In this document: in pieces, positions 1 through 64,000 of the stretch
Layout: each line of letters begins with the position of its first letter
How positions within the stretch are numbered: position 1 is the first letter of the stretch
From: Octopus vulgaris
Lineage: Eukaryota
Direction: 5' to 3'
Assembly: GCA_951406725.2 (NCBI GenBank)
Contig: OX597814.1
Location: forward strand, 57,660,001-57,724,000
Length of the DNA stretch: 64,000 bases
Program-made: the position numbers and the translations under genes
The notes under the pieces: generated by a model
Told to the model about the DNA's origin: nothing
The model's input: the letters and a program-made list of their open reading frames with translations, nothing else
The model's database searches: none

Positions 1-107
1 CTTCTTGTCCAGTTTATCCTTCAACTTAGATTGCAGTTATGTCTGCATCATGCGTGCGTGTATGCGAATGTGTGTGTGTGTGATAGACAGAAAACTGTGT
101 ATGTGAT

Positions 108-138
<31 letters not shown>

Positions 139-2370
139 GCAAGCATGTGTCATGTATTTTGTATTTACCGACAATGTAACTTTTATCATTTTTGCTATCC
201 CTACCACTGCTTGTCAATTTCAATGTTCTATCAACTTTAACTTCTTATGCTTCTTCTCTCTGTATCGCTCTTTTATTCTCTCTTACACTTATCTCTCACT
301 GTCTCTATACAATCTAAATCAGGTACGGAAAAAAATCTATCAACCAGCCAACATTTATATCACGTATTATATGGAGATGAAAACTTTTATATTTCGGAAT
401 ATGGGGAATTTTTGATGAAGAAAAGACTATTTTTTTCATTAGGTTAACACAAACATTTTAACCTGGTTCTAGGGTAGCTTGAATTGAGTGAACAGATTAT
501 TTCAGTCATTCTGGTCAGTTCTGCCGTTTGAAGACATTATTGAAAGCAAACTCGGAGGCTCTGTAAAGGCTGTTGGCTTACACCTACTTTTCAAACCATA
601 AAAGACAACATATCTTTTTTTTATGAACACATAGTATGTCCAAATTGATATAAGAGTTAGGAAGCCAGTGGAGTGTTAGTAGCTTGTATCTTATATGCTT
701 ATGGCCAAGGAACTCTGTTCCCCTCGAGTAGTAGGAACACCTCACTGATATCTACGGCAAAGTTAGCGTAGCGTTCACAGGAGATTGGTGAATTTGCAAT
801 GCCAAGACTAAATAACTATTGAGTGATGGTCTTCAAGAAACTGACTTTCTCTTGATTATCATTTATTTAGTGCAATCCAAGTTCCTTGATTGAAAGTGAA
901 AGGAAAATGTAAAGGAAAACGATCGAATTTGAGAGCAAAAGTGTAAGGCACAAAAAAAGATAAATATAATCCATTTATTTACTCCTTATTCAATAGTTGT
1001 AACAAATTTGGGTGCCACATCGTAAAACGTCGTCCTACCACGGATAGAACGAAGGTTGTCTTGTAGTCGGTTGGGCATCTTTATTGTGATTCTAATTTGA
1101 GAGATGATAAGGAGAGATTGAAGTGCCATTTGACGAGAGTATTCAGCAGGATTAGTGTAAGAATACACAGATGGAAGACATACTGCTTTCTCCTAACGTT
1201 TGATCTCTGGCCTGCACGTTATAGTTGTATTGAAGTGACGCTGACCAGAGCTATAAAACCCTATTCTCAGTAATCGGAAGCTCCATGAGATACAACAATA
1301 ATGACTAATTCAACTATCAATCAACATGTTTTGTTAACAGATCCTTTAGTAATAATTACCGTAACATATGGCCGTTTTAGTTTAACCTGCAGATAAGGAG
1401 CTTAACTGTACTAAAATTTAGTTACTAGTTTTCTCAAAATGGCACCATTAAATTTAGGAGCAAGATTAAGTCGTTTCGACAACCGACGGTCTTAGTAACA
1501 ACTTATCCAGCTTAATTAGATAAAGAGGATATTAATATTGATTTAAGATCAGTAATTCCAGCTGTTAAACATTGGAGATAAAACAACATAAAGTGTAAAT
1601 TGAACTGAACAGTAGAATATTGCTGTTCATATTATCTTTTCATATGGAAGTAGTCACTGTCCACTTCAAGTGTCCTGATTGACAATTTTAATTAGGTAAT
1701 ATAATGAAAAGTTCCCCGATGCTCTAAGGAAAATTCTGTTTTCTGACCGAAATTTGATAACATTTCCGCGATAGAATATTTGGCAAACAGTTTTGATTCA
1801 GTGGAATGTAGTTAATAATTCATATCACGATCGAACGATCTAGGAATAACCAATGGCTTCTAAACTACAATAATCATATCATCACTTAATCTAGAATTAT
1901 TCATCTTCAAAACCAGCAGAGTAATTGATGGTCGATCGACAAAGCATTGACTTTTCAGTTAAACGGACTACATCGTGTTCCTGATCAAGATACAAGCTGA
2001 AAATACGTCCATGCGGTAGTATATATTACCAATATGAGCATCACAGCATTTTATTATAGACGAATAGTATTTTAGATTGATGGTGACGTTACTTGCTTCA
2101 TTTCTTCTAGACGTTTTAGGCATGTCTTCCACAATTTCTGCTGGTGCTTTCCTTCCAACGCGTGTTTCTGTTGGAATACACTAAGTCTGTAAATGTTTAT
2201 TTCGTGGTTATATTTTTATTTATCAGTCCTAGATATAATTTGCTTTAATTTTGATGGAAGGATGAAACAGATATCAATCTAAATAAATAATTAAAATTAT
2301 GAAAGGAAACATAGTCCTTCCAAATTCGCTCATATTAACATCCCAATTTTACAATAGTATACTCCAATGG

Positions 2371-2422
<52 letters not shown>

Positions 2423-2449
2423 TCTAAGTGTGTATTTATATATATATAG

Positions 2450-2548
<99 letters not shown>

Positions 2549-2585
2549 AATATAAACGTAATCTTACAATAGTATTCCACTAATC

Positions 2586-2624
<39 letters not shown>

Positions 2625-2626
2625 TA

Positions 2627-2787
2627 CGAGGGGCTTCTTTCAGTTTCCGTCTACCAAATCCACTCACAAGGCTTTGGTCGGCCCGAGGCTATAGTAGAAG
2701 ACACATGCCCAAGGTGCCACGCAGTGGGACTGAACCCGGAAACATGTGGTTGGTAAACAAGCTACTTACCAGACAGTCACTCTTACG

Positions 2788-2790
<3 letters not shown>
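2627..2790 (-). mobile_element. tRNA-derived SINE, family B (5' part)
   Basis: Reverse complement of the GGCTGTGTGGTAAGTAGCTTG...GGTTCAGTCCCACTGCGTGGCACCTTGGGCA...GAAAGAAGCCC head seen at 28511 and 48755; has A/B-box-like motifs. Confidence 0.8.
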
Positions 2791-2822
<32 letters not shown>

Positions 2823-2829
<7 letters not shown>

Positions 2830-3260
2830 CAGGGTAAAAATTATCAAATAATATAATACTGTATTATAATTTATACACGGAGGGGAGACCACCATGTGGG
2901 CTCCTTACATGCTAGAGAAGGCAGTCAAAAGCTACGAAAAAATACATTCTTATTGTACGATTGTACGTTGCTTGTAAGCGAGCAGGACACTTGAATGAAA
3001 CAAAATCTCAGTTAACCTTATACCCATGAGTTTCACCATTAGTGGTCAAATAAACCAATAAATTAATTGATGAATTAACCATCCGTAGCTCGTCAGTAGA
3101 GTTGCTGGAAAATGCATAATTATGAAATTACAATACGTACCGAATAATAAAGTAAAAACATGCGCATCTTGTTCCATTTTTATACATCAAGAATTGAAAT
3201 TGAATACCTTTAACCAACGTGCAGAGTCATAGTAGTTCAGCAGTGAATGAATTCAACCGT
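2823..3260 (-). mobile_element. Hammerhead-bearing non-coding retroelement unit (Penelope-like/retrozyme-like), copy A
   Basis: Starts right after (TA)n. Its first part is repeated at 4535-4796 and its second part is inverted at 4797-4999. Contains a hammerhead at 3014-3103. Confidence 0.6.
3014..3103 (-). ncRNA. Type I hammerhead ribozyme with long stem II
   Basis: Minus strand: AACUCUA-CUGACGA-[GCUA..UGGUUAA..AUCAAU/AUUGGU..UUGACCA..UGGU]-GAAAC-UCAUGG-GUA^UAAGGUU. Core intact; stem I has one mismatch. Confidence 0.75.
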
Positions 3261-3266
3261 GTATTA

Positions 3267-4502
3267 TTAGGTTGTTCCAAAAATAATGGCCGCTCTGAGT
3301 TTTGTGTTTTGAAACGCAATTTTATCATAGTGTTTAATCATATTTCGGTGAATTTCGACAAACTTAATAACTGATGTATGCTCTTTTATAATTTTCTACT
3401 TATTTCATACAGAAAACATTCTTGAAGCATAAGTGCCCTTAATTATGAACATGACAAAAAAGGACCTTCGCTTACTTTTCTTGCATGAGTTCAAGCGTGG
3501 GCACAATGCCTCCTAAACTGCTGCCAATATCAACAGAGCACAAGTGACCGCACAGTATGAAGGTGGTTTCAGAAATTCCATGGTCGTGATGAGAGCCTTG
3601 AAGATGAAGGAGGTAGAGGACGGTCATGCAGTTTTCACAATGAACAACTGAAAGCAATTGTTGAACACAACCCACGTCAAATTGTCAGAGAAATGTCTCA
3701 GGCACATGGTGGTATTGCAAAGGTCTCACGCAATCTGTAGAAGATTGGTAAGGTGAAAAAGCTGGATAGATGGGTACCGCATGAGCTCATTGAAAATCAA
3801 AAAGTTCGGCGTTTTGAAGTGTGCTTGATGCTTTCTTCTGTGAAGCACCAATGATCCTTTTCTTGATCGAATAGTCACTTGTGACGAAAAGTGGATCCTT
3901 TATGATAACCGTAAACGGTCAGGTGATGGCTTGATCATGATGAGGCCCCCAAACATATTCCAAAACCAAAGTAGCATCAGCAAAAGATTATGGTGACTGT
4001 CTGGTGGTCTGTTATTAGTGTTGTCCATTACAGCTTTCTGCAGAGGTTTACTGCAATCAAGTCGCTGAAATGCATGCTCACTAGCAAAAAATGAGATCTG
4101 CATTGGTGAATCGGTGTGGCCCAATTCTGCTCCACGATAATGCAAAGTCACATATTCGAAGAATGACGCTGCTGAAACTCACAGACTTGGGATACAAGAC
4201 TTTACCATATCCTCCATATTCTCCCGGATTTTCACCCATTGACTACCATTTAAAGCATTTAAACACGTTTTGAAGTGATAAAATTTTCAGGTCAAAATGA
4301 AGGGTGGAATCAGCTTTCAAAGATTTCTTAGCATCAAAGCCAATACGTTTTTTTCAACGAGGCATAAATAATCTCGTTGATCGATGGCAGAGATGCATAG
4401 ATGTTCACAGATCATACTTTGACAAACCAAAACATCTCTATTCCTAATTTTTTCAGAATAAAATTGTTTCTGAAATCGGCCGTTATTCTCCCAACAACTT
4501 AA
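3267..4502 (+). mobile_element. Mariner (D,D34D-type) DNA transposon, near full length, decayed
   Basis: Imperfect TIRs TTAGGTTGTTCCAAAAATAATGGCCG / CGGCCGTTATTCTCCCAACAACTTAA with TA on both sides; internal transposase motifs. Confidence 0.9.
3451..4425 (+). pseudogene. Mariner transposase pseudogene (frameshifts/stops)
   Basis: MTKKDLRLLFLHEFKRGHNA, WVPHEL (~3771), IVTCDEKWILYDN, LLHDNAKSH and PYSPGFSPIDYH spread over different frames. Confidence 0.9.
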
Positions 4503-4534
4503 TATCTGCCGAAGAATTTAAATATTTAACTATA

Positions 4535-5048
4535 TAAATACAGGGTAAAAATTATTAAATAAACAATTTATACCAGTGGTTAGCATGTGTAATAAAAGTC
4601 AGAAGACATAAATATTTTTATAATATAATAGTGTATAAGAATTTATACACGGAGAGGAAACCACCATGTGGAATTCTTACGTGCTAGAGAGGGCAGTCAA
4701 AACCCAAACCACGAAAAAGCAAAAAAAAAAAATCTTATTTATTACACGTTGCATGTAAGCGAGAAGGACGCTTCAATGAATAAAAATCTCAGTTAATCTC
4801 TGCACGTTGGTTGAGGGCATTCGATTTGAATTCTTGATGTATAAAGATGGAAATAAATGCTCATATGTTTACTTTATGTATTCGGTACATATTGTAGTTT
4901 CGTAATTAAGAGTTTTCCAGCGACTCTACTGACGAGCCACGGATGGTTAATTAATCAATTAATTAACTAATTAATTGATTTATTTGATCATTAAAGGTGG
5001 TCACCTCTCCGTGTATAAATTCTTATACACTATTATATTATAAATATA
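4535..5048. mobile_element. Rearranged copy B of the hammerhead-bearing unit (direct plus inverted segments)
   Basis: 4535-4796 resembles 2825-3016; 4797-4999 is the reverse complement of ~3034-3226; 4996-5048 is the reverse complement of ~4612-4665. CTGACGA at 4929 has no following GAAAC. Confidence 0.65.
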
Positions 5049-5989
5049 TAAATATAAGACCAATATATGAACCCAGTAGAAAACAGAAGTCGAAAGATTA
5101 ACTAAAGGATCTGATTGATACTATTTTGTTGTCAACATTCAAACTTCTACTGAGTGCCATTTTATATCAGTGAGTAAATTATTAAAGGTAACTTGTTTTG
5201 AACAGGATCAATTAGCTCTCAAGAAAGCTAAACGTTATTATTTATGAAATCAATCCACAACTAATTATTAAAGAGTTCTTTTGACTAGAAACAAAGGCAA
5301 GTTTTGAAGAAAACAGATCATATTCCATTCGGTTTAAAAGACTGGTGCTTATATAAATAATATAGCTAGATATGAGTCATGTCCATCCCGGCTGGAATTT
5401 TTATTCGCAAGTGGGATTAATGGAACTAGATTTAATAGCTGCATCGTATATATCTATCATTTCTACCATTCTATTACTCTTTTTGTGGTCATGAATGGGG
5501 AAAATAATTCCTTCATCTTACTCTTCCTAGTAAACCACATTGCATATTATGGTTTGAATTAGTGATTCTTAAACTGTGTACCGCCACTGATCAATGGTAC
5601 ATCTCAGATTTTAAAAATTCTATATTAATGTGTGATTGTGTTGAAGATCGTGTTATTAATTATTTTGTATGGTTAATAAAACAAAGTAGTGCGTTAGTAA
5701 TTTTATGTTTGAACCTCTCAATGCACAAGGAAATGCAAAAAATATGAGAATCATCGATCTGATTGTTATATATTTGCAGACACAGTAGAGTGTCGTAAAA
5801 TATTCTATCAACTCGAAATTCTATCATGATCAATCCTTATTTTATTAACCTCTCGGAGTTAATAAAATAAGTACCAGTTGAGAATTGGGTTCGATGTAAT
5901 CAACTAGCTCGCACCCACAAATTTCAGGCCTCGCGCCTGTAGTAGAAAGAATTATTATTATATAATTGTTCAACATTTGATAATTTGAG

Positions 5990-6511
5990 GCAAATTTGAG
6001 GCATTGTGTGTTCTTTTCTGTTGTTCGGGGTGCACAAATGCCTCCCGGTCTTGTAGTATGAAAGTTTTTTCTTTTGAGGTGTGGTGCAGTCTTTTGTTGT
6101 ATTACTGTTTGTATTGTGTGTTGAGTATGTAATGCGTTGGTTATTTGGATTGCTGGTGGAAGTTTATTTCACTTGGTAATTGCTGTATAGTGTGCTTGTT
6201 GGTTGTTTTGTTTAGATATAGTATTATTGAATTAATAGTGTCTTGCGTAGTATGTGGGCTGTTTCTAGTGGGGTTATTTTTTGGATAGTGTGTAGTATTC
6301 AGGAGCCAGGTGTAGCTTCTACGTTTTTGTCCATATAATTTTGAGGTCTTTGTAATTTGACAATTTCTCCACTTCTTTTTGGGCAATATTTTGATAAGAA
6401 GGAAGTACAATGTCTGTCAGTTAGAATGTGTTTTTTTTCCAATCCTTGATTATTATGTCTGGTCGATTATCTTTTATTTCTTTGTCGGTTTGAACTCTCG
6501 TATCCCAGATC
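5990..6511 (-). mobile_element. 3' fragment of an RLE-type non-LTR retrotransposon (R4/Dong-like), copy 1
   Basis: Minus translation IWDTRVQTDKEIKDNRPDIIIKDWKKNTF*LTDIVLPSYQNIAQKEVEKLSNYKDL matches a PD-(D/E)xK restriction-like endonuclease; abuts (CAT)/(TAT)n. The 3' boundary is approximate. Confidence 0.7.
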
Positions 6512-6530
6512 ATCATCATTATCATCATTT

Positions 6531-6533
<3 letters not shown>

Positions 6534-6598
<65 letters not shown>
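6534..6598. repeat. (TAA)n microsatellite
   Basis: Seen directly. Confidence 0.95.
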
Positions 6599-6601
<3 letters not shown>

Positions 6602-7735
6602 TAGTTTTATTTTTATAGCGTGCTTTCACTTCACTGCCGAGCGCAGCTATGTGTGCCTTGGGTATGTGTTGTGATTTGTTGTGGTGCTCTGATGGTCACT
6701 GTATTGAAAGTGTTTTGCGTAGGATGTGTGCAGTGCCTAGTAGTGCAATTTTCTGTATGTTATATGTGTTTGTAAGTCCTGGTGTTTTTGTTATGTATTT
6801 GTCTGAATATTTTGTTTTCATGCCTAATGCACCTACTATGATAGGAATTGTTTCTGTTTTCAGATTCCACATTCTGGTTACCTCTATTTCCAGATTTTTG
6901 TATTTTGCAAGTTTCTCCATTTCTTTTAGAGAACGTTGTCATCAGCTGGTATTGATACATCAATTAGAAAGCATGTTTTTTTCTTCATGATCTCTGGCAT
7001 CTATATCTGGCCTGTTGGCCTTAATTTCTCTATCTGTGTGTATTGGCATTGCCCAGAGTATGGTTGCTTTCTCGTTTTCAGTGACTTTTTTCTGGTGTGT
7101 GCTCATACCATATTTTTTCAGTTGTTATTCGATAATGTTGGCATAGCTTCCAGTGTATGTAGGTCCCAACTCTGTCGTGTCTGTGAATATATTCCTTCTT
7201 AGCCAGGACTGGGCAGCCAGAGATAATATGATTTATTGTTTCTTGTCCATCTCCACATATTATGCAGTTACTTGTTATGTTTCTTTTCATTATATGTTTT
7301 TGGTAGTTTCTGGTGGGGAGGCTTTGGTCTTGTCCCTCCGTCTCTGCTTTGAGTCCTGAGCTTCTCAACCATTGCTGGGACTTTTCTTTGTCTATTTCTT
7401 TTGCATTTAGTTTAGTCCAGTATTTGCCATGAAGGGGCTTTTCTTGCCATCATTTTATCATGATTCGTTGCTGTTCTAGTTTTAGTTTTTATTTCATTTG
7501 TTTTATAGCTTTTGTTGTTTCTTCTTCTTCTTCTCCTCCTCCTCCTCCTCCTCCTCCTCCTCCTTCTTCTTCTTCTTCTTCTTCTTCTTCTTCTTCTTCT
7601 TCTTCTTCTTCTTCTTCTTCTTCTTCTTCTTCTTCTTCTTCGTCTCCTTCTTCTTCCTCATATTTGTTAGGTGGTATGATTTCTTGTTTGTATTTTTCAG
7701 CTTCCTTAAATACTGAGAACTTTTTTTGTTTTTAG
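6599..7735 (-). mobile_element. 5'-truncated RLE-type non-LTR retrotransposon (R4/Dong-like), copy 2
   Basis: CCHC knuckle CIICGDGQETINHIISGC, RHDRVG, RPDIDARD...IDVSIP...KEMEKLAKYKNL, IIVGALG. Frameshifted, with an internal (GAA)/(GGA)n expansion at 7520-7658. Flanked by (TAA)n on both sides. Confidence 0.85.
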
Positions 7736-7739
7736 TATT

Positions 7740-7767
7740 ATCATTATCATCATCATCATCATCATCA

Positions 7768-7837
<70 letters not shown>
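7740..7837. repeat. (CAT)n/(TAA)n microsatellite
   Basis: Seen directly. Confidence 0.95.
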
Positions 7838-7839
<2 letters not shown>

Positions 7840-8150
7840 GTTTAGATTTTGCTTTGTATTTGTACAAGTTCACTCAAAGTCTCACCCAGAGACCTCAAGA
7901 GACAATAAGTTAGAAGTTCAAGTTAGTGTTAGGACTAAGGTGCCATATTTTTGGTTTTTGCACAGAGTATAGTTCCAGAGAATGTCTGTGAAAACCTAAG
8001 AAAATTTGAAGTTTGTTTTAAAAGTAATTTGATTATAAGATGGTAGTGTGACGTTAAGATGACAGGAAAAGGTGTTTGCTACTATGTACATTTAAAAGTA
8101 CTTTTGACTATGTTTACAGTTTAAAATGCTTTTGGGATTATATAGGCAAT
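7838..8150 (-). mobile_element. Probable 3' UTR fragment of a third non-LTR element ending in (AAT)n
   Basis: Minus strand ...GAGGTCTCTGGGTGAGACTTTGAGTGAACTTGTACAAATACAAAGCAAAATCTAAACG runs directly into (AAT)n. No coding motif seen. Confidence 0.4.
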
Positions 8151-9289
8151 ATTTATTGTTGTTGTTGTTGTTGTTACTGTTGTTGTTGCTGCTATTGTTG
8201 GTATTGTCGAATCTGAACATTTTCTTGAAGCTGCGTGTGTTTGTGATTTGTTATCCTTTTAAGAAGCCTAGTTTTATTAATATCGTTCTATCTTGTTTTT
8301 TGCTTGACCAGAACCATGAGGGATGGAACACCTGTTATTGTTCCTCACCCTAAGGGACAAGATTTTAAGAGAAACATTTCAAAACAGAAAGAACAATCAA
8401 AATGGCATTATCCTTGTCGTCCATTCAGCTAAAAAAGAAGGCAGGAGAAGGTTTTGGAGGCAAAACCGTCTTGCGCATCACCACCTATTTCACAATAATT
8501 AATTAAAAATAGTAGCCTTAATTAAATACGATACGTAGCAATAGGAACAGCGAGAGCAGCAGCAGTAAATATAACAAGAACAACTATAACAACACCTGTA
8601 GCGACATTGAGAACAGTGACATATCAGAATTTAAGCTCGTAAAATCCACATGCAATTAAATCATGCATTGCACTGCTACTGCAGCAAACTGTATAAAGAA
8701 CTCCACCGCCACCAAAGAAGGAATAATGGCAGCTGCAATGTAATACTAACACCTGTAACAGCAATAGCAGCTGTGAAAATAGCAAAAATTATTTTCTTTT
8801 ATCAAATTGCACTAGACAATACGCATGAATATTTAAAAGAAGCGAAGAAAGACATAAATAGACTACATCATAAAAAAGTTATGCTTAATATAACGAAACA
8901 TATTTTAGACCAAACAAAAAGGAGAACAATTCTGTATAGACGTGCATCAACGAAAAGACATTAATTAGAGCGTATATCTTCAGACCAAGCTGCATTTTAA
9001 AAATAAAATAAGGCTAGGCGTTAATTTTGCGGGATATACCATAAGATCGGATATGCCCGAGTTATTTTCTACACGGAATCCCTACTCAGAAGCACTCCAC
9101 TGTCCTCAATGAGCTGAAGATTTCTCACTGATACACTGTTAAATGGAACGGAGACTGTTCCGAGCAAGAATCTCAAGCATATCATTAGAAGACCATAGCA
9201 TGCTGCATGAAATAAAACGGTTCCGAAAAGAAAATCGTGTCATTGTGTGATTGAAGATTTTAATCTGAGTGAAATCTGAGATACTGGTC

Positions 9290-11400
9290 AAAATTCCCGA
9301 CCTAATAGAGATCCTAGGAGGGTAGTAGATACAGATGGTAATGGAGCGTAGAAGGCTCTGAAGCTACAAATTTGGAAATACTAATAACCCTCTAAGTTTT
9401 TTGCCTCAACACAAACAACCACAGCAAATGCTAGAGCAATATGTAGCCGCAGAAACATTGATTACAGCACCAATAACGAGACTGGAAGCCGCACGAAGAA
9501 CACCAATAGTGGAGACAGCAATAAAAATGCACCAAAAAGAACATCGCTCTCAAAAGCCACAACAATAACTAAAAGCTCTCAAAGAACAATAAAACAAAAA
9601 GGCAGATTCATCCAAGACGTGTCCTTTTTCTCTTGGGACCACTCTGACATGTTATGGGCTTAATGTGATACTGAGGACCCTAAATGACAAAAAAGTTGTT
9701 AATGTAAAGAAAAGAAGAAAACACGAAAACACCAACACAAAATATGACTGATATGAGTAAATGGTGGAAACACTTGTAATCAACAAGCTACCCAGACCAT
9801 TCCCAACAGCAGTAACACAATACTACCAACGCCACCATCCCCATCACCGCCACCTCTATCACAGATAGTGATAGTGGTAGTGATGGGGATGGTGTTATTG
9901 ATGCAAACATAAATACTATATAATTCACAAGCAATCAGGTCATACACCGCAACACGAATTAAAAAAGAAAATCATTAGCTACACATTCATGAACACAAAC
10001 ATGCAAGCATCTCACAGTACACGTAATCATCTAAATATCACAACACACTGCATCTTAAAAACATACACACCGAAGGAGTAAGAGATTTCAGGGTCATAGA
10101 AACGAAAGACTGTGCAAAGAACGGTTTGTGGAAACATCCACAACTAGCCAAAGGAACGGAATATCAGAGTTCCGTGTAATGGCCTTTGAATAAGCAGTAT
10201 ATATACATGTGGCATGAGGTTAGCACAAACTCCGAGCCACCTGCTCAACGACGTCAGATTACTCTATACAAAGGTAGTGGTCGTCCGTGATACCAGAATC
10301 TCCTAGCCACAAAACTTTATGTCAATTTTCGGTGAATATGAGGTATACACATCTCCAAGTGGGCCGCGATTTGAAGGTGGCCTAGTTGTATCCTTTTGAA
10401 AGGGTCGGGATTTCACGATACAGATTATGGCCATGCCTTAAGATTTGTAGCTGTCTACGTCTCGACAATGGCGGAGCAACAAGATGTCTACTGATGTTTG
10501 GAGGTATTTTTAGGAACGCCCTGCTCTTTAGCATTAGTGGGCGATTGGGACACTATCTTTGATGCGTGTTGAATTGTATAGGCTTAGCTGAGAAGAGGGA
10601 TGCAACTTAGTTAAGCCGGCGTTAACGGACGTAATCGTTAGCAACAAATGGTGGCTTGCTGTGACAAGGACTATTATAGTAGAATCAATAAGGTTCAATA
10701 AGGATATAGAGAAAACAAGAATAGAAGGTGAATTAGTGATATATTTACACAATGTACATAGGAAAGTGATAGCCACAGATGTGCACGCAGTGAGACTGGC
10801 CCTCGACCAATTCTTCAACGTGAAGTAAGGGGGCTGCGACTTTAGATTTAAGGTGCATACTTTAAGACATGGAGAGATGAAAGCTGTTGACAAGTCTGGT
10901 TGATGGAGGCGCAACGTTGCAACAAAACCAAAATTCAGTCTTTTGAAGATCCTAAAGGGTGCGTATTAATCAAGTCCAAGCAGTTGTGTGCGGTTTTTCT
11001 GCAGAACTCTGCAGACTATTAAGAACGAATGGTGGGCCGGACCGTAGGATTAATTTCAGTTATTGATCCTGCTACAACTTCCGGTAAGAGAAGGAGATTG
11101 TTACAAAAAGATGATGAGAGCAGTGGAAGTACGCTGCACGGGGTTAAAGTCGCCTGATTTGGATGTATATTCCATGAACATAACTTTTATATGCTCGGCT
11201 TGTTTAGAAACCTCTTGGATGATATCTGCCGCAAGTAACAGTAGAACGGAAGAACTACCTGATCTGTGAGACGAGGAGTGTTGGCGCTTCTGAGAAAGGA
11301 CGCAAACAAGAAGGACCACAACCGCCGGTGCATGTGATACATCATAGAAATGATGGGTAATGAACCTGGCATCTTTCCATCCGGAGTCAATAAAATATGA
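9290..11400 (+). mobile_element. Heavily decayed Tx1/L1-like LINE (ORF1 knuckle remnant, APE and start of RT)
   Basis: KIPDLIEILGG..VMERRRL*SYKFG (~9290-9385, degenerate knuckle lead-in); GMRLAQTPSHLLNDVRLLYTKVVVVRDTRIS (~10210); FLGTPCSLALVGDWDTIFDA (~10510, GDFN-like); KSPDLDVYS (~11150, KSPGxDG-like). Many stops. Confidence 0.55.
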
Positions 11401-12539
11401 AAAACCTGGATAGATGTAATCGACTTCCTCAGTCCCTCAAAATTACTGGCCTTGAGCCAAAAGTTAGAAAGAATTATTATTAACACTGACATCACTGGAG
11501 TCTCCTCACTTAGCTACATCTGCGGAACATTCTGGCAGCAACACCAGTTAATTTCCTTCCAAGCTTTCCTTTAACATTAGTCAGGTCTCATGGGACAGAA
11601 AGGATATTTTTGTTTGTATATGAATACATTGCACATGAGATGTGTCAACTTTGACCAGTTACCAAAATTATGTGTGCAAATGAGGAATTATTGCAAGTAA
11701 ATTATTTAAAGGGTGCAACCGTATTATAATCCTATACAGAAATTCGAATCAAATTTCCTGACACCTTCACTTTCCTAGCCTTACACCTATATTCTAGTCT
11801 GATATACTGTAATTGAATTTATGAATAATCAGATTTGAATCCGTGAAGATATCTTTTTATAGAGTGTGATAACTTATCTGATTATGGCCTGGTAATTAAA
11901 TCATATAGATAAGCTATTAATTAATTAAATAATCATATAACTGAATAATAGAAATAATTCTTCAGTACAGTTCTTGCACTGTACAATAATATTAAGAATA
12001 GTTTCGCTTCACTTTTACCCATTTTACTTAAAATAGTATTTCGATTAAATAGCAAGCATTTTGAATGTCATCTCGGCACTGTCTGGAATGTTGCATAAGC
12101 AAAAGTCGTTTTTCAGAAACAATAAAACTTCTTGTCACTATAGGGCTACATATTTTGTAGGTTCTAACTATACAGAAAACACAACAAAACATTACCGTGT
12201 CTCATTGACGTCTTTTGATTAGGCACATGAGTAAGTTTTACAACAGATAATTAGAGACCACTGAATTATCTTCTCTGCAATGAAACAGAAAGAGAAACTC
12301 CACCGCCATTCTTTTAAAATTCTAATTGTGAGTCTCTGACTTAAAATTAGTTTTAGCACACAGGTCAACTAGGTTTCTATGATTCAGTTTCACACGATAA
12401 CAAGATATTTATTCTGTATTTTCATTTTAATGTCTTACTACATTCATTTGATTGTGAAATACCCCGCTGCATGCCTTTGATCAGAACTGTTTTGTAGTTG
12501 TAGAACAAAACTTTTTTCTCCACATGCACAGACATGCAG

Positions 12540-13398
12540 GAAGTACAATTCATCTTTAGATTTCGGTTTCTGTCGAGTTTTTCGTATAGCTCTATCTAGT
12601 ATGCTCCAAAGATTTTCAATTGGGTTCATATCAGGAGATTGGTTAGACCAAAGAAGCTTTTCAGTCAGCCATTGTTGTTTCTTTTTCGCTGGGTGGCATA
12701 GAGCCTCATCTTCCATCAATAAAAACTCATTTTTCGTTATGTTATCGTGTGAATAAATCGGAAGTAGTTCTTGCTTAAGTATTTCGATGTATTTTTCAGA
12801 GTTTATGGCTCCAACACATTCGATCAGCTCAGAACTACCATTGCTGGTGAATGCTCCCCATACCATTACAGAGATACCACCATGTTTCACAGCTGGATGG
12901 ACTCGTTTCAAACCAAATTCTTGATTGGGAAGCCTCCAGACCCAAGCACTTCCACTGTCTGAAAATAATGCAAATCTGGATTCATCTGAGAAAATCACTC
13001 TATCACAAAATGAACTAGATTTTTCTGACATCTCCTTAACCCATTTCTTTCTTTTCATGATATTAATTGGTTTAAGGAGAGGGTTTCTTCTAGCTGCTCG
13101 TCCATAATACTCAAGCTTATGCAGATATGTAACACACCTTCTTAGACTAACTTCTAGCTGTTTTGCAACGTCAGAAGACTTCGAACGTTGTTCATTTTCC
13201 GCACTTCTCTTCAAACAGCAAAGTTTCCTTTCCGAGGGCCCAGGTCGGCCAGGACGAGAATATGTTGATTCTTTTCCTTGGCTTTTGAATTCTATTAACA
13301 GTAGCAAGAGGAATTTGAAGATTTTTGACAATTTTCCGCCCAACAATACGACTTCTTTGAAAATCTGACAGTTCTGCTGAATTTTTTGTGTGTGGCAT
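12540..13398 (-). pseudogene. Tc1-family (D,D34E-type) transposase pseudogene
   Basis: MPHTKNSAELSDFQRSRIVG start at 13398, then a frameshift into SRPGRP, VIFSDESRF, GGISVMVWGAF, MEDEALCH, WSNQSPDMNPIENLW. Possible left end TA-CAGGATCAGC near 13560; second TIR not found. Confidence 0.88.
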
Positions 13399-14315
13399 GG
13401 TTACTCTTCGGAAATGCTTAATATAATGGCACACGGAATGAAAAAGAATAATTACATTGTAAATTCTACACCGCTGAAAACATATTAACTGGCCTATATA
13501 TATATATAATTTCCGTATAAATTTTTCATTACTCTAATTATGCTTAATTTGCTGATCCTGTACACACTGGGAGATGATCAATTCTCTTAAATGTAAATAT
13601 AGACTACTAACTTTTGGAACTCAACCAGCAATTTACAGAGAAGTAATATCAAGTTGTTTGACAATGGAACAGCCTGGGAGAAACGAATAGTGTTCAGTTG
13701 AGAATCAAATCTTGCTTTAAGTATCAACTCACCACGCGCTTACTTAATATTCTAGAACATAATCTAGAATTTTAGAGTAACATCAAAAGATATACTTCAT
13801 ATCGTTTGGAGAAGGGAAAGGAAATATGGAATTGTGGTGTTCATGTATTAACAGCATTGCTGAAGCGAACTTGCACGAAATAAGTATCGAAACTGAAAGC
13901 AGATTCACTATTTGAAAAGAAAAACAAAAACATAGAAAGTAAAAAAGAAATCAATCCCACTCCCCAAAAATGTTCATTAGAATACGATGGAACCTAATGC
14001 AGTCACTCAAACCGCTTCAAATAGCAGCCACATTATCTTGAAACTACACCTGGCCAACTTAAAAATGCAGTCCTAGTTATAGTATACGATAATATGATGG
14101 GAAATCATGGATAAAACGCATAGGCCATTACTGATTGATTAGAGGTGTCATGGGATTAAGCGCCTACCTATTTACCAATCTACTCGCCTGTTCTTTTTGC
14201 TGCAATGAAAATATTTGGCATCAAATATCAATTTCCCTTATTTGAGAAAGAGTCCAATACTTATTGATATTTAGGGTAAAGTAGAATCAGAATTATTTAT
14301 TGTTACGAACAGTAA

Positions 14316-14520
14316 GGCGGTGAGTAGGCAGAATCGTTAGCAATCAGGACAAAATGGTTTGAATAATTTCGTCTATTATTGTGTTCTAAGCCCAAATTTC
14401 GCTGAGGCCGATTATATTTCGTCCTTTCGGAGTCAATAAAATAAATACCTGTAGAGCACTGCGTTCGATCAACTTCCAGTCCTCCCGCGATTTTGCTGGC
14501 TTCGTATCAAAATTTGAAAG
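14316..14520 (+). mobile_element. tRNA-derived SINE, family A, degraded
   Basis: GGCGGTGAGTAGGCAGAATCGTTAGCA...CCTTTCGGAGTCAATAAAATAAATACC resembles the 25965 copy. Confidence 0.6.
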
Positions 14521-15855
14521 CAATGTTTTATGTGCCAATGTGGATTGTAGAGTGATAGAATCCTTAGGGCTTCAGATAAAATATCTTGTAATATGTATTC
14601 TGCCAACTGACAATCTAAGTTCAAATCTTTGACAAATACTTTTGTTTTAACGAACTCATACTTGACTGATACTTTATTGAATTTACCTTTTTACGAGGCT
14701 GATACAATAAAATATCTAACAAGTACTGGTACCACATTCTTCGACATTTCTACTATCAAGATTTTGGTCATATATACAGAGGACGGTGAGACGGACAAGA
14801 TGACCATTCAGCGCAATAGTTCCCAACCGGGGTCCATATGAGTCTTGGGGTTATATAGCGGCTTTTGTTCAATTTTATCTGCAATAAATTGGTTATCCTT
14901 CTACAATAAACAAAATATAATCATTAATAAAAAAAATAAATTCTTAATAATCGTTAATTATAGAAATATATGATATTTAAAACACCTAATGCTTCGGAGG
15001 GTACTTCCAAATAAAATAGGACTAAAATAGACCATAGCTAAAAAATGGTTGAGAAATGTTGATTTAGAGCATTAACAAAACTCTGTGTGCTAGTTGTTCC
15101 AGCTCTTTACGTTCTGAGTTTAAATCCTGTCAAAGTTAACTTTAGGTTTCATAATTCCTGCTGTACTATAAATGAGTATCAATCAAGAACAGGTGTCAAT
15201 TTGATCGACTATCGTCTTCCTCAAAATTTGTGAACTTAGGATTGTGAAAGTAATTATTACATTTTTTACGGCAGTTGAAAAGAAAAGCATGCTTTACATT
15301 TTCTATGAATATAGTTTTGAGTGATATAGTTATATAATTTTCAATTTCCCTTTGAATAGAATAGTTAAACAACTTTTCAGTTAATATGAAACAACACCCG
15401 ACAACGTGAAAATGCGAGATTTGATTTGAAGTCATGCATTAATTAGAAGACATTAAAATAATCTTTTAACTTGTAGTATGTTTTAAAGAAAATCAAACGA
15501 TTATACAGCCAAAAGAAATAGCGTAATTTAGAATTAAAATTCATTCTTCTGGAAAGCTATGTCCGTTTTGTGGTAAATCTCAAGTTACAAATTATTAGCG
15601 AAGAATATGAAAAGAAAAACATAGTCCATAAAAAAGTCTGCTTTAGAATAAATTGGTTCGATTATATATCTGGCTGCAGGATTTTCAAAATGGTTGATAT
15701 TTTGATAAAATATGATTGGAAATTTGGTTCTGATTTACGTACTTTTTAAACATACATGCACATATATACATGTATGCATTAAGTTTGAATGTCCTGTCGC
15801 ATTTAAAGATTAATGCTGTCGCATTTAAAATTAATGCTTCATTAGTCTTAAATGA

Positions 15856-15923
<68 letters not shown>

Positions 15924-15924
15924 T

Positions 15925-16110
15925 GTTCAAATTTAGAGAAAACAAAGGACGAAGACAGGCGAGAGAACAACAAGCAAGTGTATTAGTTTGACGGTCAGGA
16001 ATTATGGAAAGTCTTTGAAGTTTCGAGTATATGCTATTCGACAGAGACAGTTGAGACCAAAACGTGGAGAAAAAAAATGGTCAGAGAAAAATGTGTAGTT
16101 GTTTCCCCTC
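15925..16110 (-). mobile_element. Penelope-like terminal repeat fragment with degenerate short-stem-II hammerhead
   Basis: Similar to 26597-26795 and 44110-44275; minus strand CTGTCGA-A-TAGC ATAT ACTC-GAAAC at 16020-16044; abuts (TA)n. Confidence 0.5.
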
Positions 16111-17296
16111 GTTATTGATGTTTGGCCTCTTGTATTGATAAGATGATCCCATCTATTTGGGAAATTGTCAATTCCTCGGGTCCGAAAATCTTCAGGTTTC
16201 CAACAAAAAAAAAAAAGGAAAAGAAAAAAACTTGATATCGTTTTAACCTCTTCACAGTTAATAAACTATTTTCCCTTTAAATAATGCTGCAAAGATCGGA
16301 AAAGATGATAGGCAGATGGAGTAATGTTAGGAGAGTAGGATATTTTCTTGGATGTCTTAGAAAATACGTGGTCTTGCACTCTCTTGTAAGAGAAATACTT
16401 CTTTACAATTGATTAATGATACGTGCTTTCTTCTGCAAATCTGTGAGCAATATTTCTAACACCTTTCTGCATTAACTGTTTAATTTTGATTTAATACTTC
16501 ATGATCTACGAAACCCAAACAAACACAGAGCATAACATCTTTCAAGTATACTCCTAGTTTAGAGGCTGAGATCTCCCTTTTCATCGGTTGCTAACTATTG
16601 TCATTTTCGCTGAATATAATTATAGAGAGCCGAGTTTTCCTTCCTTGTAATGATTCTACCAAGGGTAAATTCTGTAGCACTACTCTTGAATGGCGAGCTG
16701 AGGGCAACTATTTGATTAAGCTGAGGAGCAGTCAGATGAAAAGCCTCCCATTAGCTAAATCTAGACACTTTTCCTAGTTCATGAAGTTGTTTTACGACCT
16801 AAATGTGAATTAAACTGTTTTGTTAATTCCCATGCAGTTTGCTTTGATTTTTTCTCAATTACCTATTTCAGAAGTTCAGTAGTGACGGAACTTGGTGGTC
16901 AAGATAGAGGTGAATATGCGAAAGAAAGTTTTCCAGAGCGTAACTGGTCAAGTGACTGTTGAACGCTTTATTTCCTTTGAAAGAACGAATATTACTTGCC
17001 TGTACCATTGCTGAAGAACCCTTCCTGTAGCATGCAATGTCTCATATGGGTCTGATGAAATTCATTTCAAAAAGATAAAAATCGATACAAATTTAAAGAC
17101 TATGGTTCAAAGTAATCTGCAAAGAAGGAAACGAGAACATTAGAATGTAAAAATTGCATATGGTGACATAAGTACTGAAGCATTATCCTCGAGGCATTCA
17201 TGTCAAAAGGCTACAGAATTTTATTTTCCAACTTTATATATCAGAAATGTTATTTAAAATAATATAATATAATATAATATGATATAATATAATATA

Positions 17297-17379
<83 letters not shown>

Positions 17380-17392
17380 AGTATAATCCATC

Positions 17393-17433
<41 letters not shown>

Positions 17434-18058
17434 CATACATACATATAAACCTGCGCACACACACAAATACACAGACGTATACACACATATAAATATATCA
17501 ATGAAATATATATTTTTTACCAATATATAATATACATGAATCACGATATATACGTACCAAGACAAACATAGATACTTAAAGACACACACATCTAAAGAGT
17601 TGTTTTATATACTTATGTAGGTAAGGGTTATTGTATATGTATATTTATATTTATGCATGAATACACATACATACACACACACAAACATGAAATATTGCGT
17701 AATTCTTTTACCGTTTGATTTATATGCTGCTTTTCATATTGCTTGGTTCCCCAGAGGCAATGCTTGTCAGAAGAAATATATCATTGTATTCACAAAGATC
17801 CAAAGAAAGACGAGAACGAATCGTCTAGGAAGACAGTGTCTTTTCTTATTTCGAACTGAAATGTAATCTACATCCAGGTTCATTGTCTCGGTGTATTCTG
17901 CTTAATATTTGTTGCTGCTCGGTGCAATGATAACTTTCTTTGATTTATAGCATTCGACGACGGTTACGAAAAGGCACCATGAGACCTTTCTAGTTATTTT
18001 TAATCCACTTTCAGAATAATATAAATGACTAAAGAATACTATATTATCTCAATGAGAT

Positions 18059-18133
<75 letters not shown>

Positions 18134-19180
18134 CTTTATTAAGCTTAATGAAAGCAACTGAAAACATTTCCGAAGAAGCTAGTCAAAAAGTCTACGAAGA
18201 TTTGTCTTATTCAGTCTAGTGTGGTAGAATCATAAGATTTGTTAATACGTAAGTGTATACGTGTATCTAGATGACCATGTAAGCAAGGAAATTGTAAATA
18301 GTTTGGTGTGTTTCGAATCTAATCTAAACATAAATGTGAAATACACCGGTATGGAAACGGGTAAATTATAGGCTACACATTCCAGCGAATTGCGTCGTAG
18401 TTTTGATGCGCAATGAAATATGTGGAAGAATACAGACCATTTAAAGGAAAAAGGAAGTATTTAGATGATATTTTATAGCTCAGTTAGTTGAACAATTTTC
18501 ATAATTTTCATCACAATTACGCAAATAACAGTGGTGTTTTACAGAGTTATATAACTTGCCTAACTAAAACCATGGCAAATATGAACAATCTGCTCTAAGT
18601 AATAAACTGGTAACAACAATAACAACAACAGTAGAGGTATAAATAGCAGTAGAGCGGCAAGGGAAGCAGCTGTTACCGCAACAGCAGCAACAACTATAAC
18701 GAAATGAAATAATAAATCAAGCAGTATATTTCTCCACTTAAATGATTTTGTTTCATAAATCAAAGATGTCAAGTAGAACACAATGGCTAAAAATTAATTA
18801 TCTTTGAAAAATGATGCTATTAACAGGGTTAATGACCTTGACGAAAAATAGGCTCTGTACGGTTAACCGAGTAAATGAACTATTTTACAGTTATAAAGAT
18901 CGTTTTTCCTTGAGAACAGTTAATATTTTTCTGTGTGTTTATTTGATTTGCCTTCTTCAAAGAATGAAACTATAAATCTTGACTGTCGATTCCTCCGATC
19001 GTTGGTGGAACTGATCTTTATAACTGAAAAATGCATAGAGCAGTTTGTTTGACATTTTCAAGTTGAGAAATGAAATTCTTCTTCTAGTTATAGAACGGTG
19101 AGGTGACTGCTATTAAACTAAATTATCTTTCTGTATCGTACTCTTTTTCTAATTCCTTATTTTCACATACATACACACAG

Positions 19181-19261
<81 letters not shown>

Positions 19262-20857
19262 TACACATGCACACATACACATACGCGCATACATACACAC
19301 ATTCATTTAAAGTCTTCACGTCATACTCACACACAAATGAATCTCCGTGAAAGAAGGGAATGTAAATTGCTCAAGTAATTTCTAGTCACATAGAAGTTCT
19401 TTTTATTGTTTACCACCACAGTCGGTTAATATACTCTTGTATTTATAAATAAAACTTAAGAATCCAATTGATATATTTTTTATTGGTATGAAATTATCTT
19501 CACAGATATTCGTTCCTTATAGAAGATGATTTGCGTCAGATAAAGTGTATTAAAATTTATTTACTACTTAATCAGCTTATTTTAGCTTTATATTACATCA
19601 TATCGGAAGAACACCAAAGTATCGGATATAAATCGAATTTATTAATGTGAACATTAGACGAAAGAATGTGCACCAATATATTACTACTCAGTTGATAAAA
19701 GAAAATTTAAATCCTCCTACCAATGACATTTGTAAATTACATTGACCTTTCAATATGTACCTTATATCTTTTATGCACGGCGCTCTCGTTGGGGTTCAGT
19801 ATTATCAATTTATCCGCAAAGATACTGACGCATAGACAAACTAATATAACTAATATAGATTGTGTTGATACGGAAGAGCATAAGATAACCAACCAGTCTA
19901 TTTATCATAAAACCACTTACACAACAGGCAAGAATAAGGACCAGACTTTATGGAAATATTCTCTGTAATATTCTAGCCTCCTTACACAAGAATGCATCTT
20001 CCATTAGACGCCCAGAGCGACGAAATACAAGTATAAGTTTCAGTGTAGCTTGCAAACGCGTCAATATATCTTATCTTACAGGTTAAAATCACTGTTAGGC
20101 TTCATATCGCAAAATGCACTTTTAATTAATTTCCTTATCTTAAAATTCAGAGTCACTGTGACAATTTAAAAAGAATAAAATATCTAAAACCATTGAGACG
20201 TGTGTTGTAAGAAAAAACTAAAATAACTGACTAATTCCATTATCTCTATGCGATATTACTTTTAAGCCCACCTCGAGTGTCGACCTTAATCTTTCATATC
20301 CCTAGAGTCAATAATTATCGAGAGTACATTCATACTGATAACGTCTTCTAAAAGTCTCTCATAAAATAATATCACTTAAAGGCTTATAAAAAGACTGAGT
20401 AGTTATTTATCTTATTGATGTTAAAACATTAAATAATTCGGCGACTTCAAATCTTCTAGTTTCGATCAGCTGCATCAACTTCAGAAAAATATAATTAGGA
20501 GCTCTACTTACGGCACGAGTTGAGCTAAACAACTTGAGTTAACCAACTACTCACCAGATATACAGTAATTTCTGTAGCATTGCTTTTGCAGAAGTGTTTA
20601 AGTTTTACTTCACAATGTTACTGATTAAGGCTAAAAAATGCGTCTTCAAAATATTTTACTACTAGAAATAAAAATTCTTCTATTTTAAAGGTGTTTGAAA
20701 AGTAACATAAGTACCTGTGCATTTTCCCGTTTATTAAATTTTGTTTTCCTAAATCAAGCATAAAACTTTTTTAATGAATTTGTTGACGCAATAATATAAA
20801 ATTGACAAAATAATTAACTAGTAAGCACAGAAACACAAATACACATATAAACGCTTA

Positions 20858-21286
20858 GGATCTTTTCGGTTTGAACGGCAGTTTTTTCTAGCGGTGTCAT
20901 ATGAAATTGTCACCCATAATTATGACCCTAGTATCGATCTATTGCATTTCAATCTGTTTTAGGATTAGGGTTAGAGTTAGGGTTAGGGGTGGGGGGAAGG
21001 GTATTTTTTTTTATTCAGAAATGTAAATAAACCAATCTGTTTCTTAAACGAGGGACATATTCATACGGCACAGAATGTTTTCACCTCAATAGACGTCATT
21101 GATTGGTTGATATTGCAGAAATTGAAGAAAAAAACCAACAAGTATCTTACAAACTATAGAATTTTCTCAATAAAGCTAAGAGAAAAAGATGTTTTATAAA
21201 CACATTCTAACAGTATACGTAGTTTAAAAGTGTTTAGTTACGTGGAAATTATTTTTAAAAAAATGCCGTTCAAACCGAAAAGATCC
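20858..21286. mobile_element. MITE with 23-bp perfect TIRs and 8-bp TSD (Merlin-like)
   Basis: TIR GGATCTTTTCGGTTTGAACGGCA at both ends; exact TSD AACGCTTA at 20850-20857 and 21287-21294. GG termini with an 8-bp TSD fit Merlin. Confidence 0.85.
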
Positions 21287-22137
21287 AACGCTTAGACTAC
21301 GAACAACTAGTGAGGTTTTTGCATAATCAGTCAGTCTACCAAATTGCTCAAAATTGCAACCAAGTCTCCTTTAAAATGTATTACACCATATTTAAAATAA
21401 ACACTCGTAAATTCCTATAACGGCAAACATGTTTTTACAATGGTGAGTATGCATCGATAAGCATATATGTGTGGCTGAAACGTTCGCTTCTATCATCCTT
21501 TCTAGCTAAGTTAGTCACGCTATAGAAACTTCTACAATTAAAACAAAAACAAAATGGTATCATCATTCTGAATCATATATATGATTCCGATTAATTATGG
21601 ACGGTATTATATATTTACTGTAGTTAAAGATAAAAAAGTTTATAGATATATACTAAATGAAATATGTTAAATAATGGCTGAAGAAAAAATTCATTTCAAA
21701 TTAAAAAGTAATTCAAAGAACAATAGATTCGTTTTATTATTTTATACAATTTTACACCTTTCTTTAATATGTTTCGGATTTATCTGAACGCTTATATATT
21801 TCCAAAAATAATACAACAAATGCATTATAGTTTTCCAAACTATTTTAAAATCCAAACACTTATGCAAAAACTAGATATGAAGGGTTTGGCGAACCTCCAC
21901 AGCCACCACCACCACCACCACCAAGCTGTTATTTAGCCGGCTAAAAATAGTAGCTAAAGCTCTCACAATTCACACACATAAATAAAGGTTATACTCAACA
22001 ATATAGTCCCATATATACAAGTAGACGAAATAACAGAACTAACGGATATATATATATATATACCTATAAAAATTGTGAGTATGTAATTATATGCGTGTAT
22101 GCACATATGTATGCATGTATGTATGTATGTATGTATG

Positions 22138-22174
<37 letters not shown>

Positions 22175-22362
22175 TCACTATAGAAACTAAAAGAAAACTG
22201 CCCGGGTTAACGTTGAGCGACTTGCTGTAGCCAAAACCAAGATTATATCAATTGAAATTCATCATATCACACGTTACTATCTGTGAGACTTTCGACATTG
22301 TAAACCTAGGCATTAAAAAAACTGAGTGGTCACGATTTAAACATCTTTGAAAATATAGTTAT

Positions 22363-23014
22363 ATGAATATTAAGGTTCATTTTTTACAGAGTCATCTAGA
22401 TAAATTTCCCGATAATTGCGGCGATGTGAGTGATGAGCAAAGTGAACGATTCCATCAGGATATCAAACAATGAAAGAGCGCTACGAGGGATGGTGAGACA
22501 AACGAATGATGGCTGACTACTGCTGGAGTATCAAAAATGAATTAACATTGAACATGACAGACAATGAAGAAAGAGAAAATTTTTACCATAGTTCTTATGT
22601 TCACGAAGGTTTTATTTCTGCTCTTAGTTTATTTAATGATTTGATGAAAATACTTGTTGGTCTTAGTATATTCAATCGTGTTATTTTTAAAGACTTAGGG
22701 GTCTGATTGTTATTGCAAATATAGTATTTCTCAATAAGCAGACCAATATTTGTTGGTTTAAATACGAATTGAGAGGTTTCTACATTTTTACTTTGAGAAA
22801 TATTGCCATTAATCAATATCAAATATACAGAAAACAAATGAAAAAAAAATGCTTCCCCACCCCCAAAATAAGGCCTTTCTGTACAGTAAAAACGGTAGCC
22901 AACCAAGAAAAAGTAATGTCATTTTCAGATCTAGCACCCTCAAACTAGCTAAAAAAAAAAAAGATCTTTGGTGTCACGACACCATTTCAAAATTTTTTTT
23001 TTTGTTGACCAGTA
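22363..23014 (+). mobile_element. Chapaev3-like (CMC) DNA transposon 3' fragment
   Basis: MNIKVHFLQSHLDKFPDNCGDVSDEQSERFHQDIK, frameshift, MKERYEGW*DKRMMADYCWSI; ends in (T)n-GTTGACCAGT, consistent with a CAC-type TIR. Family assignment is from recall. Confidence 0.7.
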
Positions 23015-23149
23015 TTATTCGGGGCAGTTGGCTTGCAAACATAATGCTGTAACTATGATCCAAATACTTAAGTCTACACCCACACTACCTAGATGTAATT
23101 AGATGCCGCGAATTAGAATAGCTTACAACTTTAAATAGCAATATTATTT

Positions 23150-23317
23150 TATCACTTTGTCTGTCTTTACAATCTGAGTTCAAATTCTGCTGAGGTCGAC
23201 TTTGCCTTTCATCCTTTCGGAGTCGATAAATTAAGTACCAGTTGTGTACTGGGGTCGATCTAATTGACTAGCCCCCACCTCAAAAATTTCCGGCCTTGTG
23301 CCTAGATTAGAAAGGAA
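23150..23317 (+). mobile_element. SINE family A, 5'-degraded
   Basis: CTGAGTTCAAATTCTGCTGAGGTCGACTTTGCCTTTCATCCTTTCGGAGTCGATAAATTAAGTACCAG central domain. Confidence 0.8.
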
Positions 23318-23823
23318 TATTATTTTATAACTTGAATGTATCACCGCTTAATGTATTAGGTTCAAATTTCCATGCGGGTTTCTGAAGTAATGAAAGCGTT
23401 AACAAAAACCAACACAAAACAAAATAATATAAAACATTTCCATAGATATTTCTTTCGGCACCATTATTGAGATTGGGCTCAGAAGGGAAGGAATAATCTG
23501 AACAATTTCAGATCATTAAGCAATCTGATCATATTTTAGAGCCTACTGAGTAGTAATAAATTTTAAAACATCACATATTTCTAGCAGCAGAATCCAAAGC
23601 GAGAGACATTAAACTTCCATTTTTTTTTGGTTCATATAAGAAATAATTTGATAGTCGTGAAAAGAAAAACATCTACTGGATGTATTATTCGAGATATTAT
23701 TTAAAAATTTAGATATATAATTATGACATTACTTTGTAACAAATACTTGATGCCAATCACTTTATAAGAACTTCGTGTTAGATTTCAACTTTCAAAACGT
23801 ATTGCTAAAAATAAATCAATAGA

Positions 23824-24001
<178 letters not shown>

Positions 24002-24303
24002 GTGTATAATATAAATATTTTGTTAAAACTGTTAAAACCACTTCTACTCTTAGAGTAGGTTGAGTGACTTTGTGGATGTTAAGGAAACAGCTAATGTTTT
24101 CCAAAGGTTAATATCGTATCAAATCGAGTGGAGCGAAACAAGTTAAGTGGAGAGACAGAAACGTTTGAATGCAGGACTAAACATCTGTCCTGCAGTATCT
24201 AATAACCTCTATTAAAACTGTGAGTTCAAACTTTATCAAGGTTGTGTTTCGTCTTTGTAGAATCACTAAACACCAGTATTGATCTGGCTTTGAGCAAACC
24301 AAT

Positions 24304-24396
<93 letters not shown>

Positions 24397-24521
24397 TCAC
24401 ATTTGTTTTATGTCGAGTTATAATAAAAACAGATTTGTTACGGAGGTGTACTGGAATAACAAGTGTATTGATCTGCGATCATGTGCTGAACCTAAAGCGA
24501 TTGCAGCGTGGGAGGCATAAA

Positions 24522-24755
24522 TTAGCCATTCAGAAACACACAAAGACCGTCAACTTCCACTTAAACGTTTATTTGAAATATGAAGTCAAAACCTTTGTTA
24601 CTTGATGCTACAACCCATTTTCTGACAAAAAGATTTTGCAGCAAAATTTTTGTCAGTGACCAGGTCGCAGGTTTGAGCGCCGAAATGTTTGACAGCATAT
24701 TACATATGAATGTTTAAATGAAGTTGACGGTGTTTGAATGCTTCTGAGTAGCTAA
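24522..24755. repeat. ~230-bp imperfect foldback (inverted repeat)
   Basis: Arms TTAGCCATTCAGAA..ACCGTCAACTTC / GAAGTTGACGGT..TTCTGAGTAGCTAA; palindromic centre CTGACAAAAAGATTTTGC-A-GCAAAATTTTTGTCAG. Confidence 0.75.
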
Positions 24756-25964
24756 CAGTAGCTGTCTTTTTTGCTGCAATCGCTATCGTGAAAATGATGA
24801 TACATTAAACTGAACGATTACTCAATATTTTTCTAGAGAACGTGCTGAATTATTTCTATATGTGTATGTATGTGTGTGTGTGTGTGTGTGTATGGGAATC
24901 TGTCGCGATTTTCCATAAAACGATTCTTTTCAACTTGCTTTAGAAATCTAAATAATATTAAATATTCTACATATCTTTCATATTGTCACATAGCCATTGA
25001 TGTTCGAGAGAGATAGAGAGAGAGAGAGAGAAAGAGAGAGAAAGAGAGAGGGAGTGAGAGAGGGAGAGAGAGAGAAAGAAAGAGAGAGTGAGAGAAAGAA
25101 AAAGAAGATGAAATAAAAATTTAAGTATTGTTGATATTTTATTATCCCACAAAGGATTAAAGCTCCATAAAAAAAGAAAAGAGCGATCTCTGTGAGATTC
25201 GACCTCAAAGCGCTGAGAGACGGTAAATACACATCGTATGCTACATGCCCTGTCCTCTAATCTGCCAGACAAGCTTCACATAGAAAGCGAATATACTCAG
25301 GATATGTTACAATCCCATTCTTATCTCGTACAGATATGTTACCACTGACAGATCTGAATAACTTAAAACTATACATCATATGAAGGATATTTAATTTCCT
25401 CCTTTTTACTACATCGGTTACTTTATATAACGCACCGAAATTCGCATACGAATTTTGCATATTTTCTGTAATTCTTTTGTCTATTTCAGAATTGATTATT
25501 ATATCCGCTATTAAATTATATCCTATCTTTTCTATATAGAATCCACACACATACACATTTGCGTACTTGTATACACACACAGCTACATACAGTCTCATAT
25601 ATTGATAGCGCGTCTGCTGCTTTGTTTTGAGTTCCTGGTCTATAGGAGATTGTGTAATTTATGTCTGAGAGGTCCAAGTGCCAATGTTTAAGTTTTTGAT
25701 TTTTGATTTTTGATGTCCCTTACTAAATTTGTCATAAACCAGTGCAAAGATGGCTTGTATTCAAATTTTATTCTGCTCGCCGTCTAATCCTTTAATCACG
25801 GCTGTCCAACGATAAAGACAAGTTGTTTTATATTAGGTAAAAACAGTATACATCTATCAACGTCATTCGACACTATGCCGCACTTTCGCACTCAGTACAA
25901 AATAAGAAATCTATATCTTTATAGATTTCTTAATATCTTTATATCTTTATATCTTTATAGAAAA

Positions 25965-26193
25965 GGCAGCGAGCTGGCAGAACCGTTAGCACGCCGGGCG
26001 AAATGCGTAGCCGTATTTCGTCTGCCGCTACGTTCTGAGTTCAAATTCCGCCGAGGTCGACTTTGCCTTTCATCCTTTCGGGGTCGATAAATTAAGTACC
26101 AGTTAAGCACTGGGGTCGATGTAATCGTCTTAATCCGTTTGTCTGTCCTTGTTTGTCCCCTCTATGTTTAACCCCTTGTGGGTAATAAAGAAA
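25965..26193 (+). mobile_element. tRNA-derived SINE, family A, full length
   Basis: GGCAGCGAGCTGGCAGAACCGTTAGC (A box), GAGTTCAAATTCC (B box), GCCTTTCATCCTTTCGGGGTCGATAAATTAAGTACCAG domain, AATAAAGAAA tail; near-identical to 30333 and 29511. Confidence 0.9.
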
Positions 26194-26398
26194 CGTATAT
26201 CTTTATCTATTGTAGGAAGAAAGTTAGCTTCATGCAAACTGTAGAAAATATAAAAACCAACTTTCAGGGACAATAGTGGTTTGTTGAGGCGGTAGGTTGT
26301 GAATATTTTCTGTATCTAAGTACAGTAAGCTGATTGAATCGCCCGTATGTTAACAAGTACCTCCTTGCGACAATGTAAACCTCATTTAATCAAGACAC

Positions 26399-26490
26399 CC
26401 TTGGCCTGAAGAGGAGACTTGCGGTATACACCTCGCTTGGATAGTTACCACTTCAGCGGTTCCGCTTGTTATGAAACATATGTAGCACGG
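26399..26490 (+). ncRNA. Degenerate type I hammerhead with long stem II
   Basis: CUGAAGA (26406-12), stem II with GCGG/CCGC and CGCU/AGCG pairs, GAAAC-AUAU-GUA (26473-84, palindromic stem III). Stem I and the base of stem II are imperfect. Confidence 0.55.
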
Positions 26491-26554
26491 ATAGTATCTA
26501 CTCCCTTCTTTAATTCTTATATAAATATAACTAACTAACTAACTAAATAAATAA

Positions 26555-26594
<40 letters not shown>

Positions 26595-26596
26595 GC

Positions 26597-26791
26597 CATG
26601 ATAGATCGTTAGCCACTACACACATGTTTTTTTCTCTCCTTGTTTCTCTCCTTGTTTTTCTGTGTACCTTTCTATAAAAGAGCGTAGGCTCGAAACGTAA
26701 AAGACTTTTTCTATTCCTGAGCGTTATACTAATATATCTGTTTGTTTTGTACACCACCTGTCTTCGTCTTTTGTTTTTTTTCGTAAACTTT

Positions 26792-26795
<4 letters not shown>
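26597..26795 (+). mobile_element. Penelope-like terminal repeat fragment inserted in (TA)n
   Basis: Flanked by (TA)n on both sides; CTATAAA-A-GAGC GTAG GCTC-GAAACGTA is a decayed hammerhead; related copies at 15925 and 44110. Confidence 0.55.
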
Positions 26796-26847
<52 letters not shown>

Positions 26848-27390
26848 AAGATAAAAAGAATATGAAAGGATAAAAGCCGTATGTTGTGATGGCATCAAGT
26901 GAGGATTAGTCCATATCTCCATATGTTGTATATTGAACCAAGTTCATACAGAGAGATTTAAAAAAATATTCTAATTAGTTCTACATGTTGTTTTTTATGG
27001 GAGCATGTGCATACTTTCTTTAATAGACACTGAAAAATTACACCATACCGTACGAACAAAATTCTAATTCGAAAAAGAATAATATTGAAAAAGAAGTATT
27101 TGGGTATAGACAGGAAACATTTACCCTTATACCAACTTATGCAGCTACAATTTATAAAAGGGTATTTGATAATTATAAAACCACTCGGTATGCTCAACAA
27201 TAAACAAAGGATAGTATCTGAAAGTAGAAATTATAGCGAAAGAATACATTTAAGCTAAAACTGGTGTAACATAGACACATGTAGATAAACATAACATACA
27301 CATACATACAATACACAAACTCACATGCATATATGCATATATACGCACACACACTCACAAACATTTATATACGTCTGTGCGTACACACAT

Positions 27391-27444
<54 letters not shown>

Positions 27445-27791
27445 ATAGATATATACATACACATGTATATATCTATATAGTTGCGTTTACAATCTTATCT
27501 TTATGTAGTTGCACACACACACGTGTGTGTGTATTTAAAAAAAAGAAGGTTGAAAACGCCACTACATAAGATGAATTTTAATTTTCTTAGAAATTTTACA
27601 TGTTTCGTTTCTTCTTGAAAAAACGACCCTTATCAAAAATATTTTTAAAAGTTATGTGTAATAAAAGAGCTCATAGTTGTTTCATACTAGTCTCAACAGA
27701 GTCCACGTGGTGGTTTTTTTGTGGTGGGGAGCATAATAACCGTCTTGTGTGTTGACTAGATTCGTTGGCTGAAGTTGGGGAAATGACCAGC

Positions 27792-27843
<52 letters not shown>

Positions 27844-27917
27844 ACACACATACATGTGCGTAGGAGCCTTTATATTTATATTGGGTATATATGTGTGTTT
27901 TGTGAGAATTTATACAT

Positions 27918-27962
<45 letters not shown>

Positions 27963-28510
27963 AACACCCAAACGCGCACACAGCCGTATGTGTAGGACAT
28001 TAGTTTAATTGAAGTAAACACCATCAATAGCATAATATTAATATCTGGTTAGTGCATACAATGTTTTTATTGATCGACAACTGGGAAACAAATGCCAAGG
28101 AAAAAAAATTGTGGGGAATCAGCATCGAAGAAGAAATAGCAACTCTCAAAATAAACAGATACGTAGTCTTGGAAGACAAGAGAAGAAAACGGTAAATGAG
28201 ACAATAATTACGAAGTCCCTATTGGCTATCTAGAACTACCGGTGCTAAATGTGTAATAACTTTTAAATCAAGTGTGAACTCCAGAGAGTCCACAAATAGA
28301 TGAATACCAATTGAAAACGACTAGCCTCTGGCTCGAGAGATAGCCGTGTTGAAAAGCATTGTTACCTGTGATAATAGTTTCTATAGTTTTATTAATTACA
28401 TACTTAACTTAAAGCAGTTGGAATCAATGAGTGAATCACTGTTTCTGTATTAGTCGAGAGAAATCTCATTGTACTTAGAGAAAGGTTATTAAAAGGGGTA
28501 GTGAAATTTA

Positions 28511-28893
28511 AGAGTGGCTGTGTGGTAAGTAGCTTGCATGCGAGCCACATGGTTCCGGGTTTAGTCCTACTGCGTAGCACCTTGGGCAAGTGTCTTCTAC
28601 TATAGTCTCGGGCCAACCAAAGCCTTGTGAGTTGATTTGGTAGATGGAAACTGAAAGAAGCCCGTCATATATATCTATATCTATATATATGTATGTGCGT
28701 GTCTGTGTTTGTCCCCCCAACATCGCTTGACAACCGATACTGGTGTGTTCACGTCCCCGTAACTTAGAGGTTCGGCAAAAGAGACCGATAGAATAAGTAC
28801 AAGGCTTACAAAGAATAAGTCCTGTTGTCGACTTGCTTGACTAAAAGGCGGTGCTCCAGCATGGCCACAGTCAAATAACTGAAACAAGTAAAA
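28511..28893 (+). mobile_element. tRNA-derived SINE, family B, full length
   Basis: Head GAGTGGCTGTGTGGTAAGTAGC, central (TA)/(TG) tract, tail GGTGCTCCAGCATGGCCACAGTC..CTGAAACAAGTAAAA; matches 48755-49143. Confidence 0.9.
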
Positions 28894-29441
28894 AAATATT
28901 TTCATTCATTGATGGATATAATCAATCGTAACATTTTCAATAATCGAAAACTATGTTTTGGGACTTACTAGTGCTATAGCCAGTAATGGATTCTTCCAAT
29001 TAACTTTATAGTCTACATTACTTGCTAAATAACGGTTGAGTAAAGTCAGAACTGTTTATAAAAGGTATAAGAATATAAAGGAAATATCGCAACTGAGAGG
29101 TGTCACCCTACTCAATCTACGAACGGGTATAAATACATATTTTTGCTATGATATATTACAAATATTGTTTTGTGATTGTCTGCCTCAACAATTCCCAACA
29201 ATTAGCAGTTACTATACTGATCGGCATCATTTAAGATCACAAAACAAGTACTACACTCTTCAATGTACTTACAGCAGGTATAACACTTATCGAAATAATA
29301 TTATTCTTCCTATACATTTCTACGAGAGGTTCACATATGCTCTACATAGGTAAGACTGCATACAAAAAACTGACTACCTTTCCTACGACCAGTAATTCCC
29401 AACCGGGGAGTATTAGGGATCCGTGAACTAAATTTAAAATG

Positions 29442-29510
<69 letters not shown>

Positions 29511-29513
<3 letters not shown>

Positions 29514-29728
29514 CTTTACTACCCACAAGGGGCTAAACACAGAGAGGACAAACAAGGACAGGCAATCGGATTAAGTCGATTACATGCACTGGTGCATAAC
29601 TGGTACTTATTTAATCGACCCCGAAAGGATGAAAGGCAAAGTCGACCTCGGCGGAATTTGAACTCAGAACGTAGCGGCAGACGAAATACTGCTAAGCATT
29701 TCGCCCGACGTGCTAACATTTCTGCCAG

Positions 29729-29731
<3 letters not shown>
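29511..29731 (-). mobile_element. SINE family A inserted in (TA)n
   Basis: Reverse complement of the 25965 copy. Confidence 0.9.
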
Positions 29732-29792
<61 letters not shown>

Positions 29793-30019
29793 CATGCATA
29801 TATATATATACATATATATATATATACATACATACATTTGTGTATATATATATATATTATATATATATATACATACACACACACACATAAGAATAGGCAT
29901 ATTAAAAGAAGTCCGGGGGAAAACTCATTTATATAATAATAGGGTTGGGAACCAATGATGGGAACCACTGGTTTAAATTGTATCAAAAATTACATGTTAT
30001 AAAATACGCAATAAGAAGA

Positions 30020-30175
30020 GTGAAAGTGCATGGTCTAGTAGTTAGGATGTTGCCCTCCCGATCACGGCTCGTAGTTTCGATTTCCAGGCCTGCCGTGCGT
30101 TTTGTTCTTCATCAAAACAATTCATTTCACATTAGCCCTGTCCACTCAGCTGCATATGAGTAACCTTGCGACAGA
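30020..30175 (+). mobile_element. Third tRNA-like SINE family, degraded
   Basis: GTGCATGGTCTAGTAGTTAGG..GTTTCGATTTCC A/B-box-like head; a related minus-strand copy lies at ~62545-62855. Confidence 0.5.
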
Positions 30176-30332
30176 TCGGTCTACAAACGTGAGATGGTGA
30201 CTCAGTAAAATCATCGAACAGAGATCTCGTGAGCCATGTTTTGTATTGAGCGATTGAAAGGATGAATAATACAATCCGTTTTAAATTATATTGCGCATAG
30301 CTGCTTTCGATATTTTATAATTTTCACATTTA

Positions 30333-30561
30333 GGCGGCGAGCTGGCAGAACCGTAAGCACGTCGGGCAAAATGCGTAGCCGTATTTCGTCTGCCGTTACG
30401 TTCTGAGTTCAAATTCCGCCGACGTCGACTTTGCCTTTCGTCCTTTCGGGGTCGATAAATTAAGTACCAGTTACGCATTGGGGTCGATGTAATCGACTTA
30501 ATCCGTTTGTCTGTCCTTGTTTGTTCCCTCTATGTTTAGCCCCTTGTGGGTAATAAAGAAA
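30333..30561 (+). mobile_element. SINE family A, full length
   Basis: Near-identical to 25965-26193. Confidence 0.9.
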
Positions 30562-30862
30562 CAGAAATTTTAACATTAGCATTTTACTGAATCAGCCATA
30601 AATTAATATGGTAAATATATATACTGACAATTAAAGCTTAGTCAAACCATCCAGTGATGGAGTAGTCACTACTGATCAGCTTATTATTTTCGAGCCACGC
30701 TAGACTAGCAAAGTGATCAAGCTTCACTGTGGGGCGGTTACCTCACCTGTCAGTATATAGAAATATGCTTTCTTCAGGCTCTAAGGGTTTTTAATTCATA
30801 TTTCTAGCGATACAGGTACTACCCGGCACCCTCAGTCACATTTAGTCACGACTGAATTTTTT

Positions 30863-30904
<42 letters not shown>

Positions 30905-30984
30905 ATAATGTGTTTTTTTAATGGCACAACAATGCACTATAATAACAACAATGGACTATAATAACTGGTGTAATTTAATCATTC

Positions 30985-31340
30985 ATAGTCTGATATAATA
31001 TTTCGAAATATAAAATTTCCTTCTTCAGATATCCCTAGGAATTGATCGAGTCACTGCTACAATCAGTTTTCCAATGGCTTTTTTCTTTTTTCACCCTTCT
31101 TCCTTCTTCCTTTTTTCCTATTTTTTCATTGAGGCCGATGAAAGAAATTTGGAAGCTATTCTCATAGACAGACTAGGGCCCCAAATCAACAACAGGCTGG
31201 AGCTTGGCAGTCACTATACTCTCTAGCTACATTTGGATGCGTGTAATTTTTTTAATGATATGCTCGTGTATTATTTATAAAAAAAGGGGGAAGAGAAAAA
31301 AGAGAAAAAAGGGAAGGAGGAGGAAAAGAGGAAACTGCAC
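30985..31340. mobile_element. Penelope-like fragment: GIY-YIG C-terminus (+) preceded by an inverted terminal piece with hammerhead core (-)
   Basis: Plus strand LEAILIDRLGPQINNRLE (31149-31202) fits the E-x3-I...P-x2-N end of PLE GIY-YIG endonucleases. Minus strand CUGAAGA-AG-GAAAU/AUUUC-GAAAUAUUAUAUC at 30992-31028. Confidence 0.5.
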
Positions 31341-31456
31341 GTATAATTCATAACTTAGAGGCAACGATACTGATGTGCCAGCCTGAGACATTATTACTGT
31401 TTATCATTATTGTTTACAAACAATACGCAATGCTTCAAGCAAACTACAATACTCTC

Positions 31457-31542
<86 letters not shown>

Positions 31543-31868
31543 GTGTGTGTGTTTGTGTGTATGTGTGTTTATGTATATATATATTTAAAAGTTATTAACT
31601 ATTAAAAAATTATTTTATTTAACAGAATCTTTGTGGGTTATGTTTGTATATGGTATTTTATGTCTAGGTATTTTATTGTGTGTAATCACTTTCGTTTTAC
31701 AACTTTTCAAAAACAAATTCTTCAAAGACACTGCATAAAGAGTAATTTAGTTTTTGTTTTCATGTTAACTATATCCAGTTTTAGAATTATAATTTTGTAT
31801 GATTTTTAAAAGTATCCTTCTTTTGTCTTTCGTAGTTGATCATTTTCATCTTATATTACGTAAAATGG

Positions 31869-31913
<45 letters not shown>

Positions 31914-33299
31914 AGGCATTGAAAAGTGATGGCATTTGAAAGATACACATAAATATAATTTGTTGAACTTTATACATGCTGGATTTCGGTCGAGCGTCCT
32001 GTATCTATTTCTAGAAATTGTGTTTTGTAAACGACAGACTATGTTGATGATCTTGCAGATGTTTGCGTATCCATATACGTACATATTAACAAGTGAAACT
32101 AATTAGTACATAGGTAATGTTTTTTTTTTCGTATATTCTCATTTCTCTGGCTTATTTTTACACTTTGTTTTTTTTGCTGATTTTTTCTTGAGAACACATT
32201 CTTCGTGGAAAATGGCGATTTTGACGTCTATATCTAGCATATAGACTGTCCATGTTTTTAGTGGTCAGTCCTCTAAATTTTGTATATATATATATATATA
32301 TATATTCCATCTGCTGAGGTTTATTGAAAATGTACGACCAAGTTGCATTAGACAATACTTGGAAAGTTCTATGCCGCAGCAGGGAATCTAAATCTACGGT
32401 TTTGTACTGAAATTCTCGACCACATGCTTATGCACACCACCGAAGAAATGAATTAATACGCTCTATGCTGTTTATATAACTTTGACAATATCTAGTCTCA
32501 TAAATGCAACTTCCATTTATCCAATCAGTGAGTGGTTGCAACTTTTCGCGAATAATTGACTCCTTCAGGAATGCTTAAAATATTTCTTGATTTAAATATC
32601 GTTGCGATATTACCTGTCTCCTAAATCCTTTAAACCTTTTCTGAGCTTAGAAAATAATGTCATTTGTAATTGACTTTAGCTAAATTGTATAAATCAATGA
32701 ACACAATGATGGTCAATGGTATTTACTTTATTCATATACTGTATATAGCCGATGATGGGTGTCATTAAATTAAATTCCTAACATCAATGATAGCTTTAAA
32801 TATCTAAATTGCTTCTGAGAATTGAGTTTTTCAGAATATCTCTTAGTGTTTGATGCATTTTCGATTTAATGCTTTTGACTTTTCTCAGTTACTCATTTCT
32901 TTTCGTTGTCTCTTTCAACAGAATACTGCTCCATAAAAACAGATAAAGAATTGGTTATCTAGTTTTCAATTAAGAATATATATCTCCTGAGGCTACATAA
33001 TTTTTAGATAAAATATGTATAGAATTTTTAATTTCTATCGCCTTCATAACGTTATTATGGTTTTAGCATTTTCAATGAAGTTATCAAACAGCGTGTCTCA
33101 GTTAAATGACGTAAAATAAAAAGGATTTATCAAAAGATTTAGTAAGCCACACACATTGGTATCATAGATAAAAGAGACTGCTTCAAGTGAGAAACAGTAG
33201 AGAGATAGTGAGAGACTATCATAAAGAAGCGGTGACAGAGGGGTAACGAGAAGAGGTAGAGCGCGAGAGTGAAAATGAGAAAGAGAGAAAGAGAGAATA

Positions 33300-33361
<62 letters not shown>

Positions 33362-35982
33362 TAGAGAGAAATAGGAGTGAGAGTGAGAAAGTGTGTGGGT
33401 ATGTGTGACAGCGTGTGTATGTGCATGTGTGAGAGAGAAAGAAAGAGAGAGAGAGAGAGAAGGAGGGCAGAGAGTAATTGACATGTTCGCCCTTTATGGC
33501 GTAACCAAATTAAATAATCTAATATCCACAAACATAATAATTGTATTTTGATTATGTTAAATTGATTTCGAATGAAATTTTTTCGATGCCCGTTAAATGA
33601 CAAATTGAGATCTGATAATTCTGTTGACTAAAACATCAAAAAATTATATGTTTACCTAGGTTTCCTTTCATCGTATATTTTCACAAGATTACATTTGAGT
33701 TTCAATGCCTCTTTTTTCGCTTAATAAGTGGTTATCTGTTTATGCCAGCATCCCTCTCCATTAAAGATCTCTCATTGACATTATATTTATCTTTATTCAG
33801 GTTAATAACTTCAAACTAATAGAACCACTATCAATATTATGAAGCTGCTATATTCCTAGAGGATTCCCATCTCTTTCATGAAATAATTTTCAAAAATATC
33901 AGACGTGCATCTTATCGCTTATATGATATTTTTCTTTGTTTATCCTTATTTGCAAAAATATTAGAGACGTTGAATGAATTTCAAGTTATTAATTCCCATG
34001 GTGTGAATGTTAGAGGAACATGAAAGATTGAGGATAACTGTAACTCCTCTGTTTATTTCCCTATTTCAGTCAACAAGTCTGTACAGGATTGCGAAAATAT
34101 GTTGGAATAATGCGTGAGATTGTATTTCCACATAGTATTATAGAGTTTGAAAATCATCCAATATAATATGTTGTTCTACATTGCTTCTTTACGCACACAT
34201 CGCAAGCATTTTTTCTAATTTCAATTCATACATTCAAACTCGAAGATATAAAAATAGAGAAGCACACACCTCATAAATCACACGCAAAGATGTATCTACT
34301 CTACACAAACAGCACCACTGCCCAAGAACATACATCCACAGAATTCCACAATTATATCAAGCGATTGTTTGATATAGACGATTAAAAACAGCACGAATTT
34401 CCTTAACCTATTACCTATTAAATGTTTTTTTAACTTCTAAACTTTACTTTTAACTATCAATCACACACTTTCTCTCCCTTTGCTACTGTGGATTTCATTA
34501 CTTTTCACAGTGGACATCAATACTATAAAGTATTTTCAATACATTTACCAACATTTTTTTAAATCATCATTTCTTTAGGTTCCACATGTTCCACATTTAA
34601 ATCCACAATTACAACCTTCATCTTATCTCTATCTGTATTTCATTCACACTGTTATTTTCTTCACAAAAATCATGTATGTTATTATTTTGTTATCATTATC
34701 ACCATTGTCATCTTTACAATTTACTGCAAGCTTAATTTCAATAAAAACAATAATGGTATTAACGGTACTCGCAATGAAAATAATAAAGATAATAACAATT
34801 TAGTGAGAGCAACTAATAATGTTTTTGATCAGAAAGATTGTAGGATACCCAGTTGTTGCCCTTTAAGTACTCATTGCATGTGATATGTCATTTATAAATT
34901 AACTGTCTATACTAGACACCAAAATTCGATTAAAGGATGCATAGGGTTTTCTAATGATTTTAACAGATCCTACTCGTTACATGTTTCTTCGTTCTCTAGT
35001 TTTAAGCACAAGACTTCTATGTAACTAGCAAATTATATCCATCGTCTCAAGTCTAATAATATTTCGTCTCACGTCCAATCACTCCCGGTCTGCAATTAGG
35101 CCCAGAAGACCTTACCGGAGTAGTCGCACTGCAAGCAATTTGTGCAGAAGAGAATTCCTTGAGGTACTACACAAGAATAAGGATCTGCTAAATAAATAAT
35201 GAGAGATATTAAGATTGTGCTGTCGAAATATTTTAAAGACAGTTTCCTTTTACCATAGATCGATTTACTCTAACTGATCTAGATAACTGCAAGCTTGTAT
35301 TTTCATCTGACATTCTCGTCTTTGTTTGTGTGCATGTCTCTTTTCCTGCGAACATCTATATTTTCAGTCATGTAATTGATATTTCCTTTTTCACAGCCCA
35401 TTCTGATATATTTAAATCTCTATTTAAAAAAAAAATTATTTATTCATTGTTTTTAGCATTCTTATTTACGCATTTGGGCACTTATACTATATCAGATCGC
35501 AAAACAGTGGCGCTGCCTCTTCTACACAGCCGGAAATTTTTCGTATGCTATCTCCATTTCCTTTTTAATGTATTTGCTTTGATCATCCATCTCAATTCCG
35601 CATTTTTCAAACATATATTTAGACCTGTCATTGATAGTCTAGCTTTCCAAACCAACAAAATTGCTCTTTCATCAATCTTTCATTCTTTATTCCATTTCTC
35701 TTTCGTCTTTCTCTTCGTTTTTCTATACCACGTATCCTCTTTTTCACTGTTCTGTTATATACTTTCGATTTTTACCTCACATGTCTTTCTTTTTCCCCCG
35801 TATCAACTCCTACTTAAGAAATTATTCCACTTTTCCTCCGTCTTTGTATAGATGCCTGTGCATTGTCTTGCATTTTTATTGCCCTCAGGGATAGTATTCG
35901 CACTTGCTCCTCTCTCTTCCTAACAAAATATTCGACGTTTTTACCTTGAAGATATTAAGACACTGAGCTTCATGTGAGTTTG

Positions 35983-36047
<65 letters not shown>

Positions 36048-36053
<6 letters not shown>

Positions 36054-36624
36054 AATGAGGGTGAAAATTTGATATTAATTTAATAATACCATTAATTTAA
36101 CACCGAGTGGCTTAGCACAAAAAACTACGGAGAAAATACAAATTTATACATAAATTATTAGAGAGTTAACCACTATGTGGATAACTCTAGTGCTAAAAAT
36201 AGCTCCGATAGTATAGCCACAGAAAAAAGATGTTTCCAACTAGAAGTAACATACATTTAACGGAAGGAAAGTGAAATATAACGAATAAATAGATTGACCC
36301 TGAACAAATTGTTTCATTACTAATGTAATATGTAGTTTTACTTACATACACATCTATAAATCATCGGCAGAGGTTTGTCTTAAATACAATTAATTAGATC
36401 GACCCGAGCGTCAAAAACACGAGCGGTTTAACGAATTGCATTTTTAGTTATGCCTCAAATTCCCCGCCAAAAGCATGCCAAGACTCCATTGGAAACGTAT
36501 GCCGCATCAAATAAAATATTTACTGCCGCATAGTTAAATTTATAAATTTATAAATGAGGGTGAAAAATTGATATTAATTTAATAATACCATTAATTTAAC
36601 ACCGAGTGGCTTAGCACAAAAACT

Positions 36625-36629
<5 letters not shown>
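36048..36629 (-). mobile_element. ~500-bp hammerhead-bearing unit with ~83-bp terminal direct repeats, inserted in (TA)n
   Basis: Near-identical direct repeats at 36048-36131 and 36547-36629; (TA)n on both sides; degenerate hammerhead at 36297-36374 (CCGAUGA...GAAAC AAUUU GUU). Confidence 0.75.
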
Positions 36630-36701
<72 letters not shown>

Positions 36702-36724
36702 TATGTATAATTATTACCTCATTA

Positions 36725-38153
36725 TAAAACTTAGATAAACTTAGATATGTTTCGACCAAAGATTGGTCCAGGCCATGTCTAACTTAATAGCACCACCTGA
36801 TAGGATTATTTGAATCCTGTTTAAGTCAAGTTTTGTTTATGGTCCATTCAAGTAGTGAGTTTTTGTTGGGTGAGTTGTATCCAATTATGGGTGGCTTATC
36901 TGGTATTCTTTGAAGGAATCTATCCAGACTCCGTTTAAAGTTGATGGGATCCTTTTCCTCTTTGATCTCTTTCGGGACAATGTTAAATAGGGAAGGGCCT
37001 GTTGAGGAAAAGAAATTATGTTGCAGTATGCATGTATGCTGTGATCTTGAATTGGGCAGGGGACGTATGGCTCGTGGTCCCAGTCTTGGATGAACCTTGA
37101 AGCTAATGTTCAGGTCGTTTGGGCAAAGTTGGCGGTATATTCTCCACATCGTACAAATGATGTACCGCTTACGGCGACGCTGGAGGGAGTAGAGTTTCAA
37201 GGCTTTAAGGCGATCCCAATAATCGAGAGCAGCCATGCCTTCAAATCGTTTAGTGAGTTCCCTCTGGGGTGATTCAAACCTCGAGATGTTTTGTCTTGTA
37301 TGGGGAGACCACAGTGGGCAGCAGTATTCGAGGTGTGGCCGTACAAAGGAGGAGAAAAGTGGTATGATGACACCTTGTTCTCTGGACCGGAAAGTTCTTA
37401 AGATCCAGGAACTCATCCTACGAGCTATATCGACCTTCTTGTTGATGTGTGCACTCCAACTGAGATCGTCATCAACAATTACACCCAGGTCTCTGATATT
37501 GTTAGAGGCTGTGAGCGGTTCCCCTGAAGGAAGAGAGTATGGCTGTTTTAGTGAGGAATTTCTTCCAAAATGCATCAGATCAAATTTTCCCTCGTTCAGT
37601 TGCATTTAGTTTCTGTCTTCCCATTGACTCACAGCATATAGATCAGACTGGAGTTGAGTTCGGTCTGCTTCTTCATTGACGATTTGCTGGAGCTTAGTGT
37701 CATCAGCAAATATTTTCACTTTGCAGTAATGTACGACACTGGAAAGGTCGTTTATGTAAATTATGAAGAGTTGCGGACCCAAGACAGTCCCCTGGGGGAT
37801 ACCGCTGGTGACTTTTGCTGATATTGAGTGGACTCCATCAACTACAACATGTTGTGTTCTATTCGCCAGGAAATACTTAATCCAGTGTAGAACTTTTCCA
37901 CGGATTCCAACATTTGCCAATTTTGAGAGTAAGATATTATGGTCTACCCTGTCGAACGCTTTACTGAAGTCAAGATATATGACATCAGAGTTCGAACCCG
38001 TTCCCAAGGCTTTGAGTACATCTTCATTGTGGTGCAAGAGCTGTGTTAGACAGTCCCTGCCACAGCGAAAGCCATGCTGATTTGCATTTAGGAGTTTGTG
38101 GGTCTCCAGGAAGTCAGCTATCCTTGATCTTAACACTCTTTCAAACACTTTTG
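36725..38153 (-). mobile_element. 5'-truncated CR1/L2-group LINE (RT plus 3' UTR), related to the 53407 element
   Basis: QHGFR, YLDFSKAFDRV, GIPQGTVLGP, FADD, LEYCCPLWSP, LYSLQRRR. Single in-frame TAA at 37606-37608. The 3' UTR shares 32 identical nt with the full-length element. Confidence 0.92.
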
Positions 38154-39435
38154 CTTTGGGTACAGTTTCCTCCATCCAGTTCCAAACCAAAGTATTGCTC
38201 AGTTAATACACAGTGGGATCGGACAGTGAGTCAATTGATTACGAAGGGAACATTTTTGTTTCTGCTTACGCATCTCATCAATTGCACTAATGTTCTAAAT
38301 CAAGCACTTTACGAAATTTCAGTGATGGTAGGTATGAAGCATCGGAGTTGTGATTCATGAAAACGAAGTTTGGGTATCATATGTGGATGTGGAGATCATG
38401 AGATTTATAGTGCCGTAGAAATTTTCTGTTCTGCAATGATTAAGCAGTCGTTACTGCTTAGCAAGCGGCTTGATCTGAGATGGTGTTTTGACATAGAAAC
38501 AATTACACCGTATAAAAAATCACGATTGCTTTTTAAAACAGTCATTAAATGTTGTCGTGATATAATTACATTCTATCTAATGGAAGCCAACTATTGGCTA
38601 ATTCTTCGAATTCATGAAGATTTTTTTGTGTTTCTATAGATTTATTTCTTCGTTATTTTCTCATTATTAATATTAAAAATATTTCAATTTCATTTCTCTT
38701 TACTTATAGGAAAGGTTAATGACTTTATATATGAATTTGATCTATGAAATATATTAATTATTTCGTGATGCCTTTGGAAAGCTGTCATGTATATACACGT
38801 ATTCCTGTAAGTATGTGTGCTTCAGTGATTAAATGTGTATGCATGAATAAAAGTGGATGCAAATTAATTACGATATACAAAAATATGCCCTGGAAGATAG
38901 AACCACTTCTGGCATGAATGACCATGGGATTTCACCTAGAAAGTTACACTCCGAGGCACAAATCCAGGCAATGAGCGTGGGATTGTACCTAAAAACTTAC
39001 AGTCCGTGGCACAAGTCTGAGTGAGGCTGTTTACGGAAGACCAACATATATATATATATAAAATGAAAGAGGAATTCGTCTGCATCCTTTCAAGAAAGGT
39101 TAACCTTTGTTGTATAAGCTTATAAAGCCCTGAGATTCTGCCCATATAGAATAAAATTTTGTTGCAGATAACTTTTAATGTATTCTTTGGTCCATCGTTG
39201 TTGAGGGTACGTGTATGTTTGTACTTTTACGCGTAAGTGGTGTTCTTAGCTAAACGTTTAGCTTGTGGAGACGGTCGTTGTTTTCTCATATAAATAAATC
39301 AAATAAATCAAAAAATAGTTTTTTATGGTATTTAATGGATCATTCTTCAAAAACATGTTATATCTCTTAACTTTGTTTTCTTTCACGTTACGACACATAT
39401 ATAAGCAAGTGCAAATATGTATGTATACAGGTAGA

Positions 39436-39489
<54 letters not shown>

Positions 39490-39490
<1 letters not shown>

Positions 39491-39574
39491 ATTTTATAGA
39501 AGGAGCTTCTACAGGACTAGAACTGTTTTATTGAATGAAACAGTTCTAGTCCTGTAAACTCCTTCTATAAAATA
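39490..39574. repeat. Near-perfect 85-bp hairpin
   Basis: TATTTTATAGAAGGAG..TACAGGACTAGAACTGTTT / AAACAGTTCTAGTCCTGTA..CTCCTTCTATAAAATA; follows (TA)n. Confidence 0.9.
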
Positions 39575-39642
39575 ATTAATTTACTCTGCTATGTATTGAG
39601 TACCTTATTTACTGTGGTTAACCCCGACTCAACCCGGGACCT

Positions 39643-39802
<160 letters not shown>

Positions 39803-40126
39803 TATATGGGCAGAATTCATACATACTATATATACTATATATATAGTATGTATGTATATGTATATATATATGTCAAATTTTGGGTCTTCTTGATACGATT
39901 ACCTCTCTAACCTATATATATATATACCACTAAAGAAAGATTAACTCTCTATTCCTTACTTTTATGTATTCTTCCTCATTGGATGTTTTCTATCCCTTTG
40001 ACAGAAACAGTTTTTCCTTGGTTTGATTTATATATATATATAATACAAAATGAGAAAATGGAGAAATATATCTAAATCACAATATATATTTTGTGACTGC
40101 GTGTGTACCGTTGGCGATTTTTTTCC

Positions 40127-40184
<58 letters not shown>

Positions 40185-40289
40185 ATTCGTAACCAAAATA
40201 GGCAGTAGTTGCACTAATTTAGATAAAAGTTTCTTAGAACACCCCCAAAACCCACATCTTAAATACACACAAAGATGCATTTGTCTTGG

Positions 40290-40530
40290 TTGACTATCTT
40301 TAAATTCGCTTGATGAGTCTACGAATCCAAGTAATATGTGATTTAATCTATTATGATGATATTGAATGAAAATTTCTTGCGAAATAAATTGTAGCAGGTT
40401 TAAAGTTTGTTCATCTGTTATTTATTACATTATACTTGATCCGCATCATGTGTTCTCCTATTACTTGGGTCATTGGTAAATAATTGGAATTGAGAATTGC
40501 ACAACAACAGTATCCAGTTCTGCATTATTG
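40290..40530 (+). mobile_element. Possible decayed hAT (Charlie-like) transposase fragment
   Basis: SLDESTNPSN resembles the LDESTD motif; the remainder is degenerate. Confidence 0.3.
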
Positions 40531-40635
40531 GTGTCTACCATGATGGAGTGTTTCATATCTGCTCCGTGTCGGTAACGCACAACACATTCGTGTGACTCGA
40601 TTCTTAATAAATCACTTTAATTTACACGCGCGCGC

Positions 40636-40713
<78 letters not shown>

Positions 40714-40724
40714 ACATATATTCC

Positions 40725-41100
40725 TTTATTCGTTTGTTCTTTTACTTGTTTCAGTTATTTGTCTGCGGCCATGCTGGAGTCTTGTCGAACAAATAGACCT
40801 CAGGACTTATTCTTCGTAAGCTTAGTACTTATTCTATCGGCTCTTTTGCTGAACTGCTAAGTTACGGGAATGTAAACACACCAGCATCGGTTGTCAAGCG
40901 AGGGTGGGAGGACAAACGCAGAGACGCAAATACAATGTATACAACAGGCTTCTTTCAGTTTCCGTCAACCAAATCCACCTACAAGGCTTTGGATCGTCTC
41001 GAGGCTACAGTTGAAGACGACCAAGACACTTGCGCAGTGGGACAGAACGCGAAACCATGTGTTTGGGAAGCAAGCTTCTTGCGACACAGCCACGCTTGTG
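40725..41100 (-). mobile_element. SINE family B
   Basis: Diverged reverse complement of the 28511 copy. Confidence 0.8.
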
Positions 41101-41256
41101 ACTATGAATATATATATATACACACATATATATATATATATTATATTAAATTAGAGACAAAACCACTATTAGGCAAATCAAACAATGAAAGACTTAAGCC
41201 AATACATATGATTAATTTATATTATTTAAATATGTAACAATTATTAAAAAATATAA

Positions 41257-41307
<51 letters not shown>

Positions 41308-41308
<1 letters not shown>

Positions 41309-41895
41309 GCTAAGCAATTAAGGGTTTAGCAACGAATTGCCTTACCGCACACCGAATTTAGAAATAGCAGTCAAAGAGATTATAGCTATTTCTTCTACTA
41401 AAAGGAGATCTCAGTAAAAACACAGCATTTGAAAGGCAAACACAAACAGGTAAGAGAGAATGAATTAACGGCAATCTATCATACAGTTTTAAGTCACCTA
41501 CGGACGTACGTTTCGAGATCAAGTCTTAGGAAAGCATAAGAATTAGATAATTCTACCTTACCCATACTTCTTCTCTCATCAGCGCAGGATACCAACAATC
41601 ATGAATGATTGTATATTGAATTTTGAGATACTAGAAGGCACCAACTCAACTCAGTATCAGAGCGAGCTAGAAGCCACAGCTAGTATCACCAAATTCAAAG
41701 TGTGAATGAAAGTTTGTGTCACCAGTCCCTTCCCACCCGCGTGTAGCCAAGACAAAGTGCTGTGGTCATTTACTGGGATGAATATGGTTATCAGTAACAA
41801 TGAAGGGTGAAATTAATTAATTTGGAATAATTATCAATTACACTAAGTAGTCTTCGGCATGTAAAAGCCTCATTCGAGGAAAATTTAAGTAATAC
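41308..41895 (-). mobile_element. Hammerhead-bearing non-coding unit between (TA) tracts, apparently permuted
   Basis: The motif AATGAAGGGTGAAATTAA...AGTAGTCTTCGGCA, similar to the one opening the 36048 and 4535 units, lies at the right end (~41797). Hammerhead at 41497-41588. Confidence 0.6.
41497..41588 (-). ncRNA. Intact type I hammerhead ribozyme with long stem II
   Basis: CCUGCG-CUGAUGA-GAGA[..AAGU..AGAAUU/AAUUCU..ACUU..]UCUC-GAAAC-GUAC-GUC^CGUAGG. All core nucleotides present, 6-bp stem I, palindromic stem III. Confidence 0.88.
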
Positions 41896-42264
41896 TATAT
41901 ATATAAATAAATCAGCACTAAATAATGCCTAATACGGTCTTTGCCTTGAAAAATGCAAAGGATATGTCTACTAAATATTAAATATTCACACTGTTACAAT
42001 TCATAAATAATTTGAATGTATAATATCAGATTTAAATAATATTTAATGATTATATGGGTATCTATTTACTTCTGTCATGTGTGTGTGTATACATTTCTAC
42101 GTAATTAACATATTTATATTCATGTATATTTATATTATATGCATATGTAGTCCCAACTGAGAAAAATATCTTTATTACTTATATACACGTAACTAGCAAC
42201 ACCTAAGTACCCACGGTGCATTATATGTATTTGCTAGTTCCGCACACCTACCGGATCAACAATA

Positions 42265-42367
<103 letters not shown>

Positions 42368-43194
42368 GTGTGTGTGTGTGTAAATTATCGTATTGTGTAT
42401 TTATGTATATGTATTATATATCTATATGTACATTTCCAATTAGAAAAATATCTTTATTACTTACATACACGTAACTACCATCAACTAAGTACCCAAAGTG
42501 CATTAGATGCACCTACACGATCGATAATATATGTTGAAATATATATAAGATATATGCATTGCTGATGGAAACTTTCATTAAAAGAAACAACAACAATATC
42601 ATTATGATAAAGACCGGGGCGAGAAGCGGCATTTACATTAAGCTATGATAAAATATATTTTGCTTAATAGTAATTGATATTATTAGAAATAACGACACTA
42701 CTATTGATTTCCGAATGTCTCTATGTTCGTGCATGCGTTTTTATAAACATGTGTGAGTATGCATTCCATTCGCGTGTGTCGGCGCGTGTACGTCTTAATG
42801 CATCTTCTTTTCTCACCAAGGCTGCTTTTTTTTAAATATAAAATAGTAAATCGTTATGATACAGCAACTAAAGCTGCAAAAACAAACTAGTGATTTTATT
42901 TTTATTATCACTCTCACATAATCCATTTTTCACACGTTACTACTCTGATCTATCTTAAAATAAATCCATTCTGAGAATACAAAGGTTGTTGCAACACAGT
43001 TATGCTGATGAAGATATGTAAAAAAACATAAGTGTTAAATTTCAGAAAGCGTACGTTCTGAACAGCCGGTTATAAGTTGTTTGGAAGTGATATACTCTAT
43101 ATCACGCAGGGGCAAATTTTTTCAAGGTGGGCCGCAATACTAATTTTTTTTTGTTAAGTTTACCATACAGTTTATAAAATTTCAGTGACGTTAG

Positions 43195-43392
43195 GTCTAT
43201 CGTCCCTTTTTCCGAACCGCTAAGTTATGGAGACGTAAACACACCAGCATCGGGCTTCTTTCATTTTCTGTCTACCAAATCCGCTCACACGGCATTGGTC
43301 GGCCCGAGGCTATAGTAGAAGACACTTGCCCAAGATGCTACGCAATAGGATTGAACCCGGAACCATGTGGTTGGTAAGCAAGCTACTTACAA
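43195..43392 (-). mobile_element. SINE family B with internal deletion
   Basis: Head and tail segments joined at CCAGCATCGG|GCTTCTTTC without the central microsatellite. Confidence 0.75.
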
Positions 43393-44109
43393 TGATATGT
43401 ATGTATACACACATATACACACACACGCCCGCCCATACACACACATACACACACATACATATACATTTATTAACACATCAAAATAACGGTTTCAGGAAAA
43501 CACCTTCCTAACATAATGGCATATCGGGAGAATTTGTTTCAATCAAGAGAGAATTGAAGAAAAGTACAACCATGGAGGTGCAAAAACTAATTAGGGTTTT
43601 ATTTTCATGTTTTATTTGAAAATACATATTCAAATATAACTACAGTTGTCGCACAAAATTGACAAATTAAGAGATAGACACAAATACAATAATTAATAAT
43701 TACAATAATTAATATTTGCATAAGTAATAAATATAATAATTAATTGTCGCATAATTAATGATTGTCAGGTAGCAATTATTTTGGAGCAGTTGCGTAGGAC
43801 GTAGTTGTTCTGATATCCAAAATAGAGCATAAGATTTATATGGTTTTAGTAAGCTGAAAATAGAGAAGCAAGATGGCAGTAAAACCATGCCATCAAGTCA
43901 CCCTCGTAATCGAAAGTGACTTGATAGTATGCTCTGTGCTTTTGTTAATTGTATCAGGTGCTCATGTAGTAGGCAAGCATCAGGATATGAAAGATATGAC
44001 AGCTAAAATGTGAAATATTGTGTAATGAATGTTCAACAGCTGTACATCTACCCACAAACATACTCACACATACACATACACACATATAAACGCACACGCA
44101 TACATACGT

Positions 44110-44275
44110 GCTGTTAGTGATTTTCCTTCTTTAGACTTTTCCCTTTGTCCTTTCAGACGAAGAGCTAAGCTTGAAACGTCAATAACTCTCTCTTTTCACG
44201 GACCCTCAAACTAATACCTTCTATGTGCACGACCTCTTCTAATGTTATTGTTAATTTTATTGTTTGTTTTATTTG
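44110..44275 (+). mobile_element. Penelope-like terminal repeat fragment with degenerate hammerhead
   Basis: CAGACGA-A-GAGC TAA GCTT-GAAAC-GTC at 44154-44180; similar to the 26597 copy. Confidence 0.5.
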
Positions 44276-44299
44276 AAGGAACTACACACACACACACAG

Positions 44300-44354
<55 letters not shown>

Positions 44355-44400
44355 TATATAAAGAGAGAGATTGTTTGAAATGGAATATAAATTGTATATA

Positions 44401-44482
44401 TAGGAAAAAGGAGGTAATCAGAATTTTAGATGATTCTTTATTAGGAAAAAGGAGGTAATCAGAATTTTAGATAATTCTTTAT
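44401..44482. repeat. 41-bp tandem duplication
   Basis: TAGGAAAAAGGAGGTAATCAGAATTTTAGAT(G/A)ATTCTTTAT occurs twice. Confidence 0.9.
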
Positions 44483-45613
44483 TAATGTTCCGTATCATTT
44501 CTGGAGATTCTCCAGATTCACGTTTTACAGAAAATTACTTTGCTTTTATGCAAATTGGGAAGAAGGTATTTTTTGCTTCATTATCGACAAGCAAATCCCC
44601 CCCCCACGTCCAATGGACGGTGCTGAGTTGTCAAACCAAATTTTCTCAACACAACTAGTCCGAACGTCCCATAGGCCTCCCCTTTGCGAAACACTGATTT
44701 AACCTAAATTTGAGCCATCAGCAAAAGAAGAAATAAAGATAAACTTTTTTTCTATTCCAAAGAAAAACGATTTCCCACGGCTTTATCGATCGCATTCTTA
44801 CCTGGAATCGATTTTTGTAATTTTTTCAAGACATATACACACCCTGATACCGTCGGTATCTACATATCAAATTTGAGCGCAATCGGATGGAGGATGCCCG
44901 AGATCCTAGAAGCCCCCCCCCCACACACACAGAACGGATTTTGTATAAGAGATATGCATGTGTATACAGAAAAAGGAAAAGAGAAAAGAGAAATGAGAAA
45001 AGAAAGAAGGAGAAAGAAAAAAGACAGAAAAAGGACAGAAATGAGAGAAGAAAGCATACCTACACAATACTAGTTAACTTCTTTCATTACTTTCATCACA
45101 AATTTTATAGATATTTTGAACGTTTTTCAACTACTATTCTCTTCAAATTAATGGCGGCGAGCAGGCAGTAAACGCCGTGTGCTGGCAGAATCGATAGCGC
45201 ATCGGAGAAAATGATGGTGGCATTTATTTCTTATGGCTTTTTACATTCTGAGTTCAAGTTAACAGGTGATTGACTTTACCGTTCACCCTTAGGGGTTGAT
45301 AAAATAAGTACCAGTCGAGCACTGGGGTCGATGTAATCGACTAAACTTCGTCCTTTAAACTTCTTGGCCTTATATCAAATTATGAAACCAATATCATTTT
45401 CTCCAAATAAAATACCTCCATTCCATTGGTTTACTCATTACTCGATGTGTAAATTCGTTTCCAGAAATCCCAGTAAATTGCAATAACTAATTGTTGTAGG
45501 TAGCTAAATCAGTTTTGGCATCTAGTTTTGTCCTACATTTCTTAGGCAGAACCATGTAGCGATCAATTTTGGGTACCATACTTTCGGTGTCGATATAATA
45601 AATACGAAATGAA

Positions 45614-45822
45614 GGTGGCGAGCTGACAATCGTTACCACGCGGGACGCAATGCTTAGCGGTATTTTGCTCATCGCTACGTGCTGAGTTCAAATTTCGCCG
45701 AGGTCGACTTTGCCTTTCATCCTTTCGGGGTCGATAAATTAAGTACCAGTGAAACAGTGAGGTCGATGTAATCGACTAGTCCCCTCCCACCATATTTCAG
45801 GCCTTGTGCCTATAGTAGAAAA
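45614..45822 (+). mobile_element. SINE family A with ~21-bp TSD
   Basis: Family A body; ATATAATAAATACGAAATGAA (45593-613) versus ATATAATAAATACTAAATAAA (45823-843). Confidence 0.85.
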
Positions 45823-48754
45823 ATATAATAAATACTAAATAAATACAAGTTTTATTTTAAGTTATTACAATAATTCACGTGAGAGGTATGGTTCAAATAG
45901 CAATTTACATTTATTCACCCGAAGAATCTCGCGTTTGAATCTAGTTGTAGGCGTACACTTGCAGATTTTTGCACAAAGGTACATCGCATAAAAGATTAAT
46001 TTTCATGCAGGTATTCATCTTACGTAATATGAGTAAAAATGCTAAGCCTCTATATTCGGTTTCACAGTCTGCTAGAAAGAGTAGCCAAATGTTTTTTTTT
46101 TAAATAACACTATACGATCTTCAGAGATAAGCCATATCGATTAATGCTGTCAAAGATAAAAAAAAAGTGGAATGATAATAGGTTTGCTTGTTCAGAACTG
46201 ATGTCGAGCTGACCAACAACAACTGCTGCAGCGGCAGGCGTATATGACCAAATAGCTAATTAAATCACCCTCTCTCACGAAACTATTGGTATGGGCTGGC
46301 GCAGTTTATCACAGTAAGCTGCGGATGTTTTGTTAGCTTGCAAAGACTGGCTCACATTTTACCATTGCTTTGTGCTGGACAACAATAAACCACTTCAGTG
46401 TTTTCTTTCTAAGGGGTTTTGATATAAAATGGCATAATAACACCCAGAAGCCGTGTCAGACCTTTTATATTGTAAAGTGGTGCTTTTCAAAATGAATGAC
46501 ATGAATCAGCGACAAATATTTCAGTTGCTCTAACATATTGGCTAGTAAAACATATTTTACTTTATTTATCGTTTTATAATAGCTATTTCCTTCGGCTTTT
46601 TCTGTATTGTTGAAACCTAGAAATTACAAACTACTTTCTTGTCCTTTCTACATTTTAGAATCAATAAATCACACTTAATATGGGAATGTCCTATCAATGA
46701 AAAGTCATTTCAATGCAACTATCTAATAATAAACATGGACAATTTATGGTCAAGGATTAATAACTACATTTTTTATAAGATAGTAAAAATAGTATTAGCT
46801 TGGTATTAACTGATACAAATGGCTGGCTATATTGAATTGCTAATTTTGCATTCAAGTTGCTTTGGAATGCTTCCAGAATCATTACGGTTGACCTTATTGT
46901 TCAAATGTCCTAACATTAATGCTCTGGATACTTGCGTAATTGTATTATTGACTATTTGCTACTTAGGTAAAAGATCACAAATTATTTAGTAGAGGAGAAT
47001 GACATTGTGTGAATTGTATGTCTTCCTCAAGAGCATTAGCAATATATGTGATGAGAAATGTCTTCAACAGGGATTCGAAACTGGTTTGTGGGATAGGCAT
47101 AGCAAATTCTTTTCAATGTCATGAAAACATATTAAGTGTAAATTTGATATGTAGAAAATCAAGCGATTTGTAAGTTGCATTCACACAACTATATTCTATC
47201 TTATGGGTTAGAGAAGATTTCATTTCTGTTACATGTATAACACTTCACAAAATATATAAACGTCACATTATCTTATTTTCGTACAGCTCTAAAATTCTAG
47301 GGTTGGGTCTAAAGTGATCGCCAAAGCGTAAGCTTTCAGTTCTGAACATTACATATTATGCTTATATGTATAACCAGTGGATAAAATGTATCTCTTTGTT
47401 ATGTATAACAGACAGAAGCGGAAAGCAGAGTTGCTCTCCTTTATTTCAAAATGTGACTTAGTCACTCGATAGAATATAGATCGTTAAAATAAATATCGGC
47501 CGGAAGTATTGGGGTCAGTAAGCCCACTAACATTCTTGAACGCAATGCATTATCATTTCTGTTGTCCAACAACTGAAATTAGTAAAATACTAAAAATAAA
47601 TATATTTTCAACATTATACTGAGGAGACGACATTACGATACTATTAATAATTTTGTTGAGCTCAAAAAGCCGACAAAGAAATCGGTATATCAGGAATTGA
47701 GGGACAAAACGAGGCTAAATACTGACTGATGCTCTATCAAGTGAGTCTTAATAATTTTGATGTCACGTTACACTGGAGATAAAAGAAATCATTAGCGTAC
47801 TTCACGTGGAAAGTAAAAAGGGAAAAATTCTATTTTAATGCTATAACTTTTGAATAATATAGAAAACTATTGCTTAGTCTTATTAATTATTACATCTTAT
47901 TAATTATACATATCCTGACATTTAACTACATCCAGCGGTGAGCCTCTAGCTCGGGAGTTCAGCAGTTTGGGGGCGTGTGGAGTAAATTTTGGTTACCATT
48001 ACTCCTAGATCCGCTCCTGTCCGGAGTGTTAGTTCTTGTCAAGGTTCAACTTATGGGACAAACATCAGAGGATGGTCCCTTTGCTAGGGCATACAAAACT
48101 CGCTGGAAGGTTGGTTCGCAGACATGTGTCATACAAGCTCTGATGTATGTGGACATGCCCTAATGTCACAAGTAGCTATTTCTTCTGACTAAGGGTTAAA
48201 TTTGCCTTATGCCTCAAGGGTAAAACTCTTGCAAAGTAAAATGTAAAGAAACCAGCTGAATGCAGCAGGAAGCCATTGCTTTATTTTTACCAAGAAAAAT
48301 CCTAAATCTTCGGACTCTGTAAGGAGGTCCATGATCACCGATGTCTTAGGTGAGCACATGAAAAAGTGTGTCTAGCAAGATTATGAATAACATATTTTCA
48401 TGATGATCAAGCAATTAATATGTATTTTCGAAAACAATAACTTACATTTTTAAAAATCTGAGTACATACCCAGATGCTCTCCTTTGTAAAATTTGGTAAC
48501 TACTACTTTAATATTTCAGTTAATTAGCAGCGCTTTATGATAAAGTTACATACACACTGTGGCCGAGTGGTTAAGAAATAATTTAGTCAGTTACGTGATC
48601 CAGGGTTTGATCCCAAAGCGGGCATCATGGACAAGTATTTTCCCCATAAGTTCGGGAAAACTCAACCTTGTGTGTGAAAGCAGTAGGCATAAAGAAACTG
48701 AATGGGAGCCCATCAGATGGATTGTGCCAATAACTTAAAGCACTAACTTTGTCT

Positions 48755-49143
48755 GCTTGCTAACCAACCACTTGGTTCAGGGTTCAGTCCCACTGCGTGG
48801 CATCTTGGGCAAGTGTCTTCTGCTATAGCCCCGGGCCGACCAATGCCTTGTGAGTGGATTTGGTAGACGGAAACTGAAAGAAGCCTGTCGTATATATGTA
48901 TATATATGTATATGTATTTGTATGTGTTTGTGTGTCTGTGTTTGTACCCCTAGCATTGCTTGACAACCGATGCTGGTGTGTTTACGTCCCCGTCACTTAG
49001 CGGTTTGGCAAAAGAGACCGATAGAATAAGTACTGGGCTTACAAAGAATAAGTCCCGGGGTCGAGTTGCTCGACTAAAGGGAGTGCTCCAGCATGGCCGC
49101 AGTCAAATGACTGAAACATGTAAAAGAGTAAAAGAGTAAGAGT
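48755..49143 (+). mobile_element. SINE family B
   Basis: Matches the 28511 copy; (GTAAAAGA)n tail. Confidence 0.9.
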
Positions 49144-50554
49144 ATCTGTGGAATGTTCATCCATTTAAATATTAATTCAATGAGCTGGATAGTTAGCTGA
49201 GCTGAGTCTACGACTGACTGTTCAGCAGTCTTCAAAGCAGATAAGTGAGGCATCTACTTATTACATACTAAAGGTAACATTAATAATTTTATTATTTTTC
49301 TCCTTTCAAAAGAAATAGTTGTCTTTATATGTACCGTGCAGCTTCGTCTCTCAGACACAGATATATTCAGACATATCGCGAATCACGAAGCGTCCAAACA
49401 TGACCATCTCGTTTTTTATTATAGATATACTGTTCAACACATTATCCAATGTATTTTTCCTTCTTTTTAAGGTCGTGCATTATGATGTGAGCGGTATTTC
49501 GTGCTTTCGTGGTTATTTTCAGCAGGTCGAGCGATCATTTAGCTGCTTTCTCATTGGCTCATCTTATATTTGTTAATGTGCGTCCTTATGTACATACGAT
49601 GACCAATACGAGGAAAACCTTATAAAAAGGCGGAAATAGGCAGGTTTAGTATTGGATTCATATAATATATACATCAAAAATACCTACATACATGCATACA
49701 AATATATGTATGCTCATAAATATCCATAAATACACGCATACGTGTGTATAAATGTGTATATATATTAACTGTATATCTTACTACTTCTTTCTTCTTCTGA
49801 CAGTTTGAACCATTGTAACTTAGGCCATTCTGGAGCAACGCCAGATTAGATGTTTACACAACTATACACAATGACACAGAAAAAAAAAATAATATGCTCG
49901 TATTATATATTAAATAATAAACAATCAAACAAGCCCTTGGAGCGAAATCGAAATTTATATGAACAGAAAAAAAGCACCTTAAAAAACTGTGTATTGAACG
50001 AAAAAAGAATTATTAGCAAATTATGAAAGACTACTTTTGCTTCTGTAGCGGAATCATGTATTGATTGGAAATCTAATACATTACCGTGGGTCGATGCAAA
50101 TAAATATAAAAGGTATTTTGATTAGTCAGAGTAAGCGGCAACATTCACAGAATTCTGTATACAAATGTCTCCTTTGAACACCATCATATATAGGAAACAA
50201 TCGCACAGTGGAAATTATAGGTAAAACATGTAATTGAGTATTAGTTTGATGTAATACATATATTCTTGCATCTAATGCATGCCAAAAGGAATATGTATTT
50301 GAATCATTAAATTATTTCTGATTGTTATAATACATGTTACGTCAAGGGCGCAATTCTTTTTTCATCTGAAGTTCAGGACTAATCTCATTTCTCATTCATC
50401 TTATATCTGCGTACGTGTGTGTGTGTTCGTGTGTGTTTGTATGTCTCTGTGCATGTGTATGTGTGTATATGTATATATGTATGTATGTGTGTATGCGTGT
50501 AATTTGTTAAAACGAGGCTGGTTTGGTTATTCCCTACCTAGACTTCTTTCTGAC

Positions 50555-50800
50555 ATTCATCAACATCATTATCATCATCATCGTCGTCGTCGTGATTATT
50601 ATCATCATCTGTTTCCATCTCTTCCTCCTCACCATTATCACTATGTCGACAAACAGCACCGACATCACCGACAGAATCACCACCACCACCACCAAAACCA
50701 CCACCACCACCAAAACCACCACCACCACCACAACCAACCTCCTGATTATCACTACCACTATCACCGCAATCACCACCAACACTACCACCATCATTACCAT
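50555..50800. repeat. (CAT)/(CGT)/(CAC)n compound trinucleotide repeat
   Basis: Seen directly. Confidence 0.9.
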
Positions 50801-51627
50801 TGTAAGGTAGGTCTACCTTGTTCAATGTATCAATTCGTTTTTAGATGACAATAAAGTGTATTTGAAGGAGAATTGGCTGCGATTTCTAGCAGTATGATCG
50901 ACTGCATAGAGGCATCCCTTGCTTTCAAACGTTAGATTTGCGAAGCAAGGAAATAACCAACATTCATTCAAATGTTGACTTTTGTCTTCATAAAACATTG
51001 TTTTCTGATGAACAAGTACCAACTCCTTTCAAGATAAGTGAAAGAAAATGGTTTCATTTGTAAAATACATTCCAAACCTTTATTTACTTTATTTGAATTT
51101 GTTAAGAACAGAGTTCAAGTTTGACTGCATTTATTAACACTTAAAATAAATAAAATCATTTGAATTTATGATAATTTGGATGAAAATGCTTTAACAAGAT
51201 AGACTCTTCAATTGACTCATAAGCGTAAATTCATTAAGAATTGAAACACGTAACCAATTAAGAGGAACCACTTTCAGCTTCATGACAATTCTCAAAAAAT
51301 CTTAGAAACATACGAATGACAGAGAGAAAAACAACAATATATAGGTATTATATATACAGGGAAAATGTTTAAGAAACGGTGTATTGAATGAAAAAGGAAT
51401 TATTAGCGAATTATAAAAAAGACTAATTTTGTAGAGAAATCGTGCACTGATTAGAAATGCAATACATTAGAAAACATAAGTGTCTGTGACTCTTATATAT
51501 GGCCATCTTCTGTAAAGAATGTGACCCAATGCAAAATTTCAGGTACCTGCGTGAAAAACAGTTCTTTTAGTTTACCATGCGCGCAAACCTATTTATATCA
51601 AATATTAAGATTGTTATGAATTTCTTT

Positions 51628-51817
51628 AGGTTACAGCTATTTCCACTATTAGATGAAGTGGAGGCATAGTTCAATGCCTGAGCAACAGCTTACAGTTTCA
51701 TCAGAGCCTCTGATATATAGTGCAATTCATGTTTGAGGCTCTGAAGAAGCTGTAAAGTGTTATTCTGGCACTCAACTATGAGTCCACCGCATCTTATAGT
51801 GGAAACAGCCGTAAGCT
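51628..51817. ncRNA. Inverted pair of long-stem-II hammerhead motifs
   Basis: Plus arm 51737-51817: GGCU-CUGAAGA-[..]-GAAAC-AGCC-GUA^AGCU. Minus arm 51628-51710: CUGAUGA-[..]-GAAAU-AGCU-GUA. The arms are diverged reverse complements separated by 24 nt. Confidence 0.65.
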
Positions 51818-52494
51818 GATTAAGTTTATAAGAGAATCCTTATTTCTTTGTCATCTCTTTTCTCATTACCTTTCTGTACTCGACTAACGCTTTGTTCAGA
51901 GGCATACGTATATGAAGCTCTACATCAGGTTATTAGTATCGCAATGCCTAAACAAAATACATTAAGAATAAAGTTTAAATGAAGCTAAAATTTATGAATA
52001 TATAGTGCGTGCTAGGGTTGTAGACTTGCTAAAAAGGCTACACACGTGACCGTCGTCCATCTTTCTTTTCCTCACATGATCATCTTTCTTTTACTTCAGT
52101 CTGTCGTACAGACCAGACGCATTCTTATCTGTCTTCTCTTCTATTTTTTTGTCAAAGATAATATTCCTCCAGTGTTCGCTACCTTATCTCGTCTGGCCTA
52201 ACGGCCATCCGTGTTTCTTTTCGTTTGGTTTGTTGTATGTCTCCACAGTCCTGTTTTTGTTACCAGCTTTGATCCACCGCAAATGCCAAATTTTATTTTG
52301 GTTCGCGGGAGCAATTGCCTTTTGAAGCCTCATATGGTCGTTAAATGCTCGAAATGAGGAGTAGATGGACAGCCGACAACTGATGAAGGCTCGTTCTTTA
52401 TGTTACCTATCTTGTTTTCCATTTGTTTGTCACGTCGTTTATTTTCGTATTTCATGTTGTTTACGTTTTGTGACATCCTGTACCCATACATGCA

Positions 52495-53406
<912 letters not shown>

Positions 53407-53729
53407 TGGATTAACTGTTGAACTGGACGGACGTCTATTTGTTTCTCTCCCGAGTCAGTAGCAAGCTACACAGCTTCAAAACTAACTGACCTTAAATATA
53501 TATATATTTGTAACCACGTGTTTGCCTACAAACCCGTAAGTACGTTTTCATTTAACTACAAATTGTTATATACACCTGTTTTTCTTTTAATATCCTCAAA
53601 CAACCAAATAATCAAAAACTCACACCCTTAAGAGAGAACATTTATATATATATACACTTCTTTAACTCCCAAGAAAGAATATATATATTTTCAAAAATCA
53701 AAAGGAAAACAAACAAAAGAAAAACAAAC

Positions 53730-54959
53730 ATGACTAACTTGCAGGCCTGCAACAGACGAAATTGGTCTGATAACGAAATTGATGTTTTAATAAACACATG
53801 GCTCTCTCTTTCCCAAACAGAAAATCTAAATGTCTTGTGTTTGAATGAGATTGCCGAAAAAACATCACAAGTGGTCAACACACGATCCGTCAAACAGATT
53901 CGTAGCAAGTTGAAACATATCGAAGTATCTTTCAAACTGATAAGAGGCCATTATGAAAAGCTTCTACATATTTTCACAGTTCAAGAACAACAACAGCTAG
54001 AAAATCAGCAGCCACAACAACAACAACAACAGAATGAGCCACTCCTGGTTCCCAACACAATGGCTGACCCTGACATCGGTCAGGCACAACAACAACAACA
54101 ACAGCCACAGCAACAAGAACAACAACAGCCACTCCTCAACTCTAGCTTACTAGACGATTCACTAAATGCCAGTATCTTTTCACCGCTCTCACAGCAACCA
54201 CCACAATTATCATCATCATCATCACCACCGCTGCCACCATCGTCTTCTATCACCAAAAATACCAACAGAAAACCAAATAAGAAACCACTGCCCTCTTCCC
54301 CCACATCACCACCTCAATACTACTGCAGTAACAAAAACTTAAAGAAACATAGGAAGCAGAATGCGCCCCCCACGGCACAAACAAGAAATCCCCAAATATG
54401 CCGCTATTCACTGCGCCAGAGACTCTGCACAAATAGTGACTGCATCTTCACGCATCTACCCGGCACTAGACGCACTACTGGCCAAGGCCAAAGCACGCAT
54501 CCCACAATAACATCAACACCACCAAATAGTAAATCGAAATTCAAAACACACACAACTCGGAGTCCCAAAATCTGCCGGTATTCCCAACGTGAGAGAACAT
54601 GTCTACTGAGTGACTGTCCCTTCACTCATCTTCCAGGGACCCGACGCACAAACAGAAACGGGGCCTCAAGCCAACACACAAACCTGAATAACAATAAAAA
54701 TAGAAACACACCATGCTGCAGTAATGCTGGTCCAGTCTTTTCAGGAAGACACAAAAACAACAACAACAAAAGTGGAAACTACAACCCTATCCAACAGTGC
54801 AACCACACCTCCAGCCAAAAACTGCTCCCTAAGCAGGAAAATTCTTTTTTAGCCATGTTGAACATGGCAAAAGAGATACACAAAAACATTCTAGCCATCA
54901 CTCAACACCATCCTATGCTATTACCCCAGTGCACCAATTCCCCACATTGCTGCCACTAA
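53730..54959 (+). CDS. LINE ORF1: Myb/SANT-like N-terminus, Gln/Pro-rich linker, two CCCH zinc fingers (409 aa)
   Basis: RRNWSDNEIDVLINTW...IAEK...RSVKQIRSKLKHI; two copies of C-x8-C-x4-C-x3-H at 54399-54455 and 54573-54629. Confidence 0.85.
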   Translation: MTNLQACNRRNWSDNEIDVLINTWLSLSQTENLNVLCLNEIAEKTSQVVNTRSVKQIRSKLKHIEVSFKLIRGHYEKLLHIFTVQEQQQLENQQPQQQQQQNEPLLVPNTMADPDIGQAQQQQQQPQQQEQQQPLLNSSLLDDSLNASIFSPLSQQPPQLSSSSSPPLPPSSSITKNTNRKPNKKPLPSSPTSPPQYYCSNKNLKKHRKQNAPPTAQTRNPQICRYSLRQRLCTNSDCIFTHLPGTRRTTGQGQSTHPTITSTPPNSKSKFKTHTTRSPKICRYSQRERTCLLSDCPFTHLPGTRRTNRNGASSQHTNLNNNKNRNTPCCSNAGPVFSGRHKNNNNKSGNYNPIQQCNHTSSQKLLPKQENSFLAMLNMAKEIHKNILAITQHHPMLLPQCTNSPHCCH

Positions 54960-57900
54960 CACACACAAAAAATCCAAGCCCCCTGCAACAGTCAAAACCA
55001 GCCACTACACTAACCTCCACATTCCTACTCAATGCACAAGGTGTCAGCCCTTCCATCAATGCACAAAAATGGAAGGTCCAATTCATTGAAGACTGGGTTG
55101 GTAACCATTCACACCACATCCCTTTCTTCATTCTCACTGAGACCCACCTTGACAACTCCCACTTGGAAGCCGAAGTGAGAGTGAAGAATTTCACAACCAT
55201 CCGCGCGGATCGTATCGGCAGGAGGAAGGGTGGAACTGCCATTTTCCTGCATGATTCATTTACGGCAGATGGAAATAGTATATTCTCCAACGGCTACTGT
55301 GAATCAGTCACCGTGCACAACAAAGCCAATGATCTGACAGTAATTGGGCTCTATAGGCCGCCCCAAACACCCATACTGTGCTTTAAAGAATGCCTCAACA
55401 GCATTAAGTGCTTTATTCAACAGTGCCATTCTAGCAACATACTCATGATGGGAGACTTCAATCTACCCTGTGTTGACTGGACTACAAACTGTTTGAAACC
55501 AAGCACTCCCGCCTCAACCGCTGACAAAGAAGCAGCAGAGTCACTTTTCGACTTTACGAATGAGTTTTTCTTGTCCCAACTTGTCCTTGCACCAACAAGA
55601 CATCAGAACATTTTGGACCTAGTGTTTAGTAACCACACTAACACTATACATAACGTTACAGTGGAAAAAACCCTTCTTTCAGACCATGACATGGTTCTCT
55701 GTAACATGAAATTCCACCAGCCGAAAGCTAATCCTAGTGACCTTCCTCCAGCCCACCCATTTGACAACATGGATCTCCATAAAGCCAACTGGGATGCAAT
55801 CAGGAACGAGCTATCAAATGTTGACTGGTCCTTTACACATACACACATCTCCACCAACCATAAAACATCTTGGCAGATCTTTGTAGACACCGTCACAGAC
55901 ATATGTGCAAAACACTCCCCACCAAGACCTGTGAACAAAAAGTGCAGAATCCCCCAAAACAGAAAAACCATTATCAGAAAAATAAAAAGAACAAACAAAA
56001 AAATTAACAAACTAAAGTACTGCCAACAGCAACACACACATTCGACGGCTATCGCACTGCTTGAATCCAAAAAATATAACCTCCAACAATGCATGAAGTC
56101 CCTCATCAATAACCAAAGATCAGCTGAGGAGAAGTGGGCCATTGAAAAAATCAAACTCAACCCCAAAGTGTTCTTTTCATTTGCGAGGAAACGCAGGGTC
56201 ACTGTCTCCACTGTAGGCCCTCTAATTGACGAAACTGGCACTCTCCAAGATAATGCCAAATCCATGGCCGAGATACTGCAGAAACAATACTGCTCTGTTT
56301 TCAGCAATCCTGATATGGCCGATCTGGGCTGTATCAGTGATGTCAACCCCCAACACACTATATCGGACATAACGTTTAGTGCCCCTGATGTCTTAGCGGC
56401 GATAAACGAAATAAAACACAATTCAGCAGTAGGCCCCGATAGGTTCCCTGCTTGTGTCCTGAAGGTGTGTCGACACCAACTTGCATCTCCCCTTGCTAAT
56501 CTGTGGAGAAACTCACTGGATGCTGGCTATATTCCAAAAAACCTTCTGTCCCAGTCTGTTGTCCCAGTTTTCAAAAAGGGAAACAAGTCCCTTGCAGTGA
56601 ATTACCGTCCGATCTCACTCACCTCTCATATCATCAAGGTATTTGAGAGGGTGGTGAGATCTCAAATAACCCAATTTCTGGAAAGCAACAGACGGCTGAT
56701 CTCCAACCAACATGGGTTCCGTAATGGAAGGGACTGCCTAACGCAGCTCCTGCATCACTTTGAGGACATTTTGAGAGCTTTGGGAGAGGGCTCCAACACC
56801 GATGTCATCTACCTTGATTTCAGTAAGGCCTTCGACAGGGTCGATCACAAGATCCTATTGAAAAAACTATCCAACATTGGTGTCTCTGGAAAGTTACTGA
56901 AATGGATTAAGTGTTTCCTGACAGACAGATCTCAACATGTTGTAGTTGAAGGGGTAAAATCAAGCCCAGCCAAAGTCAGTAGTGGCGTTCCGCAAGGCAC
57001 TGTGCTGGGCCCACTTCTTTTCATCATTTACATTAATGACATTAATGACATCATCAAGCACAGCAACATAAAAATCTTTGCAGATGACTCCAAGCTACAG
57101 AAGGTCATAAATGAGGCGAGTGACCGGACATGCCTTCAGTCAGATCTACTGGCTGTTATCCAATGGGCAGAAAAAAACAATATGCTGCTGAACGAGGATA
57201 AATTTGAGCTAATCCACTTTGGAAAAGAGGATGCCCTGAAACTCCCATACTCCCTTCCTTCAGGTGAAACTCTCGCGGCGTCCAACAACATCAGAGACTT
57301 GGGAGTAATTGTGGACAACAACGTAAGCTGGGCCACTCATATAAACACCAAAGTTGACATGGCCCGCAGAATGTGTTCCTGGATTCTCAGAACTTTCCAG
57401 TCGAGAGATATCCACACCATTATCCTTCTCTTCTCCACTTTTGCCCGACCCCACCTTGAATACTGTTGTCCACTGTGGTCTCCCCACACAATACAAGGTA
57501 TCAAAAAAGTCGAAGCACCTCAAAGGGCAATCACAAAAAAGATAGATGGCATGACAGGCCTCGACTATTGGGGTCGACTAGAAAAGCTAAAACTCTATTC
57601 TCTCCAACGTCGTCGTGAGCGCTACATCATCTGCATGATGTGGAAAATATTCCATCAGCATTGCCCAAATGATGTTGGCATCACCTTTAAGGTACATCCA
57701 AGGCTTGGGCCCCGTGCCATCCGCCCAAAACAAAAATCGCACTCTCATCTCATAACAACAATACGGCACAATTATTTCACCTCAATTGGCCCCGCTCTCT
57801 TTAACATTACACCAAAACACATTAAAACAGAAACTGACCCTATAGGGTTCAAGAAGTCTTTGGACAGATTCCTTCAAGAAATCCCGGATAAACCCCCTAC

Positions 57901-57964
57901 ACCCGGATATGTCTCTGTAAACAATAACTCTCTACTTGAGTGGGCCATAGTGCCCAAATTCTGA
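54929..57964 (+). CDS. LINE ORF2: APE endonuclease + reverse transcriptase (start uncertain, no AUG)
   Basis: APE motifs NAQG, TETHL, GLYRPP, MGDFN, LDLVF, SDH; RT motifs YRPISLTS, QHGFR, YLDFSKAFD, GVPQGTVLGPLLF, FADD. The annotated start is GTG; the frame is open from 54833. Confidence 0.95.
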   Translation: MHQFPTLLPLTHTKNPSPLQQSKPATTLTSTFLLNAQGVSPSINAQKWKVQFIEDWVGNHSHHIPFFILTETHLDNSHLEAEVRVKNFTTIRADRIGRRKGGTAIFLHDSFTADGNSIFSNGYCESVTVHNKANDLTVIGLYRPPQTPILCFKECLNSIKCFIQQCHSSNILMMGDFNLPCVDWTTNCLKPSTPASTADKEAAESLFDFTNEFFLSQLVLAPTRHQNILDLVFSNHTNTIHNVTVEKTLLSDHDMVLCNMKFHQPKANPSDLPPAHPFDNMDLHKANWDAIRNELSNVDWSFTHTHISTNHKTSWQIFVDTVTDICAKHSPPRPVNKKCRIPQNRKTIIRKIKRTNKKINKLKYCQQQHTHSTAIALLESKKYNLQQCMKSLINNQRSAEEKWAIEKIKLNPKVFFSFARKRRVTVSTVGPLIDETGTLQDNAKSMAEILQKQYCSVFSNPDMADLGCISDVNPQHTISDITFSAPDVLAAINEIKHNSAVGPDRFPACVLKVCRHQLASPLANLWRNSLDAGYIPKNLLSQSVVPVFKKGNKSLAVNYRPISLTSHIIKVFERVVRSQITQFLESNRRLISNQHGFRNGRDCLTQLLHHFEDILRALGEGSNTDVIYLDFSKAFDRVDHKILLKKLSNIGVSGKLLKWIKCFLTDRSQHVVVEGVKSSPAKVSSGVPQGTVLGPLLFIIYINDINDIIKHSNIKIFADDSKLQKVINEASDRTCLQSDLLAVIQWAEKNNMLLNEDKFELIHFGKEDALKLPYSLPSGETLAASNNIRDLGVIVDNNVSWATHINTKVDMARRMCSWILRTFQSRDIHTIILLFSTFARPHLEYCCPLWSPHTIQGIKKVEAPQRAITKKIDGMTGLDYWGRLEKLKLYSLQRRRERYIICMMWKIFHQHCPNDVGITFKVHPRLGPRAIRPKQKSHSHLITTIRHNYFTSIGPALFNITPKHIKTETDPIGFKKSLDRFLQEIPDKPPTPGYVSVNNNSLLEWAIVPKF

Positions 57965-58046
57965 CTTGAAAGACTTCACCAGGTGGTGCTATTAAGTTAG
58001 ACATGGCCTGGGCCAATAATGGCCGAAACCTATCAAAGTATCAAAG

Positions 58047-58698
<652 letters not shown>

Positions 58699-58701
<3 letters not shown>

Positions 58702-59202
58702 GTAAAAATGCGAGCATGAAAAGTAATATTCTTAAGATTATAAACCCGGAAAAGTACAGGACAAGTGATTACACCTGTAAAAGTATTGGACAAGCTATTA
58801 CTTCTAGTAAAGTAAAGAATAAGAAACTTTTTATTTAAAATATTGCAGCAAAGAATGCCAGTTCTAATTTATCACTCTTTACAAGTCTCATCTTTTAAAT
58901 TTATTGTAGAAAACTGTTCAGCTAATTTGTAAGTTTGTCTAATTAGTCACTTTTTTCTGTATTTAAGGTAGTAAGTTAGCCAAATTCTACTTAAATAAAT
59001 ATAGTGTTATTTGTAAACTATAATAAAATTTTTCATATTCAAATTTTAATTTTAGCTCCAATATTTTAAATAAAAAGTTTCTTCTTTACTTTACTAGAAG
59101 TAATACCTTGTCCTATACTTTTACAGGTGTAATAACTTGTCCTGTACTTTTCCAGGTTTATAATCTTAAGAATATTACTTTTCATCCTCGCATTTTTCCA
59201 TG
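58699..59202. mobile_element. MITE with ~145-bp TIRs, TA-flanked (Tc1/mariner superfamily-like)
   Basis: 58699-58845 is the reverse complement of ~59059-59202 (CAGGTAAAAATGCGAG... / ...CTCGCATTTTTCCATG); TA on both sides. Confidence 0.85.
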
Positions 59203-60174
59203 TAATCCATGATTTTTACAGGCATTGCTGTTATAAGATAATTAATAAAGTGTCAATAATTTAAGATTTTACCTTATAAAATACTGAAAGATAATATTTC
59301 AATTTTTTCATCTTTAACTTAAATATATGTTGCGATTGAATTATTTGATATTACCCGTCCACACCAAATTAATGACAGGGATTTTTACCATGTTGTTGGT
59401 TGCACCATAGTTCACCAAAAGTTACAAATAAAAATACCCCAAAACCATCAGTTACCAGGCTCACCTTAAATAACCTAATTTTGCAATATTAGGAGATCAC
59501 AGGAATTCATTCAACGAAAAACAAAAAAATTCCAATGATTCCGGGATTGTGGGGGAGTCTCCCTGCTCCCCCATTTTCCCGAACCAAATAGGGGACTTGC
59601 AGCATATTAGGAGGTCAGGGTACTTGATTCCACTCAAAAATCCAGTTTTTTTAATTTTTTTCTTTGTGATATATAGAATATTTACCATAATGTTGTTATT
59701 TAGCCTCAAATCAACCCTGATGCTGCAAACGTATCATCAAAGACATTCCAGCCTTCAACAAACCGTCTTTTCGGGATAATCTAGGACATTACGTACAATG
59801 GGCGTGTGATTTAGGTAGGGGGATACTTTGGCTGCTATTGTTAACGTGTAGAGTGACCAGGTTGAGATTCTTCCATTGGTTCGATTGCGTGATGAGATAT
59901 ATTTTACACATATATGTAATATATATATCATCGGCAGAAGCTAGAGGTTAAGTCAAAAGCTGAGAGTTTCACGTATTGGCACTTATCAAACACGAATTTG
60001 TCTATTGTCGCTCTGTAACTTCTGACGAAATAAATCTAAATTACAAAATTTTGTCAAAAACGTTAAGAGTAAACCTTGTTGTATGTGATACATTCTACCA
60101 GTATCGGAAGTTTCAAAGTTAAAAAAGTTTAAAAAAAAATTAAATAATCTGTACGTCAAATTGAATAGATCCGA

Positions 60175-60290
60175 AATAGATAAAAGGAAAAGTCGACCTC
60201 TGCGGAATTTGAACCCAGAAAGTAAAGACAGACAGAATACCGAGAAGCATTTCGCCCACTGCGCTAACATTTTCGCTAGTTCGCTGCATT
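60175..60290 (-). mobile_element. SINE family A, partial
   Basis: AAAAGTCGACCTCTGCGGAATTTGAACCCAGAA..GCATTTCGCCC..GCTAAC. Confidence 0.7.
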
Positions 60291-60779
60291 AGAATGTAAA
60301 CATTCATTTTAGAAATATATTCTCATTGCTTAGGGCGTTACTCCCTTACTTATTTTCCATTTCATGACATTTTAACACATAGCACTTTTCTACTGATTTT
60401 TGTCGAATGCGACTAACGATTCTGAATTCCTTCTGCATTTTTCTATTATTTAAGCCTAAGTAAAGTATACTTTTATTTTAAAATTTAAAAAATGTATGTT
60501 AATTGAAGATGAATACCCGTCTTACAGCCCACCTTGAGGTCTCACATATTTTGATGTAACTTTTTTTTCTACTGAACCAAATCTCAAACTATTTATACCA
60601 AAGTATAGCTGAGGAGGTGTCCTCTTTAAAACTATTAACAGTTTGCAAGTTAGTTAAGCACTGAATTAGTGGTGAGGTTTGGACGTTGCTGAGATTAACG
60701 AAATTGTGGACTTAAAAATATATTCAACCACTACCGTGGTTAAATGATATACGTGTATATGTATGCGTGTACATATATG

Positions 60780-60839
<60 letters not shown>

Positions 60840-60964
60840 CATACATACACACACACACATATATATATATATATTATATATATCATTGTATGATTCAGCA
60901 CTACGCATCGATTTCCAAGGAAGTTTATCTTTCTATCTATCTATCTCTTTATATATATCTTTTA

Positions 60965-61176
60965 TCTTTAACTTGTTTCAGTCAATAGACTGTCGCCATT
61001 TCTGGGGCACCACATTGAGGGGTTTTAGTCGAACAAATCGACCCTAGGAATATCTTCTTTTAAGCCTAGTACTTATTCTATTGTCTCTTTACCGAACCGC
61101 AAAGTTATGGGAACATGTCAAGCGATGATGGGTAAACTAACACAGGTACAAAGACACGGACACACACACTCACACC

Positions 61177-61229
<53 letters not shown>

Positions 61230-61370
61230 TACGGCGGGCTTCCAGTTTCCGTCTAACAAGTCCACAAATTCACTCACAAGGCTTTCTTCAGTCCGGGACT
61301 ATAAAAGAAAGTGTCACGCAGTGGGACTGAACCCGGAACAACGTGGCTTCTTACCACCCACACAGCCACC
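60965..61370 (-). mobile_element. SINE family B, diverged
   Basis: Reverse-complement match to family B head and tail. Confidence 0.75.
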
Positions 61371-61855
61371 TATATCTATCTATCTATCTATCTATTTTTC
61401 TATCTAGCTATCTGACGTTACACCATAACTGCTGTGTATACGTGTGATGGTATTTAGTGATTGGCATATGTTTTATAGCGTCCGTGTATGTGTGTGTATA
61501 TATAATATATGTATGTATATGTGTATATATGTGTATGCATATATATATATGTATATATGTGTGTGTATGTATATATGTGTATATATATATGTGTATGTAT
61601 GTATATATATGTATATATATATGTATGTATGTATATATGTATATATATATATGTGTATGTATGTATATGTGTGCGTGTATTTAAAAAAAAAAATTTTTGT
61701 TCTTTTCTTCCCTTTTACGATCCCTCTTGATCGAAAACCTACGCCACCCCTTTTTTTTGTTTCTTTTGTTTTTTGTTTTTTCATCCCCCAAAAGAAAAGC
61801 TCTACCTTGTAACTTGTCCCGTCTGTGTGCAGCCCTGTGTGGCCAATAAAGAAAC

Positions 61856-61886
<31 letters not shown>

Positions 61887-61887
61887 C

Positions 61888-61955
<68 letters not shown>

Positions 61956-62473
61956 TGATATATATATATATATATGAAAAATAATGATAAGTTATATACA
62001 TAGATATTTGTTTGAATGAAGCAAGTTTTATTTTAACATTGAATGTAAACGTTTTTTCAAATAGGAAATTATAAATATGTTTTCACTTAAAAATTCTCCT
62101 ATATCACTTTTACTCTGAAAGTATTAGTGTGTGTTTTCACAACATTTTTTAACATACAAGAGAAGACAGAGAGAGAAAAGGGGAGAGTAAAATAGAAAGC
62201 GAGAAAGAGAGAAAGAGAGAGTGTGTGAAAATATTCCAATTACTGAAAAATTCTTGTATGGAAAAAGTTTTACGCAAGAAATTTTGGCGAGCGTTGAAGT
62301 AGGTTTTGCAGAGGAAGAAACATCAATTTTAGGAAGAAAAAAATCACATGTACGCACTGGTGCCGGTTTTCACTGTCATTCATCTATTAAAGTTCAAAGC
62401 GTGATGTTTCGATGCATTCAATGCATATATATACCTTTACATGTATATATATATACGCACACACGCATTTACT

Positions 62474-62529
<56 letters not shown>

Positions 62530-62850
62530 ATCTACATATAGACATTAACTGGCGCTCTATCGGTTATGATGGTGTATGTTTCGGTCGATAAGATCAACAG
62601 TCCATTCGGCAAATTAACGTGCAATAGCTGAGCACTCTCCGAACACGCAGAACTTCGGGGAGATTTAGAGTGACTCAGAGTGGGACAAGGTTGGCCCTTT
62701 GAATTGCAGATACACCTCAGTTTAGGCAGCTGAATAAACTGATGTAACATGAAACTTACAGTCTTATGGAAGGACACAGCCTGCTGCCAAGAATCGGCCT
62801 TATAATGTTACAATCGTTAGCCAAATATCCTAAACATTAAGGCACGCGCC

Positions 62851-62920
<70 letters not shown>

Positions 62921-62934
62921 AACACACATGCATA

Positions 62935-63335
62935 TACATTTTACTCCAGTCAATTGACCGCTACCATGCTGGGACACTGCCTTGAAGGGTTTTAGCCGAA
63001 AAAGTTTGCTCCAGGACATATTTTCTTAAATAGTCTCGTACTTATATCGACCACTTTTGCCGAACTGCGAATTTACAAGGACTTAAACTACTTGACCGTT
63101 TGGTGAGTGGCAATAGGGACAAACATAGACCCAAACACGCGCGCGCGCACACACACACACACACATTCACACACACGATGGGCTTCTTTCAGTTTTCCTC
63201 CAAATCCAGTCACAAGGTTTTGGCCGGCTCGTGGCTATAGTGGAAGGCAGTCGCCCAAGTTGCCATGCAATGGGACTGAACCCGGAAGCGTGTGTTTCGG
63301 AAGCAAGCTTCTCATAATGCAACCACGCCTGCACC
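62935..63335 (-). mobile_element. SINE family B, diverged
   Basis: GGGCTTCTTTCAGTTTT..GGGACTGAACCCGGAA head and tail remnants. Confidence 0.7.
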
Positions 63336-63339
63336 TGTG

Positions 63340-63380
<41 letters not shown>

Positions 63381-64000
63381 GCATATATGTTGAAGCATGC
63401 GCTTTGGCTGGACGTTCATTTTACTGAAAGTGAACGGTGAATCAGAGAGAAAACGTTATACGTCATACTTTCGCCACGAAGTTTTCAACTTTTCGCACTA
63501 GCATTTTTGTAACATATTCTCGTTATTAAATGAATGTTTAGTTTAATACACTTTGACAGTTTACGATCTGTTTTCACGCCCTCTCATTCTACAGAATTAC
63601 TCACGCATGTAATATACATGTTTCCATTTTGTAACCTCAAACGCTTTTTCAGGATGGAAATGTAAAGGTTTTCGTAGAGGGAATTTATCTACATATTATA
63701 TCTATGAGAACACGAGCTATCCCCCTACATGCTGCAGATGTGATGTATGTGTTGTTCATTGTTTCTATTCTATGGAAAGAAAATGAGGTTAAAGGTGTCA
63801 TCTGAAACCTGAGAGCTATGTTGAATGATAAATCTGAAGGTGGAATATTTTTCAGACTCAAGTCAATTCCAATAATAAAACAACAATGTTTCTATTAAGA
63901 TTTAGATATTTTGAGAGAGGATATGAAATAATTCTTACCGTTTTCTGGAATGGTGTAACTCGAATCAGATAAAGCAATGAATAATATATTGTAACTATTT

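Follow-up and report, generated by a model that had tools for sequence, protein, structure and literature searches.

The 64,000-nt stretch of octopus DNA analysed here, referred to as the window, contains one full, solitary retrozyme monomer at 41310..41897 on the minus strand, with TA on both sides. We consider it probable that this is a solo copy of a non-LTR retrozyme whose hammerhead is predicted to cut only as a dimer, and that it was pasted into a (TA)n tract by a Penelope-like, probably Neptune, enzyme. The family is young and non-coding and belongs to a known kind, the non-LTR retrozymes, to which it adds a member with an unusually long helix II. A stand-alone ribozyme was rejected as a reading of the hammerhead, which is part of a 585-bp mobile unit. 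Comparisons with published systems refer to the consulted portions of the cited papers.

A type I hammerhead with a long helix II

The hammerhead lies at 41497..41588 on the minus strand and shows the type I arrangement of three helices with helix I open. Its elements are a 6-bp helix I (CCUGCG at 41588-41583 with CGUAGG at 41502-41497), the core CUGAUGA (41582-41576), helix II (41515..41575) and the segment GAAAC-GUAC-GUC (41514-41503), within which the palindrome ACGUACGU (41504..41511) forms loop 3 and helix III. Sequence features required of a functional core are present throughout (CUGANGA, GAAA, UH, G10.1-C11.1 and A15.1-U16.1). Helix II consists of the four pairs GAGA/UCUC, a 2x2 AG/GA internal loop and a hairpin extension; 53 nt are inserted between GAGA and UCUC, with a folding energy of -17.3 kcal/mol when the closing pairs are included. 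What sets the motif apart is that a 2x2 internal loop with a long hairpin takes the place of loop 2. An outer part of helix I (41489..41595, minus strand) carries another 2x2 internal loop beyond the first 6 bp. The two internal loops, located after 6 bp in helix I and 4 bp in helix II, are candidate partners for a contact of the loop 1 to loop 2 type. The predicted cut falls at GUC, between 41503 and 41502.

These results agree with the first-pass annotation, which had proposed a complete minus-strand hammerhead with a GUC site and had placed stem I, the heptamer, GAGA/UCUC and the GAAAC-GUAC-GUC segment where we find them; its cut site holds as a prediction. By itself, the CUGAUGA heptamer occurs in the window at chance level (8 observed versus 9.1 expected), and the core together with helix III is found about 0.5 times per shuffled window. 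No core with at least six pairs in helix I and at least four in helix II occurred in any of 200 block-shuffled windows. The local fold is modestly stable (z -2.24), with 6 of 200 shuffles equal or better. Six core matches occur in the window, and the motif at 41497-41588 is the only one with helices I and II both intact, in line with its earlier description as the best-preserved ribozyme. Changes between sub-families keep the pairing: C-G becomes U-A and G.U becomes A-U in helix I, and G-C becomes A-U in helix II, where one pair varies between G-C, G.U and A-U. A bulged base in helix II is triallelic.

On the opposite strand of the 585-bp unit there is no hammerhead core. At the gathering threshold, Rfam gave no match over the whole window, and even at E values as high as 10 it reported no hammerhead family over 41250-41950, likely because of the 53-nt insert in helix II. 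The first-pass annotation had also likened the motif to dimer-cleaving minimal hammerheads. Its dimer half is in keeping with the folding predictions given below, while the minimal half does not apply: a minimal, PLE-type hammerhead (PLE, Penelope-like element) was rejected for this motif, which has helices of 6, 4 and 2 bp and an extended helix II.

Elsewhere in the window, decayed hammerhead-like motifs with a long helix II were seen at 26406-26484 (plus strand), 51632-51704 (minus), 51741-51813 (plus) and 43005 (plus), those at 51632-51704 and 51741-51813 forming an inverted pair. The window also holds an intact-looking LINE at 53556-57964 (plus strand), which ends in a long (TA)n and encodes a 1,043-aa stop-to-stop ORF2 with an APE endonuclease and a reverse transcriptase (RT). 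Its ORF1 gives a weak Myb/SANT-like match below the curated cut-off, and a broken relative of this LINE lies at 36826-38202 (minus strand). A 318-aa stop-to-stop frame at 12444-13400 (minus strand) is presumably the remnant of a Tc1/mariner transposase.

The 585-bp unit and its family

The boundaries of the unit emerged from a search of the 2.8-Gb, microsatellite-rich genome. When 40 of the 1,923 candidates for a 301-nt query were scored, 42 matches resulted, of which 41 are full-length with 98-100% identity. Similarity stops abruptly at 41310 and 41897, and at other loci these same two ends meet in a head-to-tail arrangement, the period being 585-587 bp there and 582-594 bp across the family. 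Exact strict motifs of the closest sub-family number 63 in the genome (control 0), and at least 291 are found when sub-families about 89-93% alike are counted (controls 0). Copies are spread over many chromosomes. The longest ATG-initiated ORF in the unit is 23 aa in sense and 34 aa in antisense, and the 2-kb block containing the unit has a GC content of 35%.

Three parts of the unit, all on the minus strand, are of particular interest. The conserved 3' domain (41310..41393) comprises a AGAAAUAGC/GCUAUUUCU hairpin, the 5' arm of a junction helix and a hairpin ending in ACCC, followed by a fixed end that we call site A. The core motif of this domain occurs at 10,191 places in the genome, in several families (control 0). 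The tail domain (41782..41897) contains the 3' arm of the junction helix (41853-41861), a second ACCC-ending hairpin (41802-41844) and a second fixed end, site B. A G-rich motif, ACGC(G/U)GGUGG(G/A)AAGGG (41727..41742), is a candidate promoter or protein site and is common to a sister family with a short helix II. This sister retrozyme family (L031, L034, L142-L149) has a period of about 557 bp, a much shorter helix II and a U.U first pair, and shares the GUAC loop, the 3' domain and the G-rich motif. A genome search for short-helix motifs gave no match with a strict pattern and four with a looser one, two from the sister family and two chance-like. A sister array of five units (L167-L171) has a period of 592-594 bp and the core CUGAAGA, with 0-2 mismatches among the four units compared.

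The window copy adjoins a (TA)n target tract (41260..41308) at the 3' end of the element. The insertion apparently went into the TA tract of a fragment from another hammerhead family (at 41116-41264); this fragment is 91% like the 3' part of the hammerhead family at locus L127. Hammerhead-bearing units stand in tandem elsewhere in the family, and the window locus is a single unit, one short of the two consecutive units by which a published rule recognizes 'active' loci (bioRxiv 10.64898/2026.07.22.740005). With one unit and one cut site, this locus cannot release a circle on its own and probably represents a dead end with regard to circles.

Predicted dependence of cleavage on pairing of two copies

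Folding of the 92-nt motif, in a nearest-neighbour model that leaves aside Mg2+ and tertiary contacts, points to a ribozyme that is blocked as a monomer. In the best monomer fold (-25.6), core positions G5-G8 are paired over the cut site with a probability of about 0.6-0.7. The active monomer fold reaches -22.4, and helix III has a probability of 0.004. When two strands are folded together without constraint, the best structure is a double hammerhead at -59.4, compared with -51.2 for two separate monomers (2 x -25.6). The palindrome ACGUACGU contributes +2.4 kcal/mol as a 2-bp helix III in the monomer and -9.8 as an 8-bp duplex in the dimer. The hammerhead is therefore predicted by this model to cut only when two copies pair.

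A genome search that left loop 3 free found at least 4,201 motifs with helix II inserts of 35-64 nt (control 1). They come from many families, and most have an AUAU loop. Among the first 30 loci, a set dominated by one family, 23 have a perfectly palindromic loop 3 and the remaining 7 have a one-base variant of AUAU. Palindromic loops of eight different sequences were present in 13 of 15 sequence clusters, a tally in which two cases are forced by the search pattern, one is a tie and some clusters are perhaps chance matches. With at least 4,201 such motifs, and one tested motif missed by Rfam, hammerhead counts in genomes of this kind may be too low.

Palindromic loops and the sparing of monomeric circles have been published previously (PMC4209133; PMC3088659), and the idea that multimers are cut while monomeric circles are spared is stated in one of these papers (PMC4209133). 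A Penelope-like hammerhead was cleaved only after its protein was added (PMC11167929), and eight of nine Xenopus retrozyme dimers were left uncleaved in vitro (bioRxiv 10.64898/2026.07.22.740005). Because of these precedents, as far as the portions consulted describe them, non-cleavage in vitro, which the first-pass annotation had named as refuting the motif, is too strict a test.

RNA structure of the whole unit

Folded as a circle, the unit reaches -162.8 kcal/mol (z -5.1; none of 40 shuffles as good) with 64% of its bases paired, and helices I and II have probabilities near 1. Sub-family changes break fewer of the confident pairs than randomly placed changes do (11 versus 21, 8 versus 14 and 12 versus 20; P 0.0005-0.01) in three tests that are mutually non-independent and take their structure from the window copy. 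Double changes are few in the three sub-families (4, 2 and 3), with one set significant (P 0.024). A junction helix of nine pairs links the sequence on either side of site A and is paired in 98.9% of cells across 10 sequences, compared with 38-51% in slid controls of the whole structure. Covariation in the junction helix did not exceed its shuffle control (247/500), the single double change coming from one lineage.

Insertion footprint and candidate enzyme

Copies of the family show the traits of PLE-type insertion, namely partial tandems, an inverted arm, two fixed ends and a microsatellite target. According to a published account, PLEs are marked by partial tandems, an inverted arm and a tail on one end (PMC8557442). 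We tallied 38 distinct loci after merging duplicates, all chosen for carrying the hammerhead region. Site A (CUUAG|UA) is the fixed end of the 3' domain, and site B (41782-41795, minus strand), about 100 nt away, serves the other arm of two-armed insertions. Of the loci with a single arm, 18 end at site A, 2 at site B and 1 elsewhere. In 15 of the 17 multi-piece loci, an A end is combined with a B end and the arms stand back to back; the other 2 have an A end plus an internal one. The 5' ends of the arms are scattered, with no clustering at the cut site, which the arms cross freely. Family arms terminate in (TA)n, and sites A and B each lie about 5-20 nt 3' of a predicted hairpin ending in ACCC. 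In vitro, both strands were cut and extended by a PLE protein, which initiated at two internal positions and preferred an AC-rich stem-loop (PMC11167929). A Penelope-like enzyme, probably of the Neptune type, is the likely agent that placed the copies in (TA)n.

Candidate sources of such an enzyme are present in the genome. In a GIY-YIG search that scored 150 of 6,136 candidates, many matches lay in open frames of 781 aa. The one such frame checked contains an RT, a CX4CxxC linker and a GIY-YIG domain, a predicted composition that fits the Neptune/Nematis layout. This Neptune-type element also ends in (TA)n, with two sites 40 nt apart. The retrozyme ends show no detectable likeness to the sampled Neptune-1 ends (59 of 200 shuffles score as high). 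Neither a BLAST search of the unit against 35 GIY-YIG loci nor a junction profile run against 49 such loci found anything except apparent nested retrozyme pieces, and no sampled PLE locus had the junction domain as its own end. Thirty loci that bear the shared 3' motif all lack an RT frame. The young Neptune-type element (L085, L087-L089, L179, L183, L184) has two ORFs and CCAAT/CRE-like repeats in its pseudo-LTR (pLTR), and inspection by eye near its 3' end (L085:5060-5110) revealed a hammerhead-like motif with UUGAUAA replacing CUGAUGA (U3-A8) and a palindromic ACAUGU.

Template and transcription

Passes were compared in 35 loci, a set that excludes three sub-family loci and arms below 95% identity. 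The difference is 0.85% between passes of one locus and 1.92% between loci. Lineage variants are common to all passes of a locus in 53 of 60 cases, and private variants are confined to a single pass in 57 of 61. This pattern fits one template lineage per insertion with later mutation; a circle explains it simply, and a uniform linear multimer does so too. At locus L053, a variant present in two of three passes is not accounted for by a single circle. The closest sub-family has its longest array at L044, where the 3' unit departs at 11 sites from upstream units that match one another exactly, a pattern pointing to later duplication at the DNA level or to a template jump. A-to-I RNA editing fixed in the copies was considered and is unsupported by the private changes (A>G 12, T>C 16, G>A 11, C>T 10).

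Contigs from six presumed-RNA runs, and from one run of unclassified kind, carry the unit in pieces, some of which span the cut. Such contigs cannot show ends, strand or level, so that the lack of an end pile-up among them is no evidence either way. Two patterns for the A-box and B-box found no match in the unit. A 9-nt likeness (UAGAUUGCC) to an upstream element of two U6 genes, noticed by eye with 8 of 12 U6 loci viewed, was of chance size and was dropped. The U6 genes L131 and L133 both carry a TATA box and, roughly 60-75 nt ahead of the start, a common upstream element; other U6 copies resemble retrocopies. Separately, a 33-nt piece at 42054-42086 occurs within longer unrelated contigs of three presumed-RNA runs; with no AG on its 5' side, it is probably a repeat fragment and not a micro-exon.

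Proposed cycle and alternative explanations

In the cycle that we propose, tandem loci would be transcribed into multimers, in which neighbouring hammerheads are predicted to pair through the ACGUACGU palindrome and to cut at GUC, yielding 585-nt monomers. A monomer would fold with its ends together and its core blocked, and would likely be ligated into a stable circle and not be recut, a step suggested by folding and by other retrozymes. A Penelope-like protein, the presumed enzyme behind the observed ends, would nick both strands of a (TA)n tract. Reverse transcription would begin at two fixed internal points of the RNA, immediately 3' of the respective ACCC-ending hairpins; its products would be back-to-back arms in which units run head to tail and the 5' ends vary. 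Beyond this, we put forward as a tentative possibility that the elements are circular RNA parasites that combine their own two-site Penelope RT start signal with a dimer-gated, self-blocking switch, the long-helix-II hammerhead. The signal would consist of the two ACCC hairpins around the junction helix, with ~10,000 genomic copies, and is unlike the sampled autonomous elements.

The same element and enzyme could instead use an uncleaved linear multimer as template, with the circle unneeded and a slow or protein-assisted hammerhead dispensable for insertion, an explanation that we regard as rather unlikely. Work on the anole PLE favours it: the main substrate was uncleaved RNA, hammerhead mutants inserted normally and no RNA-seq reads ended at the cut (PMC11167929). 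In the octopus family, arms cross the cut site, where 5' ends do not pile up; with the exception of L044, no arm in the 38 loci reaches a length of two units; and the passes at L053 are non-identical. Against a linear template, several arms span two cut sites, a predicted active dimer in cis, and hammerhead pairs and palindromes are retained across families. The variants also argue against it, with 57 of the 61 private variants in a single pass and no recurrent unit-specific differences from a parent array, as does the near identity of the sister array (0-2 mismatches in the four units compared).

Two further explanations question the independence of the unit or its spread through RNA. It is very improbable, in our view, that the unit is the detached pseudo-LTR of an unsampled autonomous Penelope-like element and not an independently replicating RNA. 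Xenopus retrozymes do resemble pLTRs (bioRxiv 10.64898/2026.07.22.740005), and GIY-YIG scoring covered 150 of 6,136 candidates; yet units adjoin the next unit or (TA)n directly in the family loci examined, the 30 loci with the shared 3' motif lack an RT frame, and the unit folds as a self-contained whole. The unit may nevertheless have originated as a pLTR. A dispersed satellite spread at the DNA level, its hammerhead a chance product or a fossil, is largely refuted and retains scarcely any credence. Local tandem duplication at L044 is what such a satellite would predict, whereas the fixed 3' ends, variable 5' ends, inversions, (TA)n targets and distribution over many chromosomes oppose it, together with the structure-keeping changes and the absence of comparable motifs in 200 shuffles.

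Relation to known elements and significance

Both the retrozyme class and the idea of dimer-dependent cleavage are already known. Metazoan non-LTR retrozymes, described from coral, mussel and axolotl (PMC7229834; bioRxiv 10.64898/2026.07.22.740005), resemble the octopus family in their non-coding, low-GC tandem units with one type I hammerhead each, their highly self-paired predicted circles and their coexistence with PLEs. Axolotl HHR_Amex2, which cleaves better as a dimer, has a helix III of 2 bp with a tetraloop, as in the octopus motif. At 585 bp, the octopus unit is above the 150-450 bp given in one account (PMC7229834) and within the 51-972 bp of the other (bioRxiv 10.64898/2026.07.22.740005). 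It differs from these retrozymes in having an internal loop and long hairpin instead of loop 2, and its monomer core is predicted to be blocked, whereas most of the metazoan circles described leave the hammerhead free. Circles and cleavage are known for the metazoan retrozymes, whereas the octopus family is known from sequence and predicted folding.

Canonical metazoan type I hammerheads that function as dimers (PMC4209133; PMC3088659) likewise have a helix I of 6 bp, a helix II of 4 bp, a helix III of 1-2 bp and a palindromic loop. The 53-nt insert of the octopus helix II contrasts with the long helices II of 6-8 bp in the published examples consulted (PMC4209133; PMC13725137, from viruses). 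Craig et al. mention cores 35-50 nt apart that were not fitted by their descriptor (PMC8557442). The minimal hammerheads of PLE pseudo-LTRs share dimer dependence with the octopus motif but have a helix I of 4-5 bp and little or no helix III (PMC4209133). EN+ PLEs of the Neptune and Poseidon types (PMC8557442; PMC11167929) share partial tandems, an inverted 5'-truncated arm, two fixed ends and (TA)n with the octopus family, as well as a hammerhead near the end; their AC-rich stem-loop, an internal start site, parallels the two ACCC hairpins. Unlike these elements, the unit has no ORF, its tail is about 100 nt compared with 30-40 nt in PLEs, and its ends do not resemble those of the sampled Neptune families. 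The literature searched contained no cephalopod retrozymes or hammerheads of this form; supplementary lists such as file S1 of Craig et al. may bear on novelty.

In the consulted portions of the papers cited here, the return of animal retrozymes to DNA by PLE enzymes acting on circular RNA is proposed and not demonstrated. The added value of the octopus family is testability: its ends map two start sites to single hairpins, its sub-families supply naturally occurring variants of the structure, and the same genome contains an intact Neptune-type ORF. If the elements are indeed circular RNA parasites of the kind tentatively outlined above, the long-proposed circle-to-genome cycle could be rebuilt in vitro with the genome's own Neptune ORF.
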